Part shown: positions 1 through 64,000 of the stretch, piece by piece
How positions within the stretch are numbered: the stretch's first letter is position 1
Layout: each line of letters begins with the position of its first letter
DNA from: Patescibacteria group bacterium
GTDB lineage: Bacteria; Patescibacteriota; Minisyncoccia; Phycocordibacterales; Phycocordibacteraceae
NCBI GenBank assembly: GCA_018971045.1
Contig: JAGWVF010000004.1
Coordinates: 8,535-72,534, forward strand
Length of the DNA stretch: 64,000 nucleotides
Direction: 5' to 3'
The notes under the pieces: model-generated
Databases searched by the model: none
The model's input: the letters and a program-made list of their open reading frames with translations, nothing else
Told to the model about the DNA's origin: nothing
Translations under genes and position numbers: made by a program

Positions 1-12
1 GGTAGAGTCATC

Positions 13-204
13 ATGAGCAAGCAAGACACGCCCGAACAGGGCATGGTCACGCTGTGCGGCGTCCAGGGCTGCTGCCCCACGGTCGACTTCACGGACCCCG
101 CGAAGGTGGTCCTGAAGGACGATTTCGGCGGCCAGGTGCAGCTCACGCCCGAGCAGTGGGCCGACCTGAAGGCCAAGTTCGCCGCAGCCCCCAACCAGGG
201 CTGA
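13..204 (+). CDS. Small Cys-containing hypothetical protein (63 aa; reading frame stays open to the left window edge, so it may be partial). Weak resemblance to DUF397/BldB-like small proteins.
   Basis: ORF-track protein has 3 Cys in LCGVQGCC; CPTVDF...VVLKDDFGG..LTPEQWADLKAKF loosely matches the DUF397 pattern CVEVA...VRDSK..GP.L.F...W.AF; GC3 is near 95%, far above the rest of the window. Confidence 0.35.
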   Translation: MSKQDTPEQGMVTLCGVQGCCPTVDFTDPAKVVLKDDFGGQVQLTPEQWADLKAKFAAAPNQG

Positions 205-236
205 CCTGATCGACATCGTGCACGATGCCGTTCCCG

Positions 237-272
237 GCCCCCAATTGCGCAAGTGATTGGGGGCTGTTCCTT
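237..272 (+). promoter_or_regulatory. Hairpin GCCCCCAAT-N10-ATTGGGGGC with a partly U-rich tail between the small Cys ORF and the rSAM gene (attenuator/terminator candidate)
   Basis: 9-bp perfect stem; followed by TGTTCCTTCACC, then the AGGAG RBS of the rSAM gene. Confidence 0.4.
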
Positions 273-296
273 CACCAAACCTAGAGGAGTTGCCCT

Positions 297-1628
297 ATGT
301 GGTCCCAATATCTTCGTGTAAAGGAAAGGGGTGGCGTGGTGGCGGTGTTCCACGAACTTCATCCTGATCCAATCTTCTGCTCTTCGGAGCAGTGGGAAAG
401 TCTTCAGGCCGGTGTCACTGAAGGCGCCGATGCGCTTATCAGCGATCTCAGGAGGCGCGACTTGCTGATCGAGAATCCCGAAGAAGATCATACGGAGTTT
501 CTCGACGTCGCGACAAAGCTTGAGCGCAAGCTCAATCAGCCGACGATTCTGTATCTGATGACCGCCCAAGGATGCAATCTCCGTTGCGGATATTGTCCCG
601 TGCCGGGGATTGCAAAACGGTACGGGGAGACACTCCTTACTGCAGAGGATGCCTTTGCGGGTATCGATTTATGGGAGGAGCATCTGCAAGAGGTATACGA
701 TCCGCTCCTGCAGTACTTTGTCATTTTCTATGGCGGCGAGCCACTGCTGAACAAAGCTGTAATTGAAGCCTCACTGGGTTATATCAAGAACAAGAAGTCG
801 ATTGGCGCATTGCCAACCAATCTCAACATCATGATCGCCACTAATGGGATCTTGGTTGACGACGAGATCATCGCCCTGTGTCAGGAGCACGCGGTGATGG
901 TTGCGGTTGGTCTTGATGGACCACAAGCACCGAATGACGCGTTGAAAGTTGATCAGTGTGGCGAAGGAACGTTCGATCGGATTGTTGCGACAATCCGTCG
1001 GCTCGTCCAAAGCAACATTAGGACGTTCGCGTCGGTGAGCATTACGCCCTTCAATATCGATCACATAGCGGAGTACGCTGGTTTCTTCAGTGAATTAGGA
1101 GTCGAGAAGTTCGGTTTTAATTTTCTGAAGGGTCGACTACTTCTTGAAGTGGTGGGTCGCGAAGGTCTTGATACCTACTACCATCAGGCGTCGCGCGGCA
1201 TCATTCAGAATTCCCGGCGACAGGGCGCACGCGGCTTCGAATACCAAATGGAGAAAAAGCAGACTGCCTTCGACAATGGAGATTTCTTTCCGGTCGATTG
1301 CACCTGCTATGGCAACCAGTTGGTTATCCAACCTGACGGGCAAATCTCAAATTGCCCGTTCACCAAGACGTGGCTCGGCCACGTGAGGAGTGTGGGTACC
1401 GACTTCCGAATCTGGAATCAGCCGATCGTGAGGAAGTGGAGGAAGAGGTTGCCGCTCTATCATCCTGGGGAGGCCAAGGCCGTTTGCGGTGGAGGGTGTG
1501 CCTGGGGTTCGCAAGAGCTCAAGGGAGATCCGCTCGCCGTAGACGATTCAAGTCGAATTTTCTCTGAAGAGGTGCTCGATGAACTCATCTGGTCGCGATA
1601 CGACAGGCTCAAGTCTGGGCAGACCTAA
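297..1628 (+). CDS. Radical SAM / SPASM-domain enzyme (peptide- or protein-modifying maturase candidate), with a ~90-aa N-terminal extension
   Basis: CNLRCGYC = Cx3Cx2C radical SAM cluster motif; FYGGEPLLN glycine-rich SAM motif; C-terminal SPASM-type Cys set CTCYGN...NCPF...AVCGGGCAWG; AGGAG Shine-Dalgarno 7 nt upstream of the ATG. Confidence 0.85.
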   Translation: MWSQYLRVKERGGVVAVFHELHPDPIFCSSEQWESLQAGVTEGADALISDLRRRDLLIENPEEDHTEFLDVATKLERKLNQPTILYLMTAQGCNLRCGYCPVPGIAKRYGETLLTAEDAFAGIDLWEEHLQEVYDPLLQYFVIFYGGEPLLNKAVIEASLGYIKNKKSIGALPTNLNIMIATNGILVDDEIIALCQEHAVMVAVGLDGPQAPNDALKVDQCGEGTFDRIVATIRRLVQSNIRTFASVSITPFNIDHIAEYAGFFSELGVEKFGFNFLKGRLLLEVVGREGLDTYYHQASRGIIQNSRRQGARGFEYQMEKKQTAFDNGDFFPVDCTCYGNQLVIQPDGQISNCPFTKTWLGHVRSVGTDFRIWNQPIVRKWRKRLPLYHPGEAKAVCGGGCAWGSQELKGDPLAVDDSSRIFSEEVLDELIWSRYDRLKSGQT

Positions 1629-2430
1629 GTTCGGGATTATCGGAGGTTCGGGAATGTGCTCATTCCCTGAACTGAAGTTGATCTCGAGGATCAGGCCCGA
1701 GACGAAGTACGGTTCACCATCCGACGATATCTTGATTTGCGAGTACGGTGGCCAGTCGGTGGCATTTCTTCCCAGGCATGGGTCGAAGCACACGCTGGCG
1801 CCGCACAAGGTTCCCTACAAGGCAAATCTCGCCGCTCTTCGGGAGGTGGGGGTCGAGTATGTAATCGGCACTTGCATTGCCGGGAGTCTCAAGAAAGACA
1901 TTGCTCCCGGCAGTCATGTGCTACTCGACCAATTCGTCAACCTTACCTGGGGGCGCGACGACTCGGTTGAGGCGGATGGGTCATTCGTTCATTTACCGAT
2001 GGGGGAACCCTACTGCAGTCATGTGCGTCGAGCGATGCTCGAGGTCGCGGGCGTGTCGGGTATCGCGATTGTTCCGCAGGGAACCGTTGCGGTGATACAG
2101 GGACCTCGATTTTCAACCGCTGCCGAAAGTCGTTGGCTCTCAGGCAACGGTTGGGACGTGGTGAACATGACACAGTATCCAGAGTGCTACTTCGCTCGCG
2201 AGCTCGGACTCTGTTACGCGGCGATCGGTGCCGTGACGGATTACGATGTGGGACTTCAAGAAACCCTCGTGATAGACCCGCAACGAATGGACGCAATCCT
2301 CGAAGTCTTCAAAGGTAATGTCCAAACGACGAAGAATCTGCTCCTTGCATTCATTGAACGCGCAATTCCCAAACTCTCCTGCAAATGCGCGTCGGTTGTG
2401 CTCAGGGCCTACTACGAGAGTTCTTTATGA
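1579..2430 (+). CDS. mtnP: S-methyl-5'-thioadenosine / 5'-deoxyadenosine phosphorylase (PNP_UDP_1 family)
   Basis: N-terminal KFGIIGGSG; PHKVPYKANLAALREVGVEYVIGTCIAGSL typical of MTA phosphorylase; 50-nt overlap with the upstream rSAM gene; AAGAGG RBS. Confidence 0.8.
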   Translation: MNSSGRDTTGSSLGRPKFGIIGGSGMCSFPELKLISRIRPETKYGSPSDDILICEYGGQSVAFLPRHGSKHTLAPHKVPYKANLAALREVGVEYVIGTCIAGSLKKDIAPGSHVLLDQFVNLTWGRDDSVEADGSFVHLPMGEPYCSHVRRAMLEVAGVSGIAIVPQGTVAVIQGPRFSTAAESRWLSGNGWDVVNMTQYPECYFARELGLCYAAIGAVTDYDVGLQETLVIDPQRMDAILEVFKGNVQTTKNLLLAFIERAIPKLSCKCASVVLRAYYESSL

Positions 2431-2475
2431 ACCCCCCGTCGGAGAACGATCTTCTCCGACGGGGGTTCTCGTTTT
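2431..2475 (+). terminator. Rho-independent terminator (14-bp GC-rich stem, then TTCTCGTTTT)
   Basis: CCCCCGTCGGAGAA-cgatc-TTCTCCGACGGGGG followed by a U-rich tract immediately after the mtnP stop. Confidence 0.7.
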
Positions 2476-2567
2476 ATGCTATTGCTACTATGATAATTTT
2501 ATGGCATTCTGATCTCGGAGCAAAGAACATTTGCATTGTGACTTAATGTAACTCTCTCGAAAGGAAT

Positions 2568-4250
2568 ATGAGCATGTTAAAGGCTACAAAGCTTCAGAAA
2601 AGTTACGGGTCGTTACCCGTGCTTTCTGACGTCTCCTTTTCCCTCGAGCGAGGACAGAAGGTGGCGTTAGTCGGCAACAACGGAACAGGTAAGACAACCT
2701 TGCTCAAAATGATTGCCGGGCTTGAGCACCCGGATGGCGGCACGCTAGAGATAGTTCAGGATGCCTGCGTCGGCTATCTCCCTCAAGACACCAATCTTGT
2801 CGAGGACGTATCCGTCTCGGTGTATCTAAGGAGCATCTCTGGCATTGCCTCTCTTGAGAAGGAGATCGAGGAACTTTCGAAGGACCTCGACGATCCTCGA
2901 AAGGCGAGGCGGTACAGCGAAGTGCACGAGCAGTACGAGCATCTCAATGGGTACGCTTTCGATCGCCGCATGGAAGTGATGTTGGCGGGTTTCGGACTCG
3001 ACCCTATTGGCATTGACCACAAACTGTCCAGCCTCAGTAGTGGGCAGAAAAGTAAGGTAGCGCTGGTGGGCATTTTGCTCAAAGGTGTCGACCTGCTGTT
3101 GCTAGATGAGCCGACAAATAACCTCGACTTGCCTGCGCTTGTTTGGCTTGAGGATTACCTTAAGAAGAGCGAGGCGGCCTGTATCGTCGTCTCTCACGAC
3201 CGTCGATTTCTCGATCGGGTGGTGAAAAAGGTCTTCGAGCTGGACTGGCATACCCATTCTCTCACGATCACGGGAGGTACCTACAGCGACTATCTCGAAA
3301 TGGTTGCGAAGCGGATCGCTCGACAGAAGGAAGACTATCGCATTCAACAAGAAGAGATTGAAAGGCTGAGCGATAAAGCACGCGACAAGCGTGCCGATGC
3401 GGCTCGCGGCGCTCGCTGGATGGGGAAGGATAACGACAAATTCCTCAGAGGCTTCAAGCGCGATCAGGCAGGGAAGTCTGCACGCGTTGCCAAGGCAATC
3501 GATAAGAGGATCGAACAAATGGACAAGGTCGAAAGACCAATCGAACGAGATCCATTTGAGATCCCCCTTGAGGCTGAAGTGAGTTCCGGGGGACTTCATG
3601 TGAGTGCTATCGACGTTGTCGCGGGGTATCGTGATGGCTTCCAGATCGGCCCTGTGTCGTTTGAGCTGCGGTACGGAGATAGAATCGGCATCATGGGGCT
3701 TAACGGCAGTGGGAAATCAACTCTGCTGAAAACCCTCACCGGTCAAATGGAACCACTGAGCGGCAGGATTGAAATTGGCTCCGGCATCAGAATTGGCAAC
3801 ATGATGCAAGAACATGAGACCCTGCCTCGGGAATGTACGTTGCTCGAGTTCCTTACCGAACGAGAGCACCTGACTCGTCAGGATTCCTATGCCAAGCTCG
3901 CCAGATTTGGTTTCGACGAAAGGCAAGTAACTCTGCCTATCGGCACTCTGAGTCCTGGGGGTCGAGCACGGCTCCTCCTCGCTCTGTTCTCGGCGCAGTC
4001 GGTCAACATGCTAGTACTAGATGAGCCGACAAATCACCTCGACCTCGAGGCGCTCGAAGCCCTGGAAGAGATGATGAGGACCTATCGAGGTACAGTAGTG
4101 CTCGTCTCGCACGATCGCTACTTCCTCGAAAAGGCTTCACTTGGTGTTGTGTACGTTTTGTCCGAAGGGGTACTCACCAGGATCCCTGACTACAAGGCGT
4201 ACGAGGCCTCAGCGGAGGAGCGAGCACGAAAGCTACTGAAACTGCTGTAA
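2568..4250 (+). CDS. ABC-F family ATPase (two tandem ABC domains, no TM domain; EttA/Uup/ARE-like)
   Basis: Two Walker A motifs (GNNGTGKTT, GLNGSGKST); two ABC signatures (LSSGQKSKVAL, LSPGGRARLLLA); two Walker B motifs (LLLLDEPTNNLD, LVLDEPTNHLD); inter-domain linker; AAGGAA RBS. Confidence 0.85.
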   Translation: MSMLKATKLQKSYGSLPVLSDVSFSLERGQKVALVGNNGTGKTTLLKMIAGLEHPDGGTLEIVQDACVGYLPQDTNLVEDVSVSVYLRSISGIASLEKEIEELSKDLDDPRKARRYSEVHEQYEHLNGYAFDRRMEVMLAGFGLDPIGIDHKLSSLSSGQKSKVALVGILLKGVDLLLLDEPTNNLDLPALVWLEDYLKKSEAACIVVSHDRRFLDRVVKKVFELDWHTHSLTITGGTYSDYLEMVAKRIARQKEDYRIQQEEIERLSDKARDKRADAARGARWMGKDNDKFLRGFKRDQAGKSARVAKAIDKRIEQMDKVERPIERDPFEIPLEAEVSSGGLHVSAIDVVAGYRDGFQIGPVSFELRYGDRIGIMGLNGSGKSTLLKTLTGQMEPLSGRIEIGSGIRIGNMMQEHETLPRECTLLEFLTEREHLTRQDSYAKLARFGFDERQVTLPIGTLSPGGRARLLLALFSAQSVNMLVLDEPTNHLDLEALEALEEMMRTYRGTVVLVSHDRYFLEKASLGVVYVLSEGVLTRIPDYKAYEASAEERARKLLKLL

Positions 4251-4258
4251 AGCACTTG

Positions 4259-4295
4259 GAACCCGGGCGGGCGCAGCTTGCCCCGGGTTCCTTTC
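4259..4295 (+). terminator. Hairpin AACCCGGG...CCCGGGTT after the ABC-F stop
   Basis: 8-bp inverted repeat with a GC-rich loop, followed by CCTTTCATAAT. Confidence 0.45.
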
Positions 4296-4307
4296 ATAAT
4301 AATCCAC

Positions 4308-4946
4308 ATGATCAAATCAGAACGAATCGCGAAGAAAATAAATGAACAAATATCCGTATGGGGGAATGACCATGCGAAGTTAATTATTGCTATTGAGGGG
4401 TATGCCGGCTCGGGGAAGACGACGGTTGCTGAATATCTCGCAAAAGGGAATACCAACGTGGCTGTCTTGCACCTCGATGATTTCATTAAGCCCTGGGAAG
4501 ATCGGAAGCGACTGATGAACAATGTTGGTGACAAATCAAAAGTATTTGAATACGAATGGTATCGCTATGACGATCTGGAGAAAGTACTCAAACAATTCAA
4601 GGTGAAGAAGCGGGGTGTGATGAAATACAAGGCATACGACTTTAATAAAAATGACTTTGGTCCGGCGAAGTCTCTTGACCTATCAAAAAAGATTTTGGTA
4701 ATTGAGGGTATCTTTCTCCTTCACCAAGAACACGCTATAAGCGCGCTTTGGGATAAAAAAGTGTATCTCGATATTAATTTTGCAAAGGCCGACCGAATGA
4801 GAATTGCAAGAGAAAAGAAGAAGTGGGGCAAGGCGTATCTCCCAGAAGCTCATATTGATAACTGGACCAAATACTTCAAGATTGCCTATCGAAGATATGT
4901 AAAAGAGCACAAGCCGCAGCGCATGTGTGGCTTGAGGTTTGAGTAA
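4308..4946 (+). CDS. Uridine kinase / PRK-family P-loop nucleoside kinase-like protein (low-GC gene)
   Basis: IAIEGYAGSGKTT Walker A; LHLDDF; KILVIEGIFLL; ...LDINFAKADRMRIAREKKKWGK parallels the uridine kinase architecture; about 42% GC versus about 60% core; the longer ORF starts at 4278. Confidence 0.55.
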   Translation: MIKSERIAKKINEQISVWGNDHAKLIIAIEGYAGSGKTTVAEYLAKGNTNVAVLHLDDFIKPWEDRKRLMNNVGDKSKVFEYEWYRYDDLEKVLKQFKVKKRGVMKYKAYDFNKNDFGPAKSLDLSKKILVIEGIFLLHQEHAISALWDKKVYLDINFAKADRMRIAREKKKWGKAYLPEAHIDNWTKYFKIAYRRYVKEHKPQRMCGLRFE

Positions 4947-4958
4947 AAAAAGGCAATA

Positions 4959-6065
4959 GTGGGTTACATGCTCAAGATAGGCATCGTCGGATTACCGAAC
5001 GTGGGGAAGTCTACGCTTTTTAATGCGCTCACCAAGGCGAGCGTGCCTGCCGAGAACTATCCCTTCTGCACGATTGATCCGTCGGTGGGCGTGGTTGGAG
5101 TGCCGGATACACGGCTTCGCCTGCTCGCCGAGTTCTCTCACAGTGAAAAGATCATTCCAGCGGCGATCGAATTTGTTGATATCGCCGGACTCGTGAAGGG
5201 AGCCTCTGAGGGCGAGGGGCTCGGGAACCAATTCCTCGCGAATATTCGCGAGACCGACGCGATCCTCGAAGTGGTGCGCTTCTTCGACGACACCGCTGTC
5301 ATCCACGTTGATAATGATGTCGAGCCGTATAAAGACATCGAAGTGATTAATCTGGAGCTGATTCTGGCCGATGCCGAACAGGTACGGAAACGCCGCGATA
5401 AGATCGCGGGTGACGTGAAGCGCGGATTAAAAGAGGCGATCGCCGAGGAGGCCGCGCTCGCTCGTCTCTCGCAGGCCTTTACCGCGGGCGCTCTGGCGCA
5501 GAGCGCCCGCCTCACCGAGAGCGAGATAAAAGCGGTCGCGCCCCTCAATCTCCTCACGATGAAGCCGATTCTCTATGCGCTCAATAAGAAGAGCGGCGGA
5601 CATAATCTCGATGAGCTCGCGGACGGCCGCGCGGAACGCGCCCATGAGCTTATCCGCATGCTCGGCGGCCGTTCTCTCTACCTTGATGCGGCAGTCGAGC
5701 GGGAGCTCAATGATGTTGCCGATGACGATAAGGCCGGCTTTCGCCAAGAACTCGGCGTCCCTGACGACGGGCTCGCCGGACTCATCATCGCCGCGTATGA
5801 AACGCTCGGACTCATTTCTTACTTTACGACCGGCAGGGACGAGACGCGCGCCTGGACGATCAAGCGAGGCAGTACTGCGCCCGTAGCGGGTGCGGCTATC
5901 CATAATGATTTCTTGAATAAATTCATCCGCGCGGAAGTCATCTCTTGGAAAGATCTTCTTACGGCCGGCTCCTATGCCGCCGCCCGCGAGAAGGGCCTTG
6001 TCCGTACGGAGGGGAAGGAGTACGTCGTCAAGGACGGCGACGTTATCGAATTTCTTCACGGCTAA
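4959..6065 (+). CDS. ychF: Ribosome-binding ATPase YchF
   Basis: MLKIGIVGLPNVGKSTLFNALT G1 motif; C-terminal TGS domain ...EYVVKDGDVIEFLH. Confidence 0.9.
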   Translation: MGYMLKIGIVGLPNVGKSTLFNALTKASVPAENYPFCTIDPSVGVVGVPDTRLRLLAEFSHSEKIIPAAIEFVDIAGLVKGASEGEGLGNQFLANIRETDAILEVVRFFDDTAVIHVDNDVEPYKDIEVINLELILADAEQVRKRRDKIAGDVKRGLKEAIAEEAALARLSQAFTAGALAQSARLTESEIKAVAPLNLLTMKPILYALNKKSGGHNLDELADGRAERAHELIRMLGGRSLYLDAAVERELNDVADDDKAGFRQELGVPDDGLAGLIIAAYETLGLISYFTTGRDETRAWTIKRGSTAPVAGAAIHNDFLNKFIRAEVISWKDLLTAGSYAAAREKGLVRTEGKEYVVKDGDVIEFLHG

Positions 6066-6093
6066 GCCGCTTTATTATGGTATAATTTCATAT

Positions 6094-7053
6094 ATGGAAA
6101 AACCAAAAACAACGGCAAAGGATTTCTTCTTCTGGGCTGGCGCGATCGTGGCGCTCTATTGGACCGTTATCGCGTATGTCGCGCTCATTTTTGATTACAT
6201 CAATTACACCTTTCAGAATCCGCTTTCGTATCTGCCGATCGATCCATACCAGAGCGGGATCAGCTACGAGATGGCGTCGGTGATTGTTCTTCTGCCGATC
6301 TATGTGCTCTTGCGGCGGCTCATCCGCCGCGACGCCGCGCGCGATCCTTCGCGAAACGAGATTTGGGTCCGCCGCTGGGCGCTTATTTTCACCCTCTTTC
6401 TCGCGGGGATTGCAATGGCGGGCGATCTCATCGTTCTTCTCACTACGTTCCTGAACGGCGAGGAGCTGACGGTGAACTTCCTTCTGAAGATATTCGTCAT
6501 CTTCCTGGTGGCCGCCGGCATATTCATGCATTTCATCTCGGATCTTCGCGGCTACTGGAATAGGTTTCCCAAGCGCCGGCAGTCGGTGGTTATCGGAGTC
6601 GGCGCGCTCGCGCTCGCGACCGTCCTCGCGGGATTCGTGATTGTCGGAACTCCGGGGCAGGCGCGCCTCGCGCGCTTTGACGCTCAGAAAGTCGCTGATC
6701 TTCAGAATATCCAGTATCGCGTCATCAATTACTGGCAAGCGAAGCAGGTGTTGCCGACGACGATCGGGGACCTCGCCAACTCGCTTTCGTACGGCGCGCT
6801 TCCGACCGATCCGCAGACGAAAGCCGCGTATACGTACCGGGTGACCGGCGCGACCTCCTTCCAACTCTGCGCCGCGTTCAATGAGGCAAGTCGGACGAGC
6901 GAGGGAGCGCTGTTAAGCCCTCCTGCCGCAGAGCCCGAGGTATCCGGAGCGTACGGGATCAAAGAGAATAATTGGATGCATCAAGCCGGCTTTTTCTGCT
7001 TCGATCGCGTGATTGATCCGAGTTTCTACCCGCCTCTTAAAGCGGCGATGTAA
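6094..7053 (+). CDS. Polytopic membrane protein with a C-terminal type IV pilin-like domain (hypothetical)
   Basis: 4-5 predicted TM helices in the N-terminal 190 aa; then a TM-like segment SVVIGVGALALATVLAGFVIVG followed by ARLARFDAQKVADLQNIQ...PTDPQTKAAYTYRVTG.TSFQLCAAF, resembling the pilin C-terminal DP...Y.Y....Y.LCA motif; ATG at 6094 (the N-terminal part of the track ORF overlaps ychF). Confidence 0.6.
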   Translation: MEKPKTTAKDFFFWAGAIVALYWTVIAYVALIFDYINYTFQNPLSYLPIDPYQSGISYEMASVIVLLPIYVLLRRLIRRDAARDPSRNEIWVRRWALIFTLFLAGIAMAGDLIVLLTTFLNGEELTVNFLLKIFVIFLVAAGIFMHFISDLRGYWNRFPKRRQSVVIGVGALALATVLAGFVIVGTPGQARLARFDAQKVADLQNIQYRVINYWQAKQVLPTTIGDLANSLSYGALPTDPQTKAAYTYRVTGATSFQLCAAFNEASRTSEGALLSPPAAEPEVSGAYGIKENNWMHQAGFFCFDRVIDPSFYPPLKAAM

Positions 7054-7095
7054 TTAGGATTGCGGCGTCGGCTGAAGCCAGAGCGTCTATTCTCC

Positions 7096-9489
7096 ATGCC
7101 CTACGAACATCGCGAAATCGAGCGCGCCGCCCAAGCGAAGTGGGCGGAGCTCAATCTCTATGAGACCGATCTCGCCGATTCTTCGAAGGAACCGTATTAT
7201 CTCCTCGCTGAGTTTCCGTATCCGTCGGGCGATCTCCATATCGGCCATTGGTATGCGTTCGCGGTGACGGATATCTACGCGCGCATGCTGAGGCAGCGCG
7301 GGAAGAACGTGCTTTTTCCCATCGGTTTTGACGCGTTCGGACTTCCCGCCGAGAATGCGGCGATCAAGAACGGCGTCGACCCGAAGGAATGGACGCTGAA
7401 GAATATCGAGCGGATGCGCCGGCAGCTCCAGAGCATGGGCGCCTCATTCGACTGGCCAAAGGAGGTTGTCACGTGCGATCCGGACTACTACCGCTGGACG
7501 CAGTGGCTTTTCGCGAGACTCTTTGAGCACGGGCTCGCCGAGCGCAGGGAAGCGGCAGTGAAGTGGTGCCCAAAGGATCAGACGGTGCTTGCGAACGAAC
7601 AGGTGATCGACGGTTGCTGTGAACGCTGTGGTACGCCGGTGGAGGAGAAACGGCTTACCCAATGGTTCCTGAAGATTACCCGGTATGCCGAACGGCTGCT
7701 TTCGGGACTCGAAACTCTGCCGTGGCGCGAAGAGATCAAGGAGGCGCAACGCGCATGGATCGGCAAGAGCGAGGGCGCGGCCTTAACATTCAACGTCCCA
7801 CAAACGGGGAAAGGGATCGAAGTCTTCACGACGCGCCCCGACACGCTCTTCGGAGCGACCTATCTCGTTCTCGCGCCCGAACATCCTCTGGTCGCGGAGT
7901 TCCTGCCGATGCTCGCGAATGCGGAAACCGTTCAAGCGTATGTTGACGCGACGTCGAAGAAAACCGAACGCGAACGCGGCGAGAATAAAGAGAAGACCGG
8001 CGTGGAGCTGAAGGGGGTGCGGGCGATTAACCCGGGGACGAACGAAGAGATTCCGATCTATATCGCCGATTACGCCCTCGCGTCCTACGGCACCGGCGCG
8101 GTGATGGCGGTTCCCGCCCACGACGAGCGCGATGGAGAATTCGCCGCGTTAATGGGCCTACCGGCTCGCGAAGTCGTCGAGCGCGGCGATAAACCGTTGC
8201 CGTACACCGGATCCGGCGCGCTCATAAACTCGGGAGATTTCTCCGGCCGCAACAGCGAGGAAGCAAAATGGGATATCGCCGCTTCGGTGGGCGGCAAAAA
8301 GACGACCAACTACCGCATCCGCGATTGGCTGATCAGCCGCCAGCGCTATTGGGGCTGTCCGATCCCGATCGTGTATGGTCCGGATGGTAAGCCGCATGCG
8401 ATTCCCGCCGAGCATTTGCCGTGGATGCTCCCGACTGATGTCGATTTCAAGCCGACCGGCCGCGCTCCCCTGGCTTCATCAGAAGAGCTCAAGGAGCGCG
8501 TAATAAGGATTTTCGGCGAAGGATGGACCCCGGAGTACGATACCTTCGACACCTTTATGGACTCGTCGTGGTACTTTCTCCGGTATCTCGATCCGAAGGA
8601 CGCGCACGATTTCTCCGAAGCCGCGCTTATGAAAAAGTGGATGCCGGTGAATCGCTACTCCGGCGGAAGCGAACACACGACGATGCATCTCCTGTATGCG
8701 CGTTTTTTTATGAAAGCGCTTTATGATCTCGCGCTGGTGCCGGTTGACGAACCCTTCGCCGAGCGTTTTAATCGCGGGCTCATTATGGGTCCCGACGGCC
8801 AGAAAATGAGCAAATCGAAGGGGAATGTCGTGAATCCTGACGAATTCGTTCAGCGGTACGGCGCCGACGCGGTGCGGCTTTACCTCGCGTTTATTGGTCC
8901 CTACAATGAGCCGGGAAGTTATCCCTGGAATCTCGACGGCGTCGCCTCGATGCGCAAGTTTCTTGAGCGTATCGAGCGTCTCGTCGACGTCGAGAAGAAA
9001 TCTACGGACATCGTAAGTCCGTATATTGGGCAGGTGGTGGCTAAGACGAGCAAGAAAATCGCTGATGACGGCGATCGGTTTAAATTTAATACCGGCGTCG
9101 CGGCGCTTATGTCGCTCCTGAATGAACTCGAGGCATTGCCCGAAACGCCGACAGAAGCACTCGCGCAGTTTGTGATCATGCTGGCGCCCTTCGCTCCTCA
9201 TCTCGCCGATCATTTATGGGAGAGGCTCGGCGGAGAGGGAAGCGTGCACCAGCAGGCGTGGCCTTCGACCGAAGTCGCGGCGGCGACCGAACATGAAGTC
9301 GTAGTGCAGGTCAACGGCAAGCGGCGCGGCTCGATTACTCTCCCCGCGGGTACCCCTGAAGAAGAGGCGATCGCGGCGGCGCGGGCGCTCTCTCCGGTTG
9401 CCGCAGCACTAGGCGGGAAAGATCCCTCGAGAGTCATCTATTTGCCCGACCGTCTCGTAAATCTGGTCACTGCCGAGCGAGCGAGTTGA
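7096..9489 (+). CDS. leuS: Leucyl-tRNA synthetase
   Basis: HIGH motif PYPSGDLHIGHWYAF; KMSKS motif QKMSKSKGNVV; editing and anticodon-binding regions recognisable. Confidence 0.95.
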   Translation: MPYEHREIERAAQAKWAELNLYETDLADSSKEPYYLLAEFPYPSGDLHIGHWYAFAVTDIYARMLRQRGKNVLFPIGFDAFGLPAENAAIKNGVDPKEWTLKNIERMRRQLQSMGASFDWPKEVVTCDPDYYRWTQWLFARLFEHGLAERREAAVKWCPKDQTVLANEQVIDGCCERCGTPVEEKRLTQWFLKITRYAERLLSGLETLPWREEIKEAQRAWIGKSEGAALTFNVPQTGKGIEVFTTRPDTLFGATYLVLAPEHPLVAEFLPMLANAETVQAYVDATSKKTERERGENKEKTGVELKGVRAINPGTNEEIPIYIADYALASYGTGAVMAVPAHDERDGEFAALMGLPAREVVERGDKPLPYTGSGALINSGDFSGRNSEEAKWDIAASVGGKKTTNYRIRDWLISRQRYWGCPIPIVYGPDGKPHAIPAEHLPWMLPTDVDFKPTGRAPLASSEELKERVIRIFGEGWTPEYDTFDTFMDSSWYFLRYLDPKDAHDFSEAALMKKWMPVNRYSGGSEHTTMHLLYARFFMKALYDLALVPVDEPFAERFNRGLIMGPDGQKMSKSKGNVVNPDEFVQRYGADAVRLYLAFIGPYNEPGSYPWNLDGVASMRKFLERIERLVDVEKKSTDIVSPYIGQVVAKTSKKIADDGDRFKFNTGVAALMSLLNELEALPETPTEALAQFVIMLAPFAPHLADHLWERLGGEGSVHQQAWPSTEVAAATEHEVVVQVNGKRRGSITLPAGTPEEEAIAAARALSPVAAALGGKDPSRVIYLPDRLVNLVTAERAS

Positions 9490-9514
9490 CGATAATTGGC
9501 ATACCTGCTAGATT
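9486..9514 (+). promoter_or_regulatory. Sigma70-like promoter TTGACG-17-TAGATT upstream of infA (overlaps the leuS stop)
   Basis: Near-consensus -35 and -10 hexamers with 17-nt spacing, about 35 nt upstream of the infA ATG. Confidence 0.45.
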
Positions 9515-9548
9515 ACAGAAGCATCCGAATGAAAGTAATGAACCATAA

Positions 9549-9821
9549 ATGAGCGAAGGAGACGATACAAAATCAACGACGGTTGGCACCGTTGAAGAGG
9601 TGTTGCCTAATTCGCTCTTTCGGGTTCGTTTGGAGGCGCCGGAGGATCCGACGGTCGAGGACTCGGAAGATGGGGATACGGGCGCGGAAGGAGATCTTCT
9701 CCTCGCGTACCTGGCCGGAAAGATGCGCTTACACCGCATTCGCGTCTTGGTCGGCGACCAGGTCGAAATGGTGCTTGACCCGTACGGAGGCCGGGCGCGA
9801 ATAGTGCGCAGATTAACTTAA
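9549..9821 (+). CDS. infA: Translation initiation factor IF-1 with an ~20-aa acidic insertion
   Basis: [18 protein letters not shown] ... [32 protein letters not shown] matches the IF-1 S1/OB fold; the inserted segment [20 protein letters not shown] sits between them. Confidence 0.85.
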
Positions 9822-9838
9822 TTTTTAAACTCGTTACG

Positions 9839-9955
9839 ATGAAAGTCCGTGCGTCCATCAAAGTACAACAGCCAGGAGATCAGCTTGTTCGTCGAGGCGG
9901 ACGCTTGTATCGTATTAATAAGAAGAACCCGCGCCGCAAAGCGCGCCAGGGTTAA
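9839..9955 (+). CDS. rpmJ: Ribosomal protein L36, cysteine-free (zinc-independent) variant, 38 aa; absent from the ORF track because it is under 60 aa
   Basis: Translation [38 protein letters not shown]; N-terminal MKVRAS.K and C-terminal K.RQG match L36; canonical infA-rpmJ-rpsM position; no Cys or His zinc ligands. Confidence 0.7.
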
Positions 9956-9979
9956 TTCACCTCATCCTCATTTTTCGAT

Positions 9980-10360
9980 ATGCGTATCGCCGGCGTCACC
10001 CTTCCCGATAACAAACAACTTGCGTACTCGCTCCCCCTTATTTTTGGTATTGGTCCGACGCGCGCTCGCGAGATTCTCAAACAGGCGAGCATTCCGGCGG
10101 CGAAGAAAGGAAGCGAGCTTACTGCGGACGAGGAACAGCGGATCCGCGCGCTCGCCGAAGCTTTTACGATCGAGGGCGAGTTGCGCCGCGAGATCGGCCA
10201 GAATATCAAGCGACTCAAAGATATCCATTCATACCGCGGCGATCGCCATGCGCGCGGGATGCCGGTCCGCGGCCAACGCACCAAGACCAATTCGCGCACG
10301 CGCCGCGGCAACGTGCGCAAAACGATGACCTCGGGCCGTCGTAAGCTCGAAAAGACATAA
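9980..10360 (+). CDS. rpsM: 30S ribosomal protein S13
   Basis: MRIAGVTLPDNKQLAYSLPLIFGIGPTRAREIL. Confidence 0.95.
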   Translation: MRIAGVTLPDNKQLAYSLPLIFGIGPTRAREILKQASIPAAKKGSELTADEEQRIRALAEAFTIEGELRREIGQNIKRLKDIHSYRGDRHARGMPVRGQRTKTNSRTRRGNVRKTMTSGRRKLEKT

Positions 10361-10368
10361 ATAATTCT

Positions 10369-10803
10369 ATGGGAAAGAAACGCATCATTAAGAAAAGCGG
10401 CAAGGGCCTCGATCAGGGGCGCAAGGAGCGCGCCTTGTCGAAGGCGACTAAGCGGCACCTCGAGAAGGGCATTCTTCATATCGAGGCGACTTTCAACAAT
10501 ACCAAAGCGATTCTCACCGATGAGAAGGGCAATGCGGTCGTGTCGTCAAGCGCTGGCGCGCTCGGCTTCTCCGGCGCGCGCAAGTCGACGCCGTACGCCG
10601 CCGCCAAGGTGGGGGAGTTTCTCGGCGAGAAGGGAACCATGATCGGCCTTAAGGAGGCGTCCGTGGTGATCCGCGGCGTGGGCGCCGGCCGCGAGTCGGT
10701 GTTGCGAGCCTTCTCGGGCAAGGGCATCCAGATCCGAGCCATTAAGGACGCTACTCCCGTCCCGCATAACGGCCCGCGCCCGCCAAAGCCTCGCCGCGTG
10801 TAA
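10369..10803 (+). CDS. rpsK: 30S ribosomal protein S11
   Basis: GILHIEATFNNT...VVSSSAG..GF.G.RKSTP.AA. Confidence 0.95.
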   Translation: MGKKRIIKKSGKGLDQGRKERALSKATKRHLEKGILHIEATFNNTKAILTDEKGNAVVSSSAGALGFSGARKSTPYAAAKVGEFLGEKGTMIGLKEASVVIRGVGAGRESVLRAFSGKGIQIRAIKDATPVPHNGPRPPKPRRV

Positions 10804-10813
10804 TTCTTGATTT

Positions 10814-11425
10814 ATGAAAACCGGACCACGATATAAGCTCGCAAAGCGCCTTGGCGCAACCGTCTTCGAGAAAGCGCAGACTCAGAAGTTTGCGATCTCT
10901 GCCGAGCGATCGGCGAAGAATAAGCGCCGCGGACGCGGCCGCCAGAGCGAATACGGAAAGCAGATGCTCGAGAAGCAGAAGGTACGCGTTACCTACGGTC
11001 TTCCGGAGCGCCAGTTTCGCAACTATGTGCGCAAGGCGCTCGCGACCCATTCGTCGCAGCCGACGGATCGGCTTCACGAACTTCTCGAACTCCGCCTCGA
11101 CAACGTCGTGTGGCGGCTCGGGCTGGCGTCGACCCGACGCGGCGCGCGGCAAATGGTCGCTCACGGACACATCCTCGTGAACGGTCGGAAGATGCGCGTG
11201 CCGTCCTGCGCGCTCTCGGTGCACGATCGGATCAGCGTTCGCGAGGGTTCAAAGGAACACGGCGTGCTCGTCGGTTTCGCCGATCGCTTCGCCGATCGCT
11301 CACTCCCGTCCTGGCTCTTGTGGAATCCGAAGACGATGGAAGGATCGATTGTCGAGCTCCCGACAAGCGCCTCGGCGGATGTCGCGGGCGATCTCGTTTC
11401 GGTGCTCTCGTTCTATACGAGATAA
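10814..11425 (+). CDS. rpsD: 30S ribosomal protein S4
   Basis: PRYKLAKRLG...RLDNVVWRLGLASTRRGARQMVAHGHILVNGRK S4 domain. Confidence 0.95.
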   Translation: MKTGPRYKLAKRLGATVFEKAQTQKFAISAERSAKNKRRGRGRQSEYGKQMLEKQKVRVTYGLPERQFRNYVRKALATHSSQPTDRLHELLELRLDNVVWRLGLASTRRGARQMVAHGHILVNGRKMRVPSCALSVHDRISVREGSKEHGVLVGFADRFADRSLPSWLLWNPKTMEGSIVELPTSASADVAGDLVSVLSFYTR

Positions 11426-11452
11426 TTATTTATTGGTTATTACGATTGCGTT

Positions 11453-12403
11453 ATGGAATACCACATCACTCTTCCCAGTAAGCCGCGTATCGTGTCCGAG
11501 GAGGACATGCAGGGCGTCTACGAAATTGATTCTCTCTATCCAGGATACGGGCATACGCTCGGCAATTCGTTGCGGCGCATCATTCTTTCGTCGCTTTCCG
11601 GCGCGGCGATCACTCAAGTCAAGATCGAAGGCGTTCCGCACGAATTCGCGACGATCGACGGGATGCGCGAGACCGTGATGGAGCTGCTTTTGAACCTCAA
11701 GCGCGTCCACTTTATCCTCCACGGCGACGAACCGCAGACCATCTCGCTTACCGTCAAAGGGACCGGCGAGGTTACGGCAAAAGATTTCAAACTCCCGAGC
11801 CAGGTCGAGATTAAGAATCCGGATCAGCATATCTGCGATCTTTCGGGCAAGACGACTCTCGAACTTGAAGCGACGATCGAGCGCGGACTCGGGTATGTGC
11901 CGCGCGAAGTGCTTACGAAGGATAAAGTCGATATCGGCACCATCGCGCTTGACGCGACGTTTACTCCGATCCGCCGCGTGAATTATGAAGTCGACAATAT
12001 GCGCGTCGGCGATCGCACCGATTTCAATCGGTTGCGCATTCTGATTGAAACGAATGGCACGATCGCTCCGCGCGAGGCGCTCGAGCAGTCGATCGAAACG
12101 ATGATCCACCAGCTGAAGGCGGTTATCGGCTTCCAAGAAAACGAGACGCCGATGCAGGACGATTTTTCCGCAGACATGAAAGACTCTCCTTCAGGCGCAA
12201 GCGCGGCAAAGGTGAAGGTCGCCGATCTCGGTCTTTCGGCGCGAGTCGTTTCGGCGCTCGAAGACGCGGGAATCAAGAGCGCCGCCGGCCTCGCTCGGAA
12301 GACGGCAGACGCTCTTAAGGAGCTCGACGGCATCGGCGAAAAGGCGATCGAAGAGATCACTGAAGCGCTCGCCGGTCTCGGCCTCACCCTCAAGGGAGAA
12401 TAA
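11453..12403 (+). CDS. rpoA: DNA-directed RNA polymerase alpha subunit
   Basis: GYGHTLGNSLRRILLSSL..GAAIT N-terminal domain; C-terminal alpha-CTD helix-hairpin-helix. Confidence 0.95.
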   Translation: MEYHITLPSKPRIVSEEDMQGVYEIDSLYPGYGHTLGNSLRRIILSSLSGAAITQVKIEGVPHEFATIDGMRETVMELLLNLKRVHFILHGDEPQTISLTVKGTGEVTAKDFKLPSQVEIKNPDQHICDLSGKTTLELEATIERGLGYVPREVLTKDKVDIGTIALDATFTPIRRVNYEVDNMRVGDRTDFNRLRILIETNGTIAPREALEQSIETMIHQLKAVIGFQENETPMQDDFSADMKDSPSGASAAKVKVADLGLSARVVSALEDAGIKSAAGLARKTADALKELDGIGEKAIEEITEALAGLGLTLKGE

Positions 12404-12410
12404 TTCCGAT

Positions 12411-12764
12411 ATGGCGTATACGAAAAAAGCGCAAACCTTCCACCGTAAGAGCGACCAGCGTCGGGCGCTTTTGAAGTCGCTCATGCGTTCTCTGATCCTC
12501 GAAGAGCGCATCTCAACGACTGAAGCCAAGGCGAAGGCGCTCCGACCCGCCGTCGAACGTCTCGTCACGTACGGCAAGAAGAATACGCTCGCGAGCCGCC
12601 GGCTCGCGAAGGCGCGCCTCGGCGACGATGAAGCGGTCAAGAAGCTCTTCAGCGCCATCGCGCCGCGCTATGCGGATCGTGCCGGCGGCTATACGCGCAT
12701 CGTGAAGCGTTCCGTACGAGGGTCTAATGACGCGCGGAAGCTTGCGTATATCGCTTTTGTTTAG
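12411..12764 (+). CDS. rplQ: 50S ribosomal protein L17
   Basis: RKSDQRRALLKSLMRSLILEERISTTEAKAK...GGYTRIVK. Confidence 0.95.
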   Translation: MAYTKKAQTFHRKSDQRRALLKSLMRSLILEERISTTEAKAKALRPAVERLVTYGKKNTLASRRLAKARLGDDEAVKKLFSAIAPRYADRAGGYTRIVKRSVRGSNDARKLAYIAFV

Positions 12765-12782
12765 TACACCTTACGTATCGTT

Positions 12783-13154
12783 ATGACCAAAAACACGAAA
12801 CTGGCACCGACTACCTACACGATCGACGCTACCGATCGCGCCCTCGGCCGCGTGGCGAGCGAGGCGGCGCACGCGCTTCTCGGCAAGCGATCAGCGCATT
12901 TCGCGAAGAATCAAGCTCTGCCCGTTACCGTGGTGATCGAGAATGCGAGCAAGCTCCATCTCCCGCTCCGTCGGGTGAAAGGCAAGGTCTATACCCGCTA
13001 CACGGGCTACCGCGCCGGACTGCGCGAGACGCGTATGGACGCGATGATCGAGAAGAAGGGCATCATCGAGGTCGTCAAGAAGACGGTGGATGGAATGATC
13101 CCGCGCAACAAGCTTCGCGCTCCGAGAATGAAGCATCTTATCGTTAACGCATAA
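12783..13154 (+). CDS. rplM: 50S ribosomal protein L13
   Basis: TYTIDATDRALGRVASEAAHALLGK. Confidence 0.95.
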   Translation: MTKNTKLAPTTYTIDATDRALGRVASEAAHALLGKRSAHFAKNQALPVTVVIENASKLHLPLRRVKGKVYTRYTGYRAGLRETRMDAMIEKKGIIEVVKKTVDGMIPRNKLRAPRMKHLIVNA

Positions 13155-13159
13155 ATAAT

Positions 13160-13555
13160 ATGGCTACGCAATTTATTACCGCAGTGGGGCGTCGAAAGAC
13201 CGCAGTCGCGACGGTGCGCATGCACGCGGCATCGAAATCGCTCCTCACCGTCAATGGACGGGAGTCGAAGGATTATTTTAAGACAGTCGAACGCGCGCTT
13301 ATCGCCGAGGAGGCGCTTGCGAAGGCCGAAAGCGCCGAGCACTACGCGGTCGCCGCGTATGTGCGAGGCGGCGGCATTGCGGCTCAGGCCGATGCGGTTC
13401 GCCACGCGATCAGCCGCGCGATTACGAAGGCCGAACCGAATACCCGTAAGACGCTGAAGAGCTCCGGATTCCTCAAACGCGATCCGCGCGCCAAAGAGCG
13501 GAAGAAACCGGGACTCAAGAAGGCGCGCAAGGCTCCGCAGTGGAGCAAGCGCTAG
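13160..13555 (+). CDS. rpsI: 30S ribosomal protein S9
   Basis: AVGRRKTAVATVRM...KARKAPQWSKR. Confidence 0.95.
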   Translation: MATQFITAVGRRKTAVATVRMHAASKSLLTVNGRESKDYFKTVERALIAEEALAKAESAEHYAVAAYVRGGGIAAQADAVRHAISRAITKAEPNTRKTLKSSGFLKRDPRAKERKKPGLKKARKAPQWSKR

Positions 13556-13639
13556 CTCCCGGCGCCGGCGCTCGCTCGGCGGCGCTCGACAAAAAGCGAA
13601 GTGGAGTATACTAGAGACGTTAGCCATAACGTATTCCGT

Positions 13640-14272
13640 ATGCATAAAAAGCTTTTAGTTATAGCCGCAAGTGCGGCGATGCTCGCTCTGCCGGCGTTCG
13701 CGCTTGCCGATGAAGAGCATTCAGGTTTCGACAGATCGCTCCACTGTGCCGATACTGTGGGGAGTCCGGTGGTGAATGTCACCGAGAAGATCAAGAATGA
13801 CGCTGATTCTGGTATTGCGGGGAATAATTGGGCGCTTGACGCGCTTGAACGCCATATCACGGTATGGAAGACGGCGACACCGGGCACTTACTGCGCCACC
13901 GTCCGCGACGAGGGATCGTTTCAGGCCTTTGCGGGCGAGAAAAGCCCTGGTAATACCGGTGTTTTGACGGGTAACGAACGCGGCGAGATACAGGGCGGGT
14001 ATGTCGCCACGATTACCGGCAGTCTCCTTCAAAACCCGGCGGGGAAGACAAAAGGAAGAGTCGACGCCGTCGACTATCGGTGCGACGAACAGGGAAACTG
14101 TCCGGGGTATGTGAGCTGGATGGGACAGTACTTTACGGCTGGCTACGGCAGTACCATGCCATGGTGGGGCTGGATCTATGACGGAGGGAAGTTCGGCACC
14201 TGGGTGAATGCCGCAAGCGGCAACTCGGGCGATATTCTTCCGGCTGTCTCTGGAGAAGGTCACGGCGACTAG
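13640..14272 (+). CDS. Secreted hypothetical protein (signal peptide; 4 Cys; Trp-rich C-terminus)
   Basis: MHKKLLVIAASAAMLALPAFALA signal peptide; no recognisable domain; promoter-like TCGACA-15/16-TATACT at about 13585..13611. Confidence 0.55.
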   Translation: MHKKLLVIAASAAMLALPAFALADEEHSGFDRSLHCADTVGSPVVNVTEKIKNDADSGIAGNNWALDALERHITVWKTATPGTYCATVRDEGSFQAFAGEKSPGNTGVLTGNERGEIQGGYVATITGSLLQNPAGKTKGRVDAVDYRCDEQGNCPGYVSWMGQYFTAGYGSTMPWWGWIYDGGKFGTWVNAASGNSGDILPAVSGEGHGD

Positions 14273-14289
14273 CTCTGGCAGGTTCGATA

Positions 14290-14326
14290 AAAGCCCCGCT
14301 CTGGCGGGGCTTTTATATTTTTTTTT
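14290..14326 (+). terminator. Rho-independent terminator (AGCCCCGC-tctg-GCGGGGCT, then a T9 run)
   Basis: Perfect 8-bp GC stem followed by TTTTATATTTTTTTTT downstream of the 13640..14272 stop. Confidence 0.75.
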
Positions 14327-14353
14327 GACAGCGCAAATTCTTTCAGGCACAAT
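14325..14353 (+). promoter_or_regulatory. Candidate grpE promoter TTGACA-17-CACAAT ending 7 nt before the grpE ATG (possibly a leaderless transcript)
   Basis: Consensus -35; weak -10; GAGGA lies only 1 nt from the ATG, so a canonical SD spacing is absent. Confidence 0.35.
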
Positions 14354-14359
14354 GAGGAT

Positions 14360-14905
14360 ATGAAGGAATGGCGCGGAGACGATATCGATTCGGAGGACGT
14401 GGCGCTTGAGCCGGAGCATAACGAACCGCCGAAGGGCGGCGACGCGCACAAGACGGTCGCGAAGCTTCGGGCCGAGCTCGAGAAGGCGCTCGCAGAGAAG
14501 CAGGAAAATCTCGACGGATGGCAACGCTCGAAAGCCGACTACGTGAATCTCTTGCGCCGCGGCGAGGAAGCGGCGAAGGCGGCGGAGTCGGCAGGGAAGA
14601 TACGGGCTGTCGAGACGCTTCTGCCCGCTTTCGATGCGCTCGAGCGCGCTAAAGAACACGGCGACATTCCCGAGGGATTCGTGGCAATCGCGAAACAGCT
14701 CGAAGGCGCGTTCGCCGCGCTTGGGTTCGAGGAAGTGGGGAAAGTGGGCGAGCCGTTCAATCCGGCAGTTCACGAGGCGTTCGGCCAGGATCAGGCCGAA
14801 TCAGTTGAAACGGATGACACTATTACGGTAGTATTAGAAAAAGGATGGAAGATCGGCGATGCGGTCATCCGGCCCGCGAAAGTTCGCGTCGCGCATTATT
14901 CGTAA
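14360..14905 (+). CDS. grpE: Nucleotide exchange factor GrpE
   Basis: Coiled-coil N-terminal region; [33 protein letters not shown]; C-terminal [22 protein letters not shown]. Confidence 0.85.
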
Positions 14906-14921
14906 CTTTCATAATATATCT

Positions 14922-16832
14922 ATGGCAAAAATTCTTGGTATCGATTTGGGAACGACAAATTCCGCGATGGCGATCGTCGAGGGCGGCGAGCCGCGCGTTT
15001 TAGAGAATGCCGAGGGCGCGCGGACGACGCCGTCCATCGTCGCGGTCGGGAAGACGGGCGAACGCATCGTCGGAACGCTCGCCAAGCGCCAGTCGGTGAC
15101 GAATCCCCTGAACACCATCTTCCAGATCAAGCGTTTCATCGGCCACTCCTTCGATGAACCGGAGGTGCAGAAGGATAAGGCCGCAGTGCCCTTTGAAATG
15201 CGCAAAGCCGACAACGGCGGCATCGAGGTCAAGATGAACGAGAAGTGGTATCGCCCCGAAGAGCTATCCGCGATGATACTCGGGAAGCTGAAGGCTGACG
15301 CTGAGGCGAAGCTCGGCGAGAAGGTGTCGCAAGCGGTCATCACGGTCCCGGCGTACTTCAACGACGATCAGCGCAGCGCCACCAAAGCCGCGGGCCAGAT
15401 CGCCGGTCTTGAAGTCTTGCGCATCATCAACGAACCGACCGCCGCGGCGCTCGCGTACGGCTTTAACAAGAAGAAGGACGAGAAGATCGCCGTCTTCGAC
15501 TTCGGCGGCGGAACTTTCGATATCTCGGTGCTTGACGTCGGCGGCGACGTCATCGAGGTGAAGAGCACCGACGGCGACGCGCATCTGGGCGGCAAGGATA
15601 TCGATCAGAAAATTATTAACTGGCTCGCCGATGAATTTAAGAAAGAAAGCGGCATCGACGTGCGCTCAGACGCGCTCGCGCGCCAACGCCTCGATGAGGC
15701 CGCCGAGAAGGCGAAAATCGAGCTGAGTAGCGCGATGGAGACCGAAGTGAACATTCCCTTCCTTACTTCCGACGCGTCCGGACCGCGCCATCTCCTGATT
15801 AAGATGAGCCGCGCCAAACTCGAGGAGCTCGCCGGCGAGTTTATCGAGCGCGCGATGGCGATCACGAAGCGCGCGATGGACGCGTCGCCCTTCAAGATCC
15901 CCGATATCAATGAAGTAATCCTCGTCGGCGGGCAGACGCGCATGCCGATGATCCAGGCAGAAGTCGAGAAATTCTTCGGAAAAAAGCCGAATATGAGCGT
16001 GAACCCCGATGAGGTAGTCGCCATAGGGGCCGCCATTCAGGCCGGCATTCTCCAGGGCGACGTGAAGGACATTCTGCTCGTCGACGTGATTCCGCTCTCG
16101 CTTGCGATCGAGACGATGGGCGGCGTCGCGACGAAGCTCGTGGAGCGCAACACCGCGATCCCGACGAGCCGCTCGCAAACGTTCTCGACCGCCGCGGACA
16201 ATCAATCATCGGTGGAAATTCATATTACTCAGGGCGAGCGCGCCATGAGCGCCGACAATAAGTCGCTCGGGAAATTCATGCTCGACGGGATCCCGCCGGC
16301 TCCGCGCGGAATGCCGCAGGTCGAGGTTACGTTCGACATTGACGCTTCGGGCATTCTCACCGTGAAGGCCAAAGAGAAGACAACCGGCAAGGAGCAAAGC
16401 ATCCGCATAGAAGGTTCGACGGGCCTCTCGAAGGAGGACATCGAGAAGATGAAGGCTGACGCTGAAGCGAATGCCGCGGACGACGAGAAGCGCAAGGTGC
16501 TGGTCGAGGCGCGAAATATCGCGGATCAGACGATCTATGCCGCCGAAAAGGCGATCAAGGATAACGGCGAAAAGGCCGGCGCCGAGATCGTGAAAGAAGT
16601 GCAGGATAAAATCGACGCTCTCAAGGTCGCACGCGCGAGCGAGGATCCGGCGACGATTAAGACCGCAACCGAGAATCTCTCGAAGGTTATGATGAAAATC
16701 GGCGAAGCGATGATGTCCGCTTCCGAAGGAAAGGAAGAGACGCCCTCTGCCGAAAGTTCCGGCCAAAAAGGAGGGGAGGGACCGGAACAGGACGAGGGGC
16801 CGAAAGACGCCGAGTTTAAAGAAAAATCCTGA
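14922..16832 (+). CDS. dnaK: Chaperone DnaK (Hsp70)
   Basis: [32 protein letters not shown] and the rest of the Hsp70 signature set. Confidence 0.95.
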
Positions 16833-16834
16833 CA

Positions 16835-17920
16835 ATGGCGAAAGATTATTACGCCGTACTCGGCGTCGACAAGAAAGCGACGCAAGACGATATTAAGAAG
16901 GCGTTTCGCAAACTCGCGCACAAGTACCATCCCGATAAAGGAGGCACGGACGAGTCAAAGTTTAAAGAGATCACCGAAGCCTATTCTATTCTCAGCGACG
17001 ACAAGAAACGCCGCGAGTACGACGCGTACGGCCAAGCCTTTCCGGGAGGACATCCGGGCGGCGCCGGCGCCGGGCAAAACCCGTTCGGGGGATTCGATTT
17101 CTCCCAGTTTCAGCAGGGGTTCGGCGGCGCGGAGTTTGACTTCGGCGATATTTTCAGCGATATCTTTGGCGGCCGCGGCGGAGCGTCGCGGGGCTCTCTA
17201 CGAGGACGCGACATTTCAATCGATCTCGAGATTCCCTTTAAGGATGCCGCATTCGGCACTCATCGCACCGTACTTATCGCGAAAGTCTCGACCTGCGCCG
17301 TCTGCCACGGTACCGGAGGGAAATCGGGCGCCGAATTGCTCACCTGCGCCGCCTGCAACGGCAGCGGCAAGATCCACGAAACGCGCCGTTCGATTCTCGG
17401 CCAGTTCTCAAGCGTGCGCGCGTGCGACGTCTGCGACGGCAGCGGAAAAATCCCGAAAGAAAAATGCGCTGAGTGCAAGGGCCATGGAGTGAAGCGGAAA
17501 GAGGAAGAGATCAAGGTGAACATTCCCGCAGGAATCGATAACGGCGAGATGATCCGCATGCCCGGTCAGGGCGAGGCGATAAAGGGCGGCGTTGCTGGCG
17601 ATTTGTACGTGAAGGTCCACGTGAAGCCGCACCCGATCTTTCGCCGCGACGGGTATAATCTCGTAATGCATGTGCCGGTGAAGTTAACCGATGCTCTCTT
17701 GGGGACTACCGTCTCAATTGAATCCTTGGAGGGGAAGACGCTTGAAGTGAAGATTCCAGTGATGCGCCGCGCGGAAGAGCTGTTGCGGGTCGCGGGGAAG
17801 GGGATCCCGAGCGGCGGAAGTCGGGGTGATCTCATCATCCATCTTGAAGTCGCGCTTCCGCACAAGCTGTCGGGCAAGGCGAAGAAATCGGTTGAGGAAT
17901 TAAAATCCGAGGGACTCTAA
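16835..17920 (+). CDS. dnaJ: Chaperone DnaJ
   Basis: J-domain with KYHPDK; G/F-rich region; four CxxCxGxG zinc-finger repeats. Confidence 0.95.
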   Translation: MAKDYYAVLGVDKKATQDDIKKAFRKLAHKYHPDKGGTDESKFKEITEAYSILSDDKKRREYDAYGQAFPGGHPGGAGAGQNPFGGFDFSQFQQGFGGAEFDFGDIFSDIFGGRGGASRGSLRGRDISIDLEIPFKDAAFGTHRTVLIAKVSTCAVCHGTGGKSGAELLTCAACNGSGKIHETRRSILGQFSSVRACDVCDGSGKIPKEKCAECKGHGVKRKEEEIKVNIPAGIDNGEMIRMPGQGEAIKGGVAGDLYVKVHVKPHPIFRRDGYNLVMHVPVKLTDALLGTTVSIESLEGKTLEVKIPVMRRAEELLRVAGKGIPSGGSRGDLIIHLEVALPHKLSGKAKKSVEELKSEGL

Positions 17921-17939
17921 AATAGCGTATACTGCGGCT

Positions 17940-18461
17940 ATGCCAGATGCCACCAGCATTGCCGAGGTTACCACGATCGCGGCGCCGATCGCGATGAACG
18001 TATGGAATTCGATAAGCGATTTCGTCATCATTCTGGTAATGGTGCTCGTGTTCGTGATGTTCTCGCGCTACGTCGGGCGCGGACCCTTCGTCGGCGTCAT
18101 CCTTTCCTTCTATACCGCCTACGCGCTCTACATCGCCTTCCCCTATATGGGATTTCTCCCGACGGCGCCCGCGATCACCGCAGTCGCGGCGCATGCCGGT
18201 CTATATCTCGGACTCGTGGCTGTTTTTTATATCATTATGCGCCGCGTCGTCGTCTCTGACTTTCTCTATATCGGCTCTCTTGGGCTCATATTGCTCTCGT
18301 TTGCCGCGGCGGCGTTTCTTATCGCCCTCGCGTATCAACTCTTCGATATTTCGACGGTGTATCGCTTCACTCCGGCGATCAACATGCTTTTCGCGCCGAA
18401 GGAATACTTCTTCTGGTGGTTTCTCGCGCCGACGGTCGGACTCTTTATCTTCGCGAAGTAG
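17940..18461 (+). CDS. Hypothetical integral membrane protein (4-5 TM helices)
   Basis: Hydrophobic helices throughout; no recognisable motif. Confidence 0.5.
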   Translation: MPDATSIAEVTTIAAPIAMNVWNSISDFVIILVMVLVFVMFSRYVGRGPFVGVILSFYTAYALYIAFPYMGFLPTAPAITAVAAHAGLYLGLVAVFYIIMRRVVVSDFLYIGSLGLILLSFAAAAFLIALAYQLFDISTVYRFTPAINMLFAPKEYFFWWFLAPTVGLFIFAK

Positions 18462-18476
18462 TGGTATAGTCATCGC

Positions 18477-19730
18477 ATGACCTTTGTCGAGGAACTCAAG
18501 GAGCGCGGATTGATAGAACACTTCTCTACTCAGCCTGAAAAGATCTTTGCCGAACCGCGAACGGTGTATCTCGGCATTGATCCGACCGCCGATTCGATAC
18601 AGATCGGGAATCTCGCGGTCGTGCTCCTCATGCGCCGTTTGGGCGAAGCGGGGCATACGCTTATTTTCTTGGTGGGCGGCGGGACGGGCCTTATCGGTGA
18701 TCCCAAAGAGAAAGGAGAGCGGGTCATGCTGGATGAGAAAACAGTGGCGGCCAATACGCGCGCGCTCGAAAAACAATTGAGATCGCTTCTCGGCCGACTC
18801 CCGTTCAGAATGGTGAACAATGCCGACTGGCTTATGAAAGTCTCGCTCGTTCCTTTTCTTCGCGATATCGGAAAATATTTTACGGTCAACGATCTCGTGA
18901 AGCGTGACATTATCAAGAAACGGCTTGACGCTCCCGACGAGAGCATCTCCTACACCGAGTTTACCTACGCGCTCCTCCAAGGGTACGACTATTTCGTGCT
19001 CCATGAGAAATACGGCGCCGATCTCCAAGTCGGCGCCTCGGACCAATGGACGAATATCCTCTCGGGCGTCGATCTTATTCATAAGAAGCTCGGAAAAGAG
19101 GCGTACGCTTTCACGATGCCGCTCGTGACTGATGTAAACGGCAAGAAATTCGGCAAGAGCGAGGGAAATGCCGTCTGGCTTGATCCCAAGAAGACATCTC
19201 CTTTCCAATTCTACCAATTTTGGGTTAATCTCCCCGATACGAATATCGAACGATATCTCAAGATCTACACCTCACTCCCGCTGAACGAAATCGCCGCGCT
19301 CATGGAGCTCCACGGTCGGAATCCTGGGGAGCGCCAGGCGCAAGAGACGCTCGCGCGGATCGTTACCGAAACGGTACATGGTCCGGCGGCGGCGGCGCAA
19401 GCCGCCGCCGCCGCCGATGCGCTCTTCGGCGAAACGCCCTTTCATGAGCTCGCGCGCGAGGCGCTCCAGGTCGCGCTTAGCGAAGCGCCTTCGATAGCGC
19501 TCGCTCGGAGCGATATCGAGAAGGGATATGCTCTTTCTGAAGCGCTCGTCGCGGGCGGTCTCGCCTCGTCAAAGTCTGACGCGCGCCGCTTAATAGAAGG
19601 GAAGGCCGTTACGCTTGGCGGCCTTCCGATCGAGAATCCGGATCAGAAGATCGCGCCGGGCGATCTCGCGACCGGCTATGCGCTCGTGCGCAAGGGCAGA
19701 CAGGGCGTGCTCCTTCTCGTTTTGAAATAA
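18477..19730 (+). CDS. tyrS: Tyrosyl-tRNA synthetase
   Basis: Class I aaRS with KFGKS motif; C-terminal S4 domain; poly-Ala linker. Confidence 0.95.
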   Translation: MTFVEELKERGLIEHFSTQPEKIFAEPRTVYLGIDPTADSIQIGNLAVVLLMRRLGEAGHTLIFLVGGGTGLIGDPKEKGERVMLDEKTVAANTRALEKQLRSLLGRLPFRMVNNADWLMKVSLVPFLRDIGKYFTVNDLVKRDIIKKRLDAPDESISYTEFTYALLQGYDYFVLHEKYGADLQVGASDQWTNILSGVDLIHKKLGKEAYAFTMPLVTDVNGKKFGKSEGNAVWLDPKKTSPFQFYQFWVNLPDTNIERYLKIYTSLPLNEIAALMELHGRNPGERQAQETLARIVTETVHGPAAAAQAAAAADALFGETPFHELAREALQVALSEAPSIALARSDIEKGYALSEALVAGGLASSKSDARRLIEGKAVTLGGLPIENPDQKIAPGDLATGYALVRKGRQGVLLLVLK

Positions 19731-19759
19731 TCGCGCTTTACGATATACTGACGCGGATC

Positions 19760-19846
19760 GCGTCGGTGGTAGAGTGGTCAATTACAACAGGCTGTAAACC
19801 TGTCGGGCATAGCCCTACGTTGGTTCGAATCCAACCCGGCGCACCA
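19760..19846 (+). tRNA. tRNA-Tyr (anticodon GUA), class II long variable arm, CCA encoded
   Basis: Hand-folded cloverleaf: acceptor GCGTCGG/CCGGCGC; anticodon loop CTGTAAA; 16-nt variable arm; T-arm GTTGG-TTCGAAT-CCAAC; lies immediately downstream of tyrS. Confidence 0.8.
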
Positions 19847-19913
19847 AGAAGCGAGAATAGAGACAACCCTTGAGCAATATGCGAAAGAGCGCGCCGCATG
19901 ATATCGTAAGGTT

Positions 19914-20873
19914 ATGGCACAGAAGAATCCCGTCCTCGTCTCCGCTATCAAGCCGACCGGCGATCTGCATATCGGCAACTATTTTGGCGTGATGCGCCAG
20001 CTGGTTGAGCTCACGAAAGAAGGGAGATACCGCCCGTACATCTTTGTCGCCGACTACCATGCGCTGAACACGATGCAGGACGCCGAAGAGATGCGTCGCC
20101 GCACCCGGGAGGTCGTGCGCGCTTACCTCGCCATCGGTCTTGACCCGGAGCAGGCCGTCTTCTTTAAGCAGTCGGACATACCCGCCCACACCGAACTCGC
20201 GTGGATATTCGACACGCTCACCACGATGCCGTACCTTATGCGCGCGCACGCGTTTAAGGATGCCGAGGCGAGGAATAAAGAGATTAACGTCGGCACTTTT
20301 AATTACCCGATGCTGATGGCCGCCGACATTCTCCTCTACGACGCGACCGTCGTGCCGGTCGGAGCCGATCAGAAACAGCATATCGAGATCGCCCGCGATA
20401 CGGCCGAGAAATTTAACCGCGTATATAAAGACGATGTGTTCACCCTGCCCGAGCCGTACATTCTCCCCGAAGTCGCGGTGGTGCCCGGGACCGACGGACA
20501 GAAGATGAGCAAGAGTTACGGCAATGTCATTCCGCTCTTTGCCTCTCGCGACGACATCAAGAAAGCAGTGATGAGCATCGTCACGGATTCGACAGGCGAA
20601 CGACCTGAGAACGTGTATCACATTCACAAGCTCGTTCGGAGCGTAAATGAGCTTGACGCGCTGTATGCCGAGCATGCGGGGAATTATAAGGCGCTGAAAG
20701 AGATGCTCATCGAAGATCTCGACCGCTACTTCGCGCCCATCCGCGCCAAGTACGAAGTATTAGGAGATAATCCAGACATCATTCACGATGTTCTCGCACG
20801 GGGGAAGGCAGAGGCTCGAGCCGTGAGCGAAGAGAAAATGGAGCGCGTACGCGCCGCGATAGGAGTAGCATAA
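19914..20873 (+). CDS. trpS: Tryptophanyl-tRNA synthetase
   Basis: GDLHIGNYFG (HIGH-like) and KMSKS (QKMSKSYGN). Confidence 0.95.
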   Translation: MAQKNPVLVSAIKPTGDLHIGNYFGVMRQLVELTKEGRYRPYIFVADYHALNTMQDAEEMRRRTREVVRAYLAIGLDPEQAVFFKQSDIPAHTELAWIFDTLTTMPYLMRAHAFKDAEARNKEINVGTFNYPMLMAADILLYDATVVPVGADQKQHIEIARDTAEKFNRVYKDDVFTLPEPYILPEVAVVPGTDGQKMSKSYGNVIPLFASRDDIKKAVMSIVTDSTGERPENVYHIHKLVRSVNELDALYAEHAGNYKALKEMLIEDLDRYFAPIRAKYEVLGDNPDIIHDVLARGKAEARAVSEEKMERVRAAIGVA

Positions 20874-20944
20874 CCATTTTATGAAGCGAACGCTTTCCGC
20901 GACCGGTACCGGAGTCAGGTTCCTGCTACACTATATAGAACGGT

Positions 20945-21667
20945 ATGCCATTTCACATCAAGACCGAACAGTACGAAGGGCCGTTTGAGGTCCTGCTCGA
21001 TCTCATTGAAGCGCGAAAGCTTCTCGTAAACGATTTTGCGCTCGCGCATATCACCGAAGATTTTATCCAGCACGTGCGCGCGCAGGAAGCATTTCCCGTC
21101 GAAGAAACGGCGAATTTTATTCAGATCGCCGCGACGCTTCTCCTCATCAAATCAAAATCGCTCATTCCCGACCTCATCCTTTCCGAAGACGAGAACGCCG
21201 ATGTCGAGGATTTGAAGCGCCGCCTCGAAGCCTATGAGAAAGTGCGCGAGGCGGCGCGCGAGTTTGCGCGTCTCTTCGGCGAGAGGATACTGATGCCTTC
21301 CGGCGAACGCGCTCCCGAGCCATTCTTCTCTCCCGCCCGCGATTTCTCGAAGGGCGCGCTCGCTGAAGCGCTTCGGCGGATGCTCGCCGCGCGTGAAGCA
21401 GTCGAGCGGCTGCCCGAAGCGCGCGTAAAACCGATCGTCACGATTGAAGAAATGATGGATCGGCTCGCGAAACGCGTACAGAGCGCGATGACGCTCTCAT
21501 TTAAGGATTTTGCCGGCGACGTTCGGGAAAAGGTCGAGGTGATCGTTTCCTTCCTCGCTCTTCTTGAGCTCGTGAAGCAGGGCGCCGTCGCGGCCGAGCA
21601 GTACGGACCGCACGGCGACATCCGCATCAGTCATACGGCCTCTTCCGCCGTTCCGCGGTACGGATGA
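20945..21667 (+). CDS. scpA: Segregation and condensation protein A
   Basis: YEGPFEVLLDLIEARKLLVNDFALAHITEDF. Confidence 0.85.
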   Translation: MPFHIKTEQYEGPFEVLLDLIEARKLLVNDFALAHITEDFIQHVRAQEAFPVEETANFIQIAATLLLIKSKSLIPDLILSEDENADVEDLKRRLEAYEKVREAAREFARLFGERILMPSGERAPEPFFSPARDFSKGALAEALRRMLAAREAVERLPEARVKPIVTIEEMMDRLAKRVQSAMTLSFKDFAGDVREKVEVIVSFLALLELVKQGAVAAEQYGPHGDIRISHTASSAVPRYG

Positions 21668-21728
21668 GTACGGCATCCCCAGGCAGGCGCGTTGCGAGGG
21701 AAGAAGAGAGCGACTACAATGGAGAGCG

Positions 21729-22280
21729 ATGCTAACGCCTCCCGCCGCCGTTCACGCCCTTCTCTTTACCGCCAGCGGCCCCCTCGAGAAAAAGCAGATC
21801 GAGACGCTCCTTGCGCTTGACACGAAGGAGCTCGATCTTGCGCTTCATGCGGTTTCGGAGTTCCTGAAGGGGAGCGGCGTCGCGCTCCTTGAGACCGATG
21901 CCGAAGTCGAGCTGCGAACGAGCCCCGAGGCCGAGCCGATCGTAAAGAAGCTCCGCGAGAACGAGCGAGCGCGCGATCTCGGAAAGGCCGGTCTCGAGAC
22001 GCTTGCGATCATCGCCTATCAGGAAGGGGCGACGCGTAGCGAGATCGATTGGCTGCGCGGAGTCAATTCTTCGACCTCGTTGCGCACGCTCCTTATGCGC
22101 GGGCTCATCGAGGGAAGGGAAGACCCGAAGGACAAGCGGCGCGCGCGTTACCGCTTGACCACGGAAGCGCTCGCTCATCTGGGCATTCGGAACGCGGGAG
22201 AATTGCCTCGCGCAGCCGAACTTCGTCCGAACGTCGCCGCTCTCATTGAACGCGAGGCGCCTCCTAAGGCTGTTGAATAA
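21729..22280 (+). CDS. scpB: Segregation and condensation protein B
   Basis: Winged-helix ScpB pattern ALLFTASGPL...ETLAIIAYQEGATRSEID.LRGVNS. Confidence 0.85.
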   Translation: MLTPPAAVHALLFTASGPLEKKQIETLLALDTKELDLALHAVSEFLKGSGVALLETDAEVELRTSPEAEPIVKKLRENERARDLGKAGLETLAIIAYQEGATRSEIDWLRGVNSSTSLRTLLMRGLIEGREDPKDKRRARYRLTTEALAHLGIRNAGELPRAAELRPNVAALIEREAPPKAVE

Positions 22281-22291
22281 TTCGCATCATT

Positions 22292-23242
22292 ATGGACACC
22301 TCGGAACTTCAACAGCTCGCGCAGCGTTCCCGTCTGACGCGCGAAATGGGCATCGGGATACTCCTGGCTTCCGGCGTTCTGGCGCTCTTCCTTCGCGTGC
22401 CGCTCGATCTCGGTCGACAGAGCGGTCCGACGCCGATATCCATCGCGACGTCGACGGCGCCAAACGCATTCTCAAACGTCCCGCTTATCGCAAAGGCGGC
22501 GATCGTCTATGACCTCGCCACTCAAGAAACGCTGTATGAAAAGAATGCCGACGCGCAGCTTCCGCTCGCCTCGCTCACCAAACTGCTTACGGTCTATGCC
22601 GCGTTGTCTGAATTATCGCCGACTACGCCTATCACCATATCCGCAGACGAAACTCAACTTGATCCGCCGAGAATGTTCCGTGCGGGACAAGTCTTTTCGC
22701 TCGACGATCTCGCGCGCTTGACGCTCACCGCATCCCTCAATGACGGCGCCGCCGCCATTCTCGACGCGACTGCGGCGCGCGAGAACCGAACCCAAACGGC
22801 CGCGCTTGCCGGCGCCGCCGCCGCGCTTAACCTCTCGCAGACCTATGCGGTCAACGGTAATGGCCTCGATACGAGCGCGGTGATCTCAGGGGGGTACGGC
22901 TCCGCGCATGATCTGGCGCTTCTTGCCGGCGCGCTCGTGCGCCTCGCCCCTCAAATCACTGATGCCACCACGAAGCGCACCGCCGTCGCGGCTTCGCGAG
23001 GCGGAACCGTCTTTACCGCGCAAAACACCGATCCCGTTGTCGGCTCGTTGCCGCACATGCTGCTGTCAAAAACCGGCTACACCGATCTCGCCGGCGGCAA
23101 TCTCGCGCTCGTTTTCGATGTCGGTATCGGACACCCCATCGCCGTCATCGTCCTCGGTTCTTCGAAGGAGGCGCGCTTCACGGACGGCACGGCGCTCGTT
23201 GACGCGACGCTCGCGCACTTTGCGGGCATCGCTTCTCTATGA
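22292..23242 (+). CDS. Serine-type D-Ala-D-Ala carboxypeptidase (low-molecular-weight PBP, S11-like), membrane-anchored
   Basis: SxxK motif ASLTK; KTG motif SKTGYT; N-terminal TM helix. Confidence 0.75.
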   Translation: MDTSELQQLAQRSRLTREMGIGILLASGVLALFLRVPLDLGRQSGPTPISIATSTAPNAFSNVPLIAKAAIVYDLATQETLYEKNADAQLPLASLTKLLTVYAALSELSPTTPITISADETQLDPPRMFRAGQVFSLDDLARLTLTASLNDGAAAILDATAARENRTQTAALAGAAAALNLSQTYAVNGNGLDTSAVISGGYGSAHDLALLAGALVRLAPQITDATTKRTAVAASRGGTVFTAQNTDPVVGSLPHMLLSKTGYTDLAGGNLALVFDVGIGHPIAVIVLGSSKEARFTDGTALVDATLAHFAGIASL

Positions 23243-24315
23243 TCACGAGCAATATTATTAAAGTATTCATTCCCGCATCGGCGGCGTTCGCGGTCGGCAT
23301 CGCTTTCGCGCCGCTCTTAACGCACTATCTCTACAAATATCGCGTGTGGAAGAAGGTTGTCGCGAAGACGGCGCTCGACGGAACGCCCGCGGTCGAGTTC
23401 ATCAATTTACGGACGACGGCTCATTCGGGAACCGAGACGTCAACGCCGCGCATGGGCGGCATTCTTATCTGGGCGAGCGTTCTCTTTGTGACAATCGGGA
23501 TTTGGGGCATCGCGCGCGCCACGCCTTTTCTTTTCTTTGACAAGCTCGACTTCCTGAGCCGCAGTCAAACGTGGATTCCACTTCTCACGCTGGTAGCCGG
23601 AGGCGTCATGGGATTTATGAATGACCTGCTCGACATCCGGCCTTCAGGCGAGCGCGGTATCGCGCTTCGCGTGCGCCTCCTCTTCGTCACGCTCGTCGCG
23701 CTCTTTATTGGATTTTGGTTTTACGTCAAACTCGGAGTGGCGACGATTGCCGTGCCCGGCATCGGCGCGTTTGCGGTTGGCGCCGGCATTATTCCCCTGT
23801 TCATTATCGTCTCGCTTTGTCTCTATGCGGGCGGCGTTATTGACGGCATTGACGGACTTTCGGGCGGCATATTCGCGAGCGCGTACATGGCGTATGCGGG
23901 CATCGCGTATTTCCAAAACCAGATCAACCTCGCGGCGTTTTGCGCGACGATCGCCGGCGCGATACTCGCCTTTCTTTGGTTCAATATTCCGCCCGCCCGC
24001 TTCTGGATGACCGAAACAGGAACGATGGGGCTTACGATGACGCTCGCGGTGGTCGCGTTTTTGACCGATACGTCCGGAGACGGCTACGGCATCGTCGCGC
24101 TGCCGATCATCGCATTCCCGCTTATGGTTACCGTCGCATCAAATGTTATTCAAGTCGCTTCAAAAAAATTCCGCGGGAAAAAAGTGTTCCGCATCGCGCC
24201 TCTGCACCATCATTTTGAAGCGATTGGCTGGCCTTCCTACAAAATCACGATGCGCTACTGGATTATTTCGATTATTTGCGCCATTGTCGGCATGACTGTC
24301 GCGCTTCTGAAATGA
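23239..24315 (+). CDS. mraY: Phospho-N-acetylmuramoyl-pentapeptide transferase
   Basis: PRMGGILIW; VIDGIDGLSGG; PLHHHFE MraY motifs; 10 TM helices. Confidence 0.9.
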   Translation: MITSNIIKVFIPASAAFAVGIAFAPLLTHYLYKYRVWKKVVAKTALDGTPAVEFINLRTTAHSGTETSTPRMGGILIWASVLFVTIGIWGIARATPFLFFDKLDFLSRSQTWIPLLTLVAGGVMGFMNDLLDIRPSGERGIALRVRLLFVTLVALFIGFWFYVKLGVATIAVPGIGAFAVGAGIIPLFIIVSLCLYAGGVIDGIDGLSGGIFASAYMAYAGIAYFQNQINLAAFCATIAGAILAFLWFNIPPARFWMTETGTMGLTMTLAVVAFLTDTSGDGYGIVALPIIAFPLMVTVASNVIQVASKKFRGKKVFRIAPLHHHFEAIGWPSYKITMRYWIISIICAIVGMTVALLK

Positions 24316-24316
24316 T

Positions 24317-25414
24317 ATGAAATCGATTTCGAGCGATCGGATTTTCGTGCTTCTCGTCGTTATCATCACGCTTGCCGGACTCGCCATCTTCTCGTCAGCG
24401 GCGCTCGGACTGCTCGCTCGCGAAAACAGCTCGATCTCAAAAGACATCTTGCTCCAAGCGGGATTTGGCCTCGGCTTTGGACTGTTCGCGTTCCTTGCCG
24501 CGCGCATGGTGCCGCTGTCATGGATACGCCGCCGCGCGCTCGCCATCTACGGCGCGACGCTACTCTTTACCGCGATGGTCTTCGTTCCGGGGATCGGATT
24601 TCATTCGGGCGGCGCGACGCGTTGGATCAATCTCGGCATCACGACCATTCAACCGGCGGAGTTCCTCAAGATCGGGTGCGTCATCGCGCTTGCCGCATGG
24701 CTCGCGCCGAGAGCCCGTCAGCTCGCGAATATGAAAAAGGGACTTCTGCCGTTCAGCTTATTGCTCGCTGTTTCCGCTGCGGTCCTGCTCGCCCAACCGA
24801 ATACGTCAACGACGATGCTACTTGTCGCCACCGGCTTGACGATGTATTTTGTCGCCGGAGCGCCGCTGCGCGATTTCGGCATTCTCTTATTCGGCGCGAT
24901 TGTGGGGTTCGGCATCGTCGCGCTCGCGCGTCCGTACGTCATGCAGCGCGTCTTGACGTTCCTTCACCCCTCAGACAATGCTTTGAGCAGCGGCTATCAG
25001 ATCCAGCAATCGTTGATCGCCGTCGGATCGGGCGGCGTTTTCGGTCGCGGATTCGGACAGAGTGTCGAGAAGTTCAATTATCTTCCTGAGCCGGACGGAG
25101 ATTCGGTCTTCGCCGTTTTCGCCGAAGAGACGGGTTTCGTCGGATCGGTGATTTTAGTGCTTCTTTTTCTTGTTCTTGCCGCGCGCGGCATCGTCATATC
25201 CGGCAATGCGCGCGATATGTTCGAGGCGCTCGTCGCGTTCGGGTTCTCGTTTCTGATCATGTTGCAGGCGCTTATCAATATCGGGGCGATGCTGGGAATC
25301 ATCCCGCTCACGGGCTTACCGCTTCCGTTTGTCTCGCATGGAGGTACGGCGCTCATGGCCGCGCTCATCATGTGCGGCTTCATTCTAAACGTCGCCGCAC
25401 ATAAATCGGCATAG
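24317..25414 (+). CDS. ftsW: FtsW/RodA (SEDS) family peptidoglycan glycosyltransferase
   Basis: QPAEFLKIG...; PEPDGDSVFAVFAEETGFVG; placed between mraY and murG. Confidence 0.85.
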   Translation: MKSISSDRIFVLLVVIITLAGLAIFSSAALGLLARENSSISKDILLQAGFGLGFGLFAFLAARMVPLSWIRRRALAIYGATLLFTAMVFVPGIGFHSGGATRWINLGITTIQPAEFLKIGCVIALAAWLAPRARQLANMKKGLLPFSLLLAVSAAVLLAQPNTSTTMLLVATGLTMYFVAGAPLRDFGILLFGAIVGFGIVALARPYVMQRVLTFLHPSDNALSSGYQIQQSLIAVGSGGVFGRGFGQSVEKFNYLPEPDGDSVFAVFAEETGFVGSVILVLLFLVLAARGIVISGNARDMFEALVAFGFSFLIMLQALINIGAMLGIIPLTGLPLPFVSHGGTALMAALIMCGFILNVAAHKSA

Positions 25415-25432
25415 TATTGTACAATCGTCAGC

Positions 25433-26572
25433 ATGACCATCGCATTTACGGGAGGGGGGACGGGAGGGCATTTTTATCCTATTATCGCCATTGCCGAGGC
25501 GATAAACGATCTCTCGCGCGAGAGACACCTGCTTGCTCCGCGGCTGTATTATCTCGCGCCGACCGCCTTTGATGCCAACGCTCTGTTTGAAAATGGCATC
25601 GGGTATATTTCGATTCCGGCGGGGAAACTGCGCCGCTACGCCTCATTTCTTAATATTTCCGACGCGTTCGTTACGTTCACCGGAATATTCGTGGCGTTCT
25701 TTAAACTGTTGCGCCTCTATCCGGATGTCGTCGTGAGCAAGGGCGGTTACGGCAGTGTACCGACGGTGATCGCCGCGCGGCTGCTCCGCATACCGATCGT
25801 CATTCACGAGTCTGACGCGAAGCCGGGACGCGCGAACCTGTTTGCCGCGAAGTTCGCGACGAAAATCGCCATTTCGTTTGAAAGCGCGGCGCCCTTCTTT
25901 CCGAAGCAGGTTCAATCGAAGATCGCCCGTACGGGCATTCCGATTCGGAAAGCTTTGACTCGTCTCGAGGCGGCGGGCGCCGTGCAGTATCTTCATCTGG
26001 ACCCGACGATGCCTACCGTGCTCATTTTGGGCGGATCGCAGGGCGCGCAGCGAATTAACGAAATGATCTTGAGCGGCCTCATCGAACTCGTGAATCTGGG
26101 TAATATCATCCATCAGACCGGCCGAACCCATTTTAAGAATGTCGAGTCGGTCGCCCGAGTGATTCTTGAGAAGAGTCCGCAGGCGCATCGCTATCACCCG
26201 GTAGATTATTTATCAGAGATTTCGCTCCAACGGGCGGCAGGCGTTGCGCGCGTCGTGGTGTCGCGCGCGGGAGCGAATTCGATCGCTGAAATTGGCATCT
26301 GGAAACGGCCGGCGATCATCATTCCGATCCCCGAATCGATCAGTCACGATCAGCGTTCGAACGCGTACGCGTACGCGCAAACAGGCGCCGCGAGCGTTCT
26401 TGAGGAGGCGAATCTTACGCCCCATGTGCTGGTATCGGAAATACAACGCATTCTGAGCAACCCTGCACTGCAACATCAAATGGCGGAGGCGGCGGCAGGC
26501 TTTACGAATCTCGACGCCGCGCGCACGCTTGCGAACGAAGTGCTGGCGATCGCGCTTGCTCACGAACTATGA
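25433..26572 (+). CDS. murG: Undecaprenyldiphospho-muramoylpentapeptide beta-N-acetylglucosaminyltransferase
   Basis: FTGGGTGGHFYPIIAIAEAI N-terminal motif. Confidence 0.9.
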   Translation: MTIAFTGGGTGGHFYPIIAIAEAINDLSRERHLLAPRLYYLAPTAFDANALFENGIGYISIPAGKLRRYASFLNISDAFVTFTGIFVAFFKLLRLYPDVVVSKGGYGSVPTVIAARLLRIPIVIHESDAKPGRANLFAAKFATKIAISFESAAPFFPKQVQSKIARTGIPIRKALTRLEAAGAVQYLHLDPTMPTVLILGGSQGAQRINEMILSGLIELVNLGNIIHQTGRTHFKNVESVARVILEKSPQAHRYHPVDYLSEISLQRAAGVARVVVSRAGANSIAEIGIWKRPAIIIPIPESISHDQRSNAYAYAQTGAASVLEEANLTPHVLVSEIQRILSNPALQHQMAEAAAGFTNLDAARTLANEVLAIALAHEL

Positions 26573-27900
26573 GCCCCGTCGTTACGCGCTTCGCTCCGTC
26601 GCCGACCGGACTTTTGCACGCGGGTAATTATCGCACCGCCGTATTCGCTTATCTTTTTGCGAAGCATAGCGACGGGAAATTCATCGTCCGTATCGAAGAC
26701 ACCGACGCGGCCCGCTCGAAGCCGGAATACGAAGCGAATATCCGCGAAGCGCTCGCCTGGCTCGGGCTTCCCGCTGACGAAACGTACCGCCAGAGCGAGC
26801 ATCGAGCGCGCCATCGCGAACTGCTCGAACAACTGATCGCCTCCGGCGCGGCCTATGTCTCGAAAGAGACGCCGCAAGCGCCGGGCGATAGGGAAGAGGT
26901 CGTCCGGTTCAGAAACCCGGGCGGCGCCCTTTCCTTCACTGACGTCATTCGCGGCAGGATCACGACCGACGTCGCCGACCTCGGCGACTTCATTATCGCG
27001 CGTTCGCTCGATGAGCCGGTCTTCCATTTTGCGGTCGTGGTCGATGACGCTGATGAACGCGTTTCGCATGTCATTCGCGGCGGCGATCATATTTCAAATA
27101 CGGCGCGGCAAATGCTCATCCAGCGGGCACTTGATTTCCCAGAACCTCTGTACGCGCATCTGCCGCTCATTATGGACCGCACGCACAAAAAGCTCTCGAA
27201 GCGCACCGGCGCGAAAGCGCTTACCGAATACCGCGATCTCGGCATTCTTCCGGAAGCGCTCCTGAATTATCTCGCATTTCTCGGATGGAATCCGGGCGAT
27301 CGCCGCGAATATATGACGCTTGAAGAGCTCGTTCGAGCGTTCGAACTCTCGCGCGTTCAAAAGGGAAGCGCCGTGTTCGACGAAGTGAAGCTGTTCTCGG
27401 TCAACCAGCATTGGATGCGCCAGCTCTCGATCGACGCTTACATCGAGCGCGGGAAATTCGACGAATACCCCCCGGACATGGTGCGGAAGATCGTTCCCCT
27501 GCTTCAGGAGCGAGCGCGCACCTTTAGCGAGGCGCGGGAGATGCTCTCCGGGGAGTTTTCCTGTTTTTTTCGAACTCCTTCTCCAGATAGGGCGAAGCTT
27601 CTCGCCAAAGAGCCGCCAGATCGTCCGGGATTGGCGAGAATCGCCCTTAAAACACTCCTTGCGGCCGTGGAAGCCCTTCCTGGAGAAGTTTCCGCCGAAA
27701 CGGTTAAACAGGCACTTATGCCATTCGCCGACGCGGAGGAGGCGAAAGGGAAGGGAGGCCGGGGCTCCGTCTTATGGCCTCTGCGCTACGCCCTTTCCGG
27801 CCAAGAACGTTCGCCCGATCCCTTCACGCTCATCGCTCTGTTGGGCGCCCGGGAGTCGAGCGCGCGGATACAGAACGCTATTGCTATACTGGGAGAATGA
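26569..27900 (+). CDS. gltX: Glutamyl-tRNA synthetase
   Basis: RFAPSPTGLLHAGN (HIGH) and KLSKR (KMSKS variant). Confidence 0.9.
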   Translation: MSPVVTRFAPSPTGLLHAGNYRTAVFAYLFAKHSDGKFIVRIEDTDAARSKPEYEANIREALAWLGLPADETYRQSEHRARHRELLEQLIASGAAYVSKETPQAPGDREEVVRFRNPGGALSFTDVIRGRITTDVADLGDFIIARSLDEPVFHFAVVVDDADERVSHVIRGGDHISNTARQMLIQRALDFPEPLYAHLPLIMDRTHKKLSKRTGAKALTEYRDLGILPEALLNYLAFLGWNPGDRREYMTLEELVRAFELSRVQKGSAVFDEVKLFSVNQHWMRQLSIDAYIERGKFDEYPPDMVRKIVPLLQERARTFSEAREMLSGEFSCFFRTPSPDRAKLLAKEPPDRPGLARIALKTLLAAVEALPGEVSAETVKQALMPFADAEEAKGKGGRGSVLWPLRYALSGQERSPDPFTLIALLGARESSARIQNAIAILGE

Positions 27901-29135
27901 CTCGTCGCCGATTGTTCCTTGCGGGCGCGGTTTGCGCGCTCAATCTCTTCGTTGCGCCGTACCTGGCCGTAGCGGAAACGTCAACGTCGCTTCAGGCGCA
28001 GATCAACGCGAACAACGAACAGCTCGCGACGCTGCAGAATAAGATCGCCGAATACCAAAAACGGCTCGACGCGCTCGGCGTCGAAAAGAATACCCTGCAG
28101 TCCGCCATAAGCGCGCTCACGCTCACTCAGCAAAAGCTCACCACTCAGATCCAAGCGACTCAGAACAAGATATCGTCGGCGAATCTGCAGATTCAGAAAC
28201 TCTCGCAATCCATCAGCACGACTGAAGGGACGATCGGCGACAATCAGCAAGCGATCGCGAAGGCGCTCCGGAGCGTCGGCCAAGGCGATCAAGAATCGCT
28301 CGTGGCCCAGCTCATCTCGGCGAACTCTCTGGAGGAGGCGTGGCGCGTGGCAGACGAAGCGGCGCAATTCAATGCAGCTCTGGTCGCCAAGATCAGCGAT
28401 TTGAAAACGATGAAGGCGGCGCTTACCGTAAATCGCGATGACATCGCGAGCACGAAAGCGACTCTGGTATCGCTCCAACAAGATCTTAATTCGCAGAAGA
28501 GATCGGTGATCGGGAGTAAAGCGGCTGAACAAGATCTGCTGAAGCAAACGAAGAATCAAGAATCGAATTATCAAAAGCTGCTTAAGGCGGCGAAAGCCGA
28601 GCTCGCCGCCTTTTCAGCTTTTACCGCGAATGCCGGCGGCTCGAAACTGCTCGCGAATCAAACGAGTTGTGACGCGTGGGGATGCTACTACAGCCAGCGC
28701 GATACGCTCTGGGGCAATATGCCGCTCAACGGAACGCGCTTCCGCTTGGCGAGCGACGGCTGTCTCGTCACGTCGATGGCGATGATGCTGACTCATTACG
28801 GCTATCGCGACGTAACGCCGGTAACGATTAACGCTGATTCGTCCAATTTCGCATCCTATTATCCGGCCTATCTGCTTTTTACGATTCATGTCGACGGCAT
28901 CAGCGCTACGCGAAAGGCGGCGTATATCGACTCCACGCTTGCCGGAGGCGACCCGGTGGTCGTCGGCGTTCATGCTTACGGCGGCACGCACTACGTCGTC
29001 TTGACGAGCGGAAGCCATGGCGACTATCTGATGCGCGATCCCTACGTCGCGAACGGCAAGGACATCAGCTTCAACGCGCATTACGCCGTGGGGTCCATAT
29101 TCGGCGTCTCGAGAGTTGTTATCGAGAGGAATTGA
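27897..29135 (+). CDS. PcsB-like secreted protein: signal peptide, long coiled-coil and C-terminal papain-like (C39_2-like) cysteine peptidase domain; putative peptidoglycan hydrolase
   Basis: MTRRRLFLAGAVCALNLFVAPYLAVA signal; about 250 aa of heptad-rich Q/L sequence; C-terminal Q...DGCLVTSMAMMLTHYG (Cys) and ...GTHYVVL (His); start overlaps the gltX stop (ATGA). Confidence 0.6.
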   Translation: MTRRRLFLAGAVCALNLFVAPYLAVAETSTSLQAQINANNEQLATLQNKIAEYQKRLDALGVEKNTLQSAISALTLTQQKLTTQIQATQNKISSANLQIQKLSQSISTTEGTIGDNQQAIAKALRSVGQGDQESLVAQLISANSLEEAWRVADEAAQFNAALVAKISDLKTMKAALTVNRDDIASTKATLVSLQQDLNSQKRSVIGSKAAEQDLLKQTKNQESNYQKLLKAAKAELAAFSAFTANAGGSKLLANQTSCDAWGCYYSQRDTLWGNMPLNGTRFRLASDGCLVTSMAMMLTHYGYRDVTPVTINADSSNFASYYPAYLLFTIHVDGISATRKAAYIDSTLAGGDPVVVGVHAYGGTHYVVLTSGSHGDYLMRDPYVANGKDISFNAHYAVGSIFGVSRVVIERN

Positions 29136-29146
29136 ATTATTATTAA

Positions 29147-29344
29147 ATGACAAACAGTGATATCCTTTACCCCATGGCGCGCACTCTCTTTTGGGCATTC
29201 GTTTTCATTCTCGCGCTCTCATTTTTCGGCATTTCACTTCGCGCTATTATCATGTCTCCCGCGGGGCAGGAGAATTTCGGCTACGTTTACCACGTTATGG
29301 CCCAGTTCTGGCAGTGGCTTACAGGCTGGATTCTAGGGAAGTAG
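29147..29344 (+). CDS. Small hydrophobic membrane protein (65 aa), hypothetical
   Basis: One or two TM segments; follows the PcsB-like gene by 11 nt. Confidence 0.35.
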   Translation: MTNSDILYPMARTLFWAFVFILALSFFGISLRAIIMSPAGQENFGYVYHVMAQFWQWLTGWILGK

Positions 29345-29390
29345 AAAATTACGCAAAAGATATATTGTGCGAACAATGTTTCCTTCTCCC

Positions 29391-30134
29391 CTAGCAGGTG
29401 ACGTGCGCGACGATATAGTCATACGCTTCATCGGCCGTATCGACAAGCGTAAAGAGCTCCATGTCCTCTTTATCTATCGCCTGATATTTCTCGTATGCGA
29501 CTGTTTTAAAAAAATTGAGGAGCGGCTGCCAAAAATCTTTTCCTATTAAAATGAGAGGGACCGTGCGGATTTTCTTCGTCTGTATCAGCGTCAAAATTTC
29601 GAAAAATTCATCAAGGGTTCCGAAACCTCCGGGGAAATAGACATACACCTCCGAAGCGTATGTCAGCATGACCTTACGGACGAAGAAATGATCGAAGCCG
29701 AATTTTTCGGTCAAGTACGGATTATATTCCTGCGCGTTCGGGAGATTGATATTGAGGCCGACCGAGACTCCGCCGGCCTCGAAAGCGCCTTTGTTGGCGG
29801 CTTGCATGATACCCGAGCTCCCGCCGGTAATGATCGCGAATCCCTTTTTCGACAACCGGCTCGCGAGATCGGTCGCCTGCTGATACGAAGATGAATCGGG
29901 TATCGCGCGCGAACTGCCGAAAAAGGAGACGGCGAGGCCGTAACGGCGAATGATGTCGAATCCCTCAACGAACTCGGACATGATCTTAAAAACTCGCCAC
30001 GATTCGATTTTTTTCGGCTTGCACACAAGGAGCGGCCGCTCGACCGGCATCGTCTGATGTCCCTCGTGGACGATGTTCGCCAATCGGTCCGCCGTACCAT
30101 GGAGCTCCGCTCCTTGCACCAACTCGTCGTTCAT
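29391..30134 (-). CDS. LOG family protein (cytokinin riboside 5'-monophosphate phosphoribohydrolase-like; TIGR00730)
   Basis: ITGGSSGIMQAANKGAFEAGG and PGGFGTLDEFFE (PGGxGTxxE) motifs. Confidence 0.85.
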   Translation of the reverse strand: MNDELVQGAELHGTADRLANIVHEGHQTMPVERPLLVCKPKKIESWRVFKIMSEFVEGFDIIRRYGLAVSFFGSSRAIPDSSSYQQATDLASRLSKKGFAIITGGSSGIMQAANKGAFEAGGVSVGLNINLPNAQEYNPYLTEKFGFDHFFVRKVMLTYASEVYVYFPGGFGTLDEFFEILTLIQTKKIRTVPLILIGKDFWQPLLNFFKTVAYEKYQAIDKEDMELFTLVDTADEAYDYIVAHVTC

Positions 30135-30153
30135 ACGTTCTTATTCTAACAGA

Positions 30154-30504
30154 CTAGAGGCCGGCGCAATTCCCTGCCGGCGAATAACCAGCCGCGCGAG
30201 CGGCTGCAGCTGAAGAAAAATACACTTTATTCGCGGCGGATATGCGGCTCGCTCCCGAGCAGGAAGTCAGATAATATTTCGCGCCGAATTTTGACGCGAC
30301 AATAGCGGTATTCGTCGCCTCCGGAGGTGCCGAAACCGCAATCGCGTTCTCGTCCCCGCTTCCCTTTCCGGCGTCCTCGCCGGCGAGATACCCCAGGCAG
30401 AAGCTCGCCGTGGAAGCGAAGACTAGGACGCCGATAATCAGAACGTCGCGAGGGAATTGAGCAAAAGCGCTTTTGCATTTTTCGCGCACTTCTGCTATAG
30501 TCAT
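30154..30504 (-). CDS. Membrane-anchored protein with a degenerate Ada-like zinc-binding domain (hypothetical)
   Basis: TM anchor; C-terminal KYYLTSCSGASRISAANKVYFSSAAAARAAGYSPAGNC resembles the Ada N-terminal Zn-binding motif but keeps only 2 of 4 Cys; the longer ORF to 30534 would overlap the rpmA 5' end. Confidence 0.35.
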   Translation of the reverse strand: MTIAEVREKCKSAFAQFPRDVLIIGVLVFASTASFCLGYLAGEDAGKGSGDENAIAVSAPPEATNTAIVASKFGAKYYLTSCSGASRISAANKVYFSSAAAARAAGYSPAGNCAGL

Positions 30505-30524
30505 AGCTGTAATACTATACCACC

Positions 30525-30797
30525 ATGGCATCAACCAAAGCTGGCGGATCAGCCAAAAATCTTACCGATTCGAACCCGAAATACCTGGGAGTTAAGCTTG
30601 CCGACGGCGCCGCGGCTCGTCCCGGAATGGTCATCGTCCGCCAACGCGGCACCAAGATCGAGGCCGGTAAAAATGTGCGGATCGGCAAAGATCATACTCT
30701 CTTCTCGACGGCAATCGGCAAGGTGGCTTTCCGTACTCGCCGCAAGACCAACTACGCAGGACAAATGCGCGTCAAAAAGGTCGTCGATGTCCTCTAG
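30525..30797 (+). CDS. rpmA: 50S ribosomal protein L27
   Basis: GGSAKNLTDSNPKYLGVK...VIVRQRGTKIEAGKNVRIGKDHTLF. Confidence 0.9.
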   Translation: MASTKAGGSAKNLTDSNPKYLGVKLADGAAARPGMVIVRQRGTKIEAGKNVRIGKDHTLFSTAIGKVAFRTRRKTNYAGQMRVKKVVDVL

Positions 30798-31332
30798 AAA
30801 AGCTTCAGCCGTTCTCGAACTCCTTCCGTCGTATCGGGCCGCCATTCACAACAGCGTAGGCACAGCGCTTTTTCGGAACCTCTATTTCCGAATCGGGAGA
30901 ACGATCGTTGACGTTCTCGATGACGGAGATCTTTCATGCGCAGTCTTCGTCTCGTCAATACTCTACCTATTCGGACTCATTCCAGAACGCCATACCACCG
31001 TCAAAAGCACCGTTGAAGATATGAAAAAGGCCGGCTGGTACGTTACGAAGCGTCCCCGGTCGGGCGCCGTTATCGAATGGGGCTACCGGCAGTTGCCGAA
31101 TGGCGGGCAAGGCAAGCATCGGCATCTCGGTTTTTACGTCGACGCCTCAAGCGCCGTCAGCAATGATTCAATCAAGCGGACAATTTCTAAACACCACCTC
31201 ACGTTCGGCACGAAGCCGAACGGAACACCCAGACGAGAAATTATCGCCTATTATTGGAATGATAAATTAAATAAACGCCGCTTGAATCACTCGGCCTCAA
31301 CGGTAATCGAAAAGCTTCCGAAAGCTTCGTGA
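30787..31332 (+). CDS. NlpC/P60- or CHAP-like papain-fold peptidase (no signal peptide), hypothetical
   Basis: DLSCAVFVSSILYLFG (Cys) ... GAVIEWGY....HRHLGFYVDASSAVSNDS (His) in NlpC/P60 order; overlaps rpmA by 11 nt; 3' end overlaps the convergent rplI by about 46 nt; the first 110 aa of track ORF 30457 are a spurious extension. Confidence 0.5.
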   Translation: MSSRKASAVLELLPSYRAAIHNSVGTALFRNLYFRIGRTIVDVLDDGDLSCAVFVSSILYLFGLIPERHTTVKSTVEDMKKAGWYVTKRPRSGAVIEWGYRQLPNGGQGKHRHLGFYVDASSAVSNDSIKRTISKHHLTFGTKPNGTPRREIIAYYWNDKLNKRRLNHSASTVIEKLPKAS

Positions 31333-31730
31333 TGAGAGATCGGGATAGTAAACGTGCCGAGTTCTTTAATCGGCTTTTCGAGTTTGATGGCATCTTCCGG
31401 AAGATCGATATGCGCCTGCGCGCGAGCCGCTTCCATGATGTCGGCGGCGTCAATCGCGTCATAGAGATGCCCCTTTTCATTCACTTTCGCCGCGATAGTG
31501 ATTTTTGCTTCCGCGAGAGACGCGATATTTTGGGCGACGAGCGCGGTATCGAGCGCCGCGCGCTCGGCAGACTTCCGGCGGTGTGATTCGGCTTCCTTGA
31601 GCGCGAGCGGCGTCGCGGAGACGGCAAGTTTTTTGGGAATAAGAAAATGAAGCGCGTAACCGTCCGCCACGTCCGCTACTTCATAAGCGTGCCCCACGCC
31701 CTTCACCTCCTTAATCAATATGACTTTCAT
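31287..31730 (-). CDS. rplI: 50S ribosomal protein L9
   Basis: MKVILIKEVKGVGHAYEVADVADGYALHFLIPKKLAV. Confidence 0.9.
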   Translation of the reverse strand: MKVILIKEVKGVGHAYEVADVADGYALHFLIPKKLAVSATPLALKEAESHRRKSAERAALDTALVAQNIASLAEAKITIAAKVNEKGHLYDAIDAADIMEAARAQAHIDLPEDAIKLEKPIKELGTFTIPISHHEAFGSFSITVEAE

Positions 31731-31746
31731 ATCAGCCCACCTTACC

Positions 31747-32988
31747 CTATCGCGTTCCGGTCGTCAAAAATTGAACGGCCCGATCCTTTTGCGGATCCGT
31801 TTTCGCCGTAGCGTCGGCGGCCGTATAGGGAACGATGATGTCCGGCGTGATGCCGTTACCCATGATCCAGTGTCCGGCCGGCGTGATCCAGCGCGCGACC
31901 GTTATCTTGAGCGAACCTCCGTCAAGATTAAAGAGCGTTTGAACCGACCCCTTGCCGAATGACTTCATGCCGATAAGCGTCGCGGCGTGCGCGTCCTGGA
32001 GCGCGCCGGCAAGAATCTCAGACGCCGAGGCCGAACCGCCGTCGATGAGCACCGCGATCTGCGTGCCGGGCGGCGCGTCCATGTAACCGAGGCTTGCGTG
32101 AACGACATTGTTCTGTTTTCCGCCGTAATCCTCGGTGACGACGGTCGCTCCTTTCGGTAAGAAGTGGCTGGCGATGTCGACGGCCGCGTCAAGATAGCCG
32201 CCCGGGTTCGAGCGGAGATCGATGATCAGTTTTCTGGATCCGGACGACTTGAACCGCTCAAACGCCTGATCAAAGAGCGAGGCCGAGTTCGCGGTAAACT
32301 CATAGAGCGCGATGCGGTAGACGCCGCTCTTCGCGTCAAGCCCGTCATCAGTTTCGGGTACCTGAATCGTATCGCGCACGATCTTTATGGCGATCGGTTT
32401 CCCGCCGCGCACCACGGTAAGCTCGACCGGCGTCCCGATGGCGCCGCGGATTTGGTTCACGGCGGCTTCAGTGGACATGCCTTCAGTCGATTTTCCGTCG
32501 ATGGCCGCAATCTGATCGCCCGCCTTGACGCCGGCGGCTTCGGCGGGAGACCCTTTGAGGGGCGAAATGACGGTCAATATATTGTTCTTTACGTCAAGCT
32601 CCATCCCCACGCCGCCGAAACTGCCGGCGATCGTATCGGCGAATTTCTTCGCTTCTGCGGGCGGGAAGAAGACGGTATAGGGATCGCCGTAGGAATTCGC
32701 CAAGCCGCTGATGGCGCCGTAAATCCGTTCTTTTGCGGTCGGCATTGTCCCTGAGGCATGGGTTATGATGTAATTTTGATTCAGCACGTTCCACGCCTTC
32801 CAGAACGGCGAGAGATCGGCGCTCTGGTCCGGCGTAGCATCAAGCTGATCGCCGATAAGCGGCAGGTGCGAGATTGCCGCGGCGCCGTTTCCGCTCCCGT
32901 CAACGGCGATTCCCGCGCCGAATGAAAGCGCGGCCACAAGTGCGTATGAAATGCCGCGCGCTGTAACCGTGTGCAATCGCTTCTTCAT
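31747..32988 (-). CDS. ctpA: Carboxyl-terminal processing protease (S41 family) with a PDZ domain
   Basis: PDZ segment GVKAGDQIAAIDGKS; S41 catalytic region DGGSASASEILAGALQD...KSFGKGSVQ; signal/TM MKKRLHTVTARGISYALVAALSF. Confidence 0.85.
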   Translation of the reverse strand: MKKRLHTVTARGISYALVAALSFGAGIAVDGSGNGAAAISHLPLIGDQLDATPDQSADLSPFWKAWNVLNQNYIITHASGTMPTAKERIYGAISGLANSYGDPYTVFFPPAEAKKFADTIAGSFGGVGMELDVKNNILTVISPLKGSPAEAAGVKAGDQIAAIDGKSTEGMSTEAAVNQIRGAIGTPVELTVVRGGKPIAIKIVRDTIQVPETDDGLDAKSGVYRIALYEFTANSASLFDQAFERFKSSGSRKLIIDLRSNPGGYLDAAVDIASHFLPKGATVVTEDYGGKQNNVVHASLGYMDAPPGTQIAVLIDGGSASASEILAGALQDAHAATLIGMKSFGKGSVQTLFNLDGGSLKITVARWITPAGHWIMGNGITPDIIVPYTAADATAKTDPQKDRAVQFLTTGTR

Positions 32989-33025
32989 GCGCTGAAAATC
33001 CATCTGGCAAAGTGTAGCATATGGT

Positions 33026-33958
33026 ATGCTGTTTGCTATGATATTTCGACACGAGTACCGGGGCGGCGTCTGGGTCGATATCGAACGACCTTCTGATAAC
33101 GAGATTCGGCAGATCGCGCGGGAATTCTCGATCGGCGAACGTTTCGAACGGGAACTCTTCTCGTCGACGCCGCTCCCGCTCGTAACCGGAGACGAGACCA
33201 TGGCGCTCATGGTACTCCACTTCCCCACCACCGGATCCGAGGAAGGCGAAACGAAGAGTCAGGAGGTGGATTTCGTCGTCGGGAAGCATTTTATCGTTAC
33301 GGTGCGGTATGAAATCGTAACGCCGTTGCATCATCTCAAGAAATTACTCGAAACGCAGGAATTGGTCGAAGGCAAGGCGCAGATCACGACTGATGTGCTG
33401 CTCGAGGTACTCTTCGCACACCTCTACACCGCGATGCGCGATCATACGAATATCATCGCAGAAAATTTGGCGCGCGTCGAAAAGAAGATGTTCTCCGGGA
33501 AAGAGCGGATGACCGTGCGCGCTATCTCGAACATCAGTCGCTCTTTCCTGCATATCGAATCGGCGCTCGCGAATCAAGAAGAATCCATCGGACATTTTCT
33601 TGAGATCTTATTGCAGCGAAACTTTTTCGGTCCGACCTTCGCCGATCGTTCGGGGCGCATTCTCGCCGAGACGACCCATATTTCTCGCATCGTGAAGACG
33701 CATCGCGCCGCCGCGACCGAACTGCGCGAGACCAACATCGCTCTTCTTGAAGCGCGCCAGAATGAGATCATGAAAACGCTTACGACGATGACCGTGATCG
33801 TTCTGCCGCTCGAACTCATCGCTTTCATCTTCGGCATGCATCTTCCCGGCACGCCGCTGTATAACGATCCGAACGCTTTCGGGCTCATCATGATTTACAT
33901 GCTTATCAGCGTGGTGATCACGACGCTCTACTTCGCGTGGAAACGCTGGATTTTCTAG
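33026..33958 (+). CDS. corA: CorA-family divalent cation transporter with GMH in place of the GMN signature
   Basis: Two C-terminal TM helices; LELIAFIFGMHLPG; ends ...KRWIF. Confidence 0.75.
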   Translation: MLFAMIFRHEYRGGVWVDIERPSDNEIRQIAREFSIGERFERELFSSTPLPLVTGDETMALMVLHFPTTGSEEGETKSQEVDFVVGKHFIVTVRYEIVTPLHHLKKLLETQELVEGKAQITTDVLLEVLFAHLYTAMRDHTNIIAENLARVEKKMFSGKERMTVRAISNISRSFLHIESALANQEESIGHFLEILLQRNFFGPTFADRSGRILAETTHISRIVKTHRAAATELRETNIALLEARQNEIMKTLTTMTVIVLPLELIAFIFGMHLPGTPLYNDPNAFGLIMIYMLISVVITTLYFAWKRWIF

Positions 33959-33961
33959 AAT

Positions 33962-35425
33962 ATGTCGTGGTTCGCTCAAATATTCGGCAAGCAGAAAAAG
34001 TCGCCGCAACAGATACCCCCGCTCTTTCTCACGAATACCCTTTCCGGAAAGAAGGAATTATTCGTCTCTCAAAAGCCGGGTATCGCGCTCTTGTATACGT
34101 GCGGGCCGACCATGTATGGCCCGGTTCATATCGGCAACCTGCGATCGTACGTCTTTTCCGACACCCTCGCGCGCACTCTCTCCGCCGCCGGTTATCGAGT
34201 GCGGCGGGTGATCAATATCACCGATTTCGGCCATCTCATTTCGGACGGCGACGACGGCGAAGACAAGATGACCAAAGGGCTTCGGCGCGAGCACATGGAG
34301 ATCACGATGGACAACATGCGCGCTCTGGCAGAAAAATACACGACCGGCTTTATTGATGATCTTGCGGCTCTCAACATTGATACCGGGGAAATCGCGTTTC
34401 CGCGCGCGAGCGATTATATTCACGAACAGATCGCCTTTATCGCAACGCTCGAACAGAAGGGATACGCCTATCGCACGAAGAATGGCGTGTATTACGATAC
34501 ATCGCGCTTCTCCGGATACGGACAACTCGGAGGCGTGAATACGAGCACGCAGATAACCGGCACGCGCGCGATTCAAAACATCGAAAAACGCCATCCGATC
34601 GACTTCGTTCTTTGGAAGCCCGACGCGAAGCTCGGATGGCAGAGCCCGTGGGGGCTCGGATTTCCCGGATGGCACATTGAGTGTTCGGCCATGTCGCGCT
34701 CGCTTCTCGGTCAGGAAATCGACATCCATACCGGCGGAGAAGATCTTGCGCCGGTGCATCACAACAATGAAATCGCCCAATCGGAAGCGGCGAGCGGCCG
34801 TACGTTCGTCCATTACTGGATGCATAACGCTTTTCTTACGATGAACGGCGAAAAAGCATCGAAGTCGGTCGGAAACGTCATGTCCCTCGCCGACATAACC
34901 ACGAGCGGATATCATCCCCTCGCCCTGCGGTACTTCTTTCTTCAGGCTCATTACCGTACTCCGCTCTCCTTTTCACAAGAGGCGCTCGCGGGCGCGGCGA
35001 GCGCTCTCGATCGCTTATGGCGGCTTTCGCGGGAAATCGCCCAGGAATCGAAGCGCGCGAGCGCGCCTTCTGAAGCGCGAGCGCGCTTCCTCGCCGCTAT
35101 GCGCGACGATCTCGCTTCGCCGCAGGCAATCGGCGTTCTCTGGGAATCGCTGAAAAGCGAAGAATATTCTCCGAAAGAGAAATGGGGCCTTTTTGAGGAC
35201 GCCGACGCGCATCTCGGACTCTCGCTCCTGCATCCGCCGAAAAAGGCGCTTCTCACCGATGGCGACATTCCTGCGGCCATACGAGAGCTTCTGGAGCGGC
35301 GCGAGACGGCGCGCGAGGCAGGAGATTTTGCCGAGGCTGATCGCATTCGCGAAGCTATCGCCAAAGGGGGATATCGTGTGGATGACCGGGCGGACGGGCC
35401 GGTGTTGACTCCGACGACTCTTTGA
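33962..35425 (+). CDS. cysS: Cysteinyl-tRNA synthetase
   Basis: CGPTMYGPVHIGNLRSYVFSD (HIGH region) and KASKS (KMSKS variant). Confidence 0.95.
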   Translation: MSWFAQIFGKQKKSPQQIPPLFLTNTLSGKKELFVSQKPGIALLYTCGPTMYGPVHIGNLRSYVFSDTLARTLSAAGYRVRRVINITDFGHLISDGDDGEDKMTKGLRREHMEITMDNMRALAEKYTTGFIDDLAALNIDTGEIAFPRASDYIHEQIAFIATLEQKGYAYRTKNGVYYDTSRFSGYGQLGGVNTSTQITGTRAIQNIEKRHPIDFVLWKPDAKLGWQSPWGLGFPGWHIECSAMSRSLLGQEIDIHTGGEDLAPVHHNNEIAQSEAASGRTFVHYWMHNAFLTMNGEKASKSVGNVMSLADITTSGYHPLALRYFFLQAHYRTPLSFSQEALAGAASALDRLWRLSREIAQESKRASAPSEARARFLAAMRDDLASPQAIGVLWESLKSEEYSPKEKWGLFEDADAHLGLSLLHPPKKALLTDGDIPAAIRELLERRETAREAGDFAEADRIREAIAKGGYRVDDRADGPVLTPTTL

Positions 35426-35437
35426 TACACTGGAGGA

Positions 35438-36799
35438 ATGTCCGCCGACCAGAGCAGGGTTCCTCCGCAATCGCTTGAATCAGAGCGCGCGTTGCTCGGC
35501 GCGCTCCTCTTGAAGCCGGACGTGATCCATGACGTTTCGGATCTCATTAGCGCGGATTCTTTTTATGCGGAAAAGCATCGTCTCATCTTTGGCGCCATGC
35601 GCGAACTCGCCGAGCGCGGCGACCCAATCGATCAGCTCTCGCTCACCCAGCGCCTCCAGGATCAAGGGCTTCTCGAGCGTGCCGGCGGCCGCACCTATCT
35701 GGCCGAGCTCGCGGGGTCTGCGCCTGCGCCGGGTAATTATTCCCACTATGCCGAGCTCGTTTCGCGCAAGTCCCTGATGCGCTCGCTCATCGAAGCGGCA
35801 TACGGCATTACCGAATCGGCCTTTGATGAGGCGCGCGAAACGATGGAGGTGCTCGACGAAGCCGAGAAAGCAATCTACGCTATCGGCAACGCGTCAGTCG
35901 CGCATAAGTTCACCGCGATCGGAGACAAGATTCACGAGGCGTGGGAGCGCATTGAAGCGCTTTCTCATAAGGAAGACGGCATTCGCGGCGTGCCTTCCGG
36001 CTTCCCTACGCTCGATACGCTCCTCTCCGGCTTCCATCCTTCGGATCTCGTGATTCTTGCGGCGCGCCCGTCGATGGGCAAGACGTCGCTCGCGCTTGAT
36101 ATCGCGCGCAATGCCGCCGTTCGCCACAATGTGCCCGTCGGCATCTTCTCGCTTGAAATGAGCTCGGAGCAGCTCATCGACCGCATGCTCGCCGCTGAGT
36201 CCTTCGTGAATTCGTGGAAATTGCGCACCGGCCAGGTCAAGGATGAGGAAGATTTTAACCGCATCCGCGACGCTCTCGAGGTGCTCTCGAAAGCGCCGAT
36301 TTATATTGACGACAAGCCGGGGAACAATATTCTCGCGATGCGCGCCGTTGCCCGGCGCTTGAAGCGCGAGCGCGGCATCGGGCTTATCGTCGTGGACTAT
36401 CTCCAGCTCATGGCGCCCACCACGACCAAAGCTTCGGACTCGATGGTACAGCAGGTCACCGAGATCTCGCGTTCCCTGAAGTCGCTCGCGCGCGAGCTCG
36501 AAGTGCCCGTTATCGCGCTTTCGCAGCTCTCGCGCGCGGTCGAACAGCGCGGCGGCAAGCCCCGCCTCTCCGATCTGCGCGATTCAGGCTCTATCGAACA
36601 GGACGCGGACGTGGTGATGTTCATTCACCGCGAAGACAAGACGAACAAGGAGAGCGATCGGCCGAATGTCGCCGAGATCTTAATTGAGAAGCACCGAAAC
36701 GGACCGACCGGCAGAGCGGAGCTTTATTTCGACGAGAAGCGCGCGACCTTCCAGCCGCTCGACACTTCCGGCTACGGCGATCTCGCTGAAGAATTCTAG
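35438..36799 (+). CDS. dnaB: Replicative DNA helicase DnaB
   Basis: N-terminal ESERALLGALLL; Walker A ARPSMGKTSLALDIA; RecA-like C-terminal domain. Confidence 0.95.
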   Translation: MSADQSRVPPQSLESERALLGALLLKPDVIHDVSDLISADSFYAEKHRLIFGAMRELAERGDPIDQLSLTQRLQDQGLLERAGGRTYLAELAGSAPAPGNYSHYAELVSRKSLMRSLIEAAYGITESAFDEARETMEVLDEAEKAIYAIGNASVAHKFTAIGDKIHEAWERIEALSHKEDGIRGVPSGFPTLDTLLSGFHPSDLVILAARPSMGKTSLALDIARNAAVRHNVPVGIFSLEMSSEQLIDRMLAAESFVNSWKLRTGQVKDEEDFNRIRDALEVLSKAPIYIDDKPGNNILAMRAVARRLKRERGIGLIVVDYLQLMAPTTTKASDSMVQQVTEISRSLKSLARELEVPVIALSQLSRAVEQRGGKPRLSDLRDSGSIEQDADVVMFIHREDKTNKESDRPNVAEILIEKHRNGPTGRAELYFDEKRATFQPLDTSGYGDLAEEF

Positions 36800-37402
36800 A
36801 TGGATCACATTGAGGAACTCGCTCGTGCGCTCGCCCGCTTCCCGGGCATCGGCCCCCGCCAGGGGAAACGCTTCGTGTATTACTTGCTCTCCTCGTCGGC
36901 TCTCGAACGGAGCAGGCTCGCCGAACTTATTCTTGCCCTCGAGAAGTCGGTCCTCCAATGCCCGGAATGCCGGCGCTTTCATAATGGAACGACTGATGCC
37001 CTCTGTAATTACTGCGCCGACGCGAGGCGCGACGACGCGCTTCTCATGCTGGTTGAGAAGGATCAGGATCTCGCGGCTATCGAGCGCGCCGGCACCTACA
37101 ACGGCCGCTACTTCGTTCTCGGGGGCGTGCTTACGCTCACCGGCAAGGGGGCAATCCGCGAGAAAGAGCTGATAAAAATGACGGAGAGGCGCGCCAAGGC
37201 CGGCCTCACGGAAATCGTTCTCGCGCTCTCGGCGACGAGCGAAGGCGAACACACGGCGGATCATATCCGCTCGCTCCTCGCTCCCTATCGCGACCATCTT
37301 AAAATCTCGATCCTCGGCCGCGGCCTCGCGACCGGAAGCGAGCTCGAATACTCCGACGCCGAGACGCTTCGCGCCGCCCTTACGAATCGTAAAGAAACGT
37401 GA
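36800..37402 (+). CDS. recR: Recombination protein RecR
   Basis: HhH LARFPGIGPRQGKR; C4 zinc finger CPECRRFHNGTTDALCNYC; Toprim domain. Confidence 0.9.
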   Translation: MDHIEELARALARFPGIGPRQGKRFVYYLLSSSALERSRLAELILALEKSVLQCPECRRFHNGTTDALCNYCADARRDDALLMLVEKDQDLAAIERAGTYNGRYFVLGGVLTLTGKGAIREKELIKMTERRAKAGLTEIVLALSATSEGEHTADHIRSLLAPYRDHLKISILGRGLATGSELEYSDAETLRAALTNRKET

Positions 37403-37414
37403 ACCCGCGGCCTC

Positions 37415-38500
37415 TTAGCGCTCTTGGACGAAGGTGAGCGCCTTGCCTTTATTCTCGGCGCGGCCGGTGCGGCCGATCCGGTGGACATAGTCCTCATACG
37501 TCGAGGGGAGATCGTAATTAATCACGTGCGAGACGGCCGGAATATCAAGGCCGCGCGCGGCGACATCGGTCGCCACGAGCACCGTCACGCGCCCGTGTTT
37601 AAAGGCTTCAAGGGCGCGGATGCGCGCGCCATAGGTCTTGTTCCCATGAATACTCTCCGCGAACAAACGCCGACGCGAAAGCGCTTTCGCGAGCTTCTCA
37701 ACGCCGTATTTCGTTCTCCCAAAAACGAGCACTCTGCTGAAATCACGATTCTGAAGAAGCTCGACGAGTACCTCGAATTTATCTTTTCCGCGCGGAATAC
37801 GAACGACATCCTGCTCGACATTTTTCGAAGTATCCTGCGTTTTAACTGAAATGATGATCGGCTGAGTGAGGAAGTCGCCGATGAGCCGCTCGATATCCTT
37901 GCTCATCGTCGCCGAGAAAAAGAGCGTGTGGCGCTCTTTGCGCATTTTCCCGAGAATGAGCCGCATATCGTCAATGAAGCCCATATCAAGCATGCGATCG
38001 GCTTCATCCAAAACGACCGTGCCGAAATTCGTGAGATCGAGCGATCGGCGTTCTATCAGATCCTTAAGGCGGCCCGGAGTACCTATGACGAATGCGGGGT
38101 CGAACTTCAGTCCGGCGATCTGCGGGCCGATATTCGCGCCGCCGACGGCGACCATTCCGCGAAAGCCGAGTCCGCGCGCGAAACCGGCAAGCTCCTTCTC
38201 GATCTGGACCGCGAGCTCGCGCGTCGGCGCCATGATAAGAACGCGCTCCCCTTTCTGTTTCATCACCTTGTCGATGAGCGGAATAAGAAAAGCCGCCGTT
38301 TTCCCCGTGCCGGTTTCGGCGAGTCCCACGACATCCTGCCCGAGAAGCGCGTGCGGGATGGCTTTATCTTGAATCGGAGTCGGCGATACATAGCGGCGCG
38401 CCTCAATATTCTTCTTTAAATGCGCATTGATATCGAAATCCGAAAAAGCGTGTTCAGGAACGAACGCCGGCTCCGAGGTCGTAACCGTCGTCTTATGCAT
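37415..38500 (-). CDS. DEAD-box ATP-dependent RNA helicase. Start chosen at M74 of the track ORF because AGGAGA lies 11 nt upstream; the in-frame RG-rich extension to 38719 is possible.
   Basis: Q motif; AETGTGKTAAF; VLDEADRMLDMGF; SAT; HRIGRTGRAENKG. Confidence 0.8.
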   Translation of the reverse strand: MHKTTVTTSEPAFVPEHAFSDFDINAHLKKNIEARRYVSPTPIQDKAIPHALLGQDVVGLAETGTGKTAAFLIPLIDKVMKQKGERVLIMAPTRELAVQIEKELAGFARGLGFRGMVAVGGANIGPQIAGLKFDPAFVIGTPGRLKDLIERRSLDLTNFGTVVLDEADRMLDMGFIDDMRLILGKMRKERHTLFFSATMSKDIERLIGDFLTQPIIISVKTQDTSKNVEQDVVRIPRGKDKFEVLVELLQNRDFSRVLVFGRTKYGVEKLAKALSRRRLFAESIHGNKTYGARIRALEAFKHGRVTVLVATDVAARGLDIPAVSHVINYDLPSTYEDYVHRIGRTGRAENKGKALTFVQER

Positions 38501-38795
38501 GAATTTGGCGATCTCCTGTTCGGTTTCTCCGAAGGAGCCGAAACCGCGCCGGCGCGCCGGCGCGCGGCTCGGACGGCTGAATTCGGAACTCCTGCGCGAA
38601 GGAAAGGCCGAACGGCCTCCGCGCGCCCCTGCGGCGCGCGGAGCATACGAACGATGATCGCCTCTTCGATTCGACGGCGAGTTTTCGGATGATTGATGAT
38701 TCCAGCGCCCTACTTGCATAAGTATGTGTATTTAGAAAAATAATGGAAACCGCAGACACATGGTGTCCGCCCCGGTCAATCACCGTACGAGGCGA

Positions 38796-39113
38796 CTAAG
38801 ATATCGAGTCGATCTTGACTTCAAGAATCGGTTGGCGGTGCCCTTTGCGCTTGTAGTAGCGACTCTTCGGTTTATACTTCACCACCTCGACTTTCTTATC
38901 CAATCCGGCGAGAACAACGGTGCCCTTGACCTCAGCGCCTTTGATGGTCGGCGCTCCGATGGTCGTGTCCGAGCCGTTGTCTACGAGGAGCACCTCGTCA
39001 AAAACAACCGTGTCACCTTTCTTCAAATCCCCCGGGAGCTTCTCAATAATGATGGTGTCGCCCTTTGAGACGACATACTGCTTCCCGCCGGTCTTGATTA
39101 CGGCCACTTCCAT
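38796..39113 (-). CDS. rplU: 50S ribosomal protein L21
   Basis: MEVAVIKTGGKQYVVSKGDTIIIEKL. Confidence 0.9.
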   Translation of the reverse strand: MEVAVIKTGGKQYVVSKGDTIIIEKLPGDLKKGDTVVFDEVLLVDNGSDTTIGAPTIKGAEVKGTVVLAGLDKKVEVVKYKPKSRYYKRKGHRQPILEVKIDSIS

Positions 39114-39140
39114 AGTTCGCCTAATCTAGCACGTCTGCGG

Positions 39141-39176
39141 CTAAAAGACAAGGCGGATCGATCGATCCGCCTTGTT
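39141..39176 (-). terminator. 28-bp perfect palindrome ACAAGGCGGATCGATCGATCCGCCTTGT, likely terminator for the upstream minus-strand gene
   Basis: Perfect inverted repeat followed on the minus strand by CTTTTAG; lies between the 39183 stop and the rplU start. Confidence 0.5.
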
Positions 39177-39182
39177 TATGCG

Positions 39183-39506
39183 TTACTTCCGCCTTGCGCG
39201 AGCGAGGCTCTTTTTAGCCAGCGCTTTTCTCAGAATTCGCGATGGTCTCCTCCTTTTTCTTAGAAACGGCCACGCCTTGACCGCTCCGTAGGCAGACTCC
39301 CGATAGAAGATTTGGAACTTAAGAAAGCCGGACGCCTCGTTTTTAAGCAGTTTCGCGATAAACGAGTAATCGCATTGCCAGAGATCGCGCTTATTGCCGT
39401 CCCGGCAAAGAACGCCCGTATGAGCATTCTCTGCCGGCAATCCTGCGGCGATCACCTCATTGGTGTGTCCGGTCGCTTCGACATACCACACTTTCGCACT
39501 AACCAT
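39183..39506 (-). CDS. Hypothetical protein with a basic C-terminal tail (RKRRRPSRILRKALAKKSLARARRK)
   Basis: ORF only; no recognisable motif. Confidence 0.35.
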   Translation of the reverse strand: MVSAKVWYVEATGHTNEVIAAGLPAENAHTGVLCRDGNKRDLWQCDYSFIAKLLKNEASGFLKFQIFYRESAYGAVKAWPFLRKRRRPSRILRKALAKKSLARARRK

Positions 39507-39591
39507 GATATTCCTCCAAATGAGCGCGGCCTATCCGAGAGCATACGTTCCGCGCTGTTTTCGTCAAGAGCAACCATGCCCATTCGATTTC

Positions 39592-40653
39592 TTACTCCTC
39601 TGACGCGAGCGGCTTGTCGAGAAGCGTCGGATCAAGCTCGAGCCTCTCGCCGGCGATCCGGTAGACATCTTTATCAATTTTCCCAAGCTCTTTATACCCG
39701 GCGTTGTAGTGGCTCACCGTCGTTCCAAGCGAGACGCCGAGCTTGCGATAAAACTCCTCGTAAGAGCCGATATGCTTTCCGAGCTCTCCGACGCGCTTTT
39801 GGATTTCGGCGGCCTTTTCCTCGATCTGGAGCGCTTTAAGCCCCTGCATCACCGTCTGGAGATACGCAAGGAGTGAAGTCGGCGAAACAATGATGACCTT
39901 ATACTTGCTCGCGGCGCGCTGAATGAGATTCTCTTCTTCTCCGCTGCCGCCGATCTGGTTCGTCAGCAAATCGTAGTAGATCCCCTCGGAGGGGATGAAC
40001 ATGAACGCGAAATCCATCGTGTCTTCTTCTGGCCGGATATACTTGGCCGTCTCCTGGATGCGGAGCTTGAGATCATTCACGAACGCCTTTTCGGCAACTG
40101 CGCGCTCAGGCGTGCCTGCCGGCGTACCGACGAAGCGATTATAGTTGTCGAGTGAGAATTTAGAATCCACCGGCACCAGTCTTTTATTAATCTTGATGAC
40201 TGCGTCAACGATTTCTCCGTTCTGAAAGGGATGCTGTATCGCATAGTCCTCGGGCGACATGACGTTCCGCAATACCGTCTCGAGATAATATTCGCCGAGA
40301 ATGCCGCGCTGTTTGGGGTTCTTCAGGAGATCTTGAAGCGACTGCAGCTGTTCGGCATAAGTCTGCGTTTGACGGCCGATTTCCTTTACCGAGGTGAGCT
40401 CGGCGGTTATTTCCTTAATGAGCTTGTTCGATTCAGAGACTTGTCGATGAGCGCTCTCCTGCATCACTTTCGACGATTCCGAGACGCGCGCGTCAAGCGT
40501 GCGTTCTAAGTTCTGGAGTTGTTGTTGAAGAAGCACCATCGCGGCGTTGCCCTCAGCGGCGGGCGCCTCGCGCCGGCGGAGAATAAGAAAGAGTCCGATG
40601 CCCTGCACAAACAGGAGGCCGAGCACGATGAGCGCTATCGTAAAGAGGTTCAT
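39592..40653 (-). CDS. rmuC: DNA recombination protein RmuC
   Basis: N-terminal TM helix; coiled-coil; RmuC C-terminal domain ...AFMFIPSEGIYYD...VIIVSPTSLLAYLQTV. Confidence 0.8.
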   Translation of the reverse strand: MNLFTIALIVLGLLFVQGIGLFLILRRREAPAAEGNAAMVLLQQQLQNLERTLDARVSESSKVMQESAHRQVSESNKLIKEITAELTSVKEIGRQTQTYAEQLQSLQDLLKNPKQRGILGEYYLETVLRNVMSPEDYAIQHPFQNGEIVDAVIKINKRLVPVDSKFSLDNYNRFVGTPAGTPERAVAEKAFVNDLKLRIQETAKYIRPEEDTMDFAFMFIPSEGIYYDLLTNQIGGSGEEENLIQRAASKYKVIIVSPTSLLAYLQTVMQGLKALQIEEKAAEIQKRVGELGKHIGSYEEFYRKLGVSLGTTVSHYNAGYKELGKIDKDVYRIAGERLELDPTLLDKPLASEE

Positions 40654-40674
40654 CGGTATAGTATACTCTCTACT

Positions 40675-41130
40675 ATGGCTATTCACGAGACATTGAAACA
40701 ATCGATCCCCGAAGCGCTACGCGCTCGCGACGAGGTGCGGCTCAGAACGCTCCGCTCGCTCGTTACCGCGATGACCAATGAGGTCGTCGCAAAGAAACGG
40801 AAGCCCGACGAATTCCTCTCCGACGATGAAGCGCTCGCGGTCTTGAAGCGTGCGGCGAGCCAGCGCAAGGATTCCATTGATCAGTTCGAGACTGCGGGAC
40901 GCGCCGATCTGGCCGCTCCCGAGAAGCAGGAGCTCGTGATCATCGAGACGTACCTCCCTGTTCTCATGAACCGCGAGGAAATCGAGTCGATAGCGAAGGC
41001 CAGGATGGCTGAAATGGGCGTCGCGTCGAAGGCCGAAGCGGGCAAGTTTACCGGCACTCTGATGAAAGAACTTAAAGGGAGGGCGGACGGCGCCGACGTC
41101 AAGGCAGTCGTGGATAGCTTGCTTTCTTAA
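40675..41130 (+). CDS. GatB/YqeY domain-containing protein
   Basis: LKQSIPEALRARDEVRLRTLRSLVTAMTNE...; typical YqeY length; divergent from rmuC across a 21-bp gap. Confidence 0.75.
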   Translation: MAIHETLKQSIPEALRARDEVRLRTLRSLVTAMTNEVVAKKRKPDEFLSDDEALAVLKRAASQRKDSIDQFETAGRADLAAPEKQELVIIETYLPVLMNREEIESIAKARMAEMGVASKAEAGKFTGTLMKELKGRADGADVKAVVDSLLS

Positions 41131-41181
41131 ACGAGATGGGTTATAATATATTTGTTCTTTCTATTATTGAAGGGGGTAAGA

Positions 41182-41409
41182 ATGCGTGCACGAGTAGTGC
41201 CCTCCGAAGTGCAAGAGGCGCGGAAAAAAGGGGATAAAAAGAAACTCGCCGCGCTTGGCCGCGCGGGCGGGCGGGCGAGCGCCGAGGCGCGCGCGATCTC
41301 CAAGATTCTCGACGCAGAGCGCCGAGAGCGCCTCCTCGAAGAGGTCCGGAAAGTCGGGGAGGGGATATACTCCGTCTCGCCGGACGGAGACGTACTCCCA
41401 CCGTCTTAA
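41182..41409 (+). CDS. Small basic hypothetical protein (about 75 aa)
   Basis: GGGGG/AAGGGGG SD about 6 nt upstream of the ATG at 41182; K/R/A-rich; GC-rich hairpin terminator follows. Confidence 0.35.
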   Translation: MRARVVPSEVQEARKKGDKKKLAALGRAGGRASAEARAISKILDAERRERLLEEVRKVGEGIYSVSPDGDVLPPS

Positions 41410-41414
41410 CGTAA

Positions 41415-41460
41415 AGAGACGGGCATCGCGCGGCAGCTTCGGCTCCCGCGCGTCTTGTTT
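41415..41460 (+). terminator. GC-rich hairpin (CGCGCGG...CCGCGCG) plus TCTTGTTTAAA
   Basis: 7-bp-plus stem with a U-rich tail right after the 41409 stop. Confidence 0.5.
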
Positions 41461-41503
41461 AAACGCTTCCCCACTTCTCTCTTTGATGTTATAAATCAGC
41501 CAC

Positions 41504-41575
41504 GGCCTCATCGTCTAACGGTTAGGACAGATCCCTCTCACGGATCAAATCGGGGTTCGATTCCCCGTGAGGTCA
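41504..41575 (+). tRNA. tRNA-Glu (anticodon CUC)
   Basis: Hand-folded cloverleaf: acceptor GGCCTCA/TGAGGTC; D-stem GTCT/GGAC; anticodon stem GATCC/GGATC with loop CTCTCAC; T-arm CGGGG-TTCGATT-CCCCG; extended -10 TGtTATAAAT about 7 nt upstream. Confidence 0.75.
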
Positions 41576-41633
41576 CAAAGCAAAGCTTCGCTATCAGGAA
41601 GCCCGAAATGGGCGTGTGCCTTCGGCGCGAGTG

Positions 41634-42413
41634 CTATTTATGAAAGCGCTTAAAGTAGACATCGATTTCATCTCGAAGCTCAATGCCGACTCTTTCAAAG
41701 CAGTCGAGCAAATTTTTGTAGGTATTTTTACCGCCAAGAAAATCCCAAAATTCGTCTGCCACCTTAAGTTCATTTTCTAAATCAAGCATTCCGCGCATTG
41801 TCCATCGTGTGTACGGCTCCGGCTCGTACGGATTATACGGAATAGCAATAAAAGTATTTACATTGGCTTTTGGATTATTTACCAAAATTACAGCAACCCA
41901 TTCAAGTAAGGTTCTTTTAAACTCTTTAAACCCGCCTGCATTTGGTTTTGCGGTTTTGATATCGAACAAAAAATATTCACCATCTTTTGACTCAACCATT
42001 AAATCAACTTTCGTCGGCTTTACTTTGATCATTCTACCTGTCTGGCAGACTTTTCGAATTCTTTCAATCTCATCTTTCTTATTCGGAATGATCGTTGCCG
42101 TAGTAAGACCATCAATAATTTTTTGTATCTCGGCCTGTGCGCCAGTGCTTATTTGATTCCCAGCTGTAGCTTGCGAAATCGCCATCTTAAAGCTCTTTTG
42201 CGCTAGAGCAAGGCCAACCGGCTCAAAAATACTCGTACCAAAATTTGTATTGAGAGAATGAATAAATGAATATAGAGCGAGCCTGTCTTTGCCAAGCAAC
42301 CGTGTATGGAAAGGCATTGACGCTGGCTCTGGTTTATAATTTTGAAATTTGTTTCGCAAACTTGCTTTCAAAACCTCTTCAATACTATTTACTTGTTCTT
42401 TAGATAAAGCCAT
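41634..42413 (-). CDS. Type II restriction endonuclease (PD-(D/E)xK-like), hypothetical specificity
   Basis: D-x13-DIK core (KVDLMVESKDGEYFLFDIKTAK); lies 3 nt downstream of the MTase on the same strand; low GC. Confidence 0.55.
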   Translation of the reverse strand: MALSKEQVNSIEEVLKASLRNKFQNYKPEPASMPFHTRLLGKDRLALYSFIHSLNTNFGTSIFEPVGLALAQKSFKMAISQATAGNQISTGAQAEIQKIIDGLTTATIIPNKKDEIERIRKVCQTGRMIKVKPTKVDLMVESKDGEYFLFDIKTAKPNAGGFKEFKRTLLEWVAVILVNNPKANVNTFIAIPYNPYEPEPYTRWTMRGMLDLENELKVADEFWDFLGGKNTYKNLLDCFERVGIELRDEIDVYFKRFHK

Positions 42414-42416
42414 AAA

Positions 42417-43991
42417 TTATTTTGATTTAAAATGAAAGATTATTTCTGAATAAGGATTTCGATCACGCTCTGTTCGGTTTAACACAGGACGCTTGAATTG
42501 ATTGACGATTTTCATTCCCGATTTTTCTGCAATTTCAGGGTAAAGATTATATTTATCGTTTGCTACAAGGAAAATATCAAAGTCGGTTTTGAGATACTGT
42601 TTGCAATTATTCAAAACATCGGCTATTCCTTGAGCGTACGACCGCCGAGCTTCTTGCCCTTGCCCCTTGTACAGGGGACCTATTTCTAAGTCATCCTTTC
42701 GTTTAAATCCGAATAGATCGTACGCATAAGCGTGTTGTTCATGATAATCAATCTGTCCGACATAAGGAGGGGAGCAAAAAATACCTGCTATTTTCTGCTT
42801 TTTAAGAACCTTCGCGAATTCAGGGTTTTGTTTTTCTACCTTCTCAAAGATATCCACTGTTCTTGAATCTCCCGTTATAACAGAGTAGTGAGCTGGTTTA
42901 CGCAATGTATTAAACTCTTTAATACGACCTCGCGTATCAAGCGCATAGCGATTAAGCATTGTTTTTATGGAGAAAAGTGGTTTACAGATTTTCTTATGCT
43001 TAAAACAGTAATATGTTGTAAGTTGTGGTTCTTTGAGCGTCGCTAAATCACTATGGGTTGTCGCTCGACACGATCTAATTGTTCGGCTTAAAATAAGCGC
43101 TAGAATTTTGCGTGTTTTAACATCTTTTTCTTGTTTGATAGCTTGAAACACGTGATCTATCTCACGGCGAACATTATCCATAAACCAAATATCGAGAAAA
43201 GAATCTGATTTACTCTGCTTGAGCTTGATGGAATACTTTTTGAGCAATTTTTGATAGGTTGGCAGAAATTCTCGTTCTTTTTCGGTAGAAAATTTCTTTT
43301 CATCAAAATTTCCTTGATTGATTTTATATTTAAAATCGTGACCCGGGAAATACCTACTGTTAAACTTCGCTAATTCCGCTAAAAGCTCGGTCTCAAATTC
43401 TCGAATTTGATTATCATGTTCAAACGTATCTAACGTGAAAAGCATTTTTTTAATCGCTTTTTGCAAATATTCGTCGTCATAACGTGTTGCCTTACAGCTC
43501 GCAATCATACAATTAAACTCTGACACATCTATACCCACTGAATGAATACCCATTTCTAACGACTGAATAAGCGTCGTGCCTGAACCCATGAAAGGATCGA
43601 GAATAACATCTCCCATTTTGAAATAAACTTCTTTTTTAAAATCGTCCGTATGCGTGTCTATAAAATACTCGACAAGTTGAGGAATGTATTTGCCTTTGTA
43701 GGGGTGGAGACGGTGAACATGCTTTGTGGTATCTTTTTCTCGTAAATTATCGAAAGAAAGTATCCAGTTAAGATCATCGCCAAGGTTTTTCTTCCAGCTT
43801 ATCTCGCGCTCCCCATTATAGGATTGGTAGTATTTTTTTAGATCACCTAAATCAACCATTGTTGAACCATTTTCACCGTATTTCTTCACTTTGCCATATT
43901 GCACAAGATATGAAATGTTCGTTGGCGACACCTCTTTTTCGAGATAATCGGTAGCCCATTTTGATGCTTCCGGTATAGATACTAGAGACAT
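42417..43991 (-). CDS. DNA amino-methyltransferase (N4-cytosine or N6-adenine), cognate R-M MTase
   Basis: AdoMet motif HRLHPYKGK...VILDPFMGSGTT (beta-class style) near aa 90-140; catalytic motif IV IFCSPPY near aa 405; this is the reverse of the usual beta-class IV-then-I order. Confidence 0.8.
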   Translation of the reverse strand: MSLVSIPEASKWATDYLEKEVSPTNISYLVQYGKVKKYGENGSTMVDLGDLKKYYQSYNGEREISWKKNLGDDLNWILSFDNLREKDTTKHVHRLHPYKGKYIPQLVEYFIDTHTDDFKKEVYFKMGDVILDPFMGSGTTLIQSLEMGIHSVGIDVSEFNCMIASCKATRYDDEYLQKAIKKMLFTLDTFEHDNQIREFETELLAELAKFNSRYFPGHDFKYKINQGNFDEKKFSTEKEREFLPTYQKLLKKYSIKLKQSKSDSFLDIWFMDNVRREIDHVFQAIKQEKDVKTRKILALILSRTIRSCRATTHSDLATLKEPQLTTYYCFKHKKICKPLFSIKTMLNRYALDTRGRIKEFNTLRKPAHYSVITGDSRTVDIFEKVEKQNPEFAKVLKKQKIAGIFCSPPYVGQIDYHEQHAYAYDLFGFKRKDDLEIGPLYKGQGQEARRSYAQGIADVLNNCKQYLKTDFDIFLVANDKYNLYPEIAEKSGMKIVNQFKRPVLNRTERDRNPYSEIIFHFKSK

Positions 43992-44009
43992 AAAGCTATG
44001 TTAGCATTT

Positions 44010-45302
44010 CTACTCCCTTTTCTTCCACGCTTTTTCTTGGCGGACGAGGAGCGTGCGGTCGGCGGGATTGGCGAGCAAAGCTTCCACGACGCGCTCGATT
44101 CGGATTGACTGCGATCCCTTAACGAGCAGAACGTCGCCTTCTCGAATAAGTTTGGGGAGCGCCTCGGCGGCCGTGCGCGCATTATCGTACTGTACGACCT
44201 CGGCGTGAGCGGGCGCAACGGTAAACGCTCGAGCGCGGATGCCCACCGCCGCCACGAGATCGGCCGACTGATCCGCGATGGCGGCGATGCGTTGATGCTC
44301 CTTCACGGAGTAGCGGCCGAGTTCGAGCATGTCACCGAGAACGGCGATGCGGCGCTTCGCGCGAGGAAACGTTTTAAGCGTGGCGAGCGCCTGTTCCACG
44401 GCGGCCGGCGACGCGTTATACGAATCGTCAATGATCACGGTGCCGTTTCGGCCGTGGAGCAGGCGCCCGCGGCCCGGCGGCGGCTCATAGGCCTCAAGAG
44501 CGGCGAGAGACTCCGAAAGCGGAATATTGAAGGCGATTCCAGCCGCAATCGCCGCCGCCGCCGGCAGAAGCTGGGTATGGCCGACGGAGCCCTTCACGAC
44601 CACCTCTCCTTTCTGTTCAGGAATCCCCGAGTCAGACGCGATTTCAATCACCGCCCGCATGCCGATGATGCGCTGTTCCGATTCGTAGAAATCCTCGCCG
44701 ACAAGACGCACAGCGGCGCCTTCGGCGGTACCGTAGGAGAAAATGCGCGCCGGCGTACGGATCGCGCTGTGAAGCGTATAGCTGTCATCCGCAGGAATGA
44801 TGAGCGGCGCGGATGCTTGGAGCGCGTACGCAGGGGAAAATTCTTCTTCTCGAACGGCCTCGGGCGAAGCGTACGCCTCCACGTGGACGGGGATTTCCGG
44901 CAAACAAGTTACCACGACCGCGTCAGGCGCCACCATCTTCAAGATATGGGCGAGATCGCCCGGTTTCCCCGATCCCACTTCAAGCACCAGCATGTTCGGA
45001 TAATGATTCGGCAAGAAGAGGAGCGCCAGCGCGCGTTTCAAGACCGCAAACCACGCGAATGGATTGCGCCACGGATTATCAACGCCAAGAACGGTGAAAG
45101 GGACGCCGAACTCGCTGTTAAAACTTTTATCGCTTTTCCGTACGAGGAAGCGGGTCATAAGCACCGCCGCTACCGCGTCTTTGGTTGACGTCTTCCCTAC
45201 CGAACCGGTTACCATGACGACTTTCGGCTTGTAGCGCCGAATCACGGCTCTCGCGAGGATCGCGAGGAGAAATCCGACCATTCGTTTCGATATTTTTTTC
45301 AT
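44010..45302 (-). CDS. murF: Mur ligase, MurF-like (UDP-MurNAc-tripeptide--D-Ala-D-Ala ligase)
   Basis: VTGSVGKTSTK P-loop; Mur ligase middle and C-terminal domains; sits after ftsI in the dcw order. Confidence 0.75.
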   Translation of the reverse strand: MKKISKRMVGFLLAILARAVIRRYKPKVVMVTGSVGKTSTKDAVAAVLMTRFLVRKSDKSFNSEFGVPFTVLGVDNPWRNPFAWFAVLKRALALLFLPNHYPNMLVLEVGSGKPGDLAHILKMVAPDAVVVTCLPEIPVHVEAYASPEAVREEEFSPAYALQASAPLIIPADDSYTLHSAIRTPARIFSYGTAEGAAVRLVGEDFYESEQRIIGMRAVIEIASDSGIPEQKGEVVVKGSVGHTQLLPAAAAIAAGIAFNIPLSESLAALEAYEPPPGRGRLLHGRNGTVIIDDSYNASPAAVEQALATLKTFPRAKRRIAVLGDMLELGRYSVKEHQRIAAIADQSADLVAAVGIRARAFTVAPAHAEVVQYDNARTAAEALPKLIREGDVLLVKGSQSIRIERVVEALLANPADRTLLVRQEKAWKKRE

Positions 45303-47053
45303 ACGTTCGACGAAGCTGTGGCAGACGCTCGCTCGCTGAGGTTCCGATCGGGCGGCACTCCGTAATAGTCAATCAAATAGTGCACGAGGTCAAGGAACGT
45401 CGAGTCGAGGGTTTCAGACGCGTACTCGACTCCCTTGGGATCGTTGGTATAGAGCAGGATCGCGAACCGTGGAGCATACGAAGGGAAAAATCCGAAAAAT
45501 GAATGGAAATATCGATTGGTATAGTAACCGCCCTTCCCGTCGGTAAGCTGGGCGGTGCCGGTCTTTCCGGCGACGGACATGGTCGGAATCATCGCTTTTC
45601 CGTTCTCAAGCTTCTGGTCGACGAGAGTGGTCATCATTGTCGCCACTTCTTGCGCGGCGGTTTTCGAGAATACGGGCGTCGTTTGACTCCAATCGATAGC
45701 GCGATCAATCCCCGAGTTCAACCGCATCGCCCGCACCAAGTGCGGCTTAACCATCGCGCCGCCGTTCGCGATCGCTCCGAGCGCGCGCATCATCTGTATC
45801 GGCGTTACCGCGATGCCCTGCCCGTAAGCCGCCGTATCGTAACCGATCTGTTGCGGCTTTGAGAGATTTGAAAGGAGCGCGTGCCCTTCATTCGGCAGAT
45901 CGATACCTGTTTTTTGTCCGAAATATTTAGTGAAATAATCATGGAATTTTGCCTTCCCCAGCTGAGTCGCGACCCACGCCGCGCCTACGTTGAGCGACTG
46001 AATGATGATTTGCGGCATCGCGATAACTCCCCGGCCTTTCAAATCCCAGTTGCAAATCGATTTGGTATCAACCGTGATGCAGCCGACATCCGGGTACGTC
46101 GTTTCAGGCGTAACGACTCCGGCGTCGAGTGCGGCCGCCATCGTGAGCGGCTTCATCGTCGAACCGAATTCATACACGTGTTCGACGAGCGGATTGCCGA
46201 GCCGCGCCGGATCGACGTTCTGCAAGTCGTTCGCGTCATACGACGGAACTGAAGCCATCGCGATGATGGCGCCGGTAGCCGGATCCATCACGATGCCGCC
46301 GGTCTCCTTGCTCGCATAGCGTCCATTCACTTTCGCGATATCGCTTTCCAGCCGCGTCTGGACCTCAGGTTCAATCGTCGTGAGCAGATCGCCCTCGCGT
46401 ATATCTTTGGCATTAACGAGCATATTGCCTACATTAGAAAAGAGTTCCGCAAAGAAATTCTTGTAGAGCGCGTCGCCGGACCGCGACAGCGTTCCGTCGT
46501 ACGTAGTTTCGATGCCGGTCTGACCGACAAGCGTATCGCCGGAGCCGTACGACACGATGCCGATCGACGGCGCGGCGAGCGATCCGCCGGGATAGTAGCG
46601 CCAGCTCTCCTTGAGGACCTGCACGCCGGGTATGCCGAGAGCGGCGAGACGCTTCCCGCCGTCGTCTCCGATATGGTGAGCGACTTCGATATACACCTGT
46701 TGTTTCTTCGCGGCCGCGGCGAGAAAAGCGTCGTGCGTCAGGGTTGACGAGGACACGGCGCTGATGGCCGCATAAGCTGCCTCCGGATCCCGGATCGTCT
46801 GAGGGTTGATTGCGGCGAGAAACCCGGTCGAGAGCGTCGCCGCCGATATCAGAGCTCCGTCTTTTCGGGTAAAGAAGATCGAGCCGCGATCAAAGAGTCC
46901 GCTGCCGCCGGAAGCGAATTGCCGGTCGGCTCTTTCCGCGTACTCATCGCCGTGCACGATTTGAATGAAATAGAGGCGAACGATCACCGCGAGAGTGATG
47001 AACGCGATAATACCGAACGCGATGCGGATGCGGATGCGGAACTGCGCGCGCAT
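45299..47053 (-). CDS. ftsI: Class B penicillin-binding protein (FtsI-type transpeptidase)
   Basis: N-terminal TM helix; STMK (SxxK); SLN; KTGT motifs. Confidence 0.85.
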   Translation of the reverse strand: MRAQFRIRIRIAFGIIAFITLAVIVRLYFIQIVHGDEYAERADRQFASGGSGLFDRGSIFFTRKDGALISAATLSTGFLAAINPQTIRDPEAAYAAISAVSSSTLTHDAFLAAAAKKQQVYIEVAHHIGDDGGKRLAALGIPGVQVLKESWRYYPGGSLAAPSIGIVSYGSGDTLVGQTGIETTYDGTLSRSGDALYKNFFAELFSNVGNMLVNAKDIREGDLLTTIEPEVQTRLESDIAKVNGRYASKETGGIVMDPATGAIIAMASVPSYDANDLQNVDPARLGNPLVEHVYEFGSTMKPLTMAAALDAGVVTPETTYPDVGCITVDTKSICNWDLKGRGVIAMPQIIIQSLNVGAAWVATQLGKAKFHDYFTKYFGQKTGIDLPNEGHALLSNLSKPQQIGYDTAAYGQGIAVTPIQMMRALGAIANGGAMVKPHLVRAMRLNSGIDRAIDWSQTTPVFSKTAAQEVATMMTTLVDQKLENGKAMIPTMSVAGKTGTAQLTDGKGGYYTNRYFHSFFGFFPSYAPRFAILLYTNDPKGVEYASETLDSTFLDLVHYLIDYYGVPPDRNLSERASATASSNV

Positions 47054-47056
47054 ACC

Positions 47057-47344
47057 TTAGCGAACAGCCGTCACGCTTTTTGCGGGAACGTAGAGTTTCG
47101 CCGAAGGCAGAGCGTAACCGTCGGCGGCGTAATCTGTATCCGTGATGGCCGCTATGGATGCGAGATATCGCGAATCGAGCGCGGCGACGCTCGATTCGTC
47201 ATTCTTGATCGATTGCGAGAACTCGATCGTGAGCGACGCATAGCTCATGACTACGGCGATAAGGCCGATATATACGACAAAGAGGCCGCTTACGATCCCC
47301 GCGCACCACTGAAGCAGGGAAATGTTTTTAAACGGCATACGCAT
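47057..47344 (-). CDS. ftsL: FtsL-like small bitopic membrane protein
   Basis: Single TM helix WCAGIVSGLFVVYIGLIAVVM; between rsmH and ftsI; start chosen at M46 of the track ORF to limit overlap with rsmH. Confidence 0.5.
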   Translation of the reverse strand: MRMPFKNISLLQWCAGIVSGLFVVYIGLIAVVMSYASLTIEFSQSIKNDESSVAALDSRYLASIAAITDTDYAADGYALPSAKLYVPAKSVTAVR

Positions 47345-48281
47345 AAGCGGTTGCGGGATGCGCTGAATCGAGCAAGGGGACGGCGACAGAACGCTCGAAA
47401 ACGCGGAGCTTCGCGCTGCGAGCGCGCCGATTCGTAAGAATTTCCCGGTGAGTAGGAATGATGGGTTTTTTTGGTTCAAGCGAGCCGATTCCGGCGGCGG
47501 CCGCTTCGCGCAAAATGGCCTTTACGATGCGGTCTTCGATGCTGTGGAACGTGATCACCGCGAGCCGTCCGCCCGGAGCGAGCGCGAGAAGCGCCGCCGC
47601 AAGCCCTTCGCGCAAACTTCCGATCTCGTCATTCACCGCGATGCGGAGCGCCTGAAAGCTTTTCGTCGCCGGATGAAGCTTCTTTCTGCGGTACCAAGCG
47701 GGAACGCCCGCCTCGATCGCCGCGACAAGCGCTCCCGTCGTCAAGATCCGCTCTTTCGTGCGAGCGGCGACGATCGATTTCGCAATACCGCGCGCGAACC
47801 GCTCTTCGCCGTAAATGAAGAGCATGTCGGCGAGCTCTTGTTCGGAAGCGGTGTTCACGATATCAGCCGCCGTGTCGCCGCTCTCGCTGTACGTCATGAT
47901 CAGCGGATCATCGCTTTGGAATGAAAATCCGCGCGGCGCCGCGATTTGATATCCGCTCCACCCCAGATCAAAAAGAAACGCGTCGACCGACCCGATACCG
48001 AGCCGCTCGAGAATGCGCGCGAGGTTGCGGAAATTGTCGTTGATGAGATGCGTGATGGGGCGCTCCGGGCGCCGATCGAGCGCAAAGGCTTCGCGGGCGC
48101 GTTCGACGGCGGCCGAATCGGCGTCAATACCCACGATCACGCCGCCCTCGCCAAGAGCTGAGAGGAGCTCCGAGAAGTGTCCGGCTCCGCCGAGCGTCGC
48201 ATCAACGACCGTGTCGCCGGACTTCACGACAAGAGCATCGATCACTTCCCGCATCAGAACGCTGTCATGCTTCGCTTCCAT
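47328..48281 (-). CDS. rsmH: 16S rRNA (cytosine1402-N4)-methyltransferase
   Basis: HDSVLMREVIDAL...DATLGGAGHF SAM motif; start at M39 of the track ORF. Confidence 0.9.
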   Translation of the reverse strand: MEAKHDSVLMREVIDALVVKSGDTVVDATLGGAGHFSELLSALGEGGVIVGIDADSAAVERAREAFALDRRPERPITHLINDNFRNLARILERLGIGSVDAFLFDLGWSGYQIAAPRGFSFQSDDPLIMTYSESGDTAADIVNTASEQELADMLFIYGEERFARGIAKSIVAARTKERILTTGALVAAIEAGVPAWYRRKKLHPATKSFQALRIAVNDEIGSLREGLAAALLALAPGGRLAVITFHSIEDRIVKAILREAAAAGIGSLEPKKPIIPTHREILTNRRARSAKLRVFERSVAVPLLDSAHPATAYAYAV

Positions 48282-48282
48282 A

Positions 48283-48708
48283 TCATTTGGTATCAACTTT
48301 CTCGGCAAACGATTCGGCGTCGCGTTCGATTGCCGCGGTGTACGCCTTCCACGCTCCCTCCTCCCAGATCTCGACCCGATCCGCGACGCCGGCAATAATC
48401 ACGCTCTCTTTCAAAGCGGCATAAACCTTCAAATGTTCGGGAATGAGCACGCGCCCCGACTTATCGACCTCGACCTCAAAGGAACCGGCGAGAAAAAGCC
48501 GCGCAAGGCCGCGGCGCGCGGCACCCCCATTAGCGTCTGCGGCATGAAGCTTCGCCTCTTTCTCCCACGCTCTGCGCGAGAACACGTACAAGCAATGATC
48601 AAGGCCGCGCGTTATGACAACGGCGCGGCCGAGATCCTTCCGAAATTTCGAAGGCACCGAGATTCGGTTTTTGACATCAAAAGTGTGTAGGTATTCTCCG
48701 AGGAACAT
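48283..48708 (-). CDS. mraZ: Transcriptional regulator MraZ
   Basis: MFLGEYLHTFDVKNRISVPSKFRKDL duplicated MraZ/SpoVT-AbrB motif; start at M20 of the track ORF. Confidence 0.9.
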   Translation of the reverse strand: MFLGEYLHTFDVKNRISVPSKFRKDLGRAVVITRGLDHCLYVFSRRAWEKEAKLHAADANGGAARRGLARLFLAGSFEVEVDKSGRVLIPEHLKVYAALKESVIIAGVADRVEIWEEGAWKAYTAAIERDAESFAEKVDTK

Positions 48709-48730
48709 AGTGGCTATGGTGAGATCCTGC

Positions 48731-48758
48731 GGGAGACTCGCCACCACTCGAGTCTCCC
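48731..48758 (-). promoter_or_regulatory. Perfect 10-bp inverted repeat GGGAGACTCG-N8-CGAGTCTCCC in the mraZ 5' leader (23-50 nt upstream of the ATG)
   Basis: Seen in sequence; forms a stable stem-loop in the minus-strand transcript; not followed by a U-tract. Confidence 0.5.
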
Positions 48759-48778
48759 ACTTCACTTACCATAAGTGG

Positions 48779-48820
48779 ATTATATCCCACTCTGCCCCAC
48801 CGCGAAAACCATTATCCACA
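48779..48820 (-). promoter_or_regulatory. mraZ promoter (perfect TATAAT on the minus strand) overlapped by three GTGG(G/A) direct repeats at ~10-bp periodicity; putative MraZ operator
   Basis: Plus-strand ATTATA at 48779..48784 (TATAAT on minus); CCCAC at 48786-90 and 48796-800; TCCAC at 48815-19 (GTGGG/GTGGA on minus); E. coli MraZ binds phased GTGGG repeats. Confidence 0.45.
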
Positions 48821-48943
48821 CACCTGAAACCCGGACGATTTTAAGGTTGTTCTAGTGGGTAGAAAGCACCTTGGAGCCTTTTCTAGAGACACGTACTTGT
48901 CTCGCTGGTTCGACCGAATCAGCTTAGCCATCACCGTTTCCCT

Positions 48944-49123
48944 ATGAAAATACTCCGCGCATTGGGGCTTGGGATCTTTTTGGCCACCGTACTTCTCTTT
49001 ATGCCGGCCGTCTTTGCGGAGCTCTCAAAGACGCTCATCATCTTCTTGAAGAGTGCTCAGCAGTCCTTCGCCGCCGCCGGTATTCTCGCCTCGTACGCGA
49101 GCCATCTCCCACCTCCCCGATAA
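48944..49123 (+). CDS. Candidate 59-aa secreted or membrane small protein (signal-peptide-like N-terminus); below the ORF-track cutoff
   Basis: MKILRALGLGIFLATVLLFMPAVFA-ELSKTLIIFLKSAQQSFAAAGILASYASHLPPPR; GC3-rich codons consistent with coding; no obvious SD. Confidence 0.3.
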   Translation: MKILRALGLGIFLATVLLFMPAVFAELSKTLIIFLKSAQQSFAAAGILASYASHLPPPR

Positions 49124-49157
49124 ATCAAAAGCCGTCCTACTACTCGAGGACGGCTTT
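49118..49157 (-). terminator. Rho-independent terminator of lysS (AAAGCCGTCC-N10-GGACGGCTTT; U-rich on the minus strand)
   Basis: 10-bp perfect stem 30 nt after the lysS stop; minus-strand tail UUUUGAUUUAU. Confidence 0.65.
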
Positions 49158-49186
49158 CGTCGGCATAGTAGTAAAAGTATACCTCC

Positions 49187-50641
49187 CTACCGTGGACGCA
49201 GGAGCGGGAAAATCTGCGCTTCTCGGATTGACACGCCCTCGAGAGTGCTGAAGAGCCGCTCCGAAACGCCGAAACCGAACGTTGGCGGCATGCCGTATTC
49301 CATCGCTTCGACGTAGTCAGCGTCGTTCATCTGCGCTTCGTCGTCGCCCGCGTCGCGAAGATTCTGTTGGCGGGTGAAGCGGCCGGCCTGGTCGACGGGA
49401 TCATTGAGCTCGCTGAATCCTTTCCCCATCTCTGATCCCGCAAGAATCACCTGAAAGCGCTCGACGACCCGCGGATCCTTCGAGTTGCGCTTCGCTAACG
49501 TCTCCATGTAGACCGGAACGTTCACGAGGAAACCGGGGCCGCCCAGAGTCTTCCGGATCTGTTTCCAGAGGAGATCAACGCCGCGCTCGAGATTAAAGCC
49601 GTTCGCATCATACGCAAGATGCTTCGCGTCGAGTACCGCGCGCGCCTCTTCCGCTGACGTCGCGAGCGGATCGAGACCGTACTCTTTCTTTATCAATTCG
49701 CAAAAATCATACGCCTGCCACTCTGCGTCGAGATCGATTTCGAAGCCTTTAATCGTGAAGTTTCGCGTCCCGTACGTCTCATCCGCAACGAAGCGATACA
49801 GCTCTTTGACCATCTCCATTCCCGTTTCGTAGTTCTCGAATGCTTCGTAAAATTCAATCTGCGTGTAATCCTGCGCGTGTTCCGCCGACATTCCTTCATT
49901 CCGAAAGATGCGCCCAATTTCAAATGTTTTCGGAAGGCCGGCCACCATGAGCCGCTTCTGCCAAAGTTCGCCGGCCGAGATGCGCAGGTATACATCCATA
50001 TCAAGCGCGCGGTGGCGAGTCGCGAAGGGGCGCGCATCGGCTCCGCCAGTCGTCGTCTCGAGTACGGGCGTCTCGACTTCGACAAAGCCGCGATCAAGGA
50101 GGAATCGGCGAAAACTGTTCCAGAACACCGAACGGCGCTTCACGCGCTCTGCAAGATCCTCGGTAAGGAGGATGTCGAGATACCGCTTGCGGAAACGCTC
50201 GTCTTCGTCTTTAATTCCGAACCACTCGTCGGGCAGAGGGCGGAGCGACTTCGCGAGCATCCGCCAGCTCGAGACGTCAAGGGACCGCTGTCCGCGTTTC
50301 GTGGTGTAGGCGACGCCGCGGCATTCGATGAAATCGCCCTGATCGACCGTGTCGAGAAAGAGATCGTACGCCGCTCCGAGCTTTTCCGTCTGGAGATATC
50401 CCTGCACTTTTTCTCCGTCAAAAAGATCAACGAAAAGAGCGCCGCCGTGTCCGCGCACGGAGAGTATCCGGCCCGCAAGAGTAACCGATTCCTGCGATTG
50501 TTCAAATGCCGCGTACTCCTTTAAGAACGCTTCAATCGTATGCGTACGATTCGTTGCGGCCGGATACGCTTCCATCCCCGCCGCTTTGAGTTTCTCAATC
50601 TTCGCGAGCCGCTCGGCCCGTACCGTGTCGAGGAGAGACAT
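49187..50641 (-). CDS. lysS: Lysyl-tRNA synthetase (class II)
   Basis: N-terminal OB anticodon-binding domain; class II motifs 1-3 (FRNEGMSAEH...). Confidence 0.95.
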   Translation of the reverse strand: MSLLDTVRAERLAKIEKLKAAGMEAYPAATNRTHTIEAFLKEYAAFEQSQESVTLAGRILSVRGHGGALFVDLFDGEKVQGYLQTEKLGAAYDLFLDTVDQGDFIECRGVAYTTKRGQRSLDVSSWRMLAKSLRPLPDEWFGIKDEDERFRKRYLDILLTEDLAERVKRRSVFWNSFRRFLLDRGFVEVETPVLETTTGGADARPFATRHRALDMDVYLRISAGELWQKRLMVAGLPKTFEIGRIFRNEGMSAEHAQDYTQIEFYEAFENYETGMEMVKELYRFVADETYGTRNFTIKGFEIDLDAEWQAYDFCELIKKEYGLDPLATSAEEARAVLDAKHLAYDANGFNLERGVDLLWKQIRKTLGGPGFLVNVPVYMETLAKRNSKDPRVVERFQVILAGSEMGKGFSELNDPVDQAGRFTRQQNLRDAGDDEAQMNDADYVEAMEYGMPPTFGFGVSERLFSTLEGVSIREAQIFPLLRPR

Positions 50642-50667
50642 ACGAAGATACTCTAGCACGAGCCGGC

Positions 50668-51141
50668 CTAGCTCACCTTCTCGATCGTATATGTCTGTCT
50701 GCCCGACGGAGTTTCGAATGTGAAGACATCGCCCTTCTTCTTCCCCATCAAGGCGGCGCCCAAGGGCGAGACGTGCGAGAGCTTCTTCACCCGCATGTCG
50801 GCCTCCTCGCTCCCGACGATCGTATATTCGTGAACTTCGTTATTTCCTTCGCGCTTGATCGCGACGATGGAATTGAAGCTCACTTCATTTTTCTTCTTCC
50901 CGTCCGTGAGAATCTTGGTGTTCTTCACGAGTTCTTCAAGCTTCTTGATGCGCTCCTCGGTCGCGGCCTGCAGATCCCGCGCCTCCTGATACTCGGCGTT
51001 CTCCGAGAGGTCGCCGAGCGATCGAGCATACTCGAGATTCTTTGCGATCTCGGTGCGCCGCACTGTTTTTAAATGTTCGAGCTCTTTCACCATCTCGTCG
51101 AATTTCTCCTGCGAGACAAAAGTTTCTTGTGCGTCAGCCAT
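50668..51141 (-). CDS. greA: Transcription elongation factor GreA
   Basis: Coiled-coil N-terminus ...RSLGDLSENAEYQEARDLQ; C-terminal FKBP-like domain. Confidence 0.9.
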   Translation of the reverse strand: MADAQETFVSQEKFDEMVKELEHLKTVRRTEIAKNLEYARSLGDLSENAEYQEARDLQAATEERIKKLEELVKNTKILTDGKKKNEVSFNSIVAIKREGNNEVHEYTIVGSEEADMRVKKLSHVSPLGAALMGKKKGDVFTFETPSGRQTYTIEKVS

Positions 51142-51193
51142 ATTCGTTCGAGTATTGTACGTGCCCTGATATATTACGCAAGTGTTACGTTCG

Positions 51194-52882
51194 TCAACGC
51201 GAAGCCGTCGTCGAAGCGCCGCCGACATAGGGAGAGTTTTGAGTATGCAACGTATCGAAGAATCGCGCCATCACGTTCACCGATTGTTCGCCTGCGCCCT
51301 GTGGCCCGCGCTCAAGCACGACCGCGAAGGCGTATTGCGGATGATCATACGGGAAGAATCCCACCACCCACGAATTGTCATACTGATTCTTCGTTCCGGT
51401 CTGTGCCGTACCCGTCTTCGCGGCAACCGAAATATACGGGAGATTGATCGCACCCGCGAGCGCGCTCGTCACGCCCAGGCGCATGCCGGAGCGCGCCACC
51501 GCGAGCTGATTCGGATCAACCGGAATTGTCGTGAAAGTCGCCGGCGTATCCGCGAGCAGAGTCGGCGTGTAGAGGGTGCCGCCGTTCGCGATCGCGGCCG
51601 TCGCGCGCGCCATCTGAATCGGCGTTACCTGCATCGCGTATTGTCCGATTGCCGTAAAATAAGTGTCGCCGAGATACCACGGCTCGTGGAAAGTCGCCTG
51701 CTTCCACGCCGGCGTAGGGACAAGCCCCTGAGCCTCGCCGGAGAGGTCTATGCCGGTCGTGCTGCCGAGGCCGAAAGTGCGATACCAGTAATCGAGTCGA
51801 TCGATGCCCAGGCCTTTCTGATTTTTAAAACCGCCGCCGACAGTGTAGAAAAAAATGTCAGAGGACCAAGCGATCGCCTTTTCGACATCCACGGGGCCGA
51901 GCGCCTTCCATCCGGTATACACGTATTTCTTTCCGGGATTGTAAGGGTCGTCAATCGAGATCAACCCAGGATCGTTGATGACGGTGCTCGGCGTAATAAT
52001 GCCGTCCGTGAGCGCTCCGGAAGCGACGATCGGTTTCACGATCGATCCGGGCGCATACACGCCTTGCACGGCGTGATCGAGATACGGCCGTCCGGGATTC
52101 GCGCCATAGCTTTCGATAAGATTCGCCGGCCCTCCGCTCGCCATCACATTTGAATCGTAGGTCGGCCACGAGACGAGCGCCCGAACGGCGCCGCTTCTGA
52201 CGTCAAGAATGACGCCGGCGCCGGCGAGAAAGCGTTGCGCATCGGCGATGTCAGATATCGCGCCAAAGAGCGCCTGCTCGAGCGTTACGTCGATCGATAA
52301 TTTGAGCGTTCCTCCTTCTTTTGCCGGAACGACGCTTCCTTGCGAGCGAATATTCCCGAGCGCGTCCGTCTCCGAGAGGAGCTGGCCGTTCTGTCCCGCA
52401 AGAAGAGCGTCATACTCCGCCTCGAGGCCCGTCACGCCGGTTTCGTTCGTAGTATAGTAGACGCCGTGAATATCTTTTTTCGGATACGTGACGTATCCGA
52501 GTACCTGACTGAGCGACGGATACGCGTAGCTGCGGATCATCGTGCCGTCCCCCTTTTCGATGTTTTCGGCGAGCACGGTTCCGTGCATGTCGGTAATGAC
52601 GCCGCGCGGCGCAAAAAGAGTGACCACCGAGAGAACGTTGTGGGCGCTCCGTTCGGCGAATGCGGGGCCGTGCACGATCTCTCTATCCCAAGCGCGGGCG
52701 ACGAGCACGAACATGAGAATCGTCAAGCCGGCGAGGACGCCGAAGAACGTCGAACGCGGCAACGGCGATTCCAGCCTTCCTTCGAAACGCGCGCGATCAA
52801 ATTCCGACACGTTCGTCGCGTCAAGAAAAATGTCTTCCGGAGCAATCTCAGAATTTCGCCGCCGTGTTCGTCGCCAGAGCAT
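51194..52882 (-). CDS. mrdA: Penicillin-binding protein 2 (elongasome class B transpeptidase)
   Basis: TM helix; SIVK (SxxK); SSD/SxN-like; AKTGTAQ (KTG); downstream of mreBCD. Confidence 0.85.
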   Translation of the reverse strand: MLWRRTRRRNSEIAPEDIFLDATNVSEFDRARFEGRLESPLPRSTFFGVLAGLTILMFVLVARAWDREIVHGPAFAERSAHNVLSVVTLFAPRGVITDMHGTVLAENIEKGDGTMIRSYAYPSLSQVLGYVTYPKKDIHGVYYTTNETGVTGLEAEYDALLAGQNGQLLSETDALGNIRSQGSVVPAKEGGTLKLSIDVTLEQALFGAISDIADAQRFLAGAGVILDVRSGAVRALVSWPTYDSNVMASGGPANLIESYGANPGRPYLDHAVQGVYAPGSIVKPIVASGALTDGIITPSTVINDPGLISIDDPYNPGKKYVYTGWKALGPVDVEKAIAWSSDIFFYTVGGGFKNQKGLGIDRLDYWYRTFGLGSTTGIDLSGEAQGLVPTPAWKQATFHEPWYLGDTYFTAIGQYAMQVTPIQMARATAAIANGGTLYTPTLLADTPATFTTIPVDPNQLAVARSGMRLGVTSALAGAINLPYISVAAKTGTAQTGTKNQYDNSWVVGFFPYDHPQYAFAVVLERGPQGAGEQSVNVMARFFDTLHTQNSPYVGGASTTASR

Positions 52883-53130
52883 CAGATGATCATACCCGTT
52901 CGCAGTCGACTGCGCACGAAAGAGAGTGCGCCCGCCGCGATCGCTCCGTACAGCGTAAACTTCGGAGCGGTATGAAGCGCGGGAGTGTAGTAGAACATAT
53001 CGGCGAAGATGCCGACGGCGAGCGGCACGAGCGGCTCCATCATCCCGCCAAGCAACGCGAGAAGCGCCGTGCACGGCCACGGTAAATAGAGCGCTGAGAG
53101 AAATGAGAACAGGATGAGACCGGCGATCAT
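52882..53130 (-). CDS. mreD: Rod shape-determining protein MreD-like
   Basis: Small polytopic membrane protein between mreC and mrdA; overlapping start/stop codons with both neighbours. Confidence 0.5.
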   Translation of the reverse strand: MIAGLILFSFLSALYLPWPCTALLALLGGMMEPLVPLAVGIFADMFYYTPALHTAPKFTLYGAIAAGALSFVRSRLRTGMII

Positions 53131-53975
53131 AGGAGCGTCGAGGTCGCGCACAGAAGCGCGTCGCGGAGCGACGCGCCGGTATCGCGCACCAGCATTTCGG
53201 TGATCGAAAACGGATTGGCTGCGGGCATGACGCGAAGCGTCATTGAAGGCGAGGTAGGGTCGCTATCGATGCGAACAACCTTCCCCAAGGGAGCCATGCC
53301 GAGGCCGAAAACCGTGTCGCCGACGCTGACATTCGCGGCGCGCGCGACCGAGGCAATCAGCGCTCCCGCGCCTGCGCCGACAAGCGAGAGAGGAGTGTGC
53401 AGAGAACCGACCCAGGCAGACGTCTGAACGCCGGGGGAGGAATAGAGCGTAATGCGCGCGAAATCGGCCGTAACGGTCGAGACGACGCCGACGGGAACAC
53501 CCATGCTCGACGTAGCGTTCGCAAGCGCGAATGCGGTCATGCCGAGCTTCAATCCGGTCCGAGTCCCGCCGGCGACAAGAAGCGTGTCATACGGACTTTC
53601 CGGCGGATGAGCGAGCACGTCGACGGGAATCGGTGCGGCGGATAATCCTCCCGGTACGCCGAACAGTGTCTGCAAATCAGACGTTTTCTGAAGCAATGAT
53701 TGATTCTCGAGTGCGAGCTCGGCGTTCTCTCTTTGCAATTGCTCGTTCTGAAGCGCGAGAGCGGCGCGATCGCCAAAACTCGAGAGGAGTTTGTGGCTCT
53801 CGCTCGCGAGCGCTTCAGAGGTTCGCAGTACCGGCGCGAAAAGCTTCCAGAAAAAATTCGGCGCCGCGAGCCGTATCGCGAGCAGAAGCAATACAAAGGC
53901 TAACGCATACTTCCCCCGCGAGAAGCTCCCGGGTGCGAGCAGCGCATTACGCCTCGTTAAGAAAGTCTTCTTCAT
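53127..53975 (-). CDS. mreC: Rod shape-determining protein MreC
   Basis: TM helix; coiled-coil ENQSLLQKTSDLQ; beta-rich C-terminal domain. Confidence 0.8.
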   Translation of the reverse strand: MKKTFLTRRNALLAPGSFSRGKYALAFVLLLLAIRLAAPNFFWKLFAPVLRTSEALASESHKLLSSFGDRAALALQNEQLQRENAELALENQSLLQKTSDLQTLFGVPGGLSAAPIPVDVLAHPPESPYDTLLVAGGTRTGLKLGMTAFALANATSSMGVPVGVVSTVTADFARITLYSSPGVQTSAWVGSLHTPLSLVGAGAGALIASVARAANVSVGDTVFGLGMAPLGKVVRIDSDPTSPSMTLRVMPAANPFSITEMLVRDTGASLRDALLCATSTLL

Positions 53976-54999
53976 CGATAAAGAAATCCGCAAAAGGCTC
54001 CGGATTTTCCGTCACGATACCGGCGCCGCGCACCACCGATGAAAGCGGATCGGGCGCCACGCGCACCGGCACCCCGAGCATTTTGGCGAGAATCTGCGGC
54101 AAGCCGCGCAGAAGCGCTCCCCCGCCGAAGACGGTAACCCCGCGCTCGAGTACGTCGGAAAGGATCTCAGGCGGCGTTCCTTCGATCACCTCTTTCATCG
54201 TGTCGAGGAGCGCGTCGAGCGACGGCGCGAGCGCTTCGCGAATGTGCGCGTCGGTGAGCGTTATTTCGCGCGGCAACCCGGTCGCGAAGTCGCGCCCGCG
54301 AACGGTGTGCGACAGAGAATCGGGCTGCGGCGTCACGGCACCGATGGCAATCTTCACGTCCTCGGCCGTGCGTTCTCCGATTCCGAGTTTGAATTCGCTT
54401 CGAACGAAATCGATGATGTTTTCATTGAAACGATCGCCCGCCACTTGAGAGCTCTTCGCGGCAACGACGCCTTTCAGAGCGATGATGGCGATGTCAGTCG
54501 TGCCGCCGCCGATATCGAGCACCATCGTGCCGACCGCGTCGTGCACCGGCAGCTTACTGCCGATGGCCCCGGCGACCGTCTCTTCGAGAATAATCGTCTC
54601 GCGCGCGCCGGCGTTCTTCGCGGCATCGCGCACGGCGCGGCTCTGAACGTTCGTCACTCCGGTCGGCACTCCGATCACCACGCGCGGGCCAAAGAGCCGT
54701 ATTCGGCCGTTCTGCGCTTTGTTGATGAGATAGGTCAGCAGTTCCTGCGTCACCTCAAAATCAGAGATGACCCCGTGAGAGAGCGGGCGCACGGTGCGGA
54801 TGTGAGGAGGCGTTTTACCGAGCATCGCTCGCGCTCCTGCGCCAACCGCGACGACTTGGTGCGTTTTGTCATTGACCGCGACGACCGAGGGTTCCGTGAT
54901 CACCACGCCCCGTCCGCGCACGTACACGAGCGTGTTCGCCGTCCCAAGATCGATCGCGATGTCGCTGCTGAAGAGAAGGCTTTTTGAAAAACGCTTCAT
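53947..54999 (-). CDS. mreB: Rod shape-determining protein MreB
   Basis: Actin-fold motifs IAIDLGTANTLVYV, DIGGGTTD. Confidence 0.9.
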   Translation of the reverse strand: MKRFSKSLLFSSDIAIDLGTANTLVYVRGRGVVITEPSVVAVNDKTHQVVAVGAGARAMLGKTPPHIRTVRPLSHGVISDFEVTQELLTYLINKAQNGRIRLFGPRVVIGVPTGVTNVQSRAVRDAAKNAGARETIILEETVAGAIGSKLPVHDAVGTMVLDIGGGTTDIAIIALKGVVAAKSSQVAGDRFNENIIDFVRSEFKLGIGERTAEDVKIAIGAVTPQPDSLSHTVRGRDFATGLPREITLTDAHIREALAPSLDALLDTMKEVIEGTPPEILSDVLERGVTVFGGGALLRGLPQILAKMLGVPVRVAPDPLSSVVRGAGIVTENPEPFADFFIDEEDFLNEA

Positions 55000-56246
55000 T
55001 GCGGTGCCGCCAGAATTTCCGCGCGCGAGCGCTTCGCGACGGCGCCCGTCGCGCGTTCAACCACCTCGAACAGGCCGGTCGCCGCGGCATCTTTACCGAC
55101 AACGATCCGATAGGGCATGCCGAGCAAATCGCTGTCGGCGAATTTTTCTCCCGCGCGCAAATCGCGATCGTCATAAAGCGTCGCTATGCCGGCCTTCTCG
55201 AGATCGGCATAGAGTTCATCGGCAACCTTCGAAACTTCGTCGCCCGCGTGTCCAAGCGAAACGAGATGATAGCGAAACGGCGCGACGACCGCGGGCCACA
55301 CAATGCCCTTTTCATCCGCTAGCGTTTCGACCAGCACGCCCATAAGCCGCGAAGGGCCGATGCCGTAACAGCCCATCACCACCGGCCGCGAAACGCCCTG
55401 CTCGTCGGCATACGTAAGGCCTAGCTTCTCGGAAAATCGCGTGCCGAGATTGAAGATATTGCCGACTTCGATCGCGCGCCTTTCGACAAGCGAACTTCTG
55501 TGAAGCCCGAGCTTTTCAAGCGAATCATCGCTCATGACTTCCTTATTGACCGCGATACCCTTTGCTTCATCGATATAAATAGTATCTTCACCCGCGTTCG
55601 AGATAGTTTGAAACTCTTCGGAGAATTCGCTGAAAATGCCGCCGGAAGCGAAGGTTAGGTACGTCCAATCACCGATCCCGAGGCGCCGGAATACCTTCCG
55701 GTAAGCCTCGCGCGCGCTCGTATAAAAGTCGGCGTGTTCGACTTCATTGCGCGAGAAAGAGTAGAGATCCTTCATCAGGAACTCTTTTCCGCGCATAATG
55801 CCCGCTTTGGCGCGCAGCTCATTGCGAAACTTGTTTTGGAACTGGTAGGCATACACTGGCAGATCGCGATACGAGGAGATATGCTCCGTCATGATGCGCG
55901 TCAGGGGCTCTTCGTGGGTGATCCCGAGCCCCGTTTCGCCGCCGCTCTTGAAGAGCGTCTTAAACCAAATGTCGACCTTGGCGTCGTCCCAACGATCGGT
56001 GCGGCTCCAGAGCTCTTTGTCTTGAAGCGCGCTCATCACGAGCTCCTGTCCGCCGATAGCGTCCATCTCTTCGCGGATAATCTGAACGATTCGATTGAGC
56101 GTGCGGAGGCCGAGCGGGAGATACGAGTACACACCGGCCATCTCTTTGTGGATATAGCCCGCGCGCATGAGGAGCTGGGCATTCTTTGCGACTTCGTCGG
56201 ATGGCGTTTCTCGCCGCGTCTTGGTAAACAACTGGGAATGTCTCAT
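54996..56246 (-). CDS. proS: Prolyl-tRNA synthetase (short form lacking the INS editing domain)
   Basis: Class II aaRS motifs; 416 aa. Confidence 0.9.
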   Translation of the reverse strand: MRHSQLFTKTRRETPSDEVAKNAQLLMRAGYIHKEMAGVYSYLPLGLRTLNRIVQIIREEMDAIGGQELVMSALQDKELWSRTDRWDDAKVDIWFKTLFKSGGETGLGITHEEPLTRIMTEHISSYRDLPVYAYQFQNKFRNELRAKAGIMRGKEFLMKDLYSFSRNEVEHADFYTSAREAYRKVFRRLGIGDWTYLTFASGGIFSEFSEEFQTISNAGEDTIYIDEAKGIAVNKEVMSDDSLEKLGLHRSSLVERRAIEVGNIFNLGTRFSEKLGLTYADEQGVSRPVVMGCYGIGPSRLMGVLVETLADEKGIVWPAVVAPFRYHLVSLGHAGDEVSKVADELYADLEKAGIATLYDDRDLRAGEKFADSDLLGMPYRIVVGKDAAATGLFEVVERATGAVAKRSRAEILAAPQ

Positions 56247-56327
56247 GCGGCATAGTATACGCCACTTATATATATCGGCAAAAAACGCCGCCGTGTCACG
56301 AGGAAGCGCCTTTGAGCGCCACCTGTG

Positions 56328-57434
56328 TTATCCGATAAGTTTGAAGATATCGTGCGCCGAGACAACTAACATGAGCGGAATGAGGAGCGCGAAGGTAATC
56401 ACATTGATCGCATTTGCAACCTTCGCATGAATCGGGCGGCGAATGATCCCTTCAATGATGACGAACAGGAGGCGTCCTCCGTCGAGTGCGGGGATAGGAA
56501 TCAGATTAATGAGCGCGAGGCTTACCGAAATGATCGCGATGATCGAGAGCAGATTGCCCAATCCCTGCGTGGTGGCGGCGCCCACGAATACGGTGATGCC
56601 GATCGGTCCCGCGACCTGCGAGAGATCCGCGGAAAACGTGAAGATGCCGTAGAAGAAATGAGCGAGGCCTTTCGCCGAGAGCGTAATGACGCCCCAGGTG
56701 AGATTCGCGCCTTCGACAATCGCCTGAAGAAACGGCATCGGCACGACGCCGATTGTGCCGACTTCAACGCCGATGGCGTATCGAGTCGGATCAGAGGGCA
56801 GAAGGCCTCGCGCGGGAATCACCTCTAGCGTCTGCATTTTTCCATCTCGCTTCACGCCGAGGGTAACCGTAGAACCGTTGCTATCGGCGATGTAGGCGGA
56901 GAAGCTTTTTGAATCAGAGGCGCGCCACTTTCCCTGCGCGTCTTTCGCGTCCATAATGGAGTCGCCGGCAAGGAGGCCTGCGCGCATCGCCGGAGACGAA
57001 GGGAGAACATTCGAAACGGCGAGTTCGAGATTGCGCGCCTGCGAGAGCTCCGCATCGGAGAGCGCGCGCGGCGTCCCGGCGATGAGCGCGCCCGTGATCA
57101 GAAGGTAGGCGAACAGAAGATTCATCGAAATACCCGCAATGAGCACGATCGCCTGCAGAACGCGGGGCCGCGCGCCAAAAGCGCGCGGATCCCGATCTTC
57201 CGGCTTTATTTCCTGTTCTGCATCTTCGCCGTAAATCTTCACGAACCCGCCGAATGGCAGCCAGTTGAGCGTGTACTCGGTCTCCCCTATTTTCCCGATC
57301 CTAAGCGCGCGCGGCGGATAACCGAGGCCGAATTCGTCTACTCGCATCCCCGAAAGTTTCGCGGCGATGAAGTGACCGAACTCGTGCACGATGATGAGAG
57401 CGATGAGCGCGGCGCCCGCAACGAGAAACTGCAT
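56328..57434 (-). CDS. rseP: RIP zinc metalloprotease RseP (site-2 protease)
   Basis: HEFGHF (HExxH) motif; PDZ domain; LDGG motif ...ALDGGRLLF. Confidence 0.85.
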   Translation of the reverse strand: MQFLVAGAALIALIIVHEFGHFIAAKLSGMRVDEFGLGYPPRALRIGKIGETEYTLNWLPFGGFVKIYGEDAEQEIKPEDRDPRAFGARPRVLQAIVLIAGISMNLLFAYLLITGALIAGTPRALSDAELSQARNLELAVSNVLPSSPAMRAGLLAGDSIMDAKDAQGKWRASDSKSFSAYIADSNGSTVTLGVKRDGKMQTLEVIPARGLLPSDPTRYAIGVEVGTIGVVPMPFLQAIVEGANLTWGVITLSAKGLAHFFYGIFTFSADLSQVAGPIGITVFVGAATTQGLGNLLSIIAIISVSLALINLIPIPALDGGRLLFVIIEGIIRRPIHAKVANAINVITFALLIPLMLVVSAHDIFKLIG

Positions 57435-57435
57435 A

Positions 57436-57987
57436 CTATTGCGCGATCTCCTCTTCCTTGCGTTCGAGGGCGATCGCGAGCGCTTCGTTTCCGGAATCAA
57501 TGAGCCTTTGCACTTCGACCTTCAGCCGCTTTACTTCATCCTCGCCCATGCCGCCATTCGCCTCAGCGGCGTCGAGCGCTTTGAGCGCGTCAATGCGGTG
57601 CTGGCGAAGCGTTACTTTGGCCTGTTCAGCCTTGTCGCCGGCGATCTTCGAGAGTTGGACGCGGCGCTCGCTCGTAAGCTCGGGGAATGAGATGCGCAGC
57701 CCCTGATCGTCGATCGAGACGCCCACGCCAAGATCCGCGTCAGTGATTCCCTTCTCGATCGCCTTCAGGAGCGCCTTATCCCACGGGACAATACGGAGCG
57801 TGCGCGCGTCCTCAACCGTCACGGAACCGACCTCGCGCAGAGGCGAACGCGCTCCGTACGCCTCGACTTTCATTCCGTCGAGAAGCGCCGGGGTCGCGCG
57901 GCCGGTGCGGATCCCCGCGAGCTCGCGAATCAGCCATTCTTCGGTTTCTTTGATCTTGATCTTCAGAAGCGAGAAGTCGTATGCCAT
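57436..57987 (-). CDS. frr: Ribosome recycling factor
   Basis: LAGIRTGRATPALLDGMKVEAYG. Confidence 0.95.
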   Translation of the reverse strand: MAYDFSLLKIKIKETEEWLIRELAGIRTGRATPALLDGMKVEAYGARSPLREVGSVTVEDARTLRIVPWDKALLKAIEKGITDADLGVGVSIDDQGLRISFPELTSERRVQLSKIAGDKAEQAKVTLRQHRIDALKALDAAEANGGMGEDEVKRLKVEVQRLIDSGNEALAIALERKEEEIAQ

Positions 57988-58016
57988 ATGCCGTATTGTC
58001 GAGTATGCCTTTCAGT

Positions 58017-58694
58017 TTATCGCAAAGGCGAGGGAATGACGAGGGAGAGGTGCTCGAGAATCATCCGCACGGGCGCACTGCGGTCATAGAGGTAGCCGCG
58101 CAGAGTCAATATATCCGACAACGCGGCGGCATGCCTTTCGAGACCTTGGCGAAGTAGCGCCGCCTCGACGCCGTTTAGAAGCGCGATCGCTTCTTCGCGA
58201 TTCTCCCGACGATCATCATCGTCCTTGCCGCTCGCCAGCTTCTTAATAAGCGCGCTGCGCTTCTCTTTACTCGCTTTCAAAAATTCGCTCGCAATGCCGG
58301 AAGCGATGCTTCCCGCATCTGTTGGAGGCGCTGATTCCAACATCTGAATCCGCGAACGCAGGGTCGGCAGAAGATTGCCGAACGACGGCATGATGAAAAA
58401 AAGATACGTGTTTAACGGCGGCTCCTCGAAAAGCTTCAGGAGCGCGTTTTGCGTCTCGTGATACGCGCGGATCGCCGCGACGATCACTACCTTGTTCGCG
58501 CCGCGCATGGGCGCGCCGACCGCATACTCTGCCACTCGCCGCGCGTCGGCAACCGACAACAGACCATAGCGAAGTACCACAATGTCAGGATTGCCTCGCG
58601 CCTCCATCTCGAGCTCTCGCCGCACCCACTCTTCGGCAAGGGCAATGCCCTCGAGTGCTTCAGCTTCGATGCCGTACGCGTGAGATGGGGTCAT
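58017..58694 (-). CDS. holB: DNA polymerase III delta' subunit-like (no Walker A)
   Basis: LLKLFEEPP...LPTLRSRIQ signature; no GxxGxGK. Confidence 0.65.
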   Translation of the reverse strand: MTPSHAYGIEAEALEGIALAEEWVRRELEMEARGNPDIVVLRYGLLSVADARRVAEYAVGAPMRGANKVVIVAAIRAYHETQNALLKLFEEPPLNTYLFFIMPSFGNLLPTLRSRIQMLESAPPTDAGSIASGIASEFLKASKEKRSALIKKLASGKDDDDRRENREEAIALLNGVEAALLRQGLERHAAALSDILTLRGYLYDRSAPVRMILEHLSLVIPSPLR

Positions 58695-59713
58695 TGTTTC
58701 GCCAAAATGCTTTTTTGATACGTGTTCAGGTGCTTCAGCGCGATACCGGTACCGCGAGCGACACAATAATAGGGGTCCGCGGCGAGCTTCGCGACGACGC
58801 CCGTACGGCGATACACGAGTTCGGGCATCTGCCGCAACTGCGAGGATCCGCCGGTGAGAATGATGCCGTTATCGATAATGTCAGCCGCGAGCTCGGGCGG
58901 GGTCTCCTGAAGCACTTTGCGAATCGCCTGCGTCATTTCGCGCAACTCGCGCGATACCGCCTGAACGATCCCATTCGTCGTGATATCAACCGTCCGCGGC
59001 AAGCCTGACATCAGATCGCGCCCTTTTACCGCCATCGAAAGCTCTTCGTTCATCGGTACCGCCGCTCCGACGGTTATCTTGACTTCTTCCGCCGTTTTGT
59101 CGCCAATCGAGAGATTATGCTGTTTCTTTACGTGGTCGACGATCGCGCGGTCGAGCCGATCGCCGGCGCACTTCACGCTCGTTGACGCCACGATGCCGCC
59201 CAGGGAGATCACGGCAACGTCGATGGTGCCGCCTCCGATATCCGCGATCATACGCCCCATCGGCTCGTGAATGGGGATACCCGCGCCGATCGCCGCGAGG
59301 ATCGGTTCCTTCACCACATAGGCGTTCTTCGCGCCCGCCTTCATGGCCGCCTCGATCACGGCCCGCTTCTCGGTCGAGGTAACGCCCGCAGGAACTGACA
59401 CGAGCACGGTCGGTTTAAACGGATTATGTCCCAGTGCTTTTTTCATAAAATAACGGAGCATCGCTTCCGTAACCCGATAATCGGCGATCACTCCGTCTTT
59501 CATCGGCCGGTACGCGATAATATCATCGGGAGTGCGGCCGATCATCTTCTTCGCTTCGATGCCGATCGCGAGAATCTTATTGCGCTGTTTTCCGTTCGCC
59601 CTGCCTACCGCGACCACCGACGGTTCATTGATCACGACTTCTTTCCCGGGCACGAAGACGAGCACGTTGGTTGTGCCAAGATCGATGCCAAGCTTGGGAG
59701 AAAAGAAGGACAT
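58691..59713 (-). CDS. Second MreB-family actin homolog (MreB/Mbl paralog)
   Basis: [22 protein letters not shown]; 340 aa; distinct from the mreB at 53947. Confidence 0.85.
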   Translation of the reverse strand: MSFFSPKLGIDLGTTNVLVFVPGKEVVINEPSVVAVGRANGKQRNKILAIGIEAKKMIGRTPDDIIAYRPMKDGVIADYRVTEAMLRYFMKKALGHNPFKPTVLVSVPAGVTSTEKRAVIEAAMKAGAKNAYVVKEPILAAIGAGIPIHEPMGRMIADIGGGTIDVAVISLGGIVASTSVKCAGDRLDRAIVDHVKKQHNLSIGDKTAEEVKITVGAAVPMNEELSMAVKGRDLMSGLPRTVDITTNGIVQAVSRELREMTQAIRKVLQETPPELAADIIDNGIILTGGSSQLRQMPELVYRRTGVVAKLAADPYYCVARGTGIALKHLNTYQKSILAKQ

Positions 59714-59730
59714 AACGCTATAGTAGCGTT
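59714..59730. promoter_or_regulatory. Inverted repeat AACGCTA-TAG-TAGCGTT abutting the start codon of the second mreB, in the 65-bp divergent region with murA
   Basis: Perfect 7-bp arms separated by 3 nt. Confidence 0.3.
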
Positions 59731-59778
59731 CTCGCTGTCCACGTGCAAAGAGCCGTCCCGCAGTGGTAGGATGGCTCT

Positions 59779-61095
59779 ATGCAAGGGGAAATGAATTTCG
59801 TGATCGACGGCGGCGCGGCGCTCTCGGGCAAGGTCGAGACCAGCCGATCCAAAAACGGCGCCGTCGCCCTCCTCGCCGCTTCCCTTTTGAATCGCGGCCG
59901 CACGACGCTCCATCATGTGCCGAACATCGAGGAAGTGAAGCGTCTCGTCGAGGTACTTGTCTCGATCGGCGTCGACGTCGCGTGGGAGAAATCGAGCGTC
60001 GTGATCACGCCGCCCGAGCATCTCTCGCTCGACGCAATTGACGCGAGCGCGGCGACCCGCACCCGCGCCATCCTCATGTTCATCGGGTCGCTCGTGCACC
60101 TCTTCCCGTCCTTCTCGATCCCGCAGTCAAGCGGTTGTACGCTCGGATTGCGTTCGATTCGCCAGCATCTCTGGGTGCTCGAGAAGTACGGCATCACTAT
60201 CGAGACGCTCACGGACTGCTACCGGGTCACGCGCACGACTCTCGCTCCCGCAACTATTGTCCTCTATGAAGCGAGCGATACGGCGACGATCAACGCGCTT
60301 CTCGCCGCCGCCAAAATCGAAGGCACGACGACGATCAAATACGCTTCGGCGAATTATCAGGTGCAAGAAGTCTGCGGCTTTCTGAGAGCGCTCGGAGTCA
60401 CCGTTATCGGCGCGGGCACCAGTACCCTTACCGTTACCGGCGTTTCCGACATTAATAGAACGATCGAATACGCCGTCGCCGAAGACCCGACCGACGCGAT
60501 GTTCTTTATCACCGCCGCCATTACGACCAGAAGCGAGCTTACCGTCGTCAAAGCGCCGATCGAATTTCTCGAAGTGGAGCTCTTCGTTCTCGAGAAGATG
60601 GGGCTTCGGTATTCGCTCAGCAATGCGTGCGTGTCGGAAAACGGGATCACCAAACTCGCGGACATTCACCTGGCGCCCTCGGAGCTGATCGCATTTCCGG
60701 AAAAGATTCACGCGCGCCCCTATCCTGCGCTCAATATCGACAATCTTCCTTTCTTCGCGGTCATCGCGACGCAAGCGAAAGGAACCACACTGATCCACGA
60801 TTGGTCGTATGAAAAGCGCGCAATTTACTACACTGATCTTGATCGTCTTGGCGCAATCACCAACCTTCTCGATCCGCACCGCATCACCATCGAAGGCCCG
60901 CGCGCGCTTAGGGCGGCTGAGATCATCTGCCCTCCGGCGCTGCGGCCCGCAACCATCATTCTCGTCGCGATGCTCGGCGCCAATGGCCGCTCGATCCTTC
61001 GCAACGTTTACAGCATCAACCGCGGCTATGAGGATATCGCCCACCGCCTTCAAGAACTCGGAGCCTCAATCGAGGCGATCATGGAAGCGGTATGA
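59779..61095 (+). CDS. murA: UDP-N-acetylglucosamine 1-carboxyvinyltransferase
   Basis: N-terminal ...GGAALSGKV..SRSKNGAVALLAASLL; active-site-loop Cys retained (SSGCTLGLRSIRQH). Confidence 0.9.
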   Translation: MQGEMNFVIDGGAALSGKVETSRSKNGAVALLAASLLNRGRTTLHHVPNIEEVKRLVEVLVSIGVDVAWEKSSVVITPPEHLSLDAIDASAATRTRAILMFIGSLVHLFPSFSIPQSSGCTLGLRSIRQHLWVLEKYGITIETLTDCYRVTRTTLAPATIVLYEASDTATINALLAAAKIEGTTTIKYASANYQVQEVCGFLRALGVTVIGAGTSTLTVTGVSDINRTIEYAVAEDPTDAMFFITAAITTRSELTVVKAPIEFLEVELFVLEKMGLRYSLSNACVSENGITKLADIHLAPSELIAFPEKIHARPYPALNIDNLPFFAVIATQAKGTTLIHDWSYEKRAIYYTDLDRLGAITNLLDPHRITIEGPRALRAAEIICPPALRPATIILVAMLGANGRSILRNVYSINRGYEDIAHRLQELGASIEAIMEAV

Positions 61096-61385
61096 AGTCG
61101 ATCGGCGAGATCCTTCCTGATATTAAGAAGAGGGTGTCTGAAACGCCCCAAGGAAGGAAACGCAAGACCGAGCGCGGCGAGCTGATGCGCTTCTTCCTGC
61201 GCCACCTTAATTATTCCCGCAAGCATGACGGTCTCGCGCCGATGACGATGGCCCATCTCGGCACGGTGCTCGAGAAAATTCCCACGAAAGATTTGTACTA
61301 TTTGAAAAGCGTTTGCAGTCAGTCGAAAAATTTCAGCAAAAAGTTCTGGTGGGAGCTCGATCCGACCAAGCATCCGGCGAAATAG
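61092..61385 (+). CDS. Hypothetical small basic protein (97 aa) between murA and def
   Basis: ATGA overlap with the murA stop; no recognisable motif. Confidence 0.35.
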   Translation: MKSIGEILPDIKKRVSETPQGRKRKTERGELMRFFLRHLNYSRKHDGLAPMTMAHLGTVLEKIPTKDLYYLKSVCSQSKNFSKKFWWELDPTKHPAK

Positions 61386-61407
61386 AGAGTATGCTATACT
61401 TCACCAC

Positions 61408-61938
61408 ATGAAAGAAATCGTGCAAGAAGGCGCGCCGATACTGCGAAAAATCGCCGAACCGCTCTCGGAAAAGCTCTTCGGAACGGCGGAGCTCAAGCGA
61501 CTTATCGACGACATGGCCACTGCCCTTGATCAAGAGATCGAGGGAGTCGCTCTGGCCGCGCCGCAGATCGGCGTTCCGTATCGCCTCTTTATCGTGCGCA
61601 GCGACCGAGCCCTGCCGCCGCCGGCCACTGATGAAAAGCGCCTCGCCGCCCTTAAGCCTGAAGTCGAGGTGTACATCAATCCGGAGATCGTGAAGACATC
61701 GCGGAAACGATCTCGAGCCGACGAAGGGTGCCTCTCGGTCCGCGGCGTCTACGGAACCACCAACCGCCATGAGCGAGTTACTCTGCGCGCCCGCCGCATC
61801 GACGGATCGTGCTTCGAACGCTGGGCGGGCAACATCATGGCGCAGATATTCGAACACGAAATGGATCACTTAAACGGAATCCTCTTTATCGACCACGCCG
61901 AGCATTTGGTGCACATTCATCATGCCGCTACCGCCTGA
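61408..61938 (+). CDS. def: Peptide deformylase
   Basis: GVALAAPQIG, EGCLS and HEMDH motifs. Confidence 0.9.
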   Translation: MKEIVQEGAPILRKIAEPLSEKLFGTAELKRLIDDMATALDQEIEGVALAAPQIGVPYRLFIVRSDRALPPPATDEKRLAALKPEVEVYINPEIVKTSRKRSRADEGCLSVRGVYGTTNRHERVTLRARRIDGSCFERWAGNIMAQIFEHEMDHLNGILFIDHAEHLVHIHHAATA

Positions 61939-62761
61939 CCGCTCTTTGGCCTATTTCGGCACGCCTGCGGTCGCCCGCGACACGCTCGCGCTTCTTCTCG
62001 AACGCGGCTTCACGCCGAAGGTCGTGATCACTTCTCCTGACGCCCCGCGCGGCCGCGGACTCGCGCTCACGCCGTCTCCGACAAAGGTATTCGCGAGCTC
62101 GAACGGCATTCCTATTCTTACGCCCGACGCTCTCGATACCGACGCCATCGAACAGATTAAGCGGTATGGATGCGACTACGCTCTCTGTGTCGCGTATGGA
62201 AAGATTTTTCCCGAAGAGCTTATCAGGGTATTCCCGCTCGGCGTGCTCAACATTCACTATTCCCTCTTGCCGAAGTATCGCGGCGCAACGCCTTTAGAAT
62301 CGGCGCTTCTTGCCGGCGAGAGCGAGACGGGAATCACCATTCAGAAAATGGCGGCGGCGCTCGACGCCGGCGATATCATCGCGCAACAAACGACGCCCAT
62401 CGCTCCGTTTGAAACGGCGCGAGAACTGCGTCCGCGGCTCGTCAAGCTCGGCGCGGCGCTTCTCGCCGATACGCTTCCCGCCTATCTTTCAGGCGAGATT
62501 GTTCCGACTCCTCAGGACGAGTCGCGCGCCTCGCGAACGCGCAAATTGAAAAAAGAAGACGGTCTCCTCGATCTCGCCGCGCCCGCGCGCGAAAATTGGA
62601 ATACCTACCGCGCCTTCACCGACTCCATCGGCACGTATGTTATCGAGAACGGGAAACGGATGAAGATCACTGCCGCCTCTCTTCGAAACGGCTCGTTCAC
62701 CATCGAGCGCGTAATCCCCGAAGGGAAAAAGGAAAGAGCATACACGGCTGACAAACGTTAA
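61922..62761 (+). CDS. fmt: Methionyl-tRNA formyltransferase (short, 279 aa)
   Basis: LNIHYSLLPKYRGATPLESAL formyltransferase core. Confidence 0.9.
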   Translation: MPLPPDRSLAYFGTPAVARDTLALLLERGFTPKVVITSPDAPRGRGLALTPSPTKVFASSNGIPILTPDALDTDAIEQIKRYGCDYALCVAYGKIFPEELIRVFPLGVLNIHYSLLPKYRGATPLESALLAGESETGITIQKMAAALDAGDIIAQQTTPIAPFETARELRPRLVKLGAALLADTLPAYLSGEIVPTPQDESRASRTRKLKKEDGLLDLAAPARENWNTYRAFTDSIGTYVIENGKRMKITAASLRNGSFTIERVIPEGKKERAYTADKR

Positions 62762-63120
62762 CGATTGAAACGCAGAATATTTTTAACGGCGAGCCTGCCC
62801 TTCTTCCAGAGCCGGCGAGCGCGGCCGCGCGATCGGCGGATCTCCGATTCAAGTTCGCTCCGCACGCGGTCGGCGGCGCTCTCGGGCGAGGGCTTCACCG
62901 CCTCGGCGTGATACACTTCGCCGCCTGCCGCGAGCCGCGCGACGAGCCGGTAAGGCTCCGAAGAGCGTCCTTCGGCAGGCGCTTGTTCGACCTCGATCTC
63001 GAGAAGCGCGGTCTCGCTTTCGTCGCCGAGAAGGCGCAGGGGCGCGGTCAGTTTCTCTTCTATCACTGCTTCAGCTTCGGGGCTCAATCGATACTTGTTC
63101 GCCTTGATAGTGATGTTCAT
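62758..63120 (-). CDS. hpf: Ribosome hibernation promoting factor / RaiA (short form)
   Basis: MNITIKANKYRLSPEAEAVIEEKL...; S30AE family length and pattern. Confidence 0.75.
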   Translation of the reverse strand: MNITIKANKYRLSPEAEAVIEEKLTAPLRLLGDESETALLEIEVEQAPAEGRSSEPYRLVARLAAGGEVYHAEAVKPSPESAADRVRSELESEIRRSRGRARRLWKKGRLAVKNILRFNR

Positions 63121-63129
63121 GAGAAGAAA

Positions 63130-63348
63130 TTAATGGCTAATACTTACCATTTTAGCCCGAGAACGATGTCCTGTCAGGATGCGCACCTTCCCTGCCGGGA
63201 CACCGAACCGCTCGGCGATAATTTCCCGCACGCGGTCGTTCGCGCGATTCTGAGCGGCGGGCTCCCGAACCGAGATCGCGAACGCGTCGCCATTCTCCTC
63301 GAGCTTCTCCTTTTTCGCCCCCGGAGTTACCAGTACTTTGATAAACAT
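63130..63348 (-). CDS. DUF167 (YggU-like) protein
   Basis: VLVTPGAKKEKLEE...ISVREPAAQNRANDRVREIIAERFGV..GKVRILTGHRSRAKMVSI. Confidence 0.7.
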   Translation of the reverse strand: MFIKVLVTPGAKKEKLEENGDAFAISVREPAAQNRANDRVREIIAERFGVPAGKVRILTGHRSRAKMVSISH

Positions 63349-63587
63349 TAGCGCGCCGCGTAGTGTTCGCGCAGATACGCGTCAATATCGGCCGATTCGT
63401 ACATCTCGACGTCGCGCGCGCTGTCGACGAGGTACGGCACCTGACGCTTGCCGCCGCGCTTCACGAGCTCGGCCGCGATGGCGTCATCGGCTATATTTTT
63501 TTCCTCAAATTCGATTCCTAATTCCTTCCCCGCCGCCTGCACGCGATGGCAGAAAGGGCATCCTGTTTTTACGTAAAGGGTAAGCAT
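63348..63587 (-). CDS. Glutaredoxin-like protein (CPFC active site)
   Basis: MLTLYVKTGCPFCHRV...; the track ORF has a spurious N-terminal extension. Confidence 0.75.
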   Translation of the reverse strand: MLTLYVKTGCPFCHRVQAAGKELGIEFEEKNIADDAIAAELVKRGGKRQVPYLVDSARDVEMYESADIDAYLREHYAAR

Positions 63588-63612
63588 GGGGCCATTGTAA
63601 CGCATTTCGATA

Positions 63613-64000
63613 TTACTTTCGCGCGTAGCGGCCAATGAGCTCTGCTGACGCGAGGAGATGCGGCGCGAGTGCATCAAGCACTTCCCTTTTCGTCGCGCCG
63701 GTAGAGAGCGCAAGCGGCTCGCGAAGCGCGTAGAGGGTGAAGATATACCGATGCTCTTTTGGCTCATACTGCGGCGGCGGGCAGGGGCCAACATAACCCG
63801 TCCCGCCCGAGCTATTGACGCCCGCTGTGCCCACGGTCGCTCCCGAGGCGATTTCAGTCGTTGTCGCTGGGATATTAAATACGACCCAGTGGTCGAAGAC
63901 GTCGATCCCCCGGCTCTGCTTCACCACACTTGGGATATCCGGATCGTCCATGACCAACACGAGTGACTGCGCCTCATTGGGCACGTTCGAAATAACCAAT
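63613..64000 (-). CDS. PEBP (YbhB/YbcL) family protein; 5' end probably beyond the window edge
   Basis: DPDIPS...HWVVFNIP...GVNSSGGTGYVGPCPPP.YEPKEHRYIFTLYAL. Confidence 0.7.
   Translation of the reverse strand, partial: LVISNVPNEAQSLVLVMDDPDIPSVVKQSRGIDVFDHWVVFNIPATTTEIASGATVGTAGVNSSGGTGYVGPCPPPQYEPKEHRYIFTLYALREPLALSTGATKREVLDALAPHLLASAELIGRYARK

Follow-up and report, generated by a model that had tools for sequence, protein, structure and literature searches.

A conserved Patescibacteria operon encoding a three-cysteine small protein, a radical SAM enzyme and an MTAP-type phosphorylase: a candidate protein-modification cassette

The window analyzed here, a 64,000-nucleotide stretch of a Patescibacteria contig, opens with a three-gene operon (positions 13–2475, + strand): a gene for a small three-cysteine protein is followed by a hairpin, a gene for a radical SAM (rSAM) enzyme, a gene for an MTAP-like phosphorylase and a terminator. 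The surroundings comprise genes for ATP synthase, an ABC-F protein, YchF, LeuRS and ribosomal proteins as well as infA. An earlier note on this DNA had delimited a cassette at positions 1–1628; it had recognized the small ORF, the hairpin and the rSAM gene, but its boundary cuts the operon short and misses both the MTAP-like gene and the ABC-F neighbour.

The first gene (positions 13–204, + strand; ORF and translation) encodes a protein of 63 residues, the putative substrate of the rSAM enzyme, whose three cysteines (C15, C20 and C21) all lie within the stretch LCGVQGCC, as previously noticed. Identical contigs from other samples (L001–L006) extend further upstream and show about 375 bp of intergenic, non-coding DNA before the gene, which is therefore a stand-alone, complete gene; this rules out that the ORF is the 3′ tail of a longer gene, a possibility raised in the earlier note. 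The protein gave no significant match in Pfam or NCBIfam. Its homologues (n = 77, 51–94% identity) share the signature L-CGVQGCCP ... DDFGG-V-LT, with L14, C15, C20, C21, P22, D36, D37, G39 and G40 invariant, and its AF2 model (pLDDT 84) consists of four beta strands and a C-terminal helix. Conservation extends over the entire 50-residue domain, which is predicted to be folded; it is preceded by a short, variable N-terminal tail, and no leader/core split is recognizable. Judging from conservation (60–94% identity among homologues) and from the model, the ORF encodes a highly conserved folded mini-protein and not a leader–core peptide: it does not show the attributes of a RiPP precursor, i.e. 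a leader or follower with a variable core, a protease and export.

The wider family of the small protein comprises 523 clusters at 50% identity, and some members have no rSAM gene nearby. In such relatives (L084, L085, L086, L089, L092 and L094), the three cysteines, the DD pair and the GG pair are conserved equally well, and these residues therefore have a role that does not depend on the rSAM enzyme, perhaps metal binding. Several of these relatives adjoin genes related to copper or other metals: L094 encodes a CsoR-like repressor, an HMA protein and a P-type ATPase, L092 a YHS protein and L086 an Nramp protein. Two possible cross-link sites were rejected on the basis of the alignment. The C21-X3-D25 spacing of a PapB-like CX3D cross-link is present in the window protein and its close relatives, but position 25 is not acidic in many distant rSAM-linked members (e.g. 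TLHRL, QAVIK, TVKIS, TVSFF); likewise W49, at which a Trp cross-link could be imagined, is not conserved in distant rSAM-linked members.

The second gene (positions 297–1628, + strand) encodes a 443-residue enzyme that was characterized by Pfam and NCBIfam searches, alignment and an AF2 model. It belongs to the radical SAM superfamily (Pfam Radical_SAM PF04055, 63.5 bits for a cut-off of 29.5), its CX3CX2C motif (C93/C97/C100, residues 93–100) is present in 46 of 47 family members, and the core of the model (pLDDT 89.9) matches known rSAM structures. The core is preceded by a long N-terminal extension (about 85 residues), which the earlier note had likened in position to a RiPP-recognition element (RRE), a PqqD-like substrate-binding element of three strands and three helices. 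The predicted fold of residues 1–80 is RRE-like, with three strands (6–11, 14–19 and 26–29) and three helices (30–37, 45–53 and 61–79), and this region is aligned in full-length matches to CteB and TigE and to the N-termini of maturase HMMs. On the other hand, a Pfam search with residues 1–81 alone returned no match to PqqD/RRE or to any other family.

The C-terminal domain of the enzyme is a degenerate, SPASM/Twitch-like domain, and not the "full SPASM" domain claimed earlier: the Pfam SPASM score (18.1 bits) lies below the cut-off of 21.5. The SPASM subfamily is defined by a seven-cysteine motif, CX9-15GX4C ... CX2CX5CX3C ... C, that ligates two auxiliary [4Fe-4S] clusters. The window enzyme has CX(10-12)GX4C (C335/C337...G348...C353) together with C397 and C401, but lacks the first two cysteines of CX2CX5CX3C and the last SPASM cysteine, and hence falls outside this definition. 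Among 47 members, C335, C353 and C401 are present in all, C337 in 44, and C397 is variable; the CX2CX5CX3C block or full SPASM motif is kept in only three relatives (L030, L035 and L057). From this census, the second auxiliary cluster has probably been lost in the window enzyme, and the four conserved auxiliary cysteines would be sufficient for one putative, Twitch-like cluster.

All 25 NCBIfam matches listed for the enzyme are peptide or protein maturases, the best-scoring ones being FibroRumin, QhpD, nif11, PapB and CcpM. The enzyme nevertheless remains below every curated maturase equivalog cut-off (FibroRumin, QhpD, nif11, PapB, SCIFF and anSME), as illustrated by its scores and the corresponding cut-offs: TIGR04136, 121/400; TIGR03906, 99.6/453; TIGR04064, 88.7/518.7; NF047865, 88.5/340; TIGR03974, 70.8/425; TIGR03942, 58.6/349. 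Foldseek and PDB searches returned CteB, TigE, anSME, SkfB, ChlB and SuiB, with 456–473 aligned columns and E values of 1e-19 to 1e-17 for the RRE-containing RiPP maturases CteB and TigE. The scores and the N-terminal domain rule out an anSME or heme-type rSAM identity, a possible objection to the earlier assignment: the best scores are those of peptide-maturase families, and the matches to CteB and TigE are nearly full-length.

Between the first two genes lie two hairpins on the + strand: a first, smaller one (positions 208–233, core CATCGTGCACGATG), detected by folding and recurring in sequence or structure in many related spacers, and a G+C-rich hairpin with a 14-bp stem, followed by a T-rich stretch (positions 235–266). 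The stem-loop of the earlier note is thus real: the intergenic fold has a minimum free energy of −37 kcal/mol (z = −3.2), and none of 200 shuffled sequences folded as well. About 20 of the 21 cleanly parsed related spacers have z ≤ −2.4 and carry stems of 9–16 bp at the same place, often followed by T runs, and in the RNAalifold consensus of the spacers 5 of the 11 pairs display compensatory changes. A simple terminator scan of the window did not call the 235–266 hairpin, which is likely a partial terminator or an mRNA-stabilizing element that determines how much small protein is made relative to the enzyme. The small gene also stands out by its codon usage (GC3 of 0.92, compared to about 0.61 in neighbouring genes), its GC3 exceeding that of the rSAM gene in 45 of 47 loci. 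The terminator scan did call the intrinsic terminator that closes the operon (positions 2433–2475, + strand), a 14-bp stem followed by TTCTCGTTTT; the call was made on contig L001, positions 8169–8201, which correspond to window positions 2433–2465.

The third gene (positions 1579–2430, + strand) encodes a 283-residue MTAP-type (S-methyl-5′-thioadenosine/5′-deoxyadenosine) phosphorylase, identified by Pfam, NCBIfam and PDB searches, and the beginning of the gene shares 50 nt, including the rSAM stop codon, with the end of the rSAM gene. It scores 126.7 bits against Pfam PNP_UDP_1 (PF01048, cut-off 25.1) and just below the cut-offs of the NCBIfam MTAP models (NF005876, 260.9/306; TIGR01694, 234.8/274.85). 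It matches solved MTAPs in the PDB with E values of 1e-52 to 1e-44, the motifs GIIGGSG, RHG and TDYD being conserved; the best match (1e-52, aligned from residue 16) is the archaeal MTAPII of Sulfolobus. 5′-Deoxyadenosine is an inhibitor of rSAM enzymes that has to be removed (PMC8102628; for its removal, see also PMC6079011).

We examined co-occurrence of the three genes in 51 species-level GTDB genomes containing an rSAM enzyme at least 35% identical to that of the window. The small protein is encoded directly upstream of the rSAM gene, on the same strand, in 48 of 51 loci, which disposes of the objection that homologues of the enzyme might never neighbour a small cysteine-containing ORF, and the MTAP-type gene lies directly downstream in 47 of 51. 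The exceptions are accounted for by contig ends, a rearranged locus (L040) and a truncated rSAM gene (L053). Conversely, neither the small gene nor the MTAP-like gene was found in any of 26 loci with an rSAM enzyme at most 33% identical. The same trio is also present on metagenome contigs (L088, L091, L093 and L095), and carriers include dozens of genomes of ultra-small Patescibacteria (CPR) as well as actinobacterial contigs of 64–66% G+C, where heme and copper genes surround the cassette. The flanking contexts are unrelated among loci, and yet the three genes remain together even where rSAM identity falls to 35%. In the window, G+C content is 0.67 at the start, compared to 0.53, but a chimeric assembly or a recent transfer is unlikely because the junction is repeated in six independent contigs and because the small gene has a raised GC3 throughout the family. 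The neighbourhoods of the related loci contain no conserved protease or exporter and no alternative conserved substrate gene. Viral contigs contain no family member (best match, 25% identity), and PADLOC gave no specific match to an anti-phage defence system in the cassette region, only generic ones (pVip at 32 bits to the rSAM core, ABC ATPase models, and VakA at 20 bits to the P-loop). We found no description of the cassette in the literature or in curated families: the family is uncharacterized, and no curated family covers the system.

Two genes downstream of the terminator deserve mention. The ABC-F ATPase gene (positions 2568–4250, + strand), a frequent neighbour forming a separate transcription unit, belongs to the 'ribosomal protection-like' class: against NCBIfam NF000355 (cut-off 380), the window protein scores 430.1 bits, that of L088 411.9 and that of the actinobacterial L030 385.2, the best match of the latter being the TlrC/CarA/OleB/SrmB producer family (455 bits). 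An ABC-F gene adjoins the cassette in 37 of 52 loci. In CPR it lies downstream; the actinobacterial L030 and L035 have it upstream in divergent orientation, and L029 has it upstream on the cassette strand. About seven loci with sufficient flank lack it (L015, L027, L037, L040, L042, L047 and L048). A functional link between the ABC-F protein and the cassette is possible on these grounds. The next gene (positions 4278–4946, + strand) encodes a P-loop kinase of the uridine-kinase/PRK family (NCBIfam udk, 52.8 bits, far below the cut-off of 220). About 17 loci have such a kinase gene close to the cassette: in L015 and L042 it immediately follows the MTAP-like gene, and in L039 and L040 it is encoded on the opposite strand. 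Its link to the cassette is uncertain.

Our preferred reading, in which we place middling confidence, is that the small protein encoded by the operon is modified after translation and retained in the cell, with the phosphorylase clearing 5′-deoxyadenosine. The small gene would be transcribed and translated in excess, owing to its strong codon bias and to a hairpin that lets only some transcripts proceed into the enzyme genes. The rSAM enzyme would dock the 63-residue protein through its RRE-like N-terminal domain; its CX3CX2C cluster would reductively cleave SAM, and the resulting 5′-deoxyadenosyl radical would abstract a hydrogen from the invariant CGVQGCCP loop or its vicinity. With the help of the one putative remaining auxiliary [4Fe-4S] cluster (C335/C337/C353/C401), the most likely product would be a cysteine-derived thioether cross-link. 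The translationally coupled phosphorylase would then convert 5′-deoxyadenosine into adenine and 5-deoxyribose-1-phosphate, and removal of this by-product would keep the rSAM enzyme turning over and save purine in organisms with a minimal metabolism. The intracellular location is proposed because the cassette has neither a protease nor an exporter as a conserved neighbour. The earlier proposal of a peptide- or protein-modification cassette therefore keeps its candidate status, but without a typical RiPP precursor, since the small protein is conserved, folded according to its model and has relatives that lack an rSAM partner.

Several observations count against the modification model. RiPP loci do not usually show obligatory coupling to an MTAP, a coupling that here extends to Actinobacteria, and the model leaves the ABC-F adjacency unexplained. 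To these are added the features described above: conservation of the Cys, DD and GG residues in the rSAM-less relatives, the missing leader/core split, the variability of CX3D and W49, and the lack of a Pfam RRE match.

In a first alternative, the small protein would serve the rSAM enzyme as an accessory instead of being its substrate: as a three-cysteine carrier of metal or of an Fe-S cluster, or as an electron donor, it would load the clusters of the enzyme or reduce them. The true substrate, located elsewhere, could then be a different protein, a component of the ribosome or a nucleoside or nucleotide. We regard this as unlikely, although several points favour it: the cysteine triad and the DD pair persist in rSAM-less family members, several of which lie by metal genes (L094, L092 and L086), the actinobacterial cassette adjoins a gene for a copper-type P-type ATPase, and the small protein appears folded, with no leader/core layout. 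However, in the clade to which the enzyme belongs, substrate genes usually adjoin the enzyme gene, and the enzyme carries an RRE-like docking domain; the attenuator-like hairpin and the codon bias agree with a substrate produced in larger amounts than its enzyme, and the search near the cassette yielded no other conserved substrate gene. Besides, three cysteines with an adjacent CC pair are not known as a ferredoxin or rubredoxin motif. Quite improbable, in our view, is a role of the cassette in making a ribosome-directed agent (the modified mini-protein or a fragment of it), the ABC-F protein acting as a self-immunity or reset factor as in antibiotic producers. The NF000355 scores in the window, L088 and L030, the resemblance of the L030 protein to TlrC/CarA/OleB/SrmB and the adjacency in 37 of 52 loci, in three different arrangements, all speak in its favour. 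Yet the ABC-F gene of the window is separated from the operon by the 2433–2475 terminator, and about seven loci lack the gene despite having enough flank. Moreover, the NF000355 model is a broad one, ABC-F proteins commonly serve as housekeeping factors of translation, the neighbourhoods show no conserved exporter or protease, and antimicrobial peptides are not conserved to the very high degree seen in the small protein.

The strict rSAM–MTAP pairing, translationally coupled across phyla (47 of 51 loci; 50-nt overlap), could also mean that the phosphorylase is a tailoring enzyme: the rSAM enzyme would put a 5′-deoxyadenosyl group on a cysteine sulfur, and the MTAP-like enzyme would remove adenine to leave a thio-linked ribose phosphate. 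Cys-S-5′-deoxyadenosine is a structural analogue of MTA, and there are precedents for rSAM adenosylation followed by a nucleosidase in futalosine biosynthesis and for C5′–S bond formation in HydE. We nonetheless consider this very unlikely: nothing in the sequences requires tailoring, the MTAP-like protein looks canonical, the nearest rSAM relatives use the 5′-deoxyadenosyl radical for hydrogen abstraction, and scavenging of 5′-deoxyadenosine is a simpler account of the pairing (PMC8102628). The joint proposition that such chemistry yields a thio-linked (phospho)ribosyl cysteine and that the modified mini-protein acts with the ABC-F protein on the ribosome is just as much of a long shot. Finally, the location of the window cassette among housekeeping genes might suggest that the gene order is merely inherited synteny of unrelated genes in streamlined genomes, with no functional coupling. 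This is scarcely credible and is largely refuted by the co-occurrence data and the varied contexts: at rSAM identities as low as 35%, amid unrelated flanks and on actinobacterial contigs, the trio is still intact, its genes overlap and the hairpin is conserved.

The system departs from textbook RiPP loci in that the putative substrate is a conserved folded mini-protein from a large uncharacterized family, whose possible relative DUF397 is itself without known function, and in that a by-product phosphorylase is hard-wired to the rSAM enzyme. CPR genomes are tiny and contain few accessory pathways; a costly Fe-S system retained in many of their lineages, and carried by actinobacterial contigs as well, therefore probably matters for CPR biology. 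The rSAM family, with members that have the full SPASM motif and others that have lost the ligands of the second cluster, constitutes a natural experiment on the role of the second auxiliary cluster. Once solved, the modification would give a function to several hundred hypothetical small proteins and provide a test of the ABC-F link to translation.

Comparison with known systems places the cassette near, but outside, several known families. The FibroRumin maturase (TIGR04136), one of several uncharacterized peptide-maturase families in NCBIfam, is the best HMM match and a nearly full-length one (residues 4–408 aligned to model positions 3–425), but the score of 121 bits for a cut-off of 400 indicates a different family, and the precursor is different. 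With anSME, which acts on a protein cysteine, the enzyme shares the core and the first auxiliary-cluster cysteines, and the C-x-P arrangement of the small protein (C20-C21-P22) faintly recalls the anSME CxPxR motif, the Arg being absent. By contrast with the window enzyme, anSME has no RRE and two auxiliary clusters; TIGR03942 gives only 58.6 bits for a cut-off of 349, and no sulfatase is encoded near the window cassette. The phosphorylase shares its fold and motifs with MtnP/MTAP, including the C-terminal CXC of Sulfolobus MTAPII (E value of 1e-52), but, unlike genes of MTA salvage, it is tied by overlap to one rSAM gene and has no linked isomerase or aldolase genes.

The small protein is possibly a distant relative of DUF397 (PF04149), a family of small actinobacterial proteins paired with XRE regulators: size and predicted topology (four strands and a terminal helix) are alike. 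DUF397 is described as having a cysteine at the start of strand 2 (CxE) and RDS at the end of strand 3 (PMC7159879); the small protein likewise has a cysteine at the start of strand 2, and its (K/R)DD corresponds to RDS at the end of strand 3. DUF397 is the top Pfam match in four of five actinobacterial members, albeit below threshold (12.7–15.1 bits for a cut-off of 24), one family member is named DUF397 by NCBI, and hhalign against a Pfam-positive DUF397 protein gave an alignment in register with an E value of 0.0017 but a probability of only 15%. The differences are that the window protein has no Pfam match and that DUF397 lacks the cysteine triad and the GG pair, pairs with HTH genes and has no known rSAM pairing.

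QhpD, which makes Cys–Asp/Glu thioethers in the small gamma subunit (QhpC) of quinohemoprotein amine dehydrogenase, is the second-best NCBIfam match of the enzyme (99.6 bits over residues 44–413, far from the cut-off of 453). Its substrate is small and remains a functional protein instead of becoming a secreted peptide; the window protein likewise has invariant Cys and Asp residues, but their spacing is not conserved across the family, and neither dehydrogenase subunits nor a QhpE-type protease are encoded near the window cassette. The SCIFF system (ScfB/CteB/Tte1186; ranthipeptide-type thioether) differs in that the window enzyme reaches 70.8 bits with TIGR03974 for a cut-off of 425, is only 17–18% identical to CteB and lacks the second set of auxiliary-cluster cysteines, in that the window cassette has an obligatory MTAP, and in that the SCIFF peptide has 6 cysteines in 45 residues, compared to 3 in a folded 63-residue domain. 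Despite these differences, CteB is the best PDB match of the enzyme (1.4e-18 by sequence, 1.2e-19 by fold), and the two systems have in common an N-terminal RRE (RRE-like in the window enzyme), a C-terminal auxiliary-cluster domain, the absence of obvious export machinery, and a small, cysteine-rich and unusually conserved substrate (putative in the window) encoded directly upstream.

The linkage between the radical SAM (rSAM) gene (443-aa ORF, 297–1628, + strand), the small gene for a three-cysteine protein and the MTAP-type phosphorylase gene was surveyed with a scan, based on aligned rSAM homologues, of a single genome for each GTDB species. The 77 loci returned were split cleanly by six-frame HMM searches: 51 contain related enzymes (identity 35–73%, 246–767 bits) and 26 contain distant ones (identity at most 33%, at most 154 bits). 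In 48 of the 51 related loci the small gene lies directly upstream of the rSAM gene and on the same strand, an outcome in favour of the modification cassette suggested in an earlier note; of the remaining three, the L050 contig breaks off within the rSAM gene, L053 has a truncated rSAM, and in L040 the small gene is 2 kb off, on the opposite strand. The phosphorylase gene directly follows the rSAM gene in 47 of the 51, the exceptions being three contig ends and L053, and neither partner was found in the 26 distant loci. Homologues are labelled Pacebacteria, Zambryskibacteria, Yonathbacteria, Uhrbacteria, Kerfeldbacteria and Minisyncoccales; these names, along with the genes that flank the cassette here, assign the window to Patescibacteria (CPR). 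The trio is also present on metagenome contigs (L088/L091, L093 and L095) and in actinobacterial loci of 64–66% G+C (L030 and L035). The flanking genes vary widely: ATP synthase subunits, ABC-F, YchF, DUF5671, LeuRS, infA and ribosomal proteins in the window; hemY, hemQ, msrB, a copper-type P-type ATPase and hemL-like genes in L030/L035. Since the trio is kept at 35–73% identity, among diverse flanks and on metagenome and actinobacterial contigs, the linkage is functional and not inherited synteny. L053 (317–1312), on a contig labelled Anaerolinea, encodes only rSAM residues 3–303, with no MTAP gene downstream, and is probably a decaying cassette. No viral copy of the cassette and no PADLOC system match were found. 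The only Rfam matches within the window are tRNA genes (19760–19843 and 41504–41575).

The small gene (13–204, + strand) encodes 63 residues (MSKQDT...LCGVQGCCPTVDF...). Because frame 1 of the window has no stop codon before its ATG, it could conceivably have been the 3' end of some longer reading frame. Look-ups by exact protein identity recovered this locus from six independent assemblies, and on one of them (L001, a 21-kb contig) a non-coding, A+T-rich stretch of about 375 bp separates the gene from a divergent 192-aa gene upstream, which rules out such an end and establishes the ORF as the genuine, complete gene that had been proposed. An AGG-type ribosome-binding site lies 9–13 nt upstream.

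The 92-nt spacer between the small and rSAM genes folds into two hairpins (minimum free energy −37 kcal/mol, z −3.2, none of 200 shuffles folding as well), so that the stem-loop noted earlier is real. The larger one (235–266) has a 14-bp stem; of 21 spacers that could be parsed cleanly, about 20 have a hairpin in the corresponding position (stems of 9–16 bp, z −2.4 to −5.8), in many of them followed by T runs, and five of the 11 pairs of the consensus helix show compensatory changes (e.g. U-A in 10 sequences versus C-G in 8). The first, smaller hairpin (208–233, GACATCGTGCACGATGCC) is nearly unchanged in many loci whose main hairpins differ in sequence; beyond its structure, it might serve for recognition by a protein or an RNase. 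The G+C content at third codon positions (GC3) is 0.92 in the small gene versus about 0.61 across the rSAM, MTAP and ABC-F genes (297–4250); in 45 of 47 loci the small gene has a higher GC3 than the rSAM gene (mean +0.20), a bias suggesting selection either for strong expression or on the RNA itself. Taken together with a strong terminator after the phosphorylase gene (2433–2475), hairpin conservation and GC3 bias fit a single three-gene transcription unit yielding abundant small protein and scarcer enzymes.

The rSAM enzyme carries the cluster motif CX3CX2C at C93/C97/C100 (Pfam Radical_SAM, 63.5 bits). All 25 NCBIfam matches listed are peptide or protein maturases, each far under its own cut-off: FibroRumin scores 121 bits against a cut-off of 400 (residues 4–408), followed by QhpD (99.6), nif11 (88.7), PapB (88.5) and CcpM (83.7), with anSME at only 58.6. 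Judging from these scores, the enzyme represents a family of the maturase clade for which no curated model exists, closer, as anticipated, to peptide maturases than to anSME. Its AF2 model (pLDDT 89.9) aligns over its whole length with RRE-containing CteB (E 1.2e-19, 456 columns), which is also the best PDB match by sequence, and with TigE (1e-16), then with anSME, SkfB, ChlB and SuiB. The N-terminal extension, which lies, as noted earlier, where peptide maturases have their RiPP-recognition element (RRE), is modelled as three strands and three helices (residues 6–79) in an RRE layout; no Pfam domain was found in residues 1–81 alone, so that its assignment as a putative RRE-like domain is based on the model and on full-length HMM alignments.

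The full SPASM domain claimed previously did not hold up: the seven-Cys motif is incomplete in the window enzyme and Pfam SPASM is under threshold. Among 47 full-length family members, C335, C353 and C401 are invariant and C337 is present in 44, C397 in just 17, and no further C-terminal Cys is conserved. Only L030, L035 and L057, the three members without C337, keep the CX2CX5CX3C block together with the last Cys of the motif; the remaining 44 show the reduced set. As the retained cysteines align with the first auxiliary cluster of anSME, the window enzyme would bind one auxiliary cluster and these three members two, in what looks like a switch within a single orthologous family.

The small protein has 77 homologues (54–103 aa, 51–94% identity), in which L14, C15, C20, C21, P22, D36, D37, G39 and G40 are invariant; RiPP cores are usually far less conserved. 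Down to 35% enzyme identity, rSAM-linked small proteins keep L-CG(V)(Q)GCCP as well as DD-GG-V-LT; they vary at W49 and at D25, on which a CX3D motif would depend. Neither Pfam nor NCBIfam has a model that matches the small protein. DUF397 is the top, sub-threshold Pfam match in four of five actinobacterial members, one family member bears this name at NCBI, and hhalign places the small protein in register with a Pfam-positive DUF397 protein encoded 1.2 kb from a cassette (E 0.0017, probability only 15%), making a distant relationship plausible. Although DUF397 has been described as confined to actinobacteria, a Pfam-positive DUF397 gene (L095:2534–2755, 73 aa, KCCCVAV...LRDTK...) lies 1.2 kb upstream of a cassette on a Patescibacteria contig, whose rSAM, called at just 333 aa, may be frameshifted. 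As published, the DUF397 fold consists of four strands and a helix; strand 2 carries a Cys motif and strand 3 ends in RDS (PMC7159879). P0198, a profile match, is a 116-aa tandem duplication of the small domain lacking the Cys triad in its second copy; in P0280, of 5780 aa, the profile matches partially at nine places.

The phosphorylase gene starts at ATG 1579 (GAGGTG 4–5 nt upstream), overlapping the rSAM gene (stop 1628) by 50 nt. On an identical contig the start was called automatically at window position 1654, which would cost the protein its conserved GIIGGSG phosphate loop; residue 16 is where the HMM and PDB alignments set in. The protein matches Sulfolobus MTAPII (1e-52) and human MTAP (3.5e-49), retains the catalytic motifs and scores slightly under the NCBIfam MTAP cut-offs. 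rSAM enzymes are inhibited by 5'-deoxyadenosine, whose removal is required (PMC8102628); the phosphorylase would clear it and recover adenine for the coupled rSAM enzyme.

In the reading that we regard as best supported, the rSAM enzyme would dock the mini-protein and modify it in or near the CGVQGCCP loop, and the phosphorylase would remove 5'-deoxyadenosine; analogy with the closest characterised enzymes makes a Cys-derived thioether the likeliest product. We hold this reading, whose weakest step is the chemistry, with about evenly balanced confidence. 

A profile search of 1.8 billion representatives gave 523 clusters of similar 48–90-aa proteins sharing LC...CCP(T)V(E) ... DDFGG-V-LT, and several have no rSAM gene nearby: L084 (YchF, small, aldolase), L085 (small, P-loop kinase, an unassigned gene, NUDIX), L086:1856–5653 (near an Nramp transporter), L089 (after a glutaredoxin-like ORF), L092:141–519 (before a YHS metal-binding protein) and L094:4001–7889 (before a CsoR-like repressor, HMA and a P-type ATPase). 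From this small sample we infer an rSAM-independent role for the Cys triad, possibly metal binding, at which the CsoR/HMA/P-type ATPase, YHS and Nramp neighbours hint.

That the small protein is a metal or electron accessory and not the substrate is unlikely. It is rather improbable that the product is directed at the ribosome, with the ABC-F ATPase as immunity or reset factor. The window ABC-F (2568–4250) is above the 'ribosomal protection-like' cut-off (NF000355), and an ABC-F of this class adjoins the cassette in 37 of 52 loci (e.g. L030:4033–5697, − strand; L088:9124–10758; L029), in three arrangements, being divergent and upstream in actinobacterial loci; it is absent from about seven loci with enough flank. 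Like that of an occasional Udk/PRK-family P-loop kinase (window 4278–4946; also L015, L039, L040 and L042, in varying position and orientation), this association is unexplained. Other nucleotide enzymes occur in single loci (NUDIX and CYTH in L042, a nucleotidyltransferase in L047). Tailoring of an adenosylated cysteine by the phosphorylase is very improbable, and mere synteny, given the diverse flanks, is scarcely credible.

The rSAM enzyme fails every curated NCBIfam membership cut-off, the window protein also failing the seven-Cys SPASM motif, and our literature search found no paper describing the cassette. We classify it as a putative system for protein maturation by an rSAM enzyme whose auxiliary domain is reduced and whose MTAP partner is obligatory; its presumed substrate is folded and possibly related, distantly, to DUF397. 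Closest to it in working are SCIFF/CteB and QhpD/QhpC, which, like the cassette, combine a conserved Cys-containing substrate with the lack of export machinery.

What the first reader, a model, noticed from the sequence alone, without database searches (positions are those of the whole stretch)
297..4946. Lower-GC four-gene block: rSAM/SPASM, 5'-deoxyadenosine/MTA phosphorylase, ABC-F ATPase and uridine-kinase-like gene
These four co-oriented genes are about 52% GC, against about 60% for everything to their right. They are bounded by strong terminators. Two functional links are suggestive. Radical SAM turnover releases 5'-deoxyadenosine, and MTAP-family enzymes salvage it; the two genes overlap by 50 nt. 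ABC-F proteins are ribosome-protection/antibiotic-resistance factors, often used as self-immunity genes in producers of ribosome-targeting compounds. Together this could be a small acquired biosynthetic/immunity island rather than housekeeping.
Basis: inference. Interest (0 to 1): 0.55.

Follow-up and report, generated by a model that had tools for sequence, protein, structure and literature searches.

The report
Radical-SAM mini-protein module with ABC-F
The four genes belong to a five-gene module, widespread but patchy in ultra-small Patescibacteria, whose overlooked first gene encodes a 63-residue cysteine-rich mini-protein that a radical-SAM enzyme probably modifies; the module always travels with a by-product-clearing phosphorylase and usually with a ribosome-binding ABC-F protein.

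Summary
The four genes are real. The block is 51.9% GC against 56.8% for the rest of the window, and the 50-nt rSAM/MTAP overlap is genuine and conserved. The terminators lie inside the block, not at its edges.

It has invariant Cys15, Cys20, Cys21, Pro22, Asp36 and Asp37, a GC3 of 0.92, and a covarying terminator-like hairpin of its own.

- **Genome scan:** in all ~33 species genomes that carry the rSAM orthologue, the order small ORF, rSAM, MTAP is kept.
- **Metagenome scan:** among 80 independent contigs, rSAM follows the small ORF in 60/73, MTAP in 47/56, and an ABC-F lies within 5 kb in 42/47. Three different gene arrangements keep the same five genes.

The rSAM has an RRE-like N-terminal domain. 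Its nearest structures are peptide maturases (CteB, TigE, anSME). The ABC-F is not EttA, Uup, YbiT or YheS. Its linker is 25-28 aa longer, as in ARE1-5 resistance factors. Module GC3 does not track host GC3 (slope 0.34).

Best reading: a mobile, RiPP-like mini-protein maturation module. The chemistry and the ABC-F role are inferred, not shown. No curated family or paper describes it.

The parts
13..204 (+). 63-aa Cys-rich mini-protein gene ('small63'), the presumed substrate of the rSAM enzyme and the first gene of the module.
   Evidence: The ORF is. Orthologues lie directly upstream of the rSAM gene in all ~33 genome loci and in 60/73 metagenome loci. C15, C20, C21, P22, D36 and D37 are invariant, and G40 with G39 (nearly) invariant. 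Substitutions at codon positions 1:2:3 run 0.17:0.10:0.50 per codon over 64 distinct orthologues. GC3 is 0.92. The AF2 model has pLDDT 82, with four strands and a C-terminal helix. No Pfam or NCBIfam family matches.
208..266 (+). Two hairpins after small63. The second (235-266) is a 14-bp GC-rich terminator-like stem, read as a partial terminator or mRNA stabiliser that would set a high mini-protein:enzyme ratio.
   Evidence: Folding gives -33.2 kcal/mol, z -4.6. The same two-hairpin layout has z < -2 in 29/31 loci, median z -3.95. The consensus stem has 12 pairs, 8 of them with compensatory changes, and a T-run follows in most loci.
297..1628 (+). Radical-SAM enzyme (443 aa) with an RRE-like N-terminal domain, a CX3CX2C core and a partial SPASM/twitch-like C-terminal domain.
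   Evidence: Pfam Radical_SAM scores 63.5 bits; SPASM scores 18.1, below 21.5. The best NCBIfam matches are all RiPP maturases and all fall far below their cut-offs. Invariant Cys are C93, C97, C100, C335, C337, C353 and C401. The AF2 model has pLDDT 89, and residues 6-79 form three strands then three helices. Foldseek top hits are CteB, TigE, anSME, ChlB, SuiB and SkfB. More than 120 clusters share 54-80% identity, nearly all about 443 aa long.
1579..2430 (+). MTAP-family (PNP_UDP_1) adenine-nucleoside phosphorylase, translationally coupled to the rSAM gene by a 50-nt overlap. Its presumed role is 5'-deoxyadenosine/MTA phosphorolysis.
   Evidence: Pfam scores 126.7 bits. NCBIfam MTAP models score 261 and 235 bits, below their cut-offs of 306 and 275. 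PDB matches are Sulfolobus MTAPs (1e-52) and human MTAP (3.5e-49), with GIIGGSG, FLPRHG, GPRFST and TDYD aligned. The overlap and the N-terminus are conserved.
2433..2465 (+). Strong intrinsic terminator ending the rSAM-MTAP unit.
   Evidence: It has a 14-bp stem with 10 GC pairs and a T-tail; -31.1 kcal/mol, z -5.1. An equivalent terminator sits in nearly all related loci.
2466..2567 (+). ABC-F upstream region, with a promoter-like TTGCTA...TATGG and a conserved ...ACAGTGGTATAAT-like box in relatives (inferred promoter/5'UTR).
   Evidence: This is a by-eye comparison of the intergenic sequences of 25 loci. No uORF is conserved at the peptide level, so an ARE-style leader-peptide attenuator is not supported.
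2568..4250 (+). ABC-F ATPase (560 aa; gene callers start it at 2574) with an Arm-bearing NBD1 and an extended inter-domain linker.
   Evidence: Pfam finds ABC_tran twice plus ABC_tran_Xtn. The protein fails the EttA, Uup, YbiT, YheS and all named ARE models. H-loop1 to Walker A2 is 168 aa, against 140-143 in the E. coli ABC-Fs and 175-176 in Msr; it is 168-175 aa in 41/42 module-linked ABC-Fs.
4258..4291 (+). Hairpin between ABC-F and the kinase gene.
   Evidence: It folds at -27.2 kcal/mol, z -3.2. It overlaps the TTG at 4278, which favours ATG 4308 as the kinase start.
4308..4946 (+). P-loop nucleoside-kinase-like protein (PRK/uridine-kinase family, 212 aa). It is the fifth and looser member of the module, and its role is unknown.
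   Evidence: Pfam PRK scores 63 bits. NCBIfam udk scores 52.8, below 220. The nearest PDB entries are Nrk1 (1.7e-7) and uridine kinase. It follows ABC-F in 18/27 metagenome loci with room, and follows small63 directly in the convergent architecture. GC is 0.42 and GC3 0.49.

Best explanation
The region is a conserved, horizontally mobile five-gene module: small63 (13-204), rSAM, MTAP, ABC-F and a nucleoside-kinase-like gene.

Proposed mechanism:
- The 63-aa mini-protein is made in large excess. It has its own terminator-like hairpin and an extreme C/G-ending codon bias.
- The RRE-like N-terminal domain of the radical-SAM enzyme captures it.
- The enzyme cleaves SAM to the 5'-deoxyadenosyl radical and installs a covalent modification. 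The most likely one is an intramolecular Cys thioether between the invariant C-x4-CCP loop and the invariant DD-x-GG turn. In a meander sheet these two elements would lie at the same end of the predicted beta-sheet.
- Each turnover releases 5'-deoxyadenosine. The MTAP-type phosphorylase, translated from an overlapping start, converts it to adenine and 5-deoxyribose-1-phosphate, so the rSAM is not product-inhibited.
- The long-linker ABC-F, transcribed separately, binds the ribosomal E site and reaches the peptidyl-transferase centre. It either shields the producer's ribosome from the matured product or works together with it.

Shown: gene content, co-inheritance, fold relationships, RNA hairpins, the composition pattern.
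Inferred: that small63 is the substrate, the type of chemistry, the 5'-dA scavenging role, and the ABC-F role.
For: Linkage:
- small63, rSAM and MTAP are colinear in every genome locus that has an rSAM orthologue of at least 42% identity. These include two actinobacterial contigs of 66% and 64.5% GC.
- An independent metagenome scan seeded on small63 finds rSAM in 60/73 loci, MTAP in 47/56 and ABC-F in 42/47.
- Three architectures (colinear, convergent, divergent ABC-F) keep the same genes.

small63:
- It is protein-coding under purifying selection.
- It is folded, with pLDDT 82.
- Its C-ending codon use is higher than that of the rSAM in 28/32 loci.
- It is followed by a covarying hairpin.

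rSAM:
- Residues 6-79 form a three-strand, three-helix N-terminal domain.
- The nearest structures and HMMs are all peptide or protein maturases: CteB 1.7e-17, TigE, anSME, and the QhpD, PapB and FibroRumin models.

MTAP:
- Active-site motifs, including TDYD, align with solved MTAPs.
- The overlapping start is conserved, 37-50 nt in Patescibacteria and about 8 nt in Actinobacteria.
- One genome carries a second PNP_UDP_1 gene nearby, so the cassette copy is an extra one.

ABC-F:
- The linker is 25-28 aa longer than in EttA, Uup, YheS and YbiT. This matches the roughly 30-aa extension reported for ARE1-5 (PMC6723617).
- The trait is kept in 41/42 module-linked ABC-Fs, including those only 33-35% identical.
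- The actinobacterial cassette-adjacent ABC-Fs are sister to the Patescibacteria clade, with bootstrap 70.

Mobility:
- Module GC3 regresses on host GC3 with slope 0.34. It is +0.18 to +0.30 above flanks in AT-rich hosts and -0.07 to -0.21 below them in GC-rich hosts.
- Flanking genes differ between genomes.
Against: - No modification has been observed.
- The module has no protease, exporter or leader-cleavage site. small63 is conserved along its whole core like a folded protein, not like a leader-plus-core peptide.
- Members of the wider small63 family occur without an adjacent rSAM. Examples are L083 next to FUR/YibE_F, L087/L088, and L150/L151. The invariant Cys and Asp residues may therefore have a function that needs no rSAM, such as metal binding.
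- The auxiliary domain is only a partial SPASM.
- Two of four sampled ABC-F orthologues (73% and 66% identical) have no cassette within 6 kb. The ABC-F may be a lineage-typical translation factor next to which the cassette sits.
- Passing NF000355 is uninformative.
- The NJ tree uses few references, and its deep nodes are weak, with bootstraps of 5-25.
- The composition pattern could partly reflect selection on codon usage rather than transfer.
Confidence: 0.5

Rival explanations
1. small63 is not the substrate. It is a small metal- or Fe-S-binding partner (three Cys plus Asp), for example a dedicated electron donor or chaperone for the rSAM enzyme. The rSAM then acts on something else, such as a nucleoside, a tRNA/rRNA, or the translation machinery served by the ABC-F.
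For: The wider small63 family keeps the same invariant C, CC-P and DD-GG residues in contexts that lack any rSAM. One such context sits next to FUR and a YibE/F membrane protein. The actinobacterial cassette lies beside a heavy-metal P-type ATPase. The protein is predicted to fold on its own. Radical-SAM enzymes need a low-potential reductant (established knowledge).
Against: The rSAM carries an RRE-like peptide-binding domain, and all its nearest relatives act on peptides or proteins encoded next door. Two adjacent Cys (CC) are poor joint ligands for one cluster (general knowledge). The very high expression signature fits a stoichiometric substrate better than a catalytic partner. The gene order precursor, hairpin, maturase is the classic RiPP layout.
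Confidence: 0.2
2. The enzymes make or process a nucleoside-type product, possibly a peptidyl-nucleoside. The rSAM transfers or rearranges an adenosyl unit, the MTAP-like enzyme removes the base (as MqnB does after MqnE in the futalosine pathway), and the kinase-like enzyme phosphorylates it. The product targets the peptidyl-transferase centre, and the ABC-F gives self-protection.
For: Three of the five genes encode adenosyl/nucleoside-directed proteins: rSAM, MTAP-like, and an Nrk1/uridine-kinase-like protein. The MTAP copy is dedicated, because it is retained in Actinobacteria and is an extra paralogue in one genome. Module-linked ABC-Fs score best or second-best against the actinomycete producer-type ARE model: 455 bits for L028 and 342 bits for the window protein. 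Foldseek also finds BlsE and DesII, at lower rank.
Against: RiPP maturases outrank nucleoside-antibiotic rSAMs by 9 orders of magnitude in Foldseek E-value. The MTAP active-site motifs are canonical. Simple by-product scavenging explains the coupling. The kinase is the least constant member, following ABC-F in 18/27 loci.
Confidence: 0.12
3. There is no joint function. These are ordinary housekeeping genes (a tRNA/protein-modifying rSAM, a purine-salvage phosphorylase, the lineage's general ABC-F translation factor, and a nucleoside-salvage kinase) that happen to be neighbours. The lower GC reflects gene-specific constraints.
For: The genes sit among core genes: ATP synthase upstream, and ychF, leuS and ribosomal proteins downstream. 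No integrase or transposase flanks them. ABC-F orthologues exist without the cassette. Patescibacteria rely on nucleoside salvage (general knowledge).
Against: Linkage survives three different rearrangements and occurs in at least two phyla, and in hosts ranging from 28% to 66% GC. Flanking housekeeping genes are not conserved. The distribution is patchy: about 35 orthologue-bearing species genomes in a scan of 185,579. GC3 is decoupled from the host. Cassette proteins are 4-27 points more similar between genome pairs than TrpRS, MraY or DnaJ.
Confidence: 0.08
4. The module is an anti-phage defence or toxin-antitoxin system, with a viperin-like rSAM making a chain-terminating nucleotide and a PNP-type effector.
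For: There are weak PADLOC matches of the rSAM core to pVip (32 bits) and of the kinase to VakA (20 bits). In one genome an AAA_21/AAA_15 gene lies downstream. The distribution is patchy and looks mobile.
Against: The pVip matches cover only the generic rSAM core. Peptide maturases match far better. The MTAP-like protein has no PADLOC match, and no defence model covers the set.
Confidence: 0.05

Closest known systems
SCIFF/ranthipeptide systems (precursor plus CteB/ScfB-type rSAM-SPASM maturase) and PapB Cys-X3-Asp thioether formation
   Same: A minimal precursor-then-maturase layout with no dedicated protease or exporter. The precursor is Cys-rich and conserved along its length. The maturase has an N-terminal RRE. 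CteB is the top structural match, and the PapB and SCIFF models are among the best HMM matches. small63 has C21-P-T-V-D25, a Cys-X3-Asp/Glu spacing kept in most orthologues.
   Different: It has three rather than six Cys. The substrate is a 63-aa protein predicted to be a folded beta-sheet. Only four auxiliary Cys are invariant, so one cluster is expected, and all family cut-offs are missed by a wide margin. The module also has an obligatory MTAP, a linked ABC-F and a kinase. The hosts are Patescibacteria and Actinobacteria, not Clostridia.
QhpD/QhpC (rSAM maturase forming Cys-Asp/Glu thioethers inside the small gamma subunit of quinohemoprotein amine dehydrogenase)
   Same: An rSAM crosslinks a small protein that stays a folded polypeptide rather than a released peptide. 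The QhpD model is the second-best NCBIfam match, at 99.6 bits. Cys and Asp residues are the invariant positions of small63.
   Different: There are no dehydrogenase subunits, no QhpE protease and no quinone-forming Trp. The score is far below the 453-bit cut-off.
Antibiotic-resistance (ARE) ABC-F proteins with extended linkers (ARE1-5; producer-type OleB/CarA/TlrC/SrmB; VmlR)
   Same: The protein has two ABC domains and a linker 25-28 aa longer than in EttA, Uup, YheS and YbiT. This equals the extension described for ARE1-5 (PMC6723617). The linker aligns end-to-end with that of VmlR2. The producer-type model is the second-best NCBIfam match for the window protein and the best for the actinobacterial one. 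The gene is linked to a biosynthetic-looking cassette.
   Different: It fails every named ARE model. It keeps a full Arm subdomain, unlike Msr and VmlR. No resistance phenotype or cognate antibiotic is known, no leader-peptide attenuator is present, and orthologues also occur without the cassette.
MTAP/MtnP and 5'-deoxyadenosine salvage; MqnE + MqnB of the futalosine pathway as precedent for an rSAM paired with a PNP_UDP_1 enzyme
   Same: The fold and motifs are canonical MTAP. 5'-dA is the universal rSAM by-product and a known MTAP-family substrate (established knowledge).
   Different: The gene is physically and translationally coupled to one particular rSAM gene and co-inherited with it across phyla. 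I know of no such coupling in a RiPP-type cluster, and four literature searches found none. It scores below the MTAP equivalog cut-offs.

Membership tests
Radical SAM superfamily (PF04055) | CX3CX2C motif binding the SAM-cleaving [4Fe-4S] cluster, and a partial TIM-barrel core | tested here: met
   C93-x3-C97-x2-C100 is invariant in 20 orthologues. Pfam scores 63.5 bits against a cut-off of 29.5. The AF2 model superposes on the CteB and anSME cores.
SPASM domain (PF13186 / seven-Cys motif) | CX9-15GX4C ... CX2CX5CX3C ... C, binding two auxiliary [4Fe-4S] clusters | tested here: not met
   Pfam scores 18.1, below 21.5. Only C335, C337, C353 and C401 are invariant. C337-x10-G348-x4-C353 is present, but the CX2CX5CX3C block is absent (sequence reading). 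The domain is better described as twitch-like or half-SPASM with one predicted auxiliary cluster.
RRE (PqqD-like RiPP recognition element) | N-terminal winged-helix domain of three beta-strands followed by three helices that binds the precursor | tested here: inconclusive
   The AF2 model has E6-11, E14-19, E26-29, H30-37, H45-53 and H61-79, with pLDDT above 90. Full-length alignment to the RRE-bearing CteB spans 456 columns. No PqqD Pfam hit at E <= 0.01, and binding was not tested.
Curated RiPP rSAM maturase families (FibroRumin TIGR04136, QhpD TIGR03906, PapB NF047865, SCIFF TIGR03974, anSME TIGR03942 and others) | Score at or above the curated NCBIfam cut-off | tested here: not met
   The best is FibroRumin, at 121 bits against a cut-off of 400. 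QhpD scores 99.6 against 453, PapB 88.5 against 340, and anSME 58.6 against 349.
MTAP (S-methyl-5'-thioadenosine phosphorylase) | PNP_UDP_1 fold; the phosphate- and ribose-binding motifs; the Asp-x-Asp (TDYD) that selects 6-aminopurines; equivalog score | tested here: inconclusive
   Fold and motifs are met: Pfam 126.7 bits, with GIIGGSG, FLPRHG, GPRFST and T220-D-Y-D223 aligned to 1v4n and 2a8y. Equivalog cut-offs are missed: 260.9 against 306, and 234.8 against 274.85. Substrate preference was not testable here.
ABC-F family | Two ABC ATPase domains joined by a charged helical linker (ABC_tran_Xtn), with no transmembrane domain | tested here: met
   Pfam finds ABC_tran twice (169.6 bits) and ABC_tran_Xtn at 25.9 bits, exactly at its cut-off. 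PDB matches are all ABC-F proteins.
EttA / Uup / YbiT / YheS housekeeping ABC-F subfamilies | Equivalog score; linker of about 140-143 aa between H-loop 1 and Walker A2; clustering in a tree | tested here: not met
   Scores are 304 against 599, 298 against 900, 272 against 762, and 264 against 917. The linker proxy is 168 aa, against 140-143. The protein sits outside these clades in the NJ tree.
Named ARE ABC-F families (Vga, Msr, Lsa, Sal, OptrA, PoxtA-like, CplR, CarA/producer type) | Score at or above the curated cut-off, and a demonstrated resistance phenotype | tested here: not met
   All scores are below cut-off; the best is the producer type, at 342 against 800. The generic NF000355 model is passed at 430 against 380. 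E. coli Uup, YbiT and YheS also pass it at 418-432, and EttA scores 377, so it does not discriminate. Phenotype is not testable here.
ARE1-5-type linker extension (structural trait, not a family) | Inter-domain linker about 30 aa longer than in EttA | tested here: met
   The linker is 28 aa longer than in EttA, and the length is constant in 24 genome orthologues and in 41/42 metagenome module-linked ABC-Fs. The criterion comes from PMC6723617.
Uridine kinase (udk) / PRK family | P-loop nucleoside-kinase fold, and the udk equivalog score | tested here: inconclusive
   Pfam PRK is met, at 63.1 bits against 22. The udk equivalog is not met, at 52.8 against 220. The nearest solved relatives are Nrk1 and uridine kinase, at only E 1e-7 to 1e-5.
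DUF397 (PF04149), considered for small63 because of a remembered resemblance | Pfam score at or above the gathering threshold | tested here: not met
   None of 25 orthologues hit it. One distant member of ten scanned, P0300, gives E 0.029 and 15 bits, below 24. tblastn against plasmids gave only an E = 6 hit.

The most novel reading that the evidence does not exclude
The matured mini-protein, possibly carrying an adenosyl- or ribosyl-derived adduct processed by the MTAP-like and kinase-like enzymes, is a ribosome-directed effector. The long-linker ABC-F is its dedicated antidote. On this reading the module is a mobile toxin/immunity (or translation-control) system used by ultra-small episymbiotic bacteria, and the first RiPP-type cluster with an ABC-F immunity gene and a built-in 5'-deoxyadenosine-handling enzyme.
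Probability: 0.18. Interest if true: 0.85.

Novelty: new variant of a known kind. Interest (0 to 1): 0.62.

Why it matters
Patescibacteria have tiny genomes with very few biosynthetic clusters. A five-gene module kept together through rearrangements, and shared with Actinobacteria, is therefore likely to matter for their biology.

It defines an uncurated family pair, with no match in Pfam, NCBIfam or the searched literature:
- the small63 family, with 525 representatives at 50% identity;
- the rSAM family, with more than 120 clusters at 90% identity.

The constant coupling of an rSAM maturase to its own MTAP suggests that by-product removal can limit a high-flux protein modification.

The persistent link to a long-linker ABC-F gives a concrete, testable candidate for the unknown natural role of ARE-like ABC-F proteins outside antibiotic producers.

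The module's GC3, decoupled from its hosts in both directions, also serves as a marker of gene flow among uncultivated lineages.

Tried and rejected
- **DUF397 homology of small63.** This was a resemblance recalled from memory. It is not supported: searches give a single faint hit, and one search gives only E = 6.
- **NF000355 as evidence for an ARE.** Rejected after calibration, because E. coli housekeeping ABC-Fs score the same.
- **Leader-peptide attenuator upstream of ABC-F.** uORFs exist in some loci but are not conserved in frame or sequence, and the terminator precedes them rather than following them.
- **Gene-caller start for MTAP (258 aa, no overlap).** Rejected because it removes the conserved GIIGGSG motif.
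- **TTG 4278 as the kinase start.** Disfavoured, because it lies inside the hairpin and callers use ATG 4308.
- **Defence-system membership.** PADLOC gave only generic matches.
- **Rfam.** No family matches in the block.
- **Housekeeping-versus-cassette identity as an HGT test.** Only three shared flank genes were available, so the result is suggestive, not decisive.
- **Literature searches.** Four searches for the module found nothing.
- **Mobility genes in the flanks.** None were seen.

Full report
**1. The observation**

The four ORFs exist as described. They are rSAM 297-1628, an MTAP-family gene 1579-2430, an ABC-F 2568-4250, and a PRK/uridine-kinase-family gene 4278-4946.

The rest of the window is 56.8%, or 57.6% without a restriction-modification island, and not 60%. 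The deficit is uneven. The three larger genes have GC3 of 0.61-0.62, against a window median of 0.69. The kinase gene has GC3 0.49.

The block is not bounded by terminators:
- The strongest terminator (2433-2465, z -5.1) separates MTAP from ABC-F.
- A hairpin at 4258-4291 separates ABC-F from the kinase.
- A hairpin at 235-266 belongs to an upstream gene.
- The kinase runs into ychF after 12 nt, with no structure between them.

The 50-nt rSAM/MTAP overlap is real. The MTAP N-terminus encoded within it (MxSSGxD...GIIGGSG) is conserved in about 30 loci. The shorter start chosen by gene callers would delete the phosphate-binding GIIGGSG motif.

**2. The missed gene**

Ninety-two bases upstream of the rSAM lies a 63-codon ORF at 13-204. 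It is a real gene, on three lines of evidence:
- Against 64 distinct orthologues, differences per codon position are 0.17, 0.10 and 0.50.
- C15, C20, C21, P22, D36 and D37 are invariant, and G40 with G39 are invariant or nearly so. The motif is LCGxxGCCPxV[DE]F...[KR]DDxGGxVxLT.
- AlphaFold predicts four strands and a C-terminal helix with pLDDT 82.

An exhaustive profile search finds 525 representatives at E <= 1e-3, and those listed are mostly 48-80 aa long. No Pfam or NCBIfam model matches it.

Its GC3 is 0.92, far above every other gene in the window. Across loci it uses C-ending NNY codons more than the rSAM gene does: 0.64 against 0.48 pooled, and higher in 28 of 32 loci. This is the usual signature of high expression.

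It is followed by two hairpins, the second a 12-14 bp GC-rich stem with a T-run. The layout has z < -2 in 29/31 loci, and 8 of 12 consensus pairs show compensatory changes. Precursor, leaky terminator, maturase is the classic RiPP operon layout (established knowledge).

**3. Linkage**

*Genome scan.* A scan of one genome per species with the rSAM alignment returned about 33 true orthologues of 42-77% identity.
- Whenever the contig reaches far enough, the order small63, rSAM, MTAP is kept on one strand.
- ABC-F follows in about 25 loci, and the kinase in about 12.
- The hosts are Patescibacteria: Zambryski-, Vogel-, Uhr- and Paceibacteria, and Minisyncoccales.
- Two loci are genuine actinobacterial contigs at 66% and 64.5% GC. 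One of them (L028) is flanked by ChdC, MsrB, a heavy-metal P-type ATPase and an aminotransferase.

*Metagenome scan.* An independent scan seeded on small63 gave 80 loci.
- rSAM lies within 400 nt downstream in 60/73 loci with room.
- MTAP is present in 47/56.
- An ABC-F lies within 5 kb in 42/47.
- The kinase comes right after ABC-F in 18/27.

*Alternative architectures.* The exceptions are informative.
- A convergent architecture keeps all five genes: small63 and the kinase on one strand, facing ABC-F, MTAP and rSAM on the other (L163, L168, L172, L173).
- A third architecture has the ABC-F upstream, mostly divergent. It occurs in loci of about 61-66% GC (L155, L160, L028, L032) and in one locus of 28% GC (L157).

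*Flanks.* Flanking genes are not conserved. In this window they are ATP synthase and ychF/leuS. Elsewhere they are S6/SSB, or HIT/translin.

Linkage that survives rearrangement and phylum boundaries argues for a joint function.

**4. The parts**

*rSAM.*
- It has the invariant CX3CX2C motif and four further invariant Cys. C337-x10-G-x4-C353 is present, but the CX2CX5CX3C block of SPASM is missing. Pfam SPASM is below its threshold.
- I therefore call the C-terminal domain twitch-like or half-SPASM.
- Residues 6-79 of the model (pLDDT 89) form three strands followed by three helices, the architecture of an RRE.
- Its nearest structures are CteB (1.7e-17), TigE, anSME, ChlB, SuiB and SkfB.
- Its best HMMs are the FibroRumin, QhpD, nif11, PapB and SCIFF maturases, all far below their cut-offs.
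- It is thus an unclassified peptide/protein maturase.

*MTAP homologue.*
- It aligns over its full length with Sulfolobus and human MTAPs, including the TDYD that selects adenine nucleosides.
- It misses the equivalog cut-offs.

*ABC-F.*
- It is roughly equidistant from all solved ABC-Fs, at 203-244 bits.
- It fails the EttA, Uup, YbiT, YheS and every named ARE model.
- The only model it passes, NF000355, is passed or nearly passed by the four E. coli housekeeping proteins (377-432 bits). It therefore carries no information.
- Its architecture is informative. NBD1 keeps the Arm: Walker A1 to H-loop is 173 aa, as in E. coli, against 116-118 aa in Msr.
- H-loop 1 to Walker A2 is 168 aa in all 24 genome orthologues, against 140-143 in EttA, Uup, YheS and YbiT, 142 in OptrA, 151 in PoxtA and 175-176 in MsrA/E.
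- Murina et al. report that ARE1-5 linkers are about 30 aa longer than EttA's (PMC6723617).
- The long linker is kept in 41/42 module-linked ABC-Fs, including those only 33-35% identical.
- In an NJ tree the Patescibacteria clade (bootstrap 82) is sister to the actinobacterial cassette-adjacent ABC-Fs (bootstrap 70) and separate from the E. coli, OptrA, PoxtA and Msr references. Deeper nodes are unresolved.
- The actinobacterial protein scores best on the producer-type TlrC/CarA/OleB/SrmB model, at 455 bits against a cut-off of 800.
- Against a dedicated role: two of four sampled ABC-F orthologues (73% and 66% identical) have no cassette within 6 kb.

*Kinase.* It is only distantly related to Nrk1 and uridine kinase.

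**5. Composition**

Across 26 loci, the mean GC3 of rSAM, MTAP and ABC-F regresses on the median GC3 of flanking genes with slope 0.34 (r 0.50).
- In AT-rich hosts (flank GC3 0.22-0.36) the module is 0.18-0.30 higher than its flanks.
- In GC-rich hosts (this window, L011, L028, L032) it is 0.07-0.21 lower.
- The ABC-F shares the shift. The kinase is always AT-rich.
- Not all loci deviate; L004, L010, L018 and L020 do not.

Between the same genome pairs, cassette proteins are 4-27 points more similar than TrpRS, MraY or DnaJ. Only three such comparisons were possible.

Taken with the patchy distribution and the variable flanks, I read this as repeated horizontal movement of the module among lineages, without recognisable mobility genes. 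Selection on codon usage cannot be excluded.

**6. Mechanism and rivals**

*Best-supported reading (about 0.5).* This is a RiPP-like mini-protein maturation module.
- Abundant small63 is bound through the RRE-like domain.
- The rSAM installs a crosslink. A Cys thioether is most likely, by analogy with CteB, PapB and QhpD.
- The Cys loop (14-22) and the DD-x-GG turn (36-40) are the beta1-beta2 and beta3-beta4 connections, so in a meander sheet they would lie at the same end of the sheet (inference).
- Oxidation of C20, in a C-x-P context, to formylglycine is an alternative chemistry suggested by the anSME similarity (inference).
- The overlapping MTAP gene supplies stoichiometric removal of 5'-deoxyadenosine. 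This makes sense if the substrate is very abundant. One genome keeps a second PNP_UDP_1 gene nearby, so the cassette copy is dedicated.
- The ABC-F either protects the ribosome from the product or acts with it.

*Rivals.* Their weights are given in the rivals section:
- small63 as a metal/Fe-S partner. This is supported by family members that lack an adjacent rSAM and sit in metal-related contexts.
- A nucleoside or peptidyl-nucleoside product.
- Unrelated housekeeping neighbours, largely refuted.
- A defence system.

**7. Comparison with known systems, and novelty**

The closest systems are SCIFF/ranthipeptide and QhpC/QhpD for the maturation part, ARE-type ABC-Fs for the fourth gene, and MTAP-based 5'-dA salvage for the third. 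The futalosine pair MqnE/MqnB is a precedent for an rSAM working with a PNP_UDP_1 enzyme.

No defining cut-off of any curated family is reached, apart from the broad superfamilies. Four full-text searches found no description of the module.

I classify it as a new variant of a known kind: an rSAM peptide/protein maturation system with an unusual fixed partner set (MTAP, long-linker ABC-F, kinase) and an unusual host range.

**8. Limits**

- No experiment or complex prediction was possible.
- The ABC-F tree uses nine references and the NJ method.
- Presence or absence could be judged only within 6-10 kb of each hit, not per genome.
- The species-genome count depends on exact peptide patterns and is a lower bound.
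- Organism labels of several MAGs are unreliable. For example, contigs of 0.88 and 1.34 Mb labelled Gammaproteobacteria carry 63-66% identical cassettes.

Noticed in passing
window 41634-43991 (- strand), next to tRNA-Glu at 41504-41576: A sharp low-GC island (37-39% GC, GC3 0.34-0.35) encodes a TdeIII-type restriction endonuclease (Pfam 314 bits) and an N6/N4 DNA methylase. It looks like an acquired type II restriction-modification system beside a tRNA gene.
   Followed up: partly
L001:5467-5536 (- strand), about 200 nt upstream of the window's first base: A sub-threshold fluoride-riboswitch match (22.6 bits against a gathering score of 34, E 8e-4) lies in front of a 192-aa minus-strand gene with no Pfam family, in the 376-nt gap before small63.
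   Followed up: no
window 13-204 and orthologues in L004-L036: small63 has the highest GC3 of any gene in almost every locus, up to 0.94 and 0.25-0.50 above its flanks in most loci, whatever the host GC. Expression-linked codon bias is the likely cause, but its size is striking.
   Followed up: partly
P0198 (116 aa): A tandem duplication of the small63 fold in one polypeptide. The first copy keeps the LCG..CCP motif, while the second has lost the Cys residues (RGHNCYLRIDF).
   Followed up: no
L148 (metagenome contig), 268-2555: A degenerate variant. The small63 gene has a scrambled 3' end and is followed directly by ABC-F and the kinase, with rSAM and MTAP deleted. This suggests the cassette can be lost while ABC-F and the kinase stay.
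   Followed up: no
L083 (75% GC contig) 713-2830; L087/L088 (33% GC): Stand-alone small63-family genes sit next to FUR and a YibE/F membrane protein, or next to a prefoldin-like gene, with no rSAM nearby. The family is wider than the module.
   Followed up: partly
window 2382-2430 (MTAP C-terminus): The C-terminal LSCKCAS aligns with the CSCC motif of the Sulfolobus MTAPs. From memory, that motif forms stabilising disulfides there. It is odd in a mesophilic-looking Patescibacterium.
   Followed up: no
unfetched contig (ENA ERZ1426617), genes at 443-1219 and 5003-5857: A second PNP_UDP_1 paralogue of 258 aa lies 3.8 kb upstream of the cassette's own MTAP gene in one relative. The cassette copy is therefore not the genome's only nucleoside phosphorylase.
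   Followed up: no
window 2466-2567 and the same region of about 20 loci: The sequence upstream of ABC-F contains a block conserved at the nucleotide level (...GTACCTTAACAGTGGTATAAT...). It is more conserved than a plain promoter would need to be and could be a regulatory RNA or protein-binding site.
   Followed up: no
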